A stretch of 64,000 bases of DNA from Eledone cirrhosa (lineage: Eukaryota): assembly GCA_964016885.1 (NCBI GenBank), contig OZ024741.1, forward strand, positions 353,958,001-354,022,000, in the 5' to 3' direction. The notes under the pieces are model-generated. The model was not told the origin of the DNA. It was given only the letters and a program-made list of their open reading frames with translations, and ran no database searches. Of the stretch, positions 1 to 64,000 are shown piece after piece; positions within the stretch are counted from its first letter, which is position 1, and each line of letters opens with the position of its first letter. The position numbers and the translations under genes are program-made.

Positions 1-377
1 AAATGGAGAGAAATGAGGCAAAATGGGGTGATTTTATATAATGAAAGCTATACCCATTTTCACAAGAGAAGACATCTCTCACCGTCGGTGTGAAAGTACC
101 TCCCCTAAAATTACTGGCCGTCTGTCTAAATTAGAAACATCTAGAGCAAATGCTAGTAGAGTGGTAAATTAGCAGAATCGTTAATGCTATTGTTGAGATC
201 GCAGACTGGTACAATGCCAGACAGAATATTTTAGCGGTATTTAGTTATGCACTTTCACATTCTAAATTTCAAATCCCACTGAGATAGATTTTACCTTACT
301 TTTTCCCCCGAGTCGATGTCGATAAGAAAAGTACATCTTTGTTATTGTTCTTGTCTTCATAATTAGAGATATGTCCA

Positions 378-590
378 GGGCGATTGATTGGTAGAATCGA
401 TAGAGCGTCGGACAATATGTTTCATGGCATAGAGTTACGACCCTTTACGTTCTGAGTTCAAATCCCACTGAGATTAGCTTTGCCTTTCATCCATACGGGG
501 TCGATAAATTAAATTGCACTGGGATCGATTTAATCGACTTTCCCCTCCCCGAAAATTGTTGGTCTTGTGCCTAAATCAGAAACCATAGTT
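378..590 (+). mobile_element. tRNA-derived SINE (family 1); degenerate copy also at ~160-330
   Basis: B-box-like GAGTTCAAATCC followed by body CTTTGCCTTTCATCC..GGGGTCGATAAA; same body recurs at ~9840-9960, 11260-11410, 26745-26960, 27980-28075, 49045-49235 (+) and 10590-10788, 42890-43120, 47490-47910 (-). Confidence 0.85.
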
Positions 591-1094
591 AGAGATATGT
601 TCTTTTATTTTCATATATATGTGTGTCTATTTGTGTGTTTATGTATGGGGGGGGGGGGGTATGTGTATATATATATGTGTGTGTGTGTGTAAGTATGTAA
701 ATATATAATTTTCTGCAATTCTCTTACCGGTTTCAGTTAGAATGCAGCCATGAAACCTTGAAGGGATTTAGTCTACCAAATTGAAACCAGTACATACTTT
801 TTTAAGTCTGATATATATTTTATCGATATCTTTTTGTCGCTCATATTTCAAATTTCAAATTTTATCAATGCCTTTTAAGTCAACAGCTTTGGTTACACTT
901 CTTGAAACACGCTTAAAATCTTCTAAAAAGACGGAATTGGTGGTCGGCTTCTCATTAGAGAGACCTCCTTCGGTCACGACTGACCATGGGTTTTACACGA
1001 AGAACAAAGTCTGAGCAAGGTTTTTTGAGGAAGACCAGCAGTCACCCATGTATACCAGCCTCCTCTCTTACGCCATCGATGTTGTCCAAAGAAA

Positions 1095-1256
1095 AGGCAC
1101 CAGTGACGTCGTAACTTATTTCTACACCTGAGTAAATTGGAGAAACGTTAAATGAAGTGTCTTACTCAAGGACACAACACATCGCCTGGGCCGGGAATCA
1201 AACGCACAACCTCACGATTTCAAGTCCAACGCTCTAACCAATAAATCATGAGGCTC
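1095..1256 (-). mobile_element. tRNA-derived SINE (family 2) 5' part
   Basis: Minus strand reads GGTTAGAGCGTTGGACT..GATTCCCGG..TGTGTCCTTGAGTAAGACACTTCATT; homologous to the fuller copy at 47163-47485. Confidence 0.8.
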
Positions 1257-1377
1257 ATTAGCAGAGTTGTTAATGCACATACCCGACATCCGAGAGATGC
1301 GGGGTGTGACTCCTCTCCGTATCCAGAGATACTTTTGATAGACAGACTGACAGACAGACAGATAGATAGATAGATAT

Positions 1378-2348
1378 GTTTCTTTTATTTGCCACCAGAC
1401 CATCAAAAGTGGGACAAGTACAATGGGGGGAGTTTACAAAACAAGGCGTCCTTAATAAGGAGGAGGCAATAACAAAATATAAAAATAAAATAAAATATAA
1501 CAGAATAAAATTTATAACAAAATCCTCAATAGAGAGGAGGTGCCTTGGGGGGTCGCACACACCCCCGAAAAAAAGTGTGCAACCCTTTTCCTCAGGAGCA
1601 CAAAGAAGGGGTGCTCCCTTGGTCTTTCATCTTCCTCACCTATAGTCTGATGTAGAGTGAAGGCCTATTCACACGGGCCATTCTCGCCACTTTCACCCAT
1701 CTTTCATAAAAACGGCTGGGGTGCAGCATCTCTCTCTCCATCCTGATCCTTCTTCCGAAATGATATCGGAAGAAACGGACCAGTTGTTGGCCAGAGAGAA
1801 AGGTGTCTGACCTCAGTCCTTTCAGACGCGTCCACCATATAACCTCTTTCGCCATGGCTATTACGCACAGAAACACCGCCTCTGCTTCATCTTTGAAGAG
1901 CGGAGGCGGCTTGATCGTTACAATAGACTCGGTGGTCAACCGGATCGGTCCCACCCTTAACAGCAGTTGTTCGACATAGCCCCACAGATCAGCAATGCCC
2001 GAGCAGTGTACCAATGCGTGTGCAACGGTTTCCTCGTCGCACACGCATCTGGGACAGATCTTTTTCGAGGGGTCCCTACCCGGGCGCCCGTGTCTGTAGA
2101 GCCTTTCTCGAACGGGCAGAGCCCTTCTGTAGCACTGCTAGGCCAGGGACCTCTGGAAGTTATCCATGGGTCCCGGGCTGAATGTCCTACCAAACAGGTT
2201 GGCCAGTTCGTCTTCCTCCATGCCTAGGGCTTCTCCGAGGGCGTCGTCGCACCTGCTAACCACCAGCCCTCTATAGAATGACGAGGTGGATTCTCCACTG
2301 ACAGTCGGGTCCGCCTGCCAGAGAGCCGTGAGCGCCTGGGCACACTCG
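1378..2348 (-). mobile_element. 5'-truncated Tx1/L1-clade non-LTR retrotransposon (ORF2 C-terminus with CCHC zinc knuckle + 3'UTR)
   Basis: Translation CPRCVCDEETVAHALVHC..LWGYVEQLL..AMAKEVIWWTR..FYERW, stop at 1640; 3' end GTGGCAAATAAAAGAAA; flanked by GATA/GACA repeats on both sides. Confidence 0.85.
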
Positions 2349-2399
2349 GATAGATAGATACATAGATTTTAATGTTCTCTTAGTTTTCTTTCATGTTTT

Positions 2400-3290
2400 T
2401 GGCAAGATATTGAAGAGTTGCCGACCTTTGAATCATAAGCTAATACAGTATCTGGTCCTTACAGATTCCACAGATATCTCTTTCAAATCACAGATATCTC
2501 TATTTAAATATGGAGATCTTATATTTTTATTCTTGACCAGATTTGTACGTGCTACAGTAAGACAATCTGGCCTTCTATTGTTTTTTTAACTGTCCCTTTG
2601 TACACAATTTCTTACAGCTTTTGTGAAACTTCAAAACCAATTGTAAGAGTTTTATAGTATTCTTTCTTAATTGCATTTAACCATGATGCTTTCTGATTAA
2701 AGTCTTTCTTTTCATTCTAGTTCTTGAGTTAAAATTATTTAATATCTTCCTGAAAAGAGGGTTTTCTAACGAAGATTTTTTCTTTTTTATCATCCAGTAT
2801 ACAACTTGTGGATGTTCAGCAAACATGTAGTTAATGTTGGCTCATCGTAATATTTTTTACGATATCCAAGATTTTCATGCCACGTCTTGAGTTCATATTT
2901 GAAGTAATTAATTTACTTCCAGTGTTTGGTGTGTAGAATATTTGTATTCTTTCATTAACTCATAAGAGGAAGATGGTGTGTTGTAAACTGACTATTCACC
3001 TTACCCCTTGTGAAAGTAGCTAAGTTTCTGATTCTGGGGCGTATATTAATATTTTCTTCTAGTTTTGTTATCTACCATTGTTACTTGCGTTGAGTTGTTT
3101 TGTTTTCACGTGTTCTGTAGCTATCTCCTGTATGTTCTTTCAGTGATGGCAACCGTGTACAAGCAGATATTGACTGTCCAATAAGTCTCATCTCTTGCTT
3201 TCATATATTCTCCAGCCATATCATCAATAACTTTCAACATGAGAATAGTTGACCTTTTCTCTACTATCGCGCAAAAGAACGGTCTGTCAT
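2400..3290 (-). mobile_element. Highly degenerate Penelope-like element remnant (thumb/linker/GIY-YIG region)
   Basis: Scattered frame-broken motifs IFYTPN, FAEHPQVVY..KRKNLR, RPDCLT, ICGICKDQ in the order expected for a PLE C-terminus; many stops. Confidence 0.35.
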
Positions 3291-3877
3291 TTAATTTGTA
3301 TTTGTACTTGTACTTGTGACGGCGTTAACCCTTGGTGGGTTGAACCGGCTCCATTGAAGGAATTCATGGTGTAAGTTCATTTCAATGGAGTTTCTTCGGG
3401 CGATTGGTTTCACAAGCGGTGCCCAGCTTTGAAGCATTACATCTGTTATGGCGCCGAGCTCTGTGCTTTCACATCCAACCCAATTTGGTGGAGCCAGTGC
3501 CACGACGGGGACGCATGGGAGGAAGTTTTGCCGTCATAGGTGAAAAGCACAACCTATTTTAATCATGTTTTAGGCCAACAGAAGCTCACCCCGCTACACA
3601 GTTCCGGCATACCGACCCTTGATACCTGTCATTAAACGACAGCCCAGATTATAATTTTCAAATTTTGGTTTTAAAATGTTTTTTAAGTTGGATACGTTCC
3701 ACAGATTCCGCTGTTATCTCTATCAGATTAGATTCGTATGAAGATAACCATGAATGTATGGATGGATGCACGTATGTGTATATGTGTGTGTTGATATGTG
3801 TATGCATCTCTCTCACTCTCTCTCTCTATATATATATATAGAGAGAGAGATGCATACACATATCAACACACACATAT

Positions 3878-3937
<60 letters not shown>

Positions 3938-4194
3938 ATACTTGGGGAGGGTCATATTTGTGTAATATTGCCAGAATTTATAACAGAACACACTCACTGT
4001 TTGGTTGGTTTTCGCTTCTGTGTCTTTTATATCGATAATCTAATTTATTCGCTCCTCAATGTTTCACAAAAATACGTTGGAATGCAAAAGTAAACAACAA
4101 CAACAACAATAATAACGAAATATGTGTTTCGACACACGATTTCATATAAAAAGCCTCGCAAAACTATATATATGTATATATATATATATATGTG

Positions 4195-4225
<31 letters not shown>

Positions 4226-4234
4226 GTATATATA

Positions 4235-4297
<63 letters not shown>

Positions 4298-4302
<5 letters not shown>

Positions 4303-4492
4303 AACCAGTAAGACCCCGACAGCTGAGCTCAAGCCGTTTCGACGGCTAATTCTGGACAGAATTAGCCGTCGAAACGGCTTGAGCTCAGCTGTCGGGGTCT
4401 TACTGGTTCCTATTACCCACTCTACTACCTCAAGTATTGAGTACTTTGGTGCGTTATGGTCCACCTGGTTCCTTACCACATTTCCTTCGTTA
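4298..4492 (+). mobile_element. Fold-back insertion in (TA)n: 57-bp perfect hairpin plus ~80-bp unpaired tail; carries the 3' half of a hammerhead
   Basis: 4298-4354 is the exact reverse complement of 4357-4413; right arm has GAAA-cggct..agctg-TC; TA tracts on both sides. Confidence 0.75.
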
Positions 4493-4517
4493 TATATATA
4501 TATATAGATATATATGT

Positions 4518-4814
4518 GGGAAAAAAAGATGAAATAGAAAATGCAACTGGAGTCTTTTTAAGAATATTTATTTGGTTTCTTTACCGGTTTCGCAGTTCTT
4601 GTGCTTTTCAAAAGTAGAATTGAGATGGAGGGTTTGTGGTCCTCCATCTCAATTCTACTTTTGAAAAGCACAAGAACTGCGAAACCGGTAAAGGAACCAA
4701 ATAAATATTCTTAAAAAGACTCCAGTTGCATTTTCGATTTCATCTTTTTTTTTCCTTATACTTTCACTTGTGTAGGACATCTCGCTTTTTTTTTCATTTT
4801 GGAAAAAAAAACTC

Positions 4815-4822
<8 letters not shown>
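4518..4822 (+). mobile_element. Fold-back PLE-type terminal repeat, family A
   Basis: ~4519-4631 inverted against ~4641-4753, then tail to TA tract; same family at 22850-23200 and 55710-55920. Confidence 0.8.
4658..4693 (+). ncRNA. Minimal type I hammerhead ribozyme, U3-A8 variant (family A)
   Basis: ctt-TTGAAAA-gcac aagaa ctgc-GAAA-ccgg-TA-aag. Confidence 0.6.
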
Positions 4823-4907
<85 letters not shown>

Positions 4908-4912
<5 letters not shown>

Positions 4913-5309
4913 AATAGGATTTCGCTTCAAGCGTAGCTTTATACAATATGTATAGAAATGTCGTATTTCGAAAGAAATACGATTTTAGGAAGCCGTAGTT
5001 ATGCGAACACCGGGAGGCTATCCTATTTCTTTTCTATTATAAGTTGATATGCAGCTTCATATGCAAATGAGATTAATCACCTCATTTACACAGACGAGAA
5101 AACTATATATTCCCGGCTGTTTTCAAGTCCAGCAGTCGCAGAGCAGTGGGAGGGATCGTCCTGACGATGGCCAGTCAAGCCTGAAATGCATAGACGGTTG
5201 TCCCCCTTGCTTCTGCTGGACAACACCAGAGGGCGTTAGCACCCCCGGTGTTCGCATAGCTACGGCTTCCTAACATCGTATTTCTTTCGAAATTCGAAAT
5301 GTCTATACA
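4908..5309 (+). mobile_element. Hammerhead-bearing tandem unit (retrozyme / PLE pLTR-like), copy 1 (5022-5309), preceded by an inverted segment (4908-5021)
   Basis: 5022-5300 is near-identical to 6788-7075; 4908-5021 is the reverse complement of the unit's end-to-start junction. Confidence 0.8.
5154..5199 (+). ncRNA. Minimal type I hammerhead ribozyme
   Basis: gatcgtc-CTGACGA-tggc cagtcaa gcct-GAAA-tgca-TA-gacggtt; canonical core, palindromic stem III ATGCAT. Confidence 0.85.
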
Positions 5310-6758
5310 TCTATACTATAAAGCTGACGGCCGTATGCCGTATGTAAGTAACAAACTTTCCGCCAAGCGGCTGGACCAAACGGCACCAAATTTGCAACAT
5401 ACATGTAACTTTTTCCAAATAAGAAAGTGAGGGTATTTTTGTCTACTGAATTTCATAACGTCTTCACGAACCAAAGTATCATCTTCCTGTTTTCTTTCGG
5501 ATACAACGTTTTTCGAAATATTTACTTCTGCGTTCACAGATTGATTTTTTTTTTGTAGTTTCAGAAGATCCCGTCAAGGGTGAAAGCAGCGATTCTTTGC
5601 TTAAACTTTAATCTGTTATTTTAATATATATATATTTATATAATTACATATTCGTGTACAGATATTTTTGTATACACAAAAACAAAATATAAACAAACGT
5701 ATTTATATCACGAAAGCACAGACGGCTTATCGTCATTGTTACTGCCGATATGCCACCCAAAAAGTCCTAGCCTGGCCGCAAGATCAGATTTTCCAGAAGA
5801 AAAAATGTTACTAGAGCAACAGAGAGACTAAGCTTCGCGATTACCATCAACAAAGCTCAGGGTCAAACCCTAAAAGTGGCTGGCCTTCATCTGGGAAAAC
5901 CATGGCCAATTGTATGTAGGATGATCTAGGGTGAGCTAAGGAAGAGGAGAGGAAGGAGATAAGGAGAAAAGAAACCTACAATGAAAGAACATCTTAAAGT
6001 TTACCCAAGCCAAATGTATTTATTAACATTTCTATCTGCAGGTTCTTAGCAAGCTTACTGGCGCTTTAGTATGGTATTTTCTCATATCGTTTTTGATTGA
6101 TATGGTGCATATATCGCAGCTATTCATATGTTTTAAACATTAGATAACGATTGGTGATGTATATTGTACGGCAGAATTAGCTGAAAAATATTTTGAATGA
6201 ACAAATAAGAGAGATATAAAAGAAAGATGTTTGTTGGTTGGTTCCCTCGCGTATCACAGGAAAAAGACGAAAAGTGACAATCGGAAAGTATGTACAGGAT
6301 TGGGATAAGAGTATATACAGGAAAGTTTATTGATACTAATTTTATAACACCAAAGAAGAAGAAAGACATACCACGTATGCTAACCAACCTGACTGCTATT
6401 TCTAGCAGGTTGGGAATCAACCATAAGGGATTCTCTCTGCGAGTTCGTTGTCAGTGATGATCGTGTTTCGTGGCCTATGTCTCCGATTCCAACGGTGGAT
6501 TACACACACACACACACACACATACACACACACACATGCACACGCACACACACGAACACTCACACAGGCAAACACATACATATATATACACGGACACACA
6601 CACACACAAACATACACACACACATACACACACCTACACACACACTCACACAATACACACACTGTAAACAATACAATGCATTCAATACAGACGTTTTCTC
6701 TTCTGCCGGTCTTCTCTTGTCATTTGTTAACTTTGGCGAAGCTGGGTACCTCAGCTAG
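5310..6758 (+). mobile_element. Non-autonomous Helitron (1449 bp)
   Basis: 5' TCTATACTATAAAG, 3' GGCGAAGCTGGGTACCTCAGCTAG, inserted between host A5309 and T6759 with no TSD; rejoined flank CTATACATATTGTATAAAG matches the uninterrupted inverted copy at 4937-4955; internal blocks shared with 45490-45605 and 46434-46502. Confidence 0.85.
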
Positions 6759-7075
6759 TATTGTATAAAGCTAAGCTTGAAGCGAAATCCTATTTCTTTT
6801 CTATTATAAGTTGAGCCAACTTATGCAGCTTCATGTGCAAATGAGATTAATCACCTCATTTACACAGACGAGAAAACTATATATTCTCGGCTGTTTTCAA
6901 CTCCAGCAGTCGCAGAACAGTGGGAGGGATCGTCCTGACGATGGCCAGTCAAGTCTGAAATGCATAGACGGTCGTCCCCCTTGCTTCTGCTGGACAACAC
7001 CAGAGGGCGTTAGCCTCCCGGTGTTCGCATAGCTACGGCTTCCTAAAATCGTATTTCTTTTGAAATACGAAATAT
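6759..7075 (+). mobile_element. Hammerhead-bearing tandem unit, copy 2
   Basis: Direct repeat of 5022-5300 plus the unit start TATTGTATAAAGCT. Confidence 0.8.
6928..6973 (+). ncRNA. Minimal type I hammerhead ribozyme (second copy)
   Basis: gatcgtc-CTGACGA-tggc cagtcaa gtct-GAAA-tgca-TA-gacggtc. Confidence 0.8.
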
Positions 7076-8014
7076 ATATATATTCTACTGAAAAAAATGT
7101 TCTTCCTTTCTACTATTTATATATATCAACTCGCGTGTTATTTTTCTACATTCGATATATATATATATGGTGGCTGCCAACTCGTTTTCGAGTACGGCCA
7201 CTACTTTATATCCATGTAGGAGAACCCCTACCGATGCGCTGAACGAGTGTGACTTTTTAGTCCAGCCAGCGACTTGAAAACTCTGGTACAAACACTACAC
7301 TTGTGACAATTATTGACACATAGTGCTGGGCCCATGGTACCATGTGACGACAAGTGCAGAGAGATCTCCAGATATAAAGCAATGCCTGTGCTGTGAAGCT
7401 TTTATAGTGAGCAAAGGCACTGCACAAAGCCAGTCCCACTCTCTTAACCAAGATGATATTTACCAAAAAAAGAACAAGTCAACATCATTGGATACCATCA
7501 GGGTTGCAGGTGTATATCAGAGTTTTCCTTCTCCTAGAATATACATACATGCATCCATACATACATACATACATACATACATACATACATACATACATAC
7601 ATACATACATACATACATACATACATACATACATACATACATACATGATGTTTGTGTCAATGTGGGTATGTGTAGATATATTTGGGTGGGTTGGTATGTA
7701 TATGACTGTATGTGTCAACATCTAATTTATTTTTAGAAATAAATTATTGATGCCTTTGTGATGTTGAAGTAGTGAGGAGAAAGAGGATGAGAAGGGGGAG
7801 GGGATAAAACAGAGAAAACGTTGGGAGACAAGGAGAGTAATGTGGATGGAGAAAATAAAGGAGATGATACAGAGCCGGTGGCTGGAAATAGGGAGATAAG
7901 TTATACTTGGTAACAACAAAAACAGCCCACACTTCATGAAACAATTTCTATACTTTTGGTAATTCATTTCATTTCTTGCTAACTTGCAGAAAATTCAATA
8001 ATCTCCGAAAAAAT

Positions 8015-8067
8015 ATTATTATCCTTAATGTCTACTTTATGTAAACCCTTGTGGTTAATAAAGAAAG

Positions 8068-8127
<60 letters not shown>

Positions 8128-8530
8128 GATTATTAACTTTTTCAAATTTCATTTGAAAGGGAAAATCACGGTGGAGAGGGAAGTGCTCTCTTCCCAGCAA
8201 TTTGTCGAAAGATGGGTGAGTGAGGCAAGCATGGCCCGAGTGAACGGGACTGCTCTGAGTATGCGCCTGTAAATTGGAGGTGGAAAACTGGGAGAGGGTA
8301 CTTGCCCTGGTGGTAAGGGTTGCCGTGGCATTTTTAACGGGTTTTCTCCACGAGTGTCGCTCGGAAGTCTGCCCCCTATTGGGAAATTTTCCTTTGTTTC
8401 TTTTTTTTTTGTCGTTTCCTTTGTTTTTTCTTTACACGCAGAAATGCCCATTTATACTGTCCTGTATTGTCCTGTGCTGTCTTTAATGTTATACTTTATG
8501 TCAACCCTTGTGGTTAATAAAGAAAACATC
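8015..8530 (+). mobile_element. Two tandem 3' ends of a Tx1/L1-clade element (stub 8015-8068; longer copy 8135-8530) around an (ATT)n tract
   Basis: FFKFHLKGKITVEREVLSSQQFVERWVSEASMARVNGTALSMRL* is homologous to the C-terminus of the 1640-2044 ORF; both ends read ACCCTTGTGGTTAATAAAGAAA then ATT/ATC repeats. Confidence 0.8.
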
Positions 8531-8995
8531 ATCATTATTATTATTTCTGTTGTTGTTATTGGCATTATTATGAAAAAAATATTCTTACTTTTTTTGTATT
8601 ATATTTTATATTTTTGTTAAAACGTCGTCTATGTTTTTGATTTTTTTTTTTCCCCTGATATTTGCTTTCAGCAATTTTATTTTTAACACTTATTTCTCTT
8701 CTCCAACAAATTGTTTTTATCGTTATTTGTTTGTTTATTTATTTGTTACTTTTTTTTTTTTTTTTTTCATTATTTTCAATGTTATCTTTTTATCCGAACG
8801 TGTTTCCTTTAGTTGCTAACACATCCACGCAACCACACCGCATGTATACAAACACATATATATCTTTGCGTGTGCATATATATTTATATATATATGCGTG
8901 TGTGTGTGTATATATATATATATTTTTTTTTAGTATATTTTGGTTGTTTTATATAAATATATATATATATATGTATATATATATATGTATATATA

Positions 8996-9082
<87 letters not shown>

Positions 9083-9675
9083 GCAAACTTATTTTTCAAC
9101 CAGTTTTATTTAGTTTTAAATTCTATCTATTTGCTGTATGGCTGGATAATTGGCTGGCTGGATGACTGGTTGGCTGCCTAGCTGGCTGGTTGGCTTTCTA
9201 GCTGGCTGGCTGAATGGATGGATGGCTGTTTTATTGTTGGTTGGTTAGCTGGTTGTTTTAGTTTCAATTGATTTGGTTTCAGCTTCGTTTTATTTTATAT
9301 TATATTATCGGATTTTATAACCACTTTGTTTTCTTTACCTTTTTTTTTTGTATTATTCTTTGCTCGCCTTTACTTGTTGTTTTTTTTGTTGTTGTTATCA
9401 TCATTATCACCATCTTCATCATCATCATAATCGTTATCATCATCATCATCATCATTACTGTGTGCTAATGGTCATGTGATAAGAAGCAAGTTAAAAGAAC
9501 AAATTCAGCCTGTCTATTTTATTTCAGTTCCTCTTTCTTTGAGAAAACCATGAATGTCGTAACTCCCAATTTTATAAATATCTAATGTTTGTAAATAACA
9601 TATATCGTTATGTTATTTAATCAGCGATCGGTCCATTCTATATATGTAGAATGGACAAATCGCTGATTTGTAACA

Positions 9676-9713
9676 TTTCTGACGATGTGTGTGACAGAAA
9701 GCTGTGTAGAAAT
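9676..9713 (+). ncRNA. Degenerate hammerhead motif downstream of a small fold-back (9619-9669)
   Basis: ttt-CTGACGA-tgt gtgtg aca-GAAA-gctgtg-TA-gaa; stem III imperfect. Confidence 0.45.
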
Positions 9714-9981
9714 CGTGACAGCAAATAAAACCTGAAGGAACATTCGAAAATATAGTCCAGCTACAATCGAAACTAAAGAGAAAGCAGCCACATTTCAGAC
9801 TGATTGAATGGAGCGTTCCAAGGAAAGAAGTTGTTAGATGTCAATTAGAATGGTTTGCGGTATTCACAACGAGTTTCTGCTCTCTGAGTTCAAATCTCAC
9901 TAACGTCAGCTTTGCCTTACATCCTCTTGATGCTGATAAATTAAGGATCAATCCAGAACTAGATATAGGGTTCTCTCACAC

Positions 9982-10460
<479 letters not shown>

Positions 10461-10787
10461 CATTGGAGATTGAAGGAATTAAAGAAAGACTGTTTCTTTA
10501 TTAAAAAAGTGATGCAAAGAAAGTAAAATGTATCTCACTAGCTAACCAACTAACTAGCTATTGTATAATCATGCCAGCCGACCATCTTATATATAATTGT
10601 TTCTACTTTTGGCACAAGGCCAGTAATTACCCCAGTGCATTACTGGTACTTTATTTTATCGACCCCCGTAAGGATGAAAGGTAAAGTTAACCTCGGCGGG
10701 AATTGAACTCAGAATAGCAAGGGCCGTAACTCTATGCGTCAAAGCATGGCATCCGACCCTCTACCAATACTGCCAATCCACCACCCG

Positions 10788-11258
10788 TCTAATATATAAT
10801 GATTGGAGGACTGCGGGACTGTGTCAGGGATATTTTCTCTGAACACATTACTAAAATAAGTTGGATTACTTTGAATAAATCATGAATGAATATTATGTAT
10901 TTATCTACTAAATTTTGTAGCTCTTGATTAAACATAAATATTCTTATATATAATGTATTTTAAGATTCTCTTCTTTAAAATGTTCAAATGTCTACACTTC
11001 CGGTTAGCGTCCATACGCAATATCATATCGCTTATATAAACGTTCATATATTTGCATTGTTATATAACGTTTATATTTCCGACGCTAATTTTCTCCTTTT
11101 TCCTTTTCATAATATTTTGCCGTAATGCAGTTTATATATGATATCGTCTTTTTTTATGTATCATCGATTACTTTACTGATTTCAGAAGAGAGTACAACAG
11201 TCTCTCTTCAATTTCTGTGCATATTCTCAATTACGATTTTATTTGACATATCATATCT
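10788..11258 (+). mobile_element. Non-autonomous Helitron-like fragment
   Basis: 5' TCTAATATATAA; body homologous to 46583-47000 (AAAATAAGTTGGATTACTTTGAATAAAT..CACTTCCGGTTAGCG). Confidence 0.65.
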
Positions 11259-12294
11259 ATTGGCAGTCGTTAAGACGTCGGATAGAATGCTTTACGGTAT
11301 TCGTCCCTCGTCATTGCGCGCTCTGAGTTCAGATCCCGCCGTGGTCGACTTTACCTTTCATTCTTTCGATGTTGATAAAAAAAAGTACCAGTCCAGTACT
11401 GGGGTCGATTCTTCTTCAATAGAAAAAATTGGCTGTGTTCTGACCTGGAGAGAATTGGGCTCCACGAGGTTTAAAAGTGCCCTAGACACCCTTCAGGTGG
11501 TTTTTCTGTTAATATCTATATTACCTGGTATCAGGTACAGCGTTACGTGTGTTTCTGGCTGTCGTGCCACTGCAGTGGTCTGAAGGTTTCGCCAAGGGTC
11601 AAAAGCTTGTCAAATTATGTGGATTGTTTAAATATATGACAACATTGAAATTGACCTCCGTTTATATCGATGATGAGTGTTCCAGTTCTTTGATCAACTG
11701 AACAAGCAGCACATGGAATTAACGTGTAAGCGACATAGCATTCGATAATCACGTAAACCCTTAGAGTAATTATGGGGATGGGTGTGTTCAGCGTGACTAA
11801 GTGTTTGACAAAACTGGACTTTTGAATTACAGTTACAAATGATTTGACGGGCTTCCAAACAGTTTCCGTCTATTCAATTTCACTTACAAGACAGGGGCAA
11901 TGGTAAATGAAACCCAAGATGCCGCACACTGGAATTGAAACTGGGACGTAATAACTGCATTCGGGAAGGCACTATATAGGGAAACAAGCTAATTATTAGG
12001 AACCCAGTTTACAAATGCACGTCGTTTCATATCTCAGATGGTTGACGAATAAATAACTTTATTTTCAATCATCTACAAACGATGTGCGGAACAAAAATGT
12101 TTGCATGAATAACCAAATTCGCCGGCGTCAGCCATAAATTATAGGGTTCAAAGGCATATGAAATGAGTAATCATATGAAAAAGTACTTTACCATTATAGC
12201 AAGTATGTTTCTTCATACAAATCCTTTTTTATGAGAGGGTTCAATAAATAAAGAAAAATACCAGATTTGAAACACTAATACATGCATTGACACA

Positions 12295-12337
<43 letters not shown>

Positions 12338-13289
12338 AAACTAAGTACTTCTTTTTCAATAACTTGTGCATAATATTCTATATATATATAACAGTTTTCT
12401 ATCTGCACACATAAACATCTAGATACATGTTACTGTTTTTTGTTTGTTTGTTTGTTTGTTTTTCTTTTCTTTTTTGGTGGGGTCCTATACTCTTATTGGT
12501 TCCAGTTATCATACCACCGAACATATAGACTACAGAATCTATTTAAGTTTGGTAATTTTAAAAAATTATTAAATATATATTTGCTATTGGATGATATTTA
12601 GAATTCCATGGCGAGAGAATTCGTAACAACAGCTCGCTCATTTCGATTCTGACAGACACACTTTAAAATGGCTAATCAAACCAACTAAAACATTATAAGG
12701 AATATGAAGCAGAGTGCGAAATATATCTCCATTATGACATGTCTTCCCAAATGGTTTTAGTTCTCTATTAAAATTGCCTTTTACAGATTAGGGAATGAAT
12801 GAAAAGTATGAAATATAAAGTATTCTTTCTTTATAGCCTTCACCTAAATATAGAGATAAGTTTGTCACATGCTAAATGTATTTTCCAATAGCTTCTGGTT
12901 AAATAAAGATCTTATATCAATATCCAGTAAATGGAAAATGCATGGAAGTTCAACTGTTTGAACGCTCATGTTGTTTGTTTGGGGATTTTACTTGTTTTGT
13001 TTTTTTAGTGATTGACTCAATCCATTGCCTAGCTTAAAATTACATCTCGTATGTTTCGTACCCGGTCACCGATCAACCTATAAGTTACTAATTCCTGCCA
13101 CCAGTCTTGGAGCCACTGTTGCTCTTTTATTCAAATTCGAGCAAAGCGCATCCACCAGTTCTTCATCTGTGTCAGGCATAGCACCATCGTTGGGTATTTC
13201 CCCAACCCATCTTCCTTTTCCCTGTACACTTATTTTACACATCAGGTAGTTTAGACTTGGCTTTTTCAATTTCATCAAAATCTTTCATT

Positions 13290-13948
<659 letters not shown>

Positions 13949-15762
13949 TGAAGTTAAAAATTAAAAACCTCAAAGCGCTTGCACACTGCCAATATCATAG
14001 GAAACCGCATATCTAACATTTTGCAGAGAACAATATAATCATCCTAAAAAAATAGAAACAGAATAAGTATTATACTTACATACCCACTAAGCTTTTATAA
14101 ACGCTATATGGTACCATTTGATGCCAACAAAAATTATCAACGTCCACCGTTGATTAACATCGGTAAATATATAGGCGCTTATGTTTATGTATTATAAACA
14201 TACATATAGTCTTGCATTGGGAATTTTAAGCTATGATCATATCACTGCTACTTCATTACCATAAGACCGCTGTACACATGTATTTCAGTATTATTTGTTA
14301 TCATCAGCAAATGCTTACTCACTCCAGGATACTCAGGTGTGAAAGACGTGAAAGTATTATATATTTTGTACACAAACTGCTTTTGTGGAAAGCTTAAATA
14401 AATATAGTACAAAATTGATAGACTAGTATTAATTAGTATTGCAAATTTCATGCAGGCGACGACTATAACTAAGTTCAGTGACTTATTTTCTATAAATAGA
14501 AAGATGTGTGTGGTTATGAGTGTATGTGCGTGAAAGAGTTTTAACATGTTTGTACACATCTATAGGTGCACGCGCGTGTATGTCTATTTGTATTTTGTAT
14601 CCATACACATAGACTCGTTACAACATCAGTCAGTCGTGGACGTGAACACAAGAAAACTACAAATGCTATTAGTTAACAGATTGCGACGAGTGTAATCACT
14701 GGACGTAATTATCAGTAACTATAAAAACCTATATTCTAACAGAGAATTGTATAGATAAATAAGTTAAATTGTGGATACGGAACTGTGGCTAACATTGATA
14801 CGACATTAAAGTTTGGTGAAAAATCAATCTAATTTGCTGACGACGTTTTACATCATACACAAGACTGAGCAATGAACATTAAGAAGAACAATTTTCCTAT
14901 TTAAATAACACCACCAAGAAGAAAACTATAAAAAAAATTAATACTCTGCAAATACACACAAAACACACACATACACACATGTGTATGTAAATATATAAAT
15001 ATTATACATACATGTACGCACACACACATACACACACACACACACATATATATATACATATATATATATATATGCATACATACATACATTCATACATACA
15101 TACATATATACATACATACATACATACGTACGTATATACATACATACGTACATACGTACCTACGTACGTGTATACATACGTACGTACCTATATACATACA
15201 TACATACATACATACATACATACATACATACGTATATATACATACATACGTACATACGTACCTACACAGTACATACATGCATACATATATAAATACATAC
15301 GTACATACGTACATACATACATACACATACATACTTTCATACATACATGCATACACACGTACACATACATACATACATACATACATACATACATACATAC
15401 ATACATACATACATACATACATACATACATACATACATACATACATACATACATACATACATAGAAAGATGAATAAACGAGCTATTTGGTTTGAAAACAC
15501 TAGAGAAGTCGTTTGAAAACTATCAAAATCATTGAAATGAAGATAAATTGCAGGAAAATGTGACCAAACTAGCGGAACATAAGAGAAGAGATTACCAATC
15601 TTATGTTTTATTACGTGTATATTTACGTGTGTGAGTGCCTCTTATGTATCGGTGTGCTCGTTGTGCTATATGTATATGTGTGAATGTCTTTGTGTGCACA
15701 TATGTGTGTATATATATATGTATTTACGTAGATATGTGTTTATATATATATATTTCTATTTA

Positions 15763-15843
<81 letters not shown>

Positions 15844-15846
15844 CTG

Positions 15847-15881
<35 letters not shown>

Positions 15882-15914
15882 CTGTATATATATATATATA
15901 TATGTGTGTGTGTA

Positions 15915-15950
<36 letters not shown>

Positions 15951-16028
15951 TATATATATGTATATATATGTATGTATATATCTATATATATTTATATATA
16001 TGTATGTATATATATATATGTATATATG

Positions 16029-16094
<66 letters not shown>

Positions 16095-16294
16095 TGTATA
16101 TATATATATATATAGTCTTTGGCTAATGACGCGTTTGCTAATTGTGCCTTTTGCCCCAGACACATAGCGTTATAGGAAGAAGACAGCATTTTTTCTGACT
16201 TTCTTTTCTGAGCGGTAAACTAGTGTCCTCTAATTTTCTAATTTTACCGTTTTCTCTCTTGTTTTCGTTTCTCTCTCTCTCTCTCTCCCTCTCG

Positions 16295-16382
<88 letters not shown>

Positions 16383-17289
16383 CCACCCCACCACCCCGCA
16401 ACTAACACACCACTAACACCCCCTGACCCCCAAGCACACGAACACACACCCACTTACACCACCCACCCTACACACCCTACCACCACTGACCCCCACTCAC
16501 ACCCGCATTCAACCCTTTCTCCACCTCCTGTATACTAACACCCACTAACACCCCCTTCACCAAACACACACACCAGTACACCACACTCCCTCCATCGACC
16601 CCCACACCCTCCCCCCCCCCATCCACCCACACCCTTTCTCAAACACTCACTCATCCCACTAACACCTCTACTAATACACACACACACCCTCCTCACTCCA
16701 ACTTTCACACCTACCCATCCTCTACTCCTTACCATTCTACCCTACTGCTGCTATGCCCTCTGACCACCTCCCCGCACACACAGACACACAACACACACTC
16801 ACCATTTTACCCTACTGCTGCTATGCCCTCTGACCACAGACACACCACACTCCTCCTGCCTTGACCACTTCCTGTTGCGCGCGCACCCCACATCTCCTCT
16901 CTTCCGACCAATCTCTTCACGGATTACACGTATGTGAACCTTGATCCCGGAATCAACCACATCCAAGGATTTTACCAAGCATCCCACCATATCTTCTTAC
17001 GGAATCACCTTTATGACTCACCCACACACACCCAAAAATAATTTTTTTCCCACACGCCACCTACACCCACAACACGCTTAAACACCACACACACACGTGC
17101 GTACCACCACATATTTACACATTCAGCCTCCGGATTCCTCTCCCCCACCCCTCTATCCACACACGCACACACATTCCGACCTACACCCCACCCCACACAC
17201 ACACCTCTTTCTGAACATGCAACCCCGTTCTTCCCCCAACCCTTGCTTTCACATACACACACACACACACGTACATCTACACACACAGC

Positions 17290-18281
17290 ACACATAGCTA
17301 GGTAGGTAACTAAATAAAGTTGACCAGAACTAGAAACAGCAGTCGAGTCCTTTCAACAGAGTTAGCTCTACAATTAAGGAGCCGTATTTATATATCTATA
17401 TCCAAAATTAAGATAAATCAAATGAATTTAATCTAAATCAAAATTATGGGTGTCATGCCAGAAAGACATGCGCCATATCACCCGCAAAATAAGCTCTAAG
17501 ATTCTAACGAGTAAGTCCGAGCATTTTATAATAACTAGAAATTGATAAACATATAAATAAACATGAATAATCACAGGAGATAATTTTTACAAGTGTGTAA
17601 CCACACATAGCTAGGTAGGTAACTAAATAAAGTTGACCAGAACTTCAAAAATAGATACCTTATAATCTCTTGTGATTATTCATGTTTATTTATATGTTAA
17701 TCAATTTCTAGTTATTATAAAATGCTCGGACCTACTCGTTAGAATCTTAGAGCTTATTTTGCGGGTGATATGGCGCATGTCTTTCTGGCATGACACCCAT
17801 AATTTTGATTTAGATTAAATTCATTTGATTTATCTTAATTTTTTGGATATAGATATATAAATACGGCTCCTTAATTGTAGAGCTAACTCTGTTGAAAGGA
17901 CTCGACTACTGTTTCTAGTTGTCGATAACCCTATTCACGCCACTGGGAAGAAGCTAGTATGATGTGTGTATTTCTAGTAGATATAGCACGTGTTGCTGGC
18001 CAGTCGCTGATTTGAACTTGAAGTGTAAACACGGATCGCTGGAACTTCTTCCTTGTTGAAAATCCAAGTATCCACTTCCGTGGTTTACCATCCGATTAAT
18101 TGGTGAAATATGTTTCTTTAATGGAATATATACAGGGAAGATAATCATATTATAAGGTATCTATTTTTGAAGTTCTGGTCAACTTTATTTAGTTACCTAC
18201 CTAGCTATGTGTGGTTACACACTTGTAAAAATTATCTCCTGTGATTATTCATGTTTATTTATATGTTAATCAATTTCTAGT

Positions 18282-18287
<6 letters not shown>
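17290..18287. mobile_element. Fold-back plus tandem non-coding element, ~569-bp period
   Basis: 17671-17718 repeated at 18240-18287; 17337-17665 is the reverse complement of the unit's end-start junction; ends in (TA)n. Confidence 0.75.
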
Positions 18288-18331
<44 letters not shown>

Positions 18332-18542
18332 GAATATTAACCGAGTCAAAGACTTGCGTTATTCCCTGTAAATTATGTGCTCAAAGGAAAAGAAATCCCG
18401 AGCTCTTCAAAATACAATATGTAGAAAGGATAACACATTAGAGAGAGAGAGAGTTTATAGATTCCATACACTGGTGGTTTCCCTGTTTTTTTTATTGCAC
18501 CCACACTCTCTCTCTCTCTCTCTCTCTCTCTAGTGTGTTATC

Positions 18543-18595
<53 letters not shown>

Positions 18596-18769
18596 TATAT
18601 ACATATAAACACCATACCTTGTATCTACAATACGACTGTACTTTCTACTCTTATATACTTACTTTCACTTATCTTTCTTGAACAATACGTACTCTTAGTA
18701 AACGTGCTATGAGCCAAGGCCAAGTATTGTTTAACACAGCTTCTGTGTGGTTTTTGTTCACATTCTATA

Positions 18770-19130
18770 GGCCTTGGAAGAGGATTCCAGAACAAATGTC
18801 ACTCGACTTCAGCAAGACTTTTGACAAAGTCGATCACAGCGTCCTGTTTAAGAAACTGGATTAAAAATGGATTAAACATTTCCTTGGTGAAAAGACCCCA
18901 GTATGTTGTGATCAAAGTAATGCAATGAGTTCAGCAAAAAATAAACACGAGTGATGTTTGGTCCACTTCTCTTTCTTATTTATATTAATGACATCATAGA
19001 TAACAAACACAGCAAAATAAGAATTTTTGCAGACGACTCTTTTCTTCATAAAGTCATCAACGGATTAGAAGATCGAGCACACCGTCAATCGGATCTTTAC
19101 ACTGTTATTCAATGAACGGATAAACCAATA
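18770..19130 (+). pseudogene. CR1/Jockey-group LINE reverse transcriptase fragment
   Basis: DFSKTFDKVDH..WIKHFL..GPLLFLIYINDI..IRIFADDS..QSDL, with frameshifts. Confidence 0.8.
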
Positions 19131-19354
19131 TTCTGCTTACTATCCTCTCATGTAAACAAACAGCATCACGCAGCTGCTGGGAACACCGATTTGCTTATAA
19201 TATACTGAATAAATAAATTTGTAATTCATTAATATAACTACATGTGTATAGCTATATTTTTAACATCCAATTGTTAATTATAGCGATAGGCCTACTGCAG
19301 CATTAAAACTAACACTTGTCAGTTGCTCAAGTCTAACCAAAACCTGACCTTCAG

Positions 19355-19431
19355 CATATAAGACGAGAGGTTTATTTTGGGGGGAACCTTGGGGGGGGGG
19401 GGGCGCACCTCATATGCCGGAAAATATGGTA
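19355..19431. mobile_element. Right end of a Tc1/mariner-pogo-type MITE
   Basis: TATAAGACG..CCTCATATGCCGGAAAATATGG-TA resembles the reverse complement of TA-CCGTATTTTCCGGCGTATAAG termini; left end not found. Confidence 0.4.
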
Positions 19432-19789
19432 TGTTACTTCAATTTACACTAAATAAAAGCATATACATGTCCACAGACTGAGTGCACAGTTATGAAATAT
19501 CTGTACTTAAAACCTTCTCTAGATGAGCTTTTACTTATCATACACTAAGGACAATTTAAATAAAGAAATCTCGCACTAGCAGACCATGCCATAGAACAAT
19601 ATAAGAACAAATTTAATTATAATACAACAGAAACATTTGGAAAATTCATAGTGGTTTATAGTGATGAGTGAGTCTTTTTACGGTGTATGGGTACCGGCCT
19701 TACGCCCAACTTCCTTCTTTCTCTATCTGGGCATTAGATAACAAAACAAAATCATAAACGAGGATGTGCTTCGAAGTGCCAATACCACA

Positions 19790-20170
19790 TGTTTGAGTCT
19801 TGTGTATATATTCCTCTCCGTTTATCAAAGGTGTAGTAAGATGGTATTTGTCCATATAATAGAGCTCATGTAAAGCTGTCAGTTCTACAAAATTCAAAAA
19901 AATGCTAGCAAAATTGTCTTTCTTGGTGCTCTCGCTTGTTGGGTTGCATTTTGGGCTGTAAAATATACTCGTTGTCCATTTTCCAAATAGACGTCAAGTT
20001 TTTGCCCCGGTGGGTAATGGACCTGAATTGGGAATCTAAAAACGCGTAAGAATGCTTTGCTACTTCTGATATATCGACCGAGGTGGAAGTTGTACACCTC
20101 ATCGGCCATATTTCATTGTTGTAGCGCAAACATGGCAGCATCAGAACTCTTGTTGACGTATTTGCAAATA
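19790..20170 (-). pseudogene. Helitron Rep/helicase (RepHel) fragment
   Basis: KYVNKSSDAAMF..DEVYNFHLGRYIRSSKAFLRVFRFPI..LENGQRVYFT..TILLAFFEFCRTDSF..LLYGQIPSYYTF. Confidence 0.85.
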
Positions 20171-20630
20171 TACTATCTATACCCTCCCCCCCCCCCCCAT
20201 TCCGTTTTCGGGATGGGGGTGGGTTTCGAGCATGTCGGAATTAGTTGAATACACACGAAAACAAAACTTAGGAAAAAAATTTCTTCACGATTCCCAGCGA
20301 GTGCTTATCTATAAATTTAAACTCCGAGGGTCCCTCTCCCTCTCCGCCTCCGTTTTTAAAAAAAGTAGTCATTGGCGAGTGAGTCGGATGTCAGGTCGGT
20401 TGAAAACAAACGAAACAAAACTAAAAAGAAAAAAAATTCCACTGAAGAAATCTCCAAGGCTGAGTAAATTCGCACCAACCTTTTTCTGTTTTCTGAAAAA
20501 AACGTGAATTGCGAGCATGTCGATAGTCAGATTAGTTGAAAACACAAGAATAGTTTTAATTATTACCAAATTTATTTAATTTTATTAGCGCTCAACAAAC
20601 AAATTTCCTTTAAATACGATATACGAGTAC

Positions 20631-20726
<96 letters not shown>

Positions 20727-20802
20727 TGGTAGTTAAGATGCTTCCATAGGCGGTATGCCGGTCGAGCACTCTATGTTCTTACAGAGCAGAGTGTGATATA
20801 AT

Positions 20803-21775
20803 ATAAAACGAAAAATCAGTGATGCATCTGAACTCAATTTATTGTGTGTTACAACTGTTTCGCCGGCAGACAGCTCGAGACACGATCATTGTATGGATCT
20901 GTCTGATTCTGGACCTACAGGTTCGTCGGACACTTGCAATAATTTCGGAAGCGCTCCATAGTTAAAAAATCAGATCTAAACAATATTTTAAAACGCCATA
21001 CAAACTGAAAAAGTGGTCAAGAAGGCATTAACCACCTAAGCCAAAAAGCAAATCAAGCTAAACAGGTCAAACAAAATAAATGATAAAAACAGACCTGGAC
21101 CCATTGTAATTGATGGTAAAATCCAATTGCAGGGTTTCTATGACACCTAAATCAATAATACTGTCTGCTTAAAACTATAACCCTTTGGTATAATGATCGA
21201 ACAAGGAATATTACGTTATCAACAGGTATTTTGCTCTGTACCAAGTTTGTGAATGACGTAGAGCTTTGTAAAAGCATATGTGTAATTCACAAGGGGAAAA
21301 ACCCCAGATTTTGGCAAATGAATTCAGTATGTGTATATCATGCAAAAAAATTGCATAAATAGCACAAATCGAATAAGCACTCACTGGGTAGTTTTTAAAA
21401 TAAACTTATGCAATTAATCTGTCAATAGAATTATTAACAGGTTAATTGTAAAACTCGGGAGATTAATACAAATATAAATTCAGCGAGAATCGCATTTCGG
21501 CGGGTAGAAAAAGCGAAACGAAACGCAAAAATCAGAGTTATGCTGGCAAACGCTCCATAGTTAAAAAACCAGAGCTAAACAATATGTTAAAACGCCATAC
21601 AAACTGAAAAAGTGGTCAAGAAGGCATTAACCACCTAAGCCAAAAAGCAAATCAAGCTAAACAGGTCAAACAAAATAAATGATAAAAACAGACCTGGACA
21701 TATTGGAATTGATGGTAAAATCCAAATGCAGGGTTTCTATGACACCTAAATCAATAATACTGTCTGCTTAAAACT
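20803..21775 (-). mobile_element. PLE-type non-coding terminal region with a 225-bp direct repeat (period 599)
   Basis: 20952-21176 is repeated at 21551-21775; hammerhead and AATAAA near the 3' end; hairpin 21781-21864 abuts the 5' end. Confidence 0.65.
20846..20933 (-). ncRNA. Type I hammerhead, U4C variant with long stem II insert
   Basis: gtgt-CCGACGA-(~60 nt including agacag/ctgtct)-GAAA-cagttg-TA-acac. Confidence 0.55.
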
Positions 21776-22451
21776 CATATATTGGGTCGTCAAGTATGAA
21801 ATTTGTAGAGATTTGTTTTTTTTTTCTACAAATTTCTACAAATTTCATACTTGACGACCCAATAGACATATATAATTTCAAAAAAACCCGTCACACAGCC
21901 AGTTCTGTCTTTCTCTATTCCTCCTTGCATTTTCTACGCCTCGGTGTCAGTCTTTGTCTGTTCGCTGGAGTACAGTCCATATTATTATTTTCTGTTTTTC
22001 TATTTCTCTCCTTTCTATATCTGTTTCTCATTTGGCTAAGCTGTTGTGCACTGTTCTCTCCCTTCTTTGTCAGTTGACGCACATGGTATAATTTTTCATC
22101 TATATTTGTGTAATTCGCAGAAAGGCATAACTTGTCCTGTTTTTATCTCTACCTGTTTTGTTACGTCTCAATGTGTACTTGAGTAAATGGTATCAACCTT
22201 AATTAATCGAAACTGTAGTGATTTCCAGAGGTTGACTGAAGAGATCGGACTGTCCATTTTCCGTTGTTTTTCCCATTGTCTTTGTCCTGTACGCAATCAT
22301 ATTTTAAATTCATATTCTAAAAACAGCCACGCGGGCTTTTATGAAACTCTATAGACGTGTGTGTGTTTGTGTGTTATTCATATTCTCTTTCTCGCTCGAT
22401 AATATAATTAATAGATACAATTAAAGAAACACTATTTTGCAATATATTAAC

Positions 22452-22528
<77 letters not shown>

Positions 22529-22818
22529 AGAATGTATGTCGTTAAGTATATTAGTAAATATTCACAAACACACACGCCACACACGCATGCATTTATCATA
22601 CATACGTTGTACCTATATGTGCTGCGTTTTTTTTTACTGTGTATATGTGTGCATACATATACACATGTGTATGTGTATATGCATGTATACGTAAATATAA
22701 ATATATATGTGTGTGTGTGTGTTCAATTAAAGAGAGTTAGTTGATTTAGAATCAGCCGACATTTATATAACAGATGTCAACCACTCAACGGTATATTTTT
22801 ATCCGGAGTTTTGTTATA

Positions 22819-22849
<31 letters not shown>

Positions 22850-22850
<1 letters not shown>

Positions 22851-23200
22851 TAGAAAGTGAGGTTTTTTTTTATAAAATAAAAAATAACCGAGGTGTCCTA
22901 CACGAGTGAAAGTATAAAAAAAAAAGATGAAATCGAAAATGCAACTGGAGTCTTATTTTTAAAAAAATATATATATTTATTTGGTTCCTTTACCCGTTTC
23001 ACAGTTCTTCTGCTTTTCAAAAGTATAGTTGAGATGGAGGGTCTGTGGTTTTTCTCACATCTGAGAAAACCACAGACCCTCCATCTCAACTCTACTTTTG
23101 AAAAGCAGAAGAACTGCGAAACAGGTAAAGGAACCAAATAAATATATATATTTTTTTTTAAATAAGACTCCAGTTGCATTTTCGATTTCATCTTTTTTTC
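22850..23200 (-). mobile_element. Fold-back family A copy (opposite orientation), hammerhead motifs in both arms
   Basis: ~22917-23057 inverted against ~23062-23199; tail 22850-22916; TA tracts on both sides. Confidence 0.8.
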
Positions 23201-23259
23201 TTTATATATATATATATATGTTTATCTATATATATATATATTTTTTTTTAAGGAACGAT

Positions 23260-23466
23260 CGACTTTCGTCAAACCGGACCGAGGGAACAATGTTTCAGTT
23301 GGTCTTTCCAATTGCTAATACTATCTATCGGTCGCAACTCCAGGTAGAAGGAGCAACGTGAAATAAAGTGTCTTGCTCAAGGACATAACGCATCGCCTGG
23401 TCCAAGAATCGAACTCACAACCTTACGATTGCGAATCCAATTCTCTAACCACTCAGCCACACGCCA
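23260..23466 (-). mobile_element. SINE family 2 copy
   Basis: Minus strand GGCGTGTGGCTGAGTGGTTAGAG..GAGTTCGATTC..GTCCTTGAGCAAGACACTTTATTTCACG. Confidence 0.8.
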
Positions 23467-23581
23467 TATGTATATATATATACAAAGATCGGAAGTAAGA
23501 GTATTCCGCAGTTCACTGTAATAATAATAATAGTATTAGCTCAAAGAAGAGTAGAGAATTTTCTTCTGAGCTCAAATGCAA

Positions 23582-23821
23582 ATATATTACACAAAGTGTT
23601 ACACAGTGAGATGTGTGTAAAGAATTATTACAAGTGAGTTTTACCGTTACTGTATAGAGAACAATATCTACAGGTTTAGTAATTAAATAGAAAAAAACTA
23701 AGTCAGAATCAAAAAATGTGATTACTAAACCTGTAGATATTGTTCTCTATACAGTAACGGTAAAACTCACTTGTAATAATTCTTTACACACATCTCACTG
23801 TGTAACACACTTCTCTTTGTG

Positions 23822-23828
<7 letters not shown>
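23582..23828. repeat. Fold-back, ~100-bp near-perfect arms, next to (TA)n
   Basis: 23595-23683 is the reverse complement of 23721-23809. Confidence 0.85.
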
Positions 23829-23905
<77 letters not shown>

Positions 23906-24062
23906 AGGAGGTGAGTTTTATTGTAGCACAATAAAGCAATGCAAATATCGGATAAGTAGCACTCAACAGTTTATTGGACTGGAGTATATATAAGACACTA
24001 CCTTGTTTAGACACTACCTTGCTCACAAGTATCTTTTTTAAGCTGCATATCATGTCTCCCTA

Positions 24063-24129
24063 TTTTATCTGATGAGAACGCAAATATCGTCCCTGGATGA
24101 TATTTGTTTTTGAAATGCGCATAATAAAA
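24063..24129 (+). ncRNA. Type I hammerhead ribozyme, canonical core
   Basis: ttttat-CTGATGA-gaac gcaaatatcgtcc ct ggatgatatttgt tttt-GAAA-tgcgca-TA-ataaaa; 6-bp stem I, palindromic stem III ATGCGCAT. Confidence 0.85.
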
Positions 24130-24169
24130 TACATGAAACTTTTTTAGCCATCTTTTAATTTCTTCTTAT

Positions 24170-24788
24170 ATATATAATTGGATATATGAGAGGGGTGAAC
24201 ACAGATATAAGTATACATGTGTTCCAATTGCAGATGACCAAGTTAGCTAGGTTGAAAAATACTAATTTAAAACAATATGGTTTGCCTGACTCGATTTAAA
24301 GTAATAAATCAATAAAAATAACAAACCTATATCGGGCAATAGCCTTTGAAACCCGGACAGATCTAAATCTGTTTCGCAAGAATTATTAAGTGAAAGCCAG
24401 AATTCCCGTGCTCATCTGCGGGTATCCAGGAAAATTCGTACCTTTCACTTCAAAGGATCTAAGAAGACTGCATGTTATGCTGATATAAACGCACATGTCG
24501 CAGCGCCTAGTGCGTCTCATACTCATGTCGCTAAAAATAACAGCTGGGTTTATGAGACTATGTTATTTTTATTGATTTGTTACTTTAAATCGAGTCAGGC
24601 AAACCATATTGTTTTAAATTAGTATTTTTTCAACCTAGCTAACTTCGTCATTTGCAATTGGAACACATGTATACTTATATATGTGTTCATCCCTCTCATA
24701 TATCCAATTATATTACACGGCTCGGCAAGATTCCCTTCTTTGAGCTATTTAATAGTAAAAGACTATTTTAAGTTTATAACTCAATCTA

Positions 24789-24792
<4 letters not shown>
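24170..24792 (+). mobile_element. Fold-back insertion: ~155-bp arms, ~235-bp spacer, tail, then (TA)n
   Basis: 24172-24323 is the reverse complement of 24561-24712. Confidence 0.8.
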
Positions 24793-24851
<59 letters not shown>

Positions 24852-24861
24852 TATATATATA

Positions 24862-25399
24862 ATTCACATGAATCAAAGTTCTGTTCAAACCATTTATTAG
24901 CTTACAATTGTTTCATCCAAACCGAGGTTTGGATTCTTCGGACCATTTTTCAATGTTTGTTTACATACATGACCTACTTTCCAACACAAAAGACATACAG
25001 ATTCATATGTATATATTGATGCACAGTGGGGTGACATCCATTATATTATTTCTGAATGGCAATTTAAATTCAAAAATTAAAATCATATTAAAACAGAATC
25101 AAAGCAAAATTAAAATTAAAATACATGCCGATGTTGTATTTTAATTTTAATTTTGCTTTGATTCTGTTTTAATATGATTTTAATTTTTGAATTTAAATTG
25201 CCATTCAGAAATAATATAATGGATGTCACCCCACTGTGCATCAATATATACATATGTATCTGTATGTCTCTTGTGTTGGAAAGGAGGTCATGTATGTAAA
25301 CAAACATTGAAAAATACTCCGAAGAATCCAAACCTCGGTTTGGATGAAACAATTGTAAGCTAATAAATGGTTTGAACAGAACTTTGATTCGTGTGATTT
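24862..25399. repeat. ~265-bp-arm near-perfect palindrome (PLE-type fold-back)
   Basis: Centre AAAATACA-tgccgatgt-TGTATTTT; mirror ORFs 24908-25144(+) and 25116-25352(-) are a consequence of the palindrome. Confidence 0.9.
25316..25360 (+). ncRNA. Type I hammerhead, U4C variant (mirror copy at ~24900-24945 on the - strand)
   Basis: act-CCGAAGA-atccaaac ctcg gtttggat-GAAA-caattg-TA-agc; 8-bp stem II, palindromic ACAATTGT; stem I has one mismatch in each arm. Confidence 0.65.
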
Positions 25400-25542
25400 C
25401 TATATAACTGCTCTGTAGAACAACTGATGTTATTACATTGAGCTATTTATCTTACTGGTAATAAGGTAGTAATAAATTACTGTTTTATATATATAACTAT
25501 AAAAAGTTTTAGTATATACATAACCATAAATAGTATCCTTAA

Positions 25543-25598
<56 letters not shown>

Positions 25599-25875
25599 GT
25601 GTGCGTCTGTGTGTGTGTATGCATGCGTGTGTGTGTGTATGCATGTGTGTGTGTGTGCAAACTCATACATAAATGACATGCACATCCCCACAAATTAATA
25701 AGACACAGGGTTCAGTGATCAGTCCTCCTGTGGATTCCTGGATTTCAGCAACATAGTTTCAATTCAATCAGATATATAGGATTTAGTCTTTCAACGAATA
25801 TGATGCATTTATATTCACTTCGTCATTATCACCTATCATCATTTCTCTTATCATCATCATCATCATCATCACAAC

Positions 25876-25913
<38 letters not shown>

Positions 25914-26744
25914 ACACCATCTTTATCATTATTACCAGCAAACATGCCAACAGCAACAGTAACAGCCACAACAACAGCAACAGCAGCAAACAACTGCGAA
26001 ATGAACTCTTATACATTTGCATTTATATTTGAATTGCTCCCAGATGTGACTGAAATAAGAGTGGGGTGTGGGAAGTGGGGAATGGAAAGTGAAAAATGGG
26101 TTTGTGGAGCTGAAAATGAAGAGCTTAGAGAGTGATAAACAATGATCGGAGAGTGTCGAGTAAAGCGATGTGTGTGTGTGTGATGTTCTGTGGTTATTAG
26201 GAAAAGGATCGATGGCATCATATAAAAACAAGTATTGGAATACATTTAGTGTAGTTCAAAAGATGTTGCATGAGAATATGAGAACTGCTTAGCAGCTCTA
26301 CATTGACTGTGAGATTAAAACTGTATCAAAGCTGTATATAACGCTATATGTGTTGGTTTTGACGACGAGTGCTCCAGCTGTTCGAACAATGGAACTATCT
26401 GCTTGCTCACAAAATTAACATGGAAGCAGCTGAGCATTCTATTGACATGGGCACCCTTAATATAGTTCTCATGTAGGTTCATAACATTCCTTTGACACGC
26501 GTAACCTTAACGTAAATCTTAGAGCGGTTCAGCATGACACACTCTGTAACGAGACAGGCCCTTTGGAGTGCAGAGATAACGCATTTTTATCAATTAACTG
26601 ATCTGGAGCAACGGGAAATAAAGTCAATGACACAACGTGCTGCCAGGAATTGAACTCAGACCTTAGGATAGCGACGTTGCACAGGTGTGGCAGTGAAGTG
26701 GCAGTGATACTGGAGGGATGTGGTAGTAGTATCAGAGCGGTGTA

Positions 26745-26960
26745 GGGTGGGGGATTGTCGGTGTAGAACGTCGGACACCATGCTTTGCAGCATAGAGTTA
26801 CGTCCTTTACGGTCTGAGTTCAAATCCCGCCGAGGTTAGCTTTGTCTTTCATCCTTACGGGATCGATAAAATAAACCACCAGTAATACACTGGGCAGATT
26901 TAATCGATTTTCCCCTCCCCAAAAATTGTCGGCCTTGTGCCCAAGTCAGAAACCAATATT
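26745..26960 (+). mobile_element. SINE family 1, near-complete copy
   Basis: GAGTTCAAATCCCGCCGAGGTTAGCTTTGTCTTTCATCCTTACGGGATCGATAAA..GGCCTTGTGCC. Confidence 0.85.
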
Positions 26961-27531
26961 AGAGCGGTGTTGAAGTGGTATTAGTGTACTATGACAATGG
27001 TCTTAGAGTAGTGTGGATATAGTATTGGAGTTGTTACTGTTGTTGTTTAACCCTAGGTCAGACGTAATCGAGTATTCCAAAGTCAGTTGTCTATCGACTG
27101 GTTATCAATTTTTTTCCTGTGCACAATGGTAGCACTTGCCTTTTGATGAAACACCAACTTTAAAACACGTAAAGACAATAGCATATAGGATTTTTTTCTG
27201 TGTACGAAGAGAATAACAAAAGTACTTTCAAACTTATTTATTTTCAGTGAGGCTTATAATTTAAAATTTGTACTTAGAGCTAAAATAAATTTATCTTAGA
27301 TTTTCTTATATACGCTGTGTTGTGCATAAACATAATTTAAAACAAATAACAATACAAGTGCAAGCATAACTGTGAGATTAAGTAGTTCGCTTCGCAACCA
27401 CGTAGTTTCAGGTTCAGTTCCACTGCATGGCATATTAAGCAAGTCTCTTCTACTGTAGCTTCCGGTTGACCAATGCCTTGTGGGGGGGAATCTAGTAGAC
27501 GAAAACATCAGAAATCCGTTACGTGTATGTC

Positions 27532-27567
<36 letters not shown>

Positions 27568-27607
27568 GGGGGTGGCATACACGTAACGGATTTCTGAAAA
27601 CTATTTG

Positions 27608-27643
<36 letters not shown>

Positions 27644-28112
27644 CAAATAATTTTTTTTTTTTTATCGCTCTACATGAAACTGACTGGCCTATCTGCTGAT
27701 ATGCAAAATTGGTTGATCAGTGGGTCTGCTAATATGCAGCTCTGACTGATCAGACAGTTTGCTAATATGCAGTCACTGTATATTTCAGACATATTTTCAC
27801 TAGCTCTGACAGTTGGTTGGTAAGCAATATAAGGTACTGATGAAGGGTAATCACCCATAAACATTAGTACCTGTCGTTCTGTTTATACGCCAAAACAAGA
27901 GCTGGGATGATGGAGTCATTCTACTGACATTGCTTAAAGAGGCTGTTTGCATAATTGCAAACGAATCGAATATTATTATTGACTTTGCCTTTCATCCTTA
28001 CGGGGTCGATAAAATAAAGTACCAGTAATGAACTGGGTAATTGCTGGCCTTGTGCCTAAAGTAGAAACAATTATTAATATTCGAAAAACTCAGATTACAT
28101 TAACATATATAC

Positions 28113-28160
<48 letters not shown>

Positions 28161-28296
28161 ATGTGTTTACTCTGAATAAGATATCTTAACAATCGCTCTT
28201 CATTGAGATGTTATGTATATTCGTGACAAACTTTGTGTATAATTGAGTAACATATATTAATATATAAAAACCGTAGACCAAATAAACTTTAATCTG

Positions 28297-28347
<51 letters not shown>

Positions 28348-28721
28348 AAGAAAGAAGAGTAACATGGTAGGCTGTACAATGAGGGTTTTATTTAAAGTAC
28401 TGACAATTGTTTCGTTGATCAGATGGATCTAGAGTTCGTTAATCACTTGGTGCTGTGTCAATCGATCTCCAATATATTGTTTATAACTGTTCAACTCATC
28501 AAAGCACATAGAAATGAAAATAATTTGCTCGAGGCAAGACTTATATAGAAAAGTAGCGTAACACCAAAACAATAACATCAATAATAAAATCACTAATAAA
28601 ATAGCGTTTAAATAAAACAATAAACATCAATAGTAAAACATGTATGGTAAATAGATGGAGAAGTTACAGATGTAAATCAGTAAAATCGGATAGGGTACAT
28701 TAAAAAGTAATAGTACTAATA

Positions 28722-29416
28722 AGAAAAACTATAAAACTTTCATACTCTACTGCAGCCACAGCCAATATAGAATCGCACATACGTAAGATCAGCCACAAAA
28801 ATATCTCTAAAGAAATTAACCTAACTACGCGCACCATAGCACCAAATACAAAACACAAACATATAGCAAAATCACAACCACAAATACATCAGAACGCATC
28901 ACAACAAAACATTAATAGGCTTAAATCACAACCCACCCACAACAACTTACAAAAACGCAACAACAAACCTGCACAAAATAAAACCTCAAATTGTAATTGC
29001 CATCTACCAGATAAGTGTCCATTACAGAATAGATGCCTGGATTCCAGCTTGGTATACATGTGTACTGTGAATTCAGGCAACTCTACCTGGCATTACATAG
29101 GTTCCACACCTGGGGAGTTTAAGAAAAGATGGTACGTCCACAGACACTCGATGAGGAACCGCGCATTGGAGAATTCTACAACGCTCGCCAATAAAATCTG
29201 GCAGCTTAAGGACAAATCCTAGAATATAACATCAGTTGGTCGAAATTATCGACAGCCAAAGCCTACAAAAACGGTATGTCCCACTGCGGGCTCTGTAATT
29301 TAGAACTACTACATATTTTAAGGTACGATAGGATGCTGCTCAACAGCAAAATAGAAAAATCCATTTTCTGCAGGCATAAAATAGCTACTAGATTTACGAA
29401 CTTCAAACCACCATGA
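28722..29416 (+). pseudogene. PLE GIY-YIG endonuclease domain (one frameshift near 29218)
   Basis: KTIKLSYST..CNCHLPDKCPLQNRCLDSSLVYMCTV..YIGSTPGEFKKRWYVHRHS..NSTTLANKIWQLK / YNISW..CGLCNLE..LLNSKIE..CRHK. Confidence 0.9.
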
Positions 29417-30081
29417 TTTGAACCAGCAATCCCAAAATTAATACTAAACCACATAGATTTTAACATATAGAATACACACTATCGCACGTGGTGCGATAGT
29501 GTGTATTCTATATGTTAAAATTAGCTATCAAACTGCCAACAAATCACTGGACCATAAATCTCTATACACTTCTTCCACCTCTCTCCACCAAACTCATTAA
29601 GATAATACAACCAGCAAACATTTATCAAAAGCCCTGTCAACTCATATGTATCATAAATCAATTAATCTCTAATTTATTGTCTCTCCTCTGCCGGACCCTC
29701 TACACAAAGTTATCTAGACCTCAAATCTGGTTTCTCATGTAGCACCAAAAACATTTTGTCAAAATCTACTAAAATTTAATTCTATGTACACTTTCTGACC
29801 CCTTTATTCCTTTATTTTATTACTTTTATTTTTTTATTTCTTTGTATTCTCCATCTCCTCATCTTCTTATTAGTACTATTACTTTTTAATGTACCCTATC
29901 CGATTTTACTGATTTACATCTGTAACTTCTCCATCTATTTACCATACATGTTTTACTATTGATGTTTATTGTTTTATTTAAACGCTATTTTATTAGTGAT
30001 TTTATTATTGATGTTATTGTTTTGGTGTTACGCTACTTTTCTATATAAGTCTTGCCTCGAGTAAATTATTTTCATTTCTAT

Positions 30082-30192
30082 GTGCTTTGATGAGTTGAAC
30101 AGTTATAAACAATGTATTGGAGATCGATTGACACAACACCAAGTTATTAGCGAACTCTAGACACATCTGATCAACGAAACAATTGTCAGTAC
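30082..30192 (+). ncRNA. Type I hammerhead in the pLTR, long stem II insert (mirror copy at ~28396-28507 on the - strand)
   Basis: gtgct-TTGATGA-gttgaacag..ctgatcaac-GAAA-caattg-TC-agtac; GUC site; C3U in both arms. Confidence 0.75.
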
Positions 30193-30413
30193 TTTAAATA
30201 AAACCCTTATTGTACAGCCTACCATGTTACTCTTCTTTCTTTAAATATTATTACTCCAAGTATAACCTACATAGTAATTACCGCGAACTCGCTACATAGC
30301 TATGAAAACATCTTGTTGAGTCAAACAAAGCCGTACGTTAAAACTATCCACAACCCGGAGTACTCTAACTGGATTACCTCTAACTGGATTACCTATAACG
30401 ATAACTTGTTATC

Positions 30414-30455
<42 letters not shown>

Positions 30456-30497
30456 GTTAGAATATGTGTAATAAGGCCATTGTGTAATAACCTCCTC

Positions 30498-30559
<62 letters not shown>

Positions 30560-31035
30560 TGGTCTATTCGATTTTTATAGCTTGGTCTATTCGATTTTTT
30601 ATATAGTTGATTATGCTAATTGGGAGAAGAAATGGTATATATTTTATCTGGTGATTCTATAGACATGTTTTATGATATATATATATATATATATATCATA
30701 AAACATGGTGATTCTATAGACATGTTTTATGATATATAGCTCTGATTATTTAATTTATTAACTTTTCATTGAGCCACAATGTGACCCGTTGCAAAACACG
30801 TATATGTATGTATGTATATATATATATATGTAAACCTTTATATGTAATAATCTCCCATTAGGTTGAGATACAAATGTGGCTGTATTGTGCTGTGCTTTCT
30901 AGAAAATAGCCACCAGTCGTAAGCAACTACCACACCCCTTCCAACCTGACCGCTCCTACGTCACGATTCTTAGCCATTTTGAATGTATTCTCGGCGCGAT
31001 CACTTTGGAAAATTTAATCTCTAGATTAGAGCAAA

Positions 31036-31108
31036 CTCCTGAAGAGTCCGATACTCGAATTTCCAAATATATTGGAAATCTCAAAATGCGGATGAAACCA
31101 TGGTAGAG
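31036..31108 (+). ncRNA. Type I hammerhead ribozyme, canonical core
   Basis: ctc-CTGAAGA-gtccg..(atttccaa atata ttggaaat)..cggat-GAAA-ccatgg-TA-gag; downstream 31110-31272 is duplicated at 30629-30842. Confidence 0.8.
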
Positions 31109-32636
31109 GTAAATGGTATATATTTTATCTGGTGATTCTATAGACATGTTTTATGATATATAGCTCTGATTATTTAATTTATTAACTTTTCATTCAGCCA
31201 CAATGTGACCCGTTGCAAAACACGTATATGTATGTATGTATGTATATATATATATATATATGTAAACCTTTATATATATATATAGGTAATGTGTTATGAA
31301 AACCATACAAGGCGTGATTAGGAAATATATTATTTAATTTTATATTTTTGTATGTTTCGTTACTGAGTTATGTCACAGTCTACGTTTTTATTAGGAATTA
31401 TTGCTAATTCCAATCATTTCCGCGCTACAATGGACGTTTTAACATCACCAATTCATCAGAAAATGTGTAACCCCTAGATATTTTGATATGTAAAACTGTA
31501 TTAAATAATATTTTTATAATCACGCCTTGTTAATATGTTTCCTAACATATTAACTATACGTACTCTGTAAATTATTGGAACTTGAAAAAATACCTATGGA
31601 TTAACACTTGGGATATTATCTCGCTGGATTCAATTATATATGTTGAGTTACCCATCCACTTAGTTGACATTTTATTAACTGTTACATAATCATTCTGCAA
31701 GTCTGATATTACCAACAAAAAATAATAATTACTTTATCCTTTACATATATATATGTGGTGGGTAGAAATCCAATGGTCGCACATACATGTTAAGTGTATG
31801 AAACTTTGTTTATATTATATGTGGGGGGGGCGTGTGTGTGTGTGTAATAATAATTGCCATCGTCATTGTCTTTTTCATCAGCCTTATTATTGACCTAATC
31901 AACAGTCGTTATCTTTATCATCACCTCTTCATTGTTATTATCTTTCCTCAATAAAATGTAAAATATTCAGTCTGCATTTCTGTTGTAAACTCATGATACT
32001 CTGACTTCTGTCTTCATTCAGTTTCAAGTTTCATTGCTTGGAATTAATCGGTCAATGCCTTTTGCCGACAATAAATTCTACAGAAATGACTATTGAAATT
32101 GTTATATCATATATCACATCAGTCCTGTTACTTTGAGTCTTCTATTATCGATCCAATTCCATAGGCTAGGCTAAGCTTGTTAAGTAGCTAACTAGTTTTA
32201 TAACCAAACAATAAGTCGAGCAAGGAGAAAGTCAGCGGTCGATATTTCTCTCCCAAAACCAACACCAACAATAACATCAACAACATGACGAAAGCTACAG
32301 CTACAAAACATAAAATGATGGCTTATAAAAATAAAGTGTTGAAGGTTGATTCCTAACATGAAAGATATCAAACCAGTAACCTCTGTTAAGAATTCACGCC
32401 ATTGGTTGCTCATGAAATCCTTAACATAAGTTAAACGTCATCGAGAGATGTGAATGATTTTACGGCGTTCCGCGTCAGAGAATGGGTGAATTGTTGTGTA
32501 ATATATTATATGCTTCTAGTAACTTCTTTCGCTTATTTGAATTAGAAGAAATAAATCGAACATGTATGTGAGCTTATGTTATAAATAAGAATCAATAACT
32601 AATTGTGTATGAGTGTGTGTGTGTGTGTGTGTATGT

Positions 32637-32675
<39 letters not shown>

Positions 32676-32712
32676 CGCGCGCGCGTGAGAGAGAGAGAGA
32701 AAGAGAGAGAGA

Positions 32713-32797
<85 letters not shown>

Positions 32798-33455
32798 TGT
32801 GTGTACATTTGATTTTCGTTTCTCTGTCTGCTATGTTAAATATGCCTTTTGGGGATAATAGGAATAAATCACCTTAATGTACCTTTCGATAGTTTTCAAT
32901 GTTATATTGGAGAGGGGTTATAATCACGATACCTTCTAGATATGCATGCAGCTCCACAGACAAGTTTCAAGAATATAGTTTAATGCGTTGTAAGCGCTGT
33001 GGTATAATTTAATATGATGTATTGCATATGCAACGTCTGCATATATTAATATATTTTGTCTCGTCACAAAGCTCTACATTTATAAGATTTTTAGAGATCT
33101 GACTGAATAAAATAGCCGTCGAAACATTGAAGTCACTGCCGCCTTTTACTTCGGAAAATAAATATTTCGTTCTTATATGGACATGAAGGACTACATTGTC
33201 GGAGATATGAAGCTGAGAAAATATTTCTTTCTTGCCGTTGAATCAAGATGAAATTGTTCCAGCTCAAGTAGGCATTGAGCTTGTCATACGGTTACCAGCT
33301 GTTGGCATCTCGGTGGTAAATATTTATTTCTGACTTAAGTTCAAGGTCATCGGTTTATATAGAAGAAATGAGATTGTTTCTCAAGCATATTTGAATTATA
33401 TGGGAAATATATGGCCAGTATAAAATTCTTTTTTGGCAAAATATCTTACTTATTG

Positions 33456-33640
33456 AGGGTAGGCCCTTTATCTGGAATGTCACTTGCTGTGACACCTACT
33501 CTAGTGACAACCTGGTTCTTACGGCTACCAGCCTAGGCTCTGCTGCCCGCCAAGCTGAAGAGGGCAAACTGTCCAAGTATCGGCCGCTCTCTAGTAGGTT
33601 TGTGGGAGAGCCTGTAGCAGTGGAGACTTCCGGCATTATC
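33456..33640 (+). pseudogene. CRE-clade restriction-like endonuclease fragment
   Basis: GRPFIWNVTCCDTYSSDNLVLTATSLGSAARQAEEGKLSKYRPLSSRFVGEPVAVETSG matches the WDVT..DT..AE..K..KY..P.AVET.G pattern. Confidence 0.75.
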
Positions 33641-36264
33641 CCCCACCGTCCTCCAGGGCAATGTATTCTCCACCCTGTCGGCCGGAACCCAGAGGCAGAG
33701 GGTAAGTTAGTTGGAGGTAGAGGATACTCGTTCGGACATCACACACATATACTCACATACTCAACTACTAACCCATTGATTGTCAAAGTAAGCAAGAGTC
33801 TAGCAACAGCAGTCTTACTTATATAGGGAATAATGTGAAACTGTATGTTGAAACGTTTATGACATTGCTAAAGACATCGGTGGGATGCCTGTAGGAAACA
33901 GCTATAACAAAAATCGAAACTTAGTCGGAACCTTTGTTTCATTCAACGCATCATATTAAACAAGATTAAGGCGACAGTTGCGCATTCTAGTTTGTCAAGA
34001 AATGCAATTAATACATGAGTGAAGGAGAAATCGAGATAGAAGGGGAGAGATGTGATTGATCATCGTATCGCAAGCTATCGATTATATCACAAATCAACAT
34101 TCAGTTATTAATCTAAGAATATTTGGAAGATGTGAATAACTGTAAAAGAGTGAAAAGTAGAAAGATTTAGTCTTGTCTGTATGTGTATATGTGTAATGTG
34201 TGTGGATTGTTTTATTATTATCGACGTATTTCGACTCAAGCAGGTGACTCTTAAAGTGGAATATAAACTTGGATGGCTAAAACTTTGATTGATTGTTACA
34301 AGTGATGTTAGCAAGAATGTTCCACTACATCAAGCAAAGAAGCGTAACAGTTTCATTTTGTGTCAGTTTCCTACAGTGATTTACACAACATTAGATAGAA
34401 CTTCAATCCTCTCAGTCGTTGCTTTCATTACGGCAAGAAGTGAAATACTGAAAATAAGAATTTCTGTAACGTGTTTGATATATTTGTTGAGTGTTGCGGC
34501 TTGGCAGAACATTTTTTATAAAGCATCATTTGATACATTATGGTAATCTGTCGAGGAATTTTTCAAGCTCTTCATTAATTTTAATTACTCTATTCATTAA
34601 ACTTGACGGTCATAATTACTTTTCTAATTCTTCTTTTGTTCTGTCTTTTTATTTGTTTTCAATACTATATGGATTTTTTTTTTCACTGGGATGAGTGCCT
34701 ATTTCTTTTGTAGGAAAGTAGGGTAAATTCATAGCCTTATATTGTTTCTCTCATAGAGGAAAGGTGCATCCGGTGTCGTGTAAAAATCTTTATTTAATTG
34801 ATATATTGTAATAGGAGAGTACTTGTGGTATTAAACTAGGGCGGACGGAACTAATGACTAAAAACACTGCTATTTTATAATGCTATATTGTTACAAAGCC
34901 AGAACTTTGTGAAATTAAAAGGTTTGTGAAATCAATTCGACTCTAGATACACCTGTAGTTGATAACGAACTCGAGCCCGATGTATTTTTAACTTAACATA
35001 AAGAAACCAAACAATCAACCCAGCATTCTATAGTTTCCGTCAACAAATCGCTGATCGAAATAGAATATGTCACTTAAATAGGGAGAAAGGATTGTTGATA
35101 ACAGTTAAATGAAATTAACTCCTAAGTATTATTCGAAAGATTAAATTGAACAACGACATTCTTTGAAAGTATCTTTGGAATTAGTAGTAATCATACAGGT
35201 AAATTATAAGTGCCAAATGATAGCAAAAGGTTCCCAAGAAAAGGTGCCAGATTTTTTAAGAACACCTCCTCCTCAACCATGACTGACCTTATGTTCCTTT
35301 CCAAGGCACGATTCCAGGCAATGTCTTTTGTGGAAGACAAGCAGTTGATTAAGTATGCCAGTCTTCTCTCACCACGCCAATGTTGCCCAATGGAAAAATA
35401 TAAGCTGATACAGCTTGGTATCAGTGTCGTCGAAACTCATTTTACCAGATGAGTGGACTGGAGCAGCATTAAATAGAATGTCTTGCTGAAGGATACAACG
35501 CGCCACCCGGTCAGGAAATCGAACTCACAACCCTACGATCGTGAGCAAAACACTTTATCCAGTAGCTAACGTGCCTTAACATTAACAATCAACACAGTAA
35601 AATCTAAATCTGTAACCCTGTTTAGAATGCTGAAATTAATTTTACGTAAGCGACGAATATTCTTGGAAAGGCATGAACGTCACAATAACCATTTCTTCAC
35701 TTTCAATAAGGCTGTACTCACATTGTTGGATAATTGTGATTTCAAAAGATAAATCAATGGAATTTATTTGTGATAAAACCACAACTACCAACGTTGTGTG
35801 TGTGTGTGTGGGGGGGGGGTTATAGAAATGAAAACATAACTTGTGAATTTTCTGTTTATTTTTAATCAAGAGGTTCTTAAACGGATTTTTTAATGAATTA
35901 GTAAATGATTTTTTTTCTCTCTTTTTTCTCTATTTTTTGAATAATTTATAATTAGTATTACATTTGATATCATCTGAAAATAAAATAAAATGAAAAATTA
36001 TTAGCTTCAAGTTTAACTCAGGTGGAATTTTAAATTGCAAAGATTATGAAATCATGTATCCATGGTGATAGTAAAAAAAAAAAATATGATTATGGCCTTC
36101 CACATAATAAACTGATATAGAAATACAACTTCATGGTTAGTTGAAATCTGTTAATGAGTTAATATTGTTAAAATTTTCACCTAAATGATAATTCTTGCTA
36201 CTATAGTTGATTTTGTTGCTATGGTTTTTGTATTCGTTTAATATTGTTTATTTTTGTCTAGACA

Positions 36265-36428
36265 CAGTCATGGGCAAGCTGCTGCCCGCGAGCTGCCTGT
36301 GGCCCGTGTGGCTTTCTGAATGGCACGCCTAATTTCAAAATTGCCTTTAACGTTTTAGTAATGCGGCCCGCCTTATGATGATCCACATCATATTCGGCCC
36401 ACTGCTCGACAAAGGTTGCCCATGCCTG
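36265..36428. mobile_element. hAT (Charlie-like) MITE
   Basis: TIRs CAGTCATGGGCAA / TTGCCCATGCCTG, internal GGCCCG repeats, TCTAGAC on both flanks. Confidence 0.7.
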
Positions 36429-38827
36429 ATCTAGACACAGTCAATCCATTTTTCAAAGCGAAAACGTTAAAAGACCCGCTTCAAGGGTATTATTGGTACA
36501 AGAGAAGTAAAATGAAGTTAAATTTACAGCTCAAGCTCATGCAGGCTTAGCTGGTCTTCCGCAAGGTTTCGCGGGTGTTTTAATTTTAATGACAGTGGGG
36601 GAAACTAATCCTATCATGAAAATGAACGTGAAATTAAGCGTCTTGTTTAAGAAGACAATGCGCCACCCGATCCAGAAATCGAACATGCGACCTTATGATC
36701 GTGAGTCCAACACCTTCACTACTAAGCCACACTCCTTCACACCCGGAAAGGGAATCGACATGAATTAGAAAACGAAATCATTTCAACCACCAGTAACTTA
36801 CATTTCACTCCACTGCAATCATTAACTTATTTTAATATTGAAAGTTTCTGTCAAGCGAACAATCTGAATCAAGTCAGGAAATGTCCTTCCTTTGGCTAAT
36901 ATAATCTACATTAACTGCTTGAATCGTTATCTTTTTTTTTTTTTTTTTTTCTTTTCCTATCTTCATTTTATCGACAGCAAATTAATATTTAGCTATGTGT
37001 CAAAAGCGATCGACAGAAAGATTCTTTTTACAGTTTCAACAAACTTATGGATTGCTTGAAGTGTTTCAATTTATTTCTTAAATACAAAATTGTACTCTTA
37101 CAGACTATCATCGATTAATGTGATTATTTGTAAGCTTGCTTTTGGGTATTATAAAGTTAAATATAAATTATCACTCTTCTGAAAACCATTTGCACCACAA
37201 ATTGCAAATAAAATAGGAGTGTGAATGGGGAGGGGTGATTAATTATAATGTGTGCTTCTATGGTGGTGGCGGTTGCGTTGTTGTTCTTGTTGCAGCTGCT
37301 GTTCTTGGTGATGATGATGATGAGGAGGAGGAGGAGGAGGAGGAGGGGGGGGGCGAAGAAGAAGAAGAAGAAGAAGAAGAAGAAGAAGAAGAAGAAGAAG
37401 AAGAAGACGGAGGAGGAGGAGGTCATGTACTACAATAAATAAAATCAATATATTTTGAAACATATATTAAGCAGAACTCACCAAGAAATGTCATTAAAAA
37501 CATTATGAGTACTCACGAATATTATATAGATAAGTGCGTGTATGTGTGTGTATATATGTGTGGGTGTGTGTGTCTGTGTCTGTTTTTATAAAGGTCTATA
37601 AAAACAAGTGTTACTGTTTATTTTGTCTCCCCTTATATCCGTAACTTAGTGTTTCGACAAATAAAAATCGATAAAATAAGTAAGTTTTCTTTTTAGTTTT
37701 GTTGCTTTAGGTTTCTATTTTTTCAGTGTAATTTTTGAAACAGTGATAAAAATAAATGGCAATATCAAGTCATTAACTTCCAGCGCATTTCCCTTACCAT
37801 CTTCCGGGTAAACGCCTTTTCCATTCTGTCTGCCGAAGCTGTGGGGCGGCCAGCACGTGGGACCCCATTTGCTCACTATACTGAGAGATGATGGAGGCGA
37901 TGACGGTGGGAGTTCGGCTCTTCCGTGTTCGGATACATTGCATCTGTCAAACGTGTATTTTCATATTTGTGACCACAGACATTTTTCTGTCCTTGTTTGT
38001 CTACATTTCAATACTGTTAGCACAGTTACTAACTGATAGACTGAAGCAGAGAGAGATAGAGTTCATCGTATTGATTGACATCGTAGGTAAGAACGTCAAA
38101 GTCAACTTTGGTGCGATTCAAAAGACTGTATTTAACACTACCTAGAATATTTCTCATTTTGTTAAGTTTCTTATATGTTCACCAACAAACATTTATAAAT
38201 CACTAGTAATATTATCTACGGACACAAATTAAATCTCTATGCGAACAAAGACTCTTCTTTCTAAAACCTAGACTGTATAAACCATCTAGTCTATGTTTCC
38301 TGTTTCAGTCAATCACAGCTGTATGGTTTTGAAATATCAAACATTCAACGTAACAATCTAATACATCTTTAACATTTTCTTCGCATTGATAACATCTGAT
38401 TTGTATAAGTGTTTATTTTATTTTGAAATATATATCATCGTAGCCGACTAATTGAGTCGTTAGAATCTCTTGTAACACTAAACTCCGCCAGTTGCAGACT
38501 GCGCATTAACATGTGATATCTCTCTCCACAAAGTTCGATCACCAGCAGCAGAGTTCAAAGAGCAAAGATCAAGTCCAGTCCATAAGTTGACATTGCCAAG
38601 CTATCGTTTTTGCTGCCGGCCTCTGCTTCTTCTACCAGCCAACCTACTCACACCACGAGTTGATCTTTTTATATGGCCGTATAGTTTGAGTACTCTTGAG
38701 TTGACAATTGATGTAATTGGTCTAAGTTTGGTAATGTGTATCAGCTCACTGATACATATACGGTCGTTAGACTACTTCACGGTATTCGTTTCAGCCGAGG
38801 TCAACGTTACCTTTCATACTTTCGAGG

Positions 38828-39290
38828 TCTTCTTCTTCCTCCTTTTCGTCTACTTATTCCTGAGAGGATCATGGGGGCAGAGTCCTCAAACACTCCCTCC
38901 AGCGGGTCCTATCAAGAGCAACCGTTTCCGGCTGGATCCCCAAGCGAGACCGGCCGAGCTCATGAATGTTATCCAACCATCATGCTCTGGTTCTACCCCT
39001 GGGTCTCCTGCCGGTTGGTTTTGCCCGTAACATTTGTCCAGCGATTCTTTCCTGAGACATTCTAACCACATACCCATAGTATCGGAGCTGCGATCTCTCA
39101 ATTCGGAGAAGTAGCGGCTCTACCTGGAGCGAATCTCTGATCTCCGAGCTACAAACTCTATCGGGTAACGTAACTCCAGATATACTTCGGAGGAACCCCA
39201 TTTCAGCCGCTTCTATTCGCGATCCTCTTCTTTCGGTCATTACCCACGATTCACGAATGTAGGTAAGGGTTGGCATAAATACCGAATTGG
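38828..39290 (-). mobile_element. RTE-clade LINE 3' end inserted into a SINE
   Basis: PTLTYIRESWVMTERRGSRIEAAEMGFLRSISGVTL..IERSQLRYYGYVVRM..GRRPRGR; (GAA) tail; SINE sequence CTTTC..TTTCGAGGTC on both sides. Confidence 0.85.
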
Positions 39291-39394
39291 AGTTAGCGAG
39301 TTTGGATTTTACACCTACCTTTCGAGGTCAAAATAAAAAAAAGTATCAGTCTAGTACAGTGGTTGGTTCTTCCTCTCTCTCTCTCTCTCTCTCC

Positions 39395-39468
<74 letters not shown>

Positions 39469-41706
39469 ATCTATTCATTTATCTATCTAGAAGAAATCGG
39501 CTGTGTTTCCACCTGGAAAGGGATAGAGGCTCCGCTAAGTTAAAAATGCCCAAGACACGCTGTTGTCTATCATGAGTTAAGTGCGTATCACTTTATATAT
39601 TATAACATTGAGTGTTTTAACTTTTTCGTCACAGATTCTACGCAAATAAATCTATCAAAGCAGAATATGTTATCTTTCTTTTGGCTTTGTAGGAGGTTTT
39701 TATTTAGAATGGAAGTAGGATTTGGGAACTGGGGATTTTTACGTGAATATTATGTAAGTAAATCGGAAATGACTTGAATTAGAAACCGGATTGTAGACTC
39801 TAGGAGTTAGTTATTACTCCTCTGTACTTACAATTGAGTGAAACGTTCAAATGAAATTGTAGACAAAAGAAAATACCTGAATTGGGTCGATTCTGAGGTC
39901 AAAATAGTAATGAACTGAAAGTATGACTATTGATATATAATTTTTTTATTTTCTTGAATATGATTGATTATAATCGATCATATTCAAGAAGCGATTGCTT
40001 CTTTGTTTACATCTACTGGTCGATAGATAAGGCTTTAAAATGACAGACAAAAAGTCAGTCTGTTTTTGATGTAATGGTAACGCAGCCTTTCGGCAAATGA
40101 CAGATGTGAGTTAGATTCCCAAAGGCGATACTGTGCACTTTTTCCCTTTCTAGGGACTTATATGCCTAACTTGTTCCATTGTTGCGTTGAAGCTGCTTAC
40201 ATTAAGCTAACATTCATTCAAGATGACTAATTATATTTATTCTTGTAATTCAAGTTAAGCTATAAATTACTTATCAGCACTAAGAAGACCAAATCAGGGA
40301 TATGGCTGTTATAATCCACCATATATAGCATTAGTAGACGGTTTAATGAGAGATAATCCAGCTAGTCTAGTTAGCAATCTAAATTTGATCCTAACGAGAG
40401 CCATTTCATTTTATTTCCTTTGCCGGGCAAAGCATAGAAGATCAATTATTTATTCGGAGCAACACTTTAATTTAAGACTGATAAGCATCTCAAAAGGAGA
40501 CAGCAAGGTTCTATTGAAAGTTGCAGATGGATGAATCGTAAGCTGCAGAGTGGTTAGTAGTTCTTAATTCAAAAATTGACCAACTTAATCATTTATTACT
40601 TCTTTGTTAATAACATTAAAGAGGGTCCCTTAGTTTACAAGGCCTAGTCTTCCGTTAATGTGTCGATATGACCGAACCCATCCTTAGAATTGCAACAAGG
40701 AATGAAAACAAGGTTGGAAAGGTATGAACTCATCAAGTTAATTAATAAAACATTCGTCATTTTACTGTACTCCCGCTTCTTATACCGGTGAGAAGGACAT
40801 ATATGATATTTGTACAGTGTCTTTGATTATTAAATATTTTAGACACAGGCCGACATATATGAATGGCTGACCCTTCTGCTGGCAATCCATTCGAATAAAG
40901 ACAAAGATTCCTGAATAAAATTGAGCAGGTGTAATATGCTTGAAACAATGGTCAAATGTATGTTATTTTTTATTATGTTAAGTTTAAAGGTCATCAGTCC
41001 AGTGACTTAATACCAAGGGTAATATATAATTCATAAATATAATGACTATGATCATGAACTTTTAACTCATAATGGAGTCGTAGGGACAACGAAGTAGTTT
41101 ACGGTGTGTCATATTTCGATATCAGTTTATTAAAATGATTATTCTATGCTCAGTTCGGCTTGGTGGAACCTTGAGCAAGTGTCTTTTACTTTTGTACTAT
41201 ATACCTTCCGGTTGATCAATACCTTCTGAACTTGGTAGATGGAAACTGCAGAAGCCCGTCGCATATATTTTCCGTTCCTTCCTCTTCCCACTCTCTATCT
41301 TCCTATTTCATCTTTTATTCCTTATTCTTTTTTCAGATGAAGAACTAGTGTCCGAAACTTAAAGTCTCTTTTCCTACTATATCAAGCGTTCAATCAATAT
41401 ATTTCTTCAATTGTACTGTGTTCTTTGCTTTGTTATTTCCCTTTACTTTTTGAAAAAAATATATAAACAATATATATATAGAATATTTCTTTGAGGATGT
41501 AGGCCGTTACAACGTCATTACACACATACAGAATAACTTTGTCTTTTACTGATACACATCCTTTCAAAACAACTTACATAATTGTCCCTGTAATAAAATA
41601 ACCTGTTTGGTGGCTGGGGGTGTATTTGTGAGATAGAGGGAGAATGTGTGTGTGTGCGCGTTTGTTGGTGTGTGTGTATGAGAGAGTGTGTGTGCGTATG
41701 TGTGGT

Positions 41707-41740
<34 letters not shown>

Positions 41741-41824
41741 TATATATGTGTGTGCGTGTGTCTATGTGCGTGCTTGCGTGCGTGCGTGTGTGTGTGTGTG
41801 TGCGTGTGTGTGTGTGTGTCTGTA

Positions 41825-41887
<63 letters not shown>

Positions 41888-42044
41888 GTGTGTGTCTGTG
41901 TGTGTGTGTGTGTCTGTGTGTGTGTGGGGGGGGCCGGGCAGAGCAGCCGGAACATTTACATCGAAAACAACTTAAAAGTCACTTAGCCACGGTCACATAG
42001 ATAAGACATGAAAGAAAGGAATTGAGAACTGAGTCTCTGAAGAT

Positions 42045-42400
42045 GGTGGGGGGGCGTTTGATAGTGGTGCTGGTGGTGGTGCTGGTGTTGGTTGTGGTGG
42101 TGGTGGTGGTGCTGCTGCTGGTGGTGGTGGTGGTGCAGGTACTGGTAATTATGATTATGGTGATGGTGTTGAATATAGTAATGGTGGCGATGATGGTAGT
42201 GGTTGTGGTCGTAGTGGTGGCGGTGGTGATAGTGTTGCTGGTGGTGGTGGTGGTGCTGCTGCTGCTGGTGCTGCTGCTGATGCTAGTGATGGTTGTGGTG
42301 GGGGTGGTGTTGGTGGTGTTGGTGGTGCTGGTGCTGGTGATAATGATGATGCTGATGATGATGGTAGTAGCGGTAGTGGTGGTGGTGGTGGTGCTGGTGA
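42045..42400. repeat. Degenerate (GGT/GCT/GAT)n trinucleotide tract; representative of dozens of (TA)n, (CA)n, (GA)n, (CATA)n, (ATT)n and (AAG)n microsatellites in the window
   Basis: Direct inspection. Confidence 0.9.
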
Positions 42401-45400
42401 AAGAGAGGAGAATAAAAATATAAAATAAATAGAAATAGATAGAAATAAAAGAAAAGAAAGATAACTTTAGCATCGTCATCTCTTTTGAACCATTCATGCT
42501 TTATGGCTACTTCTTAAAAATCCCCATTAACAGCTTTCTAATGACAATTTGTAATGCATTCCAGTCTCTACTTAATTGAAAGATTTTTTGGCATTTTATT
42601 ATCCTGTGCAAACAATGACATTAGCATACGAATATTTGACTAGAAGCGCTAGTAGAAATCGTCTCGTGAAACTAGAATCAGTCGTCCGATGAGTATAATG
42701 ACGTCTGTAAGTAAATTTGAAAATGGACCGATTTACTTTCAACTAAAAATCAAACAAGCGGCGATTGGTTGTTACGCGCGGAAATAACAGCATCAGAAAA
42801 CAAAATTAACACTTGTAAGAAATTGGAAATCAAACAGCAAACGTAAATATACAAGGTTAATTAAAGTCAAATTAGTATAAACAAATAATTCTTTCAAACA
42901 TTGGCACAAGTCCAGAAATTTATGGTTGGTGGTGGCAACGTCGATTAAATCGACCCCAATATTTAACTGGTACTTTATTTTATCGACCCCGGAAGGATGA
43001 AAGGCAAAGATTTATGTTCTGAGTTCAAAACTCTCGGCATAGTTTGAACTCAGAACGTAATAAATAGCAGAAAGCATTTTGTCTGACGCTCTCCGCGGAT
43101 ACTGTCACTTCACTACTCTTAATCTACTTATATATATAACCAGCAATTTCTCTGTCTGTCTGTCCGACAGTGGAAACACGTGCGTAGAGAGAGAGTGGGA
43201 GTGAAAGAAAGAGACAGACTACGAGAGGAGGCTAGCGGGAGGGGGAGAGAGAGAGAGTGAATAGACGCTAAAACACGTGCTATAGAAACATTACCTTCCC
43301 CTCTCCACTGACTTTGGTCACTGAGGCCGAGGGAATCGCTGGTTGCTATAGAGACACCTTGCACAAGCCAGAAGTAACCAGTTCGAGGCGGTTCTGACTT
43401 GATACCATGTGGTTTGAAGAAGGTTGCCATTGAATTTGTGGTTGTTGCTGCTGATAATAAGGACCATTTGAAGATTGCTGCTGATGAGGTAATTTATTAA
43501 TCAGATTACGCAGTTCCATAACCTACGTTTGATTTGTTCAATTTTTTTCTTCAATTTTTTTTGTTGTTTTTTTTTATTTCTTATTGAAAAAATATAAATA
43601 ATAAAATAAATTTAGAAATTTAAATACAATTAAATACGATTTAATTTCCATTTCCAGCAGCCAATGTCGAGTGTTCAATTTCATGAAAAAATTGGAAATA
43701 ATTCAAAAAATTGAAGTTTAACTTTTGAACATTTGTTTTGACAATAAAAAAATATTTCCTTATTCACACCTAATGGTATGATTAAAATTTCATAGGAATA
43801 TTTTTTTCTAACCGCCAGTTATTTAAATATTATTAAAAATAAATTTTTTTTTTAAAAGAATGGAAAATTTTGTGGATTTTTTTTACCACCTTCCAAACAC
43901 TAATTCTCGCGAATTTGTGTTTTGTAATGACCCTCAGGACGCTGCTATTGTTGATTCCAATAGTGCCTGGTATTCGAATATGTTAGTATACAATTTTTTG
44001 AATAAAATTAAGGCGCAATTAGAGCTGCCAAACAAAATGTTTTTCGGCTTCGGCCCATATTATATATATATATAATGGGGATGATGATGATGATATACAT
44101 AGTTACATATGTATATGTAATCTCCTTATAATATATAACCAGCAATTTCTCTGTCTGTCTGTCCGACAGTGGAAACACGTGCGCGCGTGCGAATGTTTTT
44201 TGCGCACGCGTAGAGAGAGGGAGTGAGAGTGAAAGAAAGAGACAGACTACGAGAGGGGGATAGCGGGAGGGAGAAAGGGAGAGAGAGAGAGAGTGAATAG
44301 ACGCTAAAACACGTGCGCGCGTGCGAATGGTTTTTGCGCACGCGTAGATAGAGAGTGAGAGTGAAAGAAAGAGACAGACTACAAGAGGGGGATAGCGGGA
44401 GGGAGAGGGGGGAATTGAGGAGTGCTACAGAAACATATATATATTTCTGTGTGTGTGTAATATATATATACACACACAGAAATATATATATATACACACA
44501 GAAATATATATACATTTCTGTGTGTGTAATATATATATATATACACACAGAAATATATATACATTTCTGTGTGTGTAATATATATATATACTAGCAGAAA
44601 ACCACTCGGTGGGTAGTTTTCTGCTAGTCTACTTATATATATAACCAGCAATTTCTCTGTCTGTCTGTCCGACAGTGGAAACACGTGCGTAGAGAGAGAG
44701 TGAGAGTGAAAGAAAGAGACAGACTACGAGAGGGAGATAGCGGGAGGGAGAGAGTGAATAGACGCTAAAACACGTGCTACAGAAACATTACCTTCCCCTC
44801 TCCACGAACTTTGGTCACTGAGGCCGAGGGAATCGCGCTGAGCGCGTCATAATGACGTAATGCAGACAGCCAGACATACAGACAGATATTATAAGGGCGC
44901 AACGTTATATCTATGTATCTATCTAAAAAGAAAGACTAAGAATTATATAGAGAGAACGCTAAATCGCCTAATGCGGTCCCTAGAGCATTGAAAATTTGAA
45001 ATAATTTTTGCTCAAACACTCACAGGACCATAAGTATTACATGTCTAAAGTTTGAAAACAATCGGTTGGATGGTTCTCAAGTTTTAGTGAGCTGACAGAC
45101 ATTCTCTGTTTTAGATATATAGACTAGCAGAAAACCGCCCCGGGTGGTTTTCTGCTAGTCTATATTACTAAAACAGAGAATGTCTGTTTGTCTGTCTGTC
45201 TGTACAATCACTAAAACTCGAGAACCACCCAACCGGTTGTTTTCAAACTTTACACATGTAATACTTATGGTCCTATTGAGTATTCTAGGCAAAAAGAAAT
45301 TCTAATTTTCAATGCCCTTGGGACCGCATTAGGCGATTTAGCGATCTCCTTCTCTCTCTCAGTCTTTCTCTTTTTAGATAGATACATAGATATTACGTTG

Positions 45401-45599
45401 CGCCCTTATAATATCTGTCTGTATGCCTGGCTGTCTGCATTACGTCATTATGACGCGGTGTGTGTGGGTGTGTATGTATATATAGTGTGTAACGCTTTTC
45501 GAAATATTTACTTCTGCGGTCACAGATTTATTATTTTAGTTTCAGAAGATCCCGTTAAAGGTGAAAGCAGCGATTCTTTGTTTAAACTTTAATCATTTA

Positions 45600-46240
<641 letters not shown>

Positions 46241-47162
46241 TATATATATATATATATCCGTGTACAGATATGTTTACATACACATATAAGCAAAAGTATT
46301 TATTTCGCGATAAAGTATTGATTTTCTTCGAACGGAAAAACACCCCGGTAATGTACGACGAACTTTTTTTATAAGTACAAAATGTAGACACCAACCCGAG
46401 GCCGAGGTATGCCGTACTTCTCTGTACTGTTATTTACATATTCGTGTACAGATATTTTAGCATACACAATAACAAAATATAAACAAACGTATTTACTTCA
46501 CGAGGCTCGAGAAGGATAAATATATATCAAATATATAAGAACCCTAGAGCAAATCCCGAGCAACGCCGGGCCATTGTGCTAGTCTTAACTATACTAAAGA
46601 AAGGAGTGCGGCATTGCGTCCAGAATATATATTTTTTACGCCGTTTGAAAAATAAGTTGGATTACTTTGAATAAATAATGAATGAATATTACATAATTTA
46701 TGTACTAAATTTCGTGGCTGTTGATTAAATATATTTTATAGCTTATTTAAAGATTCACTTCTTTAAAATTTTCAAATGTCAACACTTCCGGTTAGCGGTC
46801 GTTATATTATAACACTTATAAAAATATCGCATATATTTCCGTCGCTAATTTTCTCCTAATGCAGTTTATATATAATATCGTCTTTTTTTAAATGTATCAT
46901 GGATTACGTTACTGATTACAGAAGACACTGTAACATAGACTTCGTTCAATTTCTGTGTATATTGTCAATTACGATTTTATTTGATGTATCATATCTACAT
47001 GCATATATATTTGTGTATAATATCAATATACACACTAGACATGCTAGCATAAAACTACCCGAGGCTGGTTTTTCTGCTAGTAATTTCTAATTTAGGCAGA
47101 GTGCTTGTAATTTGGGGGTAGGGGTAAGTCTATTATATGGACACTAATACTTTACTGGTGAA

Positions 47163-47485
47163 GGTGCGTGGCATTGTGGTTAGGGTTTTCAACTCACAAT
47201 CGTAAGATCGTGAGTTCGATTCCCGGCGACGCGTTGTGTCCTTGAGCAAGAGACTTTATTTCACGCTGCTCCAGTCCACTCAGCTGGCAAAAATGAGTTG
47301 TACCTGTAGTTCGAAGAACCAGCCTTATCACACAATGTGACACACTGAATCTCCCTGAGAATAACGTAAATTGTACGCGTGTCTGTGGAATGCTCAGCCA
47401 CTTGCACGTTAATTTCACGAGCAGGTTGTTCCGTTGGTCGAATCAACTGGAACAGTCGTCGTCGTAACCGACGGAGTGCCTCCAA
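47163..47485 (+). mobile_element. SINE family 2, near full length
   Basis: tRNA-like head (GTGGCATTGTGGTTAGG..GAGTTCGATTCCC), TGTGTCCTTGAGCAAGA core; other copies at ~26350-26670, 35430-35575, 36620-36740 (-) and 49270-49510, 49550-49790 (+). Confidence 0.85.
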
Positions 47486-49939
47486 TATTTTACTTTTACT
47501 TTATTTTATCGACCTCGAAAGATTGAAAGGTAAATTTGACCTCGGCGTAATTTGAACTTGGAACCTAATAAACTAGAACAAATAATTACCCCAGTGCATT
47601 ACTGGTGCTTTATTTTATCGACTCCGTAAGGATGAAAGGCAAAGTTAACCTCGGCGGGATTTAAACTCAGAACGTAAAGGGCCATAACTCTATGCTGCAA
47701 AGCCTGATGTCTGACGCTCTACCGATACTGCAAATCCACATAGAGCAAATAATTGTTTCTACTTATTGGCACAAGACCAGCAATTACCCAGTGTATTACT
47801 GGTACTTTATTTTATCGACCTCGTAAGGCAAAGTTAACCTCGAGCAAATAATGGTTTCTTATATAGGCACAAGGTCGGCAATTTGGGGGGAGAGGAAAGT
47901 CGAGAAATCAATATGTTGGCTAAAGTCACATACAGTGATGAAATTCAAACTGTTAAACTTTTGAGAAAGAGAATGAGAGAGTATTTGTGTATGTGTGTAT
48001 TTGTGTGTGAGTGTGTGTGTGTGTAAGAGAGAGAGGGAGAGATAGAGATAGAGAGAGATAGCGTGTGTGTGTGTGTGTGTGTGTGTTTGTATGCATGCGT
48101 GTGTGCGTGTGTGTGTGTGTGTATTACAGTTATTGTTTAGCCAAGGTTATCCTTCATCGTGCTGACATAGTATTATACAATTTCTTTTTACAGGACATAG
48201 TATATTCAGGACTGAACTCCCTAATGTGTCCTTTTTTTTGTAAATAATGGGGTGTAATTTAAGGGATATATGGAGGGGTTAAAACTAAAGAGAGTGAAAG
48301 AAGAATATAGAAGGCATGATAAAAAGCATTTTTCCTCGCTCTTGAAGTACGAACTTCAGTAAATCATTCTTTTCTATATTTCACTTCTATATCTCAATAA
48401 CTTTTCTGTTCGCTAGTTTTTATATTTATTTTACTATTCTGTTGCGCATTTCCTTTTTATTATATATTTATATATTTGCTTCGTGGGATTGTACTTACCA
48501 AAAAAAGAGAAAAAAGCTATTGCGACCATATTCCGTCAACAGCCAATATAATGCAATTTCCATCAGTCTTTGGATATGTCAGAGCAATATTTGGCAATAT
48601 TTATCCAAAGAATTTTTTCGTATTGGGTCGATATTTTTTATTTCCGCCTCAATAAATAACTCAGACAGTTCATGATCAATATCATGTGACTTCAGTTCTC
48701 TTTTTCATAAAGGGTGTTTGCTTTGTTTTTTGTTGTTGTTATTTTCTTTTTCTTTTTTCTGTTTTTTGTTCTCCTTCGAATCAAGCCGTGTCAGTGATCA
48801 TATTTCGTTTATCGGTTGGAAACATTTCAACTCATTCATATCATTAACACCCTCGGAAAATGCAAAAATACCAATATGACCCATTTTTCCTCATTTTAAC
48901 ATCCTAATGCTTCATATCTATATACGAAATAATATTTAAGAGATAAAGCCCTGCTAATCTTAGTCCGTGATTCACTTTCAACTCTCACAAAAACTTTTGG
49001 TAAAACTGTTAACATTATAACTTTCCATTTCACAATTCTTTGCATTATGGATTGGCAGTATTGGTAGAGAGTCGGACGCCATGCTTTGACGCATAGAGTT
49101 ACGACCCTTGCCATTCTGAGTTCAAATCCCGCCGAGGTCAACTTTGCCTTTCATCCTTACGGGGTCGATAAAATAAAGTACCAGTAATTCACTGGGTTAT
49201 TGCTGGCCTTGTGCCAAAAGTAGAAACAATTATGTCTGGTAGCCAGTAAAACTTCAATCAGTGATTAGAGGGGTTGGCGGTATGTTGTGTCCTTGATCAA
49301 GACACTTTATTTCATGTTGCTCCAGTTCACTCAGCTAGGGAAAATATGTTGTGCCTGTAATTCAAAGGGCCTACTTTGTCAAGCTAAATCTACATGAGAT
49401 TTATGCAACGGGTACACCTGTCTGTGGAATTCTCAGCTACTAACAGATTCATTTCAGGAGCAGGTCGTTCCGTTGTTCGAACAACTGGAACACGCATCGT
49501 CGGAACCGTCTACCATCTAATTAATAATAAAATTATCATTGGTAAATATGTGGAGACGCGTGGCTTAGTGATAAGGGTGTTAGACTTACAATCATAATGT
49601 TGTAGGTTCGATTCCTGGGCTGGGTTGCGTATTGTGTTCTTGAACAAAACACTTCATTTCACGTTGCTCTAGTATACTCAACTGAAAATGAGTACCAGCA
49701 ATATCTGGGGGTTTAACCCTGCGATGGACAGTCTTGTACTCTCAGTCGCTTCACGCTATGAAACCGGAATAAGTACCGGTTTAAAACAGACTTAAATTTT
49801 GATAAATATGTGGTGAATGTCGTGCCAAAAGATAATTTACCATCGAAAGTAAAGGGTAGAAATATGAATATACGATGTTCAGACGTTTCCTAGATTTATT
49901 CATGGTGTAGCAAATCAAAATGTAATTGTGAAATAGATC

Positions 49940-51600
49940 ATCATCGGCTTCGTCTATGTGTGTTCTAGTTGTTCGATCAACACAAAGGGTTTATAAACGA
50001 ATATTTTTGTTTCATCGTTGATATGTTTTTGTGGCCAAACCCGAGACTCTAAACTACCAAACGATTTGCTGCCTTTTGAATCCTTAAAAATATTTCTGAA
50101 ACCAATGTTCCATCTTTATCCTAAGGAATATGAAGGATTCAACAACCTTAAGAAGATTACCCCTCACATATATTTTTAGTTGATGCACAACTTGACCGGA
50201 TGTATGCTCTGCATGACTGACAAGGTCACAGTCAACAGCATACAGTAGGTCTCTTATTAGTGAGAGGAATACTTTGCTCTTATATTTCATCCTTGCTAAA
50301 TTTAAGACATCTCCCGTGGTACGATATCTTACATATACCCCTTCATTGTTGAATTGGAAAGCATGATAGAGAATGGTAGCAAAATATATTGCAAAGCGAG
50401 CTGGTGCATCAAGTCCTACCTGTTTCAAATAACTTTATACTATAAAGGGCTCAGAGAGTGTGCTCCAAAGTTAAGTCTGGCTTCTATGCCTTTATGAAGA
50501 GCTTTTCAATATATTTACAGACTTTTGATAACATCCAAGTCTAGACAAAACCTGCCAGAAGGAATTCCTATTTACAGTGTCGAATGCCTTACTAAGATCA
50601 ACAAAACAATGGTAGAGGGCGAGATTCTGTTCGATGTATTTTACCTGCAGTTATAGGATTGTGAAAATTATTTTCTTAGTGCCTCTTTTCGTATGAAAAC
50701 CAAATTGTGATACTGATATGACTCTTGGTACTATGAACTTATTAATCCGTTCCAATAAACACGTGCTAGAACTTTACCGACAACAAATAATAATTACTAC
50801 ATTGGTCTTTGACACAGAATTTGAAAAGGGAGATCAAGATAGCACCATCTCAGTCTTGCGATAACTCCTCCTTCCTCCAACAATTGGATATTAATGTGTG
50901 TAAACGTTTTACCATTGTCTTACCTCCATACTTGAGAAGTTGAGCATTAATACTATCCAGACCAGGATATTTATTGAAACTTAGTTTTTGTACAGCAGAA
51001 GCAATGTCACTTCTAATTGGTTCTGACACTATTTCATCTACAATTGGGTAACTTTCCATTGATTCAATAATATTTATGTTGACATCAGAGGGCAAGTTAA
51101 GGAGGCCAGTTGGAAACAATATCAGTCAAGAGTGCTGACCCTCTGCAATTCTTACAGTTGCTATTGAAGGGAATTATGGATCATATACTTCTTTAATGTA
51201 GGAGAAAATGCCTTAGTATCCTTGTGCTTGTTTGGCTTTGTTCTACTACCATTGTTATTTGATATTCCCCAAATTTATTTTGTACCTTTCTTTTTAGTCA
51301 CTTATACGAGTCATTAGAATTAGGATTGATTGATTGAGAGAGGTTTTGACACACTTTGATTGTCACATGAGCAACAAATGCGGTTGACCTCTTTAGTCTT
51401 TGAATCAAATTGTACACATATTCCAGCAAGCGTTTCAAAGTGTTTAACCTTCTTGGAGTACGTACCAAACCAGAATGTTAACCTATCGCCCCCAAGCCTA
51501 TATTGCCAATTCTGTTTGAAACATTTCAAATGGCTTCAATGCACATTTTAAGATTACCGCCAACCACACAGCTGATGCTAACCGAACTTGTAGAGAGCAA
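49940..51600 (-). pseudogene. Degenerate RTE-clade LINE ORF (RT domain)
   Basis: KYPGLDSINAQLLKYGG..CFVDLSKAFDTVNR..YRTTGDVLNLARMK..IRDLLYAVDCDL; multiple stops and frameshifts. Confidence 0.85.
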
Positions 51601-51692
51601 GAAGTACCAATACTGTTGAGCATATTTTGAGTGAACATAGTTTCCACAGAACTACACTCAAATTTTACAACAAGACTGAGTTATTACTTGTG

Positions 51693-51828
<136 letters not shown>

Positions 51829-51906
51829 CTGAGTAATATCGGGGAAAAGGGAAATGACAATTAAAAAAAGACTCAATATATTGGCAGAGTGTAAGCATCA
51901 TTATTT

Positions 51907-52025
51907 AATATACAAATGACTTCTACAAGACTAGAACTGTTTCATTCGTATGAAATCATCAGAACATTCCTGATGATTTCATACGAATGAAACAATTCTA
52001 GTCCTGTAGAAGTCATTTCTATATT
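51907..52025. repeat. Short fold-back whose arms begin at a hammerhead core
   Basis: 51914-51962 inverted against 51970-52018; CTGATGA-tttc atac gaat-GAAA-caattc-TA-gtc; 5' strand of stem I is missing. Confidence 0.7.
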
Positions 52026-52407
52026 CTACATATACATATATACACACACACACACATATATATATATATGGGTGTTGTTCATTTCTATTACTGATTCAAC
52101 TGTACATATACACATATAAATGGAGGAAGGAAGATTAATACAAAAGTCTTTAAAATCTCACGGAGACAAGCAAACAGACGATCAAACTCATGATAAAATA
52201 TTATGGAAAGCCACGGACGCACATCGACGCACACGGATGCTCACGAGTGCATACGTCGTTCAGAGATTAACGATAACTCAAATACATACAAGCAAATATA
52301 TATCTTCATACATAAATATGTGTATTAGTGTATATATGTGTGCACGCGTGTATGAGTGTGTGTACGCGTGCATACACACATAAACACACACGCGCATGTA
52401 TATATAT

Positions 52408-52563
<156 letters not shown>

Positions 52564-52914
52564 GCCGAAATACATATAAATTGATGGTAATGATAATGAC
52601 ATTCTAAAGGACACAATTACACACACTAGAGCATTGCCAAAAGTACACATATACTGTATGTCTACATTATCATTTCTATATATAATGAATATTATAAAAT
52701 TTATACATATATTTACATACATATACATATATACATATAAAGTTATAGATAGTTAATGAAATAGTTGTCTAAATATCGATAAAAGGAAAATAAAACTCTT
52801 CTCATCCCCCCCCCCCCCCCCATATCAGATAAGAAAATAATACTAACATCATTTAACAAATGAAGAGGAAACTACCAAGCTAAATAGTCGCCATTCCGGT
52901 ACCACTGGTATCTG

Positions 52915-53268
52915 AGCAGAACGCCTGAGGAAAACACCATAGGAAACATTTTATGGACAGAGACAAATCGTCAAGAGAGCCAGAAGTAGACCAAGAACAA
53001 GATTGTTAGATAACATCCATAATCTCGTGTGGTCTCGCTTGGGGATCCAACCGAATCATTTAGGGACTGTTCCTTCTGACAGGAGCCTCTCTGTCTGAGA
53101 AGGCGATGTCTGATGACTCTGACCCCACGACCTTATCAGGCAAGAAGAAGAAGAAGAAGAAGAAGAAGAAGAAGAAGAAGAAGAAGAAGAAGAAGAAGAA
53201 GAAGAAGAAGAAGAAGAAGAAGAAGAAGAAGAAGAAGAAGAAGAAGAAGAAGAAGAAGAAGAAGAAGA
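52915..53268 (+). mobile_element. RTE-like LINE 3' end with long (AAG)n tail
   Basis: Similar to the 3' end at 38830-39060 (..AGACCAAGAACAAGATTGTTAGATAACATCCATAATCTC..GGGGATCCAACCG..GACCCCACGACC). Confidence 0.65.
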
Positions 53269-53618
53269 AACAACAACAACAACACTGTAAATGCTACTAG
53301 GAGGTTAAAAAAAAATAAACTGTCTGGCGTTTTAAAAAACAGTTTGAATTGCTTTGAATTAGATTCCCATTGTCTACACAACTCTTGGTTTTATGCTGAT
53401 TCGTACGAAAGAAAGGAAACAAAAATGGAGGAAGAAAAGGAAACTATGTATTTGTTACTTTGTGCAAATTGCAACATATATATAGATGATGGCTATAATT
53501 TTCTGAAATTGGTCTACTTATCTTGACCGAATTCTGCAAAGATTATTTTGGTAAGTTCCCAGAATTGAAGATAAGTAGTTTTGTATTTTGAGTATGGATG
53601 TGATATATACATACATAC

Positions 53619-53662
<44 letters not shown>

Positions 53663-53849
53663 ATGAAACCAGAAAAACACACACATGTGTGTGTTCTTCT
53701 GGTTTCATTATTTTATAAATTTTTACCAATAGAGAGGGCGGGTTTCCAACATAAACACATGACCCTTTCATTGGAATTTAGACATCAAATATTATGTATG
53801 TCTGCATACGTATGTATGTGTGTGAGTGTGTATGTGTGTGTGTATGTGT

Positions 53850-53971
<122 letters not shown>

Positions 53972-54169
53972 GTATGGATGTTATTGTATGTGTGGATCTG
54001 TAAGCTTCGAGTTATGTGTGTACACGTGCATATGTTTTGTAGCTGTACATGTGTACATGCAGTTAATAATTACAGAATTTTTGGAATGTTTTACATATTT
54101 TTACAGTTTCATTAATGAATTCTACTAGTCATGTTCTTTCTTGTTCTGTATGTATGTATGTGTGTGTGT

Positions 54170-54209
<40 letters not shown>

Positions 54210-54819
54210 GTGTGCGTGTGTGTGCGTGTGTGTACGAATGTATGCATGCATGTATGTAAATATGTTGGGTCGCTCTTCAACGCTACTCATAATAACATGT
54301 AACCCAGTACAACCTGTGCCTGATCGGGTCGTCTGCAACTAAACCTGCATCCCCATCAAGCTTGCTTCGTGAGGAGGTTGATTCTGGACAGCCTGCGGGA
54401 TGATAAACAAGACCTGTGGAATGTCGGAGGAACTAAAGAGAGTTAACTGCCATCCAATTTTTTTTTATGTGGAGCGAGAGACTCCTAGTCTGCATTAAGA
54501 CATCTCTCTGGGAGAAAGTCACTCTGATATAAAACCTGCGACTTCATTTGCATCCAATGATATAAACCAGTTATTCTTTTAGGGCAAATGCATTCGTTGT
54601 TCAGAGAGTAGGATTGGCCATGTGCTAACGTTTCGTCACTTTAAAAAGCTACAAGCACAGTCATCGCTTGATATGTGACATTTTCTTGCGATGCATGGTG
54701 TTGCTGGCCACAGGCAAGTCCCTAGCAGGACTAAAATGCCACATCCATGATGCTCATGCTTAAATATGAAGCGATGGCATTACTCGAAATCGAATTGCAG
54801 CCATCATGTGTGGATGTGG

Positions 54820-54911
<92 letters not shown>

Positions 54912-54913
<2 letters not shown>

Positions 54914-54985
54914 CAAGAAAGAAGAGTGACATGGTTTGCTATACAATAAGGGCTTTATTCACATTGCTGACAATTGTTTCTCTGA
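54912..54985 (-). mobile_element. pLTR 3' fragment related to the 28343-30416 PLE
   Basis: GAAACAATTGTCAGCA..AATAAAGCCCTTATTGTATAGC..CCATGTCACTCTTCTTTCTT resembles 30176-30242; abuts (TA)n. Confidence 0.7.
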
Positions 54986-55747
54986 ACTGGTAGGTCTAGA
55001 GATCGCTACCCGCCTGTTTTTGCGGGAATACACATGCCTGTGTATTCCCTCCATTCTCGCACGCTCTCATGAACTGACTGGTTATAACAAAGTATTGGTG
55101 ATCGATTGACGCAAAAACAGGCGGGTAGCGAGCGATCTCTAGAAAAAAAAAAAAAAAAAGCCTTCGTGAGCTCCTTTTTTTAAGTAAAAAGAAATTCAAA
55201 CACACACACACACCACACACACAAGCACACAAATAAACATACATATCTTTACTTTCTTTATTTCAATAGAAAATCTGAATTCTGACACCCCAGCGCACCA
55301 ACCATATTCACTGAATCAGAACAATTCTCCCATCCCATTTCTCTTGACCATTATCTTTTGCATGTCATAAAATTCTCTGAAAAGGCTACAGAATAAATTT
55401 CGAAATATGGGCGCGAAATTTAATGAAAACTTGTTCACGTGACAGCCATAATTTCATTTATAACCAATCAAATTACGTTTATTTAAAAAAAAGCCTTCGT
55501 GAGCCCCTTTTTTAAGTAAAAAGAAATTCAAACACTCATATATGAAAAAACAACCTGAGCCCCCCCCCCCTTGTTTGAAGAACTGTGTAACGCGAACTGG
55601 CGCGAAATTTATTATAATTATTGACCAACCAATCAAGTTACTTCTCAAAAACCTGGCGTTTAGAGCCACTTTTTTCCATATAAAACAAGTAACATTCAAA
55701 GACCAACCAGATGTGAGAAAAACCACAGACCTTCCATCTCAACTCTA

Positions 55748-55783
55748 CTTTTGAAAAGCAGAAGAACTGCGAAACCGGTAAAG
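55748..55783 (+). ncRNA. Minimal type I hammerhead, U3-A8 variant (best-preserved family A copy; element 55710-55920)
   Basis: ctt-TTGAAAA-gcag aagaa ctgc-GAAA-ccgg-TA-aag. Confidence 0.65.
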
Positions 55784-55924
55784 GAACCAAATAAATTTTT
55801 TTTTTTTAAATAAGACTCCAGTTGCATTTTCGATTTCATCTTTTTTTCTTTATACTTTCACTCGTGTAGGACACTTCGGTTATTTTTCACTTTGTAAAAA
55901 AAAACCCTCACTTTCTAATATATA

Positions 55925-56942
55925 TACCCTCCTACTGTTTTTAGAAACTTCGTAAATAATATCAGTACTAGAATCTCTAACCTCTCCTCTAATAAAGCAA
56001 TCTTTGACAGAGCGGCCCCCTACTATAGCACGGCGTTAGCTATCAGCGGCTTCTCGCAACCAATTACTTACTCCCCCTCTAACACCAGCAGCAATAAGAA
56101 AAGAAATCGTAACAATAGACAAACTATCTGGTTCTCTCCTCCCTTTTTACTCAACGTTAAAACTAATGTAGGAAAAAAATGTTAGCCCTCTTAGATAGAT
56201 ACTTTCCCATAGCTCACAAATGCCACTCCACCTTTAACAGACACAGAGTAGAACTAGGGTACTCCTGTGCTAAGAATATGAAGGCCCACATCACCAACAG
56301 TCCTAAGAGCGGCACCCCACCAGGATGCTCTTGCCGAAAGCCTGAAGCTTGTCCCCTTCAACAGCAATGCAACACGCCCGCTTTAGTTTATGAAACTGTG
56401 GTCACTTCCAACCGACCAAATCAACCACCGGAAGTCAAAACCTCTGTGGGTATGGCGGAGGGCCGATTTAAGGAACGCTTCCTCAACCATCAAGGACTCA
56501 GGTATAGACTACTCCATTCAATGGAAAGCCATCACTAAGTCCAAGCCATACGCAAGGGGCAATCCGTCTTGTGGACTGTGTATTGAAGAATGGATAAATA
56601 TTCTAAGGAGATTACGCAATAGCGTTTGCCTAAATTCAAGAAATGAAATCTTCTAACGTTGTCCACATGTCTGGAAACACCTCTTGCATAACTACAAAGC
56701 TCCGGGTTGAATACCAACAACATTCTAATTTTCTAATCAACTCGAACATTTTATTTCGGACATTCGCAGTTATCTCCCTTACACTTTTCGCCCGTGGTTT
56801 TGTTTCGCTTTGATGAAGTAACCGCTTCTGCCCATGTGCGTTCATACGGTTCTTCTTCCTGTTTCGTATAACCATTACCAGTCCAAGCTGAAGATCCGCA
56901 TAATTGTTCTCAGTATGGTGAACTAACTGTTGTGTTACTACA
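55925..56942 (+). mobile_element. 5'-truncated Penelope-like element (RT thumb, linker, GIY-YIG, 3'UTR/pLTR)
   Basis: PPTVFRNFVNNISTRISNLSSNKAIFDRAAPYYSTALAISGF..IWFSPPF..FNRHRVELGYSC..CSCRKPEACPLQQQC..LVYE..VGMAEGRFKERFLNH..CGLCIEE..LNSRNEIF*RCPH; ends in (TA)n. Confidence 0.9.
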
Positions 56943-57199
56943 TATATATATATATATATAGTTATGTAATAAACAACATAAGGCAATTATTTCATTTAAC
57001 AGTGGTTTCTTAAAAACAAAAAAATTTGCTTTCAATCATCAGAATGAAAAAATCCTGGCGTATTTATTGACGTTGGATTTTAAAAACAAAAATGCAATCT
57101 ATATGAAAGTGAGGCTGGAGAAGGAAGAAGGAAAGGAAAAATAAAATAAAAACACATGCAAACACACACACACACACACAATTATATACATACACACAC

Positions 57200-57250
<51 letters not shown>

Positions 57251-57392
57251 CACACATACATACACACACACATATATACACACACACACACACATATATA
57301 TGTGTATATATATACATACACATACATATACACATACATACATACACACATAAATATCAACATATCCATACATACACATACATATATACAAC

Positions 57393-57438
<46 letters not shown>

Positions 57439-57697
57439 TACACATACACATACATAACCATACACACATACATATACTCTATATATATATATATATTTTT
57501 TTTATTTTTTTTTTTTTAAATAGAGGTGTGACATACGAGTTGTGATATATTAGTAAAAAGGAGCATATGTATATATATATACTGAACCAATACCAACGTT
57601 CATTTTAAGATGGCCGAGTTAACGAACTGCGAGGGTATATTTAGATTCTCCCAGTGAAACACGTGTATTCGGAAAATGTACTGTTGAGGTAATAAAA

Positions 57698-57838
<141 letters not shown>

Positions 57839-58174
57839 TATGAAATACAATATAATATATGCAAAAGTTTATTTCATATCTCTTAGAATAATCCAAATGT
57901 CAAAAAACGCACGGAATTATGGAAGTGTAGTTTGTTTCAGCCATGTATGTATATATATGTATATACATGTATGTATAAGTATATATGCGTGTGTGTGAAT
58001 GTGTGTGTGAATGTGTGTGTATGTGTGTTTGCGTGTATGTGTGTGTGTGTATCCAAGGTTGAAACAGACTAAAGTATTACAGGAACCCTTCCATGATTTC
58101 ATGATCTTTTAACATTTGTATTATTCTTAGAGATGTGTTTGTTGCATATATCATATTGCATATGTCATATCTAC

Positions 58175-61100
58175 TATTGTTATCTGTAAATATACTGTTG
58201 TTATCTGTAAATATATTGTTGTTATCTGTAAATATATTGTTGTTATCTGTAAATATATTGTTGTTATCTGTAAATATATTGTTGTTATCTGTAAATATAT
58301 TGTTGTTATCTGTAAATATATTGTTGTTATCTCTAAATATATTGTTGTTATCTGTAAATATATTGTTGTTTTCTGTAAATATATTGTTGTTATCTGTAAA
58401 TATATTGTTGTTATCTGTAAATATACTGTTGTTATCTGTAAATATATTGTTGTTATCTGTAAATATATTGTTGTTATCTCTAAATATATTGTTGTTATCT
58501 GTAAATATATTGTTGTTTTCTGTAAATATACTGTTGTTATCTGTAAATATATTGTTGTTATCTGTAAATATACTGTTGTTATCTGTAAATATACTGTTGT
58601 TATCTCTAAATATACTGTTGTTATCTGTAAATATATTGTTGTTATCTCTAAATATACTGATGTTATCTGTAAATATACTGTTGTTATCTGTAAATATATT
58701 GTTGTTATCTGTAAATATATTGTTGTTATCTCTAAATGTACTGTTGTTATCTGTAAATATATTGTTCTTATCTGTAAATATACTGTTGTTATCTGTAAAT
58801 ATATTGTTCTTATCTGTAAATATACTGTTGTTATCTGTAAATATACTGTTGTTATCTCTAAATATACTGTTGTTATCTGTAAATATATTGTTGTTATCTC
58901 TAAATATACTGATGTTATCTGTAAATATACTGTTGTTATCTGTAAATATATTGTTGTTATCTGTAAATATATTGTTGTTATCTCTAAATGTACTGTTGTT
59001 ATCTGTAAATATATTGTTCTTATCTGTAAATATACTGTTGTTATCTGTAAATATACTGTTGTTATCTGTAAATGTATTGTTGTTATCTGTAAATATATTG
59101 TTGTTATCTCTAAATATACTGTTGTTATCTGTAAATATATTGTTGTTGTCTCTAAATATATTGTTGTTATCTCTAAATATACTGTTGTTATCTGTAAATG
59201 TATTGTTGTTATCTGTAAATATAGTGTTGTTATCTGTAAATATATTGTTGTTATCTGTAAATATATTGTTGTTATCTCTAAATATACTGTTGTTATCTGT
59301 AAGTATATTGTTGTTATCTGTAAATATACTGTTGTTATCTGTAAATATATTGTTGTTATCTCTAAATATATTGTCGTTATCTCTAAATATACTGTTGTTA
59401 TCTGTAAATATACTGTTGTTATCTGTAAATATATTGTTGTTATCTGTAAATATATTGTTGTTATCTGTAAATATATTGTTGTTAACTGTAAATATATTGT
59501 TGTTATCTGTAAATATACTGTTGTTGTCTGTAAATATATTGTTGTTATCTGTAAATATACTGTTGTTATCTGTAAATATATTGTTGTTATCTGTAAATAT
59601 ACTGTTGTTATCTGTAAATATATTGTTGTTATCTGTAAATATGCTGTTGTTATCTGTAAATATATTGTTGTTATCTGTAAATATACTGTTGTTATCTGTA
59701 AATATATTGTTGTTATCTGTAAATATACTGTTGTTATCTGTAAATATACTGTTGTTATCTGTAAATATACTGTTATCTGTAAATATATTGTTGTTATCTG
59801 TAAATATACTGTTGTTATCTGTAAATATACTGTTGTTATCTGTAAATATACTGTTGTTATCTGTAAATATACTGTTGTTATCTGTAAATATACTGTTGTT
59901 ATCTGTAAATATATTGTTGTTATCTGTAAATATACTGTTGTTATCTGTAAATATATTGTTGTTATCTGTAAATATACTGTTGTTATCTGTAAATATACTG
60001 TTGTTATCTGTAAATATACTGTTGTTATCTGTAAATATATTGTTGTTATCTGTAAATATACTGTTGTTATCTCTAAATATACTGTTGTTATCTGTAAATA
60101 TACTGTTGTTATCTGTAAATATATTGTTGTTATCTGTAAATATACTGTTGTTATCTCTAAATATATTGTTGTTATCTGTAAATATACTGTTGTTATCTGT
60201 AAATATACTGTTGTTATCTGTAAATATACTGTTGTTATCTGTAAATATATTGTTGTTATCTGTAAATATACTGTTGTTATCTGTAAATATACTGTTGTTA
60301 TCTGTAAATATACTGTTGTTATCTGTAAATATATTGTTGTTATCTGTAAATATACTGTTGTTATCTGTAAATATATTGTTGTTATCTGTAAATATATTGT
60401 TGTTATCTCTAAATATACTGTTGTTTTCTGTAAATATATTGTTGTTATCTGTAAATATACTGCTGTTATCTGTAAATATACTGTTGTTATCTGTAAATAT
60501 ACTGTTGTTATCTGTAAATATACTGTTGTTATCTGTAAATATATTGTTGTTATCTGTAAATATACTGTTGTTATCTGTAAATATATTGTTGTTATCTGTA
60601 AATATACTGTTGTTATCTCTAAATATACTGTTGTTATCTGTAAATATACTGTTGTTATCTCTAAATATACTGTTGTTATCTGTAAATATACTGTTGTTAT
60701 CTGTAAATATATTGTTCTTATCTGTAAATATACTGTTGTTATCTGTAAATATATTGTTGTTATCTCTAAATATACTGTTGTTATCTGTAAATATATTGTT
60801 GTTATCTGTAAATATACTGTTGTTATCTGTAAATATACTGTTGTTATCTGTAAATATACTGTTGTTATCTGTAAATATATTGTTGTTATCTGTAAATATA
60901 CTGTTGTTATCTGTAAATATATTGTTGTTATCTGTAAATATACTGTTGTTATCTCTAAATATACTGTTGTTATCTGTAAATATACTGTTCTTATCTCTAA
61001 ATATACTGTTGTTATCTGTAAATATACTGTTGTTATCTGTAAATATATTGTTCTTATCTGTAAATATACTGTTGTTATCTGTAAATATATTGTTGTTATC

Positions 61101-64000
61101 TCTAAATATACTGTTGTTATCTGTAAATATATTGTTGTTATCTGTAAATATACTGTTGTTATCTGTAAATATATTGTTGTTATCTGTAAATATATTGTTG
61201 TTATCTGTAAATATACTGTTGTTATCTGTAAATATATTGTTGTTATCTGTAAATATATTATTGTTATCTGTAAATATATTGTTGTTATCTCTAAATATAC
61301 TGTTGTTATCTGTAAATATATTGTTGTTATCTGTAAATATACTGTTGTTATCTGTAAATATATTGTTGTTATCTGTAAATATATTGTTGTTATCTGTAAA
61401 TATACTGTTGTTATCTGTAAATATATTGTTGTTATCTGTAAATATATTGTTGTTATCTGTAAATATACTGTTGTTATCTCTAAATATACTGTTGTTATCT
61501 GTAAATATACTGTTGTTATCTGTAAATATACTGTTGTTATCTGTAAATATATTGTTCTTATCTGTAAATATACTGTTGTTATCTGTAAATATATTGTTGT
61601 TATCTCTAAATATACTGTTGTTATCTGTAAATATATTGTTGTTATCTGTAAATATACTGTTGTTATCTGTAAATATACTGTTGTTATCTGTAAATATACT
61701 GTTGTTATCTGTAAATATATTGTTGTTATCTGTAAATATACTGTTGTTATCTGTAAATATATTGTTGTTATCTGTAAATATACTGTTGTTATCTCTAAAT
61801 ATACTGTTGTTATCTGTAAATATACTGTTGTTATCTCTAAATATACTGTTGTTATCTGTAAATATACTGTTGTTATCTGTAAATATATTGTTCTTATCTG
61901 TAAATATACTGTTGTTATCTGTAAATATATTGTTGTTATCTCTAAATATACTGTTGTTATCTGTAAATATATTGTTGTTATCTGTAAATATACTGTTGTT
62001 ATCTGTAAATATATTGTTGTTATCTGTAAATATATTGTTGTTATCTGTAAATATACTGTTGTTATCTGTAAATATATTGTTGTTATCTGTAAATATATTG
62101 TTGTTATCTCTAAATATATTGTTGTTATCTGTAAATATACTGTTGTTATCTGTAAATATATTGTTGTTATCTCTAAATATATTGTTGTTATCTGTAAATA
62201 TACTGTTGTTATCTGTAAATATATTGTTGTTATCTGTAAATATATTGTTGTTATCTGTAAATATATTGTTGTTATCTCTAAATATACTGTTGTTATCTGT
62301 AAATATATTGTTGTTATCTGTAAATATACTGTTGTTATCTGTAAATATATTGTTGTTATCTGTAAATATATTGTTGTTATCTGTAAATATACTGTTGTTA
62401 TCTGTAAATATATTGTTGTTATCTGTAAATATATTGTTGTTATCTCTAAATATATTGTTGTTATCTGTAAATATACTGTTGTTATCTGTAAATATATTGT
62501 TGTTATCTCTAAATATATTGTTGTTATCTGTAAATATACTGTTGTTATCTGTAAATATATTGTTGTTATCTGTAAATATATTGTTGTTATCTGTACATAT
62601 ACTGTTGTTATCTGTAAATATATTGTTGTTATCTGTAAATATATTGTTGTTATCTCTAAATATATTGTTGTTATCTGTAAATATACTGTTGTTATCTGTA
62701 AATATATTGTTGTTATCTCTAAATATATTGTTGTTATCTGTAAATATACTGTTGTTATCTGTACATATACTGTTGTTATCTGTAAATATATTGTTGTTAT
62801 CTGTAAATATATTGTTGTTATCTGTAAATATACTGTTGTTATCTGTAAATATACTGTTGTTATCTGTAAATATACTGTTGTTATCTGTAAATATATTGTT
62901 GTTATCTCTAAATATACTGTTGTTATCTGTAAATATACTGTTGTTATCTGTAAATATATTGTTGTTATCTGTAAATATACTGTTGTTATCTGTAAATATA
63001 CTGTTGTTATCTGTAAATATACTGTTGTTATCTGTAAATATACTGTTGTTATCTGTAAATATATTGTTGTTATCTGTAAATATACTGTTGTTATCTGTAA
63101 ATATATTGTTGTTATCTGTAAATATACTGTTGATATCTGTAAATATACTGTTGTTATCTGTAAATATATTGTTGTTATCTGTAAATATATTGTTGTTATC
63201 TGTAAATATATTGTTGTTATCTGTAAATATATTGTTGTTATCTGTAAATATACTGTTGTTATCTGTAAATATACTGTTGTTATCTGTAAATATATTGTTT
63301 GATATCTGTAAATATATTGTTGTTATCTGTAAATATATTGTTGTTATCTGTAAATATATTGTTGTTATCTGTAAATATATTGTTGTTATCTGTAAATATA
63401 CTGTTGTTATCTGTAAATATATTGTTGTTATCTCTAAATATACTGTTGTTATCTGTAAATATACTGTTGTTATCTGTAAATATACTGTTGTTATCTGTAA
63501 ATATATTGTTATTATCTGTAAATATACTGTTGTTATCTGTAAATATATTGTTGTTATCTGTAAATATACTGTTATTATCTATAAATATACTGTTGTTATC
63601 TGTAAATATACTGTTGTTATCTGTAAATATATTGTTGTTATCTGTAAATATACTGTTGTTATCTGTAAATATATTGTTGTTATCTGTAAATATAGTGTTG
63701 TTATCTATAAATATACTGTTGTTATCTGTAAATAGACTGTTGTTATCTGTAAATATACTGTTGTTATCTGTAAATATATTGTTGTTATCTGTAAATATAC
63801 TGTTGTTATCTGTAAATATATTGTTGTTATCTGTAAATATACTGTTGTTATCTGTAAATATACTGTTGTTATCTGTAAATATACTGTTGTTATCTGTAAA
63901 TATACTGTTGTTATCTGTAAATATATTGTTGTTATCTGTAAATATACTGTTGTTTTCTGTAAATATATTGTTGTTATCTGTAAATATACTGTTGTTATCT
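58175..64000. repeat. 21-bp tandem satellite, consensus TTGTTATCTGTAAATATA(C/T)TG, ~277 units, runs off the window
   Basis: Directly visible 21-bp period with point variants. Confidence 0.98.

Follow-up and report, generated by a model that had tools for sequence, protein, structure and literature searches.

A 325-nt hammerhead repeat with Penelope-type ends in Eledone cirrhosa: a probable two-armed insertion split by a Helitron

Introduction

In the window analysed here, a stretch of 64,000 nucleotides from Eledone cirrhosa, two near-identical non-coding units that each carry a hammerhead motif lie on either side of a long insert, next to an inverted copy of part of the same unit. This arrangement raises the question of what kind of element was inserted at this place, and of which enzymatic machinery copied it. 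The initial annotation, made from the sequence of the window, had proposed an animal retrozyme, i.e., a short non-coding tandem repeat giving rise to circular RNAs and mobilised by Penelope-like elements (PLEs). The mobilisation of animal retrozymes by PLEs has already been proposed, in the available part of the source without evidence from insertion ends or from a partner (PMC7229834), and a later work argues for counting animal retrozymes among the non-autonomous PLEs (Li, Clavereau, Pollet 2026, 10.64898/2026.07.22.740005).

Anatomy of the locus

Coordinates along the unit run from q1 to q325, starting at window position 6759, and the predicted hammerhead cut falls at q208/q209. Two 3' ends recur throughout the family, and they will be called site 1 and site 2. 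The locus (window 4823-7084) opens with a (TA)n microsatellite at 4823-4907, the left target, and closes with a short (TA)n at 7070-7084, the right target, both read directly from the sequence. Between them, alignments place an inverted arm on the reverse strand at 4908-5020, which consists of the unit 3' end (about q255-325), the unit-to-unit junction and a 41-nt tail, and which ends at site 2. It is followed on the forward strand by the direct arm, made of unit 1 (5020-5309, 5'-truncated, q29-325) and unit 2 (6759-7075, q1-317, ending at site 1), with the insert in between at 5310-6758. The unit itself is 325 nt long, with a GC content of 43.7% and a longest ATG-to-stop frame of 74 codons.

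The alignment of units 1 and 2 shows 12 differences over 287 aligned bases, as well as 8 gap columns, and it confirmed the pair of type I hammerheads that had been annotated, with predicted cuts after 5192 and after 6966. By alignment and predicted fold, hammerhead 1 occupies 5147-5208 on the forward strand (core at 5161) and has a U-U at the base of helix II, while hammerhead 2 occupies 6921-6982 on the same strand (core at 6935) and carries private changes that weaken helices I and II. The annotation was equally right that taking out the 1449-bp insert sets the two units head to tail: 5193-5309 plus 6759-6966 leave 325 nt between the predicted cuts, against 1,774 nt with the insert in place. 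Because the insert splits it, the locus cannot release the 325-nt monomer. As for the inverted copy, the reverse complement of 4908-5020 aligns with the unit 3' end and continues across an intact junction into q1-41, as had been described; it had also been counted as independent evidence for that junction, which it is not, because both arms belong to one and the same insertion. The locus is an old, decayed, transposon-interrupted copy of a 325-base non-coding repeat.

Helitrons have a 5' TC, a 3' CTRR end and a subterminal 3' hairpin about 11 nt from that end, and they insert between A and T without target duplication. The insert at 5310-6758 (forward strand, non-autonomous) shares most of these features, as its ends read ACA|TC at 5310 and CTAG|T at 6758, it lies at the A|T of the unit junction, and no target duplication is seen. 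It also has many copies (4,827 first-look candidates, 40 of them scored at 85-95% identity), and the CTAG|T end recurs in others of them. Its subterminal hairpin is decayed in the window (fold z -1.6) and intact in the related inserts of loci L008 and L082. At least five further loci (L008, L082, L267, L319 and L323) carry a Helitron-type insert at this very base of the junction, with both insert ends seen in the first three, and 186 unit-to-unit junctions are intact in the fetched loci; elsewhere in the unit, the patterns used revealed no such insert. The junction is TA-like, and such Helitrons favour TA-like sites. The Helitron is a later insertion that broke the window copy.

The hammerhead

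Both cores read CUGACGA...GAAAUGCAUA, with a stem I formed by ATCGTC/GACGGT and a predicted cleavage at AUA|GACG. In the predicted fold, helix I has 6 bp and is prolonged by an internal loop and an outer stem of 4 bp. Helix II has 4 bp and a loop of 7 nt, and helix III is a single base pair capped by UGCA, the resulting AUGCAU being palindromic. This is not the minimal hammerhead that had been annotated. The minimal motifs of PLEs (min-HHR) are described as having no helix III, a long helix II (7-8 bp) and a short helix I (PMC4209133), and we rejected this class in view of the 6-bp helix I with its outer stem, the 4-bp helix II and the palindromic helix III. The motif belongs to the canonical type I hammerheads of metazoans, a form that works as a dimer (PMC4209133). 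The more general statement that retrozymes carry minimal hammerheads has to be turned around as well, since the parts of the literature at hand assign canonical hammerheads to retrozymes and minimal ones to PLEs (PMC7229834, PMC4209133).

At the gathering score, Rfam gave no match in the window. When the two window hammerheads were folded without constraints, the active structure was not preferred (z 0.19 and -0.68), and for hammerhead 2 the active fold is predicted at -6.0 kcal/mol against -20.3 kcal/mol for an alternative one. At the scale of the genome (3.0 Gb), the core pattern returned 2,316 matches and its reversed control 5, so the core is not a product of chance. Helix II was compared at 271 distinct sites in the fetched loci, where it is AGGC/GCCT in 100 and TGGC/GCCT in 89, the rarer forms GAAC/GTTC, AGAC/GTCT and GGAC/GTTC being found in 4 each. 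In 12 copies hand-picked via the core pattern to span the subfamilies, and related by descent, 92% of the cells are paired, and double-sided changes affect 3 of the 4 helix II pairs, 2 of the 6 helix I pairs and 5 of the 15 pairs overall. A pattern search with the core left free gave 1,388 matches. In a hand count of the first 100 listed, N7 varies 20 times, G5 8 times, C3 5, G8 4, A6 3, and U4 and A9 once each. The neutral position N7 thus accepts changes that its CpG partner G8 does not, which points to selection acting on the ribozyme in the source elements. Finally, the monomer folded as a circle reaches a predicted -88.4 kcal/mol (z -3.3, 65% paired), and none of 100 shuffles did as well.

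The family across the genome

Copies of the unit are about 70% to 96% identical to that of the window across subfamilies. Among the 89 loci drawn from the first 100 core-pattern matches, 3 have no match to the unit. All the locus samples were picked by similarity or exact motifs and are skewed toward the first contigs. Of 368 segments taken from 225 loci, 145 stop at site 1 (about q325), 140 at site 2 (q30-56) and 83 at other positions, which defines two fixed 3' ends separated by about 45 nt. In a set of 275 segments, 185 of the 210 canonical 3' ends adjoin a dinucleotide microsatellite (TA in 168), and neighbouring segments of opposite orientation are head-to-head in 84 instances and tail-to-tail in 2. 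The head-to-head pairs (126 in number) follow a strict end rule: of the 74 with two canonical ends, 67 have one end of each type (p 1e-13). The window arms obey it, the left one carrying the tail and the right one ending at site 1.

The non-coding 325-nt tandem unit of retrozyme type that the annotation had recognised therefore stands, but arrays are not its main form, since the family is mostly made of dispersed, two-armed insertions of 1-2 units, truncated in 5' at random positions. It displays the hallmarks of non-autonomous PLEs, namely 5' truncation, partial tandems, an inverted copy and a tail of 30-50 nt, and these Penelope-type ends argue well for the mobilisation by PLEs that had been put forward. 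Simple patterns found no Pol III A or B boxes in the unit, and a search for unit-unit pairs with arms of different subfamilies gave a weak result, with 4 of 107 at or below 60% concordance. We also observed copies at a spacing of about 60 kb or shorter at G000:C12:16.96-17.48 Mb, C1:143.3-143.8 Mb and C6:70.45-70.55 Mb; they are inside large segmental repeats and slightly inflate the copy counts.

We consider it likely that the window locus is a single two-armed insertion of the 325-nt hammerhead repeat, with Penelope-type ends, that was later split by the Helitron, and that was probably copied by a borrowed PLE reverse transcriptase (RT) and endonuclease (EN). Source copies would be transcribed, and two adjacent hammerheads would pair through AUGCAU and excise a monomer, which would then be ligated to a circle. 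A PLE complex would nick both strands of a TA repeat, and reverse transcription would start at internal positions of the RNA, one strand being primed at site 1 and the other at site 2. Low processivity would leave arms of 0.2-2 units, rarely of 10, and the two cDNAs would be joined 5'-to-5' via short microhomology.

Circular or linear template

If a cleaved linear monomer were the template, the 5' ends of the copies would cluster at q209. Among the 89 segments anchored by the 3' motif, 3 start at q204-214, where about 3 are expected by chance, and 68 run past the cut site. Since the copies pass this site, the template must have been continuous there, and it was either a circle or an uncleaved RNA. 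We lean slightly toward the former, i.e., toward a monomer that would be ligated into a circle. The competing explanation, which we judge rather unlikely, keeps the mobility by PLEs but takes as template a linear RNA that was read through from a tandem source locus and left uncleaved, so that the hammerhead only trims transcripts and no circle is used. Indeed, the available text on the PAc element describes it as using unprocessed RNA in vitro, uncleaved RNA being inserted and hammerhead mutants still inserting (PMC11167929), so a read-through of the cut site needs no circle. Most runs are shorter than 2.2 units, a length that a dimer, a trimer or an array could supply, and there is an array on the same contig as the window. 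However, the head-to-tail period persists in subfamilies whose identity ranges from about 70% to 96%, although copies are constantly truncated in 5', which calls for some way to regenerate tandems; furthermore, helix II covaries across subfamilies, and the predicted circular form of the monomer is strongly self-paired. Against excision by the hammerhead, 8 of 9 retrozyme dimers of Xenopus are reported without cleavage in vitro in the part of the work at hand (10.64898/2026.07.22.740005).

Tandem arrays, which the annotation had proposed to look for in the genome as ORF-less repeats, do exist but are rare: there are 67 intact dimer matches and 4 longer ones for 2,316 cores, and one array of 10.5 units at G000:C2:83,920,630-83,923,924 (L355 6631-9925). 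An intact natural dimer lies, for instance, at G000:C2:206436868-206437204. A private stem I variant is common to all 10 array units holding the site, whereas elsewhere T is found in 11 of 346. The array contains a later 5-unit duplication, and its structure fits either about five rounds on one template followed by this duplication, or a local amplification. The same array has retained its CpGs, and on visual inspection it seems rich in transversions. We also compared the divergence within runs (8.8%) to that between unrelated copies (12.5%) as a test of rolling copying, and rejected it as swamped by decay; successive units of a run share 45 of about 1,000 rare variants, and decay hides any single-template signal.

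Mixed insertions and the candidate enzyme donor

Family B is a PLE with a C-terminal EN and a CX4CxxC linker, of the Neptune or Nematis type, which has open frames of more than 1,100 aa in the genome. For this family, Pfam returned only a weak RVT_1 match, and it gave no match for four PLE fragments; a PDB sequence search with family B gave 0 matches. Two loci, L310 and L311, hold autonomous copies of family B with open frames of 1,217 and 1,155 aa and an asparagine-rich insert.

In five insertions (L073, L121, L138/L309, L299 and L332), an inverted 3' end of the B lineage is joined to a unit arm without TA between them. In the first three, the B arm reaches into the end of the ORF, has its own tail in or beside (TA)n, and meets, 5' to 5', a unit arm that stops at site 1; L121 contains a duplicated stretch. 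L299 has a non-coding B-type end without tail, and the unit arm opposite to it stops at site 2. L332 is similar, but 85 nt of filler are present and its unit end is not canonical. Such joints thus concern 5 of 152 free ends, where the local density of B pieces would predict 0.7 (P 8e-4), in a 115-nt window that was fixed after the cases had been seen; with a 55-nt window, which holds three cases, we calculate a probability of about 0.005. The end types are complementary in all 4 informative cases, microhomology is found at the joints of L073 and L121, and the rest of B is absent downstream of the joint in the two cases read (L073 and L309). A DNA search with the L073 junction for more mixed loci gave plain B copies only.

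These mixed loci could be chance neighbours within shared TA targets, fused by a later deletion and devoid of any information on a partner, an explanation that we find doubtful. It draws on the fact that B and the unit both target (TA)n, on the existence of neighbours with TA between them (L180 and L315), and on the small number of cases, five, in a window chosen post hoc. Yet all five are head-to-head, with their 3' ends outward and joints free of TA target, and the missing remainder of B, the microhomologies and the four complementary pairs of ends are also at odds with a fortuitous neighbourhood. Among the PLE ends of the flanks, B is the commonest, with 83 against 2 for the Hydra-type family A, so its lead may reflect its abundance; family A is found in none of the mixed insertions, which is uninformative, as 0.02 would be expected. 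A partnership specific to B is also called into question by other fusions of the unit. At L012, L038, L171 and L267 it is fused with two other hammerhead families, by microhomology or without TA break, which suggests that PLE-type RNAs can be switched as templates; at L200, its partner is a Hydra-like RT fragment without EN.

The likeliest enzyme donor appears to be family B, because several insertions have a B 3' end as their opposite arm; where one arm is B's own message, B's protein would likely be the enzyme. The simplest reading is that of a PLE complex with two active sites that would load whichever competent RNAs are present, and the protein of the anole PLE has been predicted to be such a two-active-site complex (PMC11167929). 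We further propose, tentatively and as a possibility just short of evenly balanced, that a Penelope integration complex can carry two different RNAs and copy one of them per strand of the TA break, that the mixed insertions thereby name a non-homologous partner (B), and that circles are recognised by their shape. With a partner B that has no detectable shared sequence, the circles would indeed be recognised by shape rather than descend from a B terminal repeat. If this is true, mixed insertions directly name the autonomous partner of a retrozyme. The value of the locus is mechanistic, as the end rule and the mixed insertions together give a specific candidate enzyme (family B), two start sites and a two-template prediction.

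The search for a coding parent

The retrozyme reading was set by the annotation against another one, in which the unit would always be the terminal repeat of a long coding PLE. In the sampled copies, 0 of the 137 free 5' ends enter an RT/EN frame of the same direction without a TA break; the unit of these copies does not flank an RT/GIY-YIG ORF in the same orientation, which supports the retrozyme reading. Of the two large autonomous PLE families studied, A and B, family A is of Hydra type with RWK, DKT and CxCX5C motifs, which are listed among Hydra features (PMC8557442), and it has 48,234 first-look candidates. It was tried as the parent and rejected, having no similarity to the unit. Locus L230 holds an autonomous Hydra-type PLE copy with a stop-to-stop frame of 741 aa. 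No significant homology was found between the unit and the 3' regions of B, B2 and A. A 20-nt motif that site 1 of the unit and the tail of B seemed to share by eye was also discarded (16/20 identical, 6 of 100 shuffles, not significant).

It is nonetheless conceivable that the units are orphan pseudo-LTRs, i.e., 5'-truncated ends of an autonomous PLE lying outside our sample. We hold this to be improbable, even though every end feature is PLE-like, the pseudo-LTR comparison covered families A, B and B2 and one window fragment, and in Xenopus 24 of 57 retrozyme families are reported to match Repbase transposable elements, 21 of 22 matched being PLEs, in the part of the work at hand (10.64898/2026.07.22.740005). 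Against it, the unit runs into its own start in the 186 intact junctions, the arms cover the whole period without reaching coding sequence, the 137 free 5' ends stay out of any PLE frame, and the hammerhead is canonical rather than a min-HHR. The 10.5-unit array and its internal duplication could also come from a conventional satellite that was spread by recombination of DNA and contains a hammerhead by accident, but this explanation is highly improbable and already largely refuted by the end structure, considering the dispersed copies, the fixed 3' and random 5' ends, the inversions, the TA targets and the few dimers and longer tandems for so many cores.

Comparison with known systems

Judged from its sequence, the element is an animal non-LTR retrozyme on every testable feature, and it also has the structure of a non-autonomous PLE. 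On the retrozyme side, it has a canonical type I hammerhead, a non-coding unit within 150-450 bp and below 50% GC, and a predicted circle that is self-paired, and its anatomy gives no sign of an LTR, a primer-binding site or a polypurine tract; at least two consecutive hammerhead units are found in the family, and at the window locus only when the Helitron is left out. On the PLE side, it has the anatomy of 5' truncation, tandem, inversion and tail, and an AT-rich or (TA)n target.

The closest likenesses are with the retrozymes described in the accessible part of PMC7229834. The axolotl Rtz331/HHR_Amex1 and the 350-390 bp repeats of mussels are likewise non-coding with a canonical type I hammerhead and a self-paired circle. 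HHR_Amex1 has the same 1-bp helix III with a palindromic tetraloop, and HHR_Amex2 has the U-U at the base of helix II that is seen here in one subfamily. The palindromic AUGCAU corresponds to the dimer design of axolotl and newt (PMC7229834, PMC4209133). In contrast to these retrozymes, the present family is mostly dispersed as two-armed insertions of 1-2 units with PLE tails in (TA)n. The PLE derivatives of Xenopus, as far as their description was available, are likewise mobilised by PLEs and occur as monomers, dimers and rare multimers; there, the link to PLEs is a homology of pseudo-LTRs, whereas here it is a physical co-insertion with a likely partner to which no homology was detected (10.64898/2026.07.22.740005).

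PLEs with an endonuclease, in the portions available of PMC8557442 and PMC11167929, show the same 5' truncation, partial tandems, inverted 5'-truncated copy and AT-rich targets, and, as here, a tail that is not always present and that spans the interval from one RT start site to another, downstream of the hammerhead. In particular, the anole PLE has two internal RT starts and an extension on two strands, in parallel to sites 1 and 2 (PMC11167929). Unlike these PLEs, the unit has no ORF, and its hammerhead is canonical instead of minimal. The strict pairing of one end of each type also sets it apart, PLEs being described there only with a tail that is often at one end (PMC8557442). A literature search in the main texts of open papers found no report of the 325-nt family or of mixed insertions, and the portion of PMC13282606 at hand makes no mention of hammerheads, ribozymes or retrozymes.

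Other hammerhead and two-armed features of the window

The window contains further features of these kinds. At 24055-24175, on the forward strand, lies a different type I hammerhead family with a long helix II and a palindromic ATGCGCAT helix III, which ends in (TA)n and has 13 related pieces in the fetched loci. A hammerhead-like core of B-type is found at 9679 (forward strand), and a palindromic pair of hammerhead-like cores, belonging to a common TA-inserted family, at 51962 (reverse strand) and 51970 (forward strand). As for PLE fragments, a short inverted and direct 3' end of family B lies in (TA)n at 3925-4170, with a tail on one arm only. A 5'-truncated Hydra-type PLE (CxCX5C linker, endonuclease at 28704-29219) lies between inverted terminal copies at 28350-30200, and a further A-like protein match is found at about 55,900-56,500. 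Finally, palindromic repeats in TA tracts at 4300-4420 and 4520-4760 recur beside many of the fetched loci, and they are probably two-armed insertions of other non-autonomous families.
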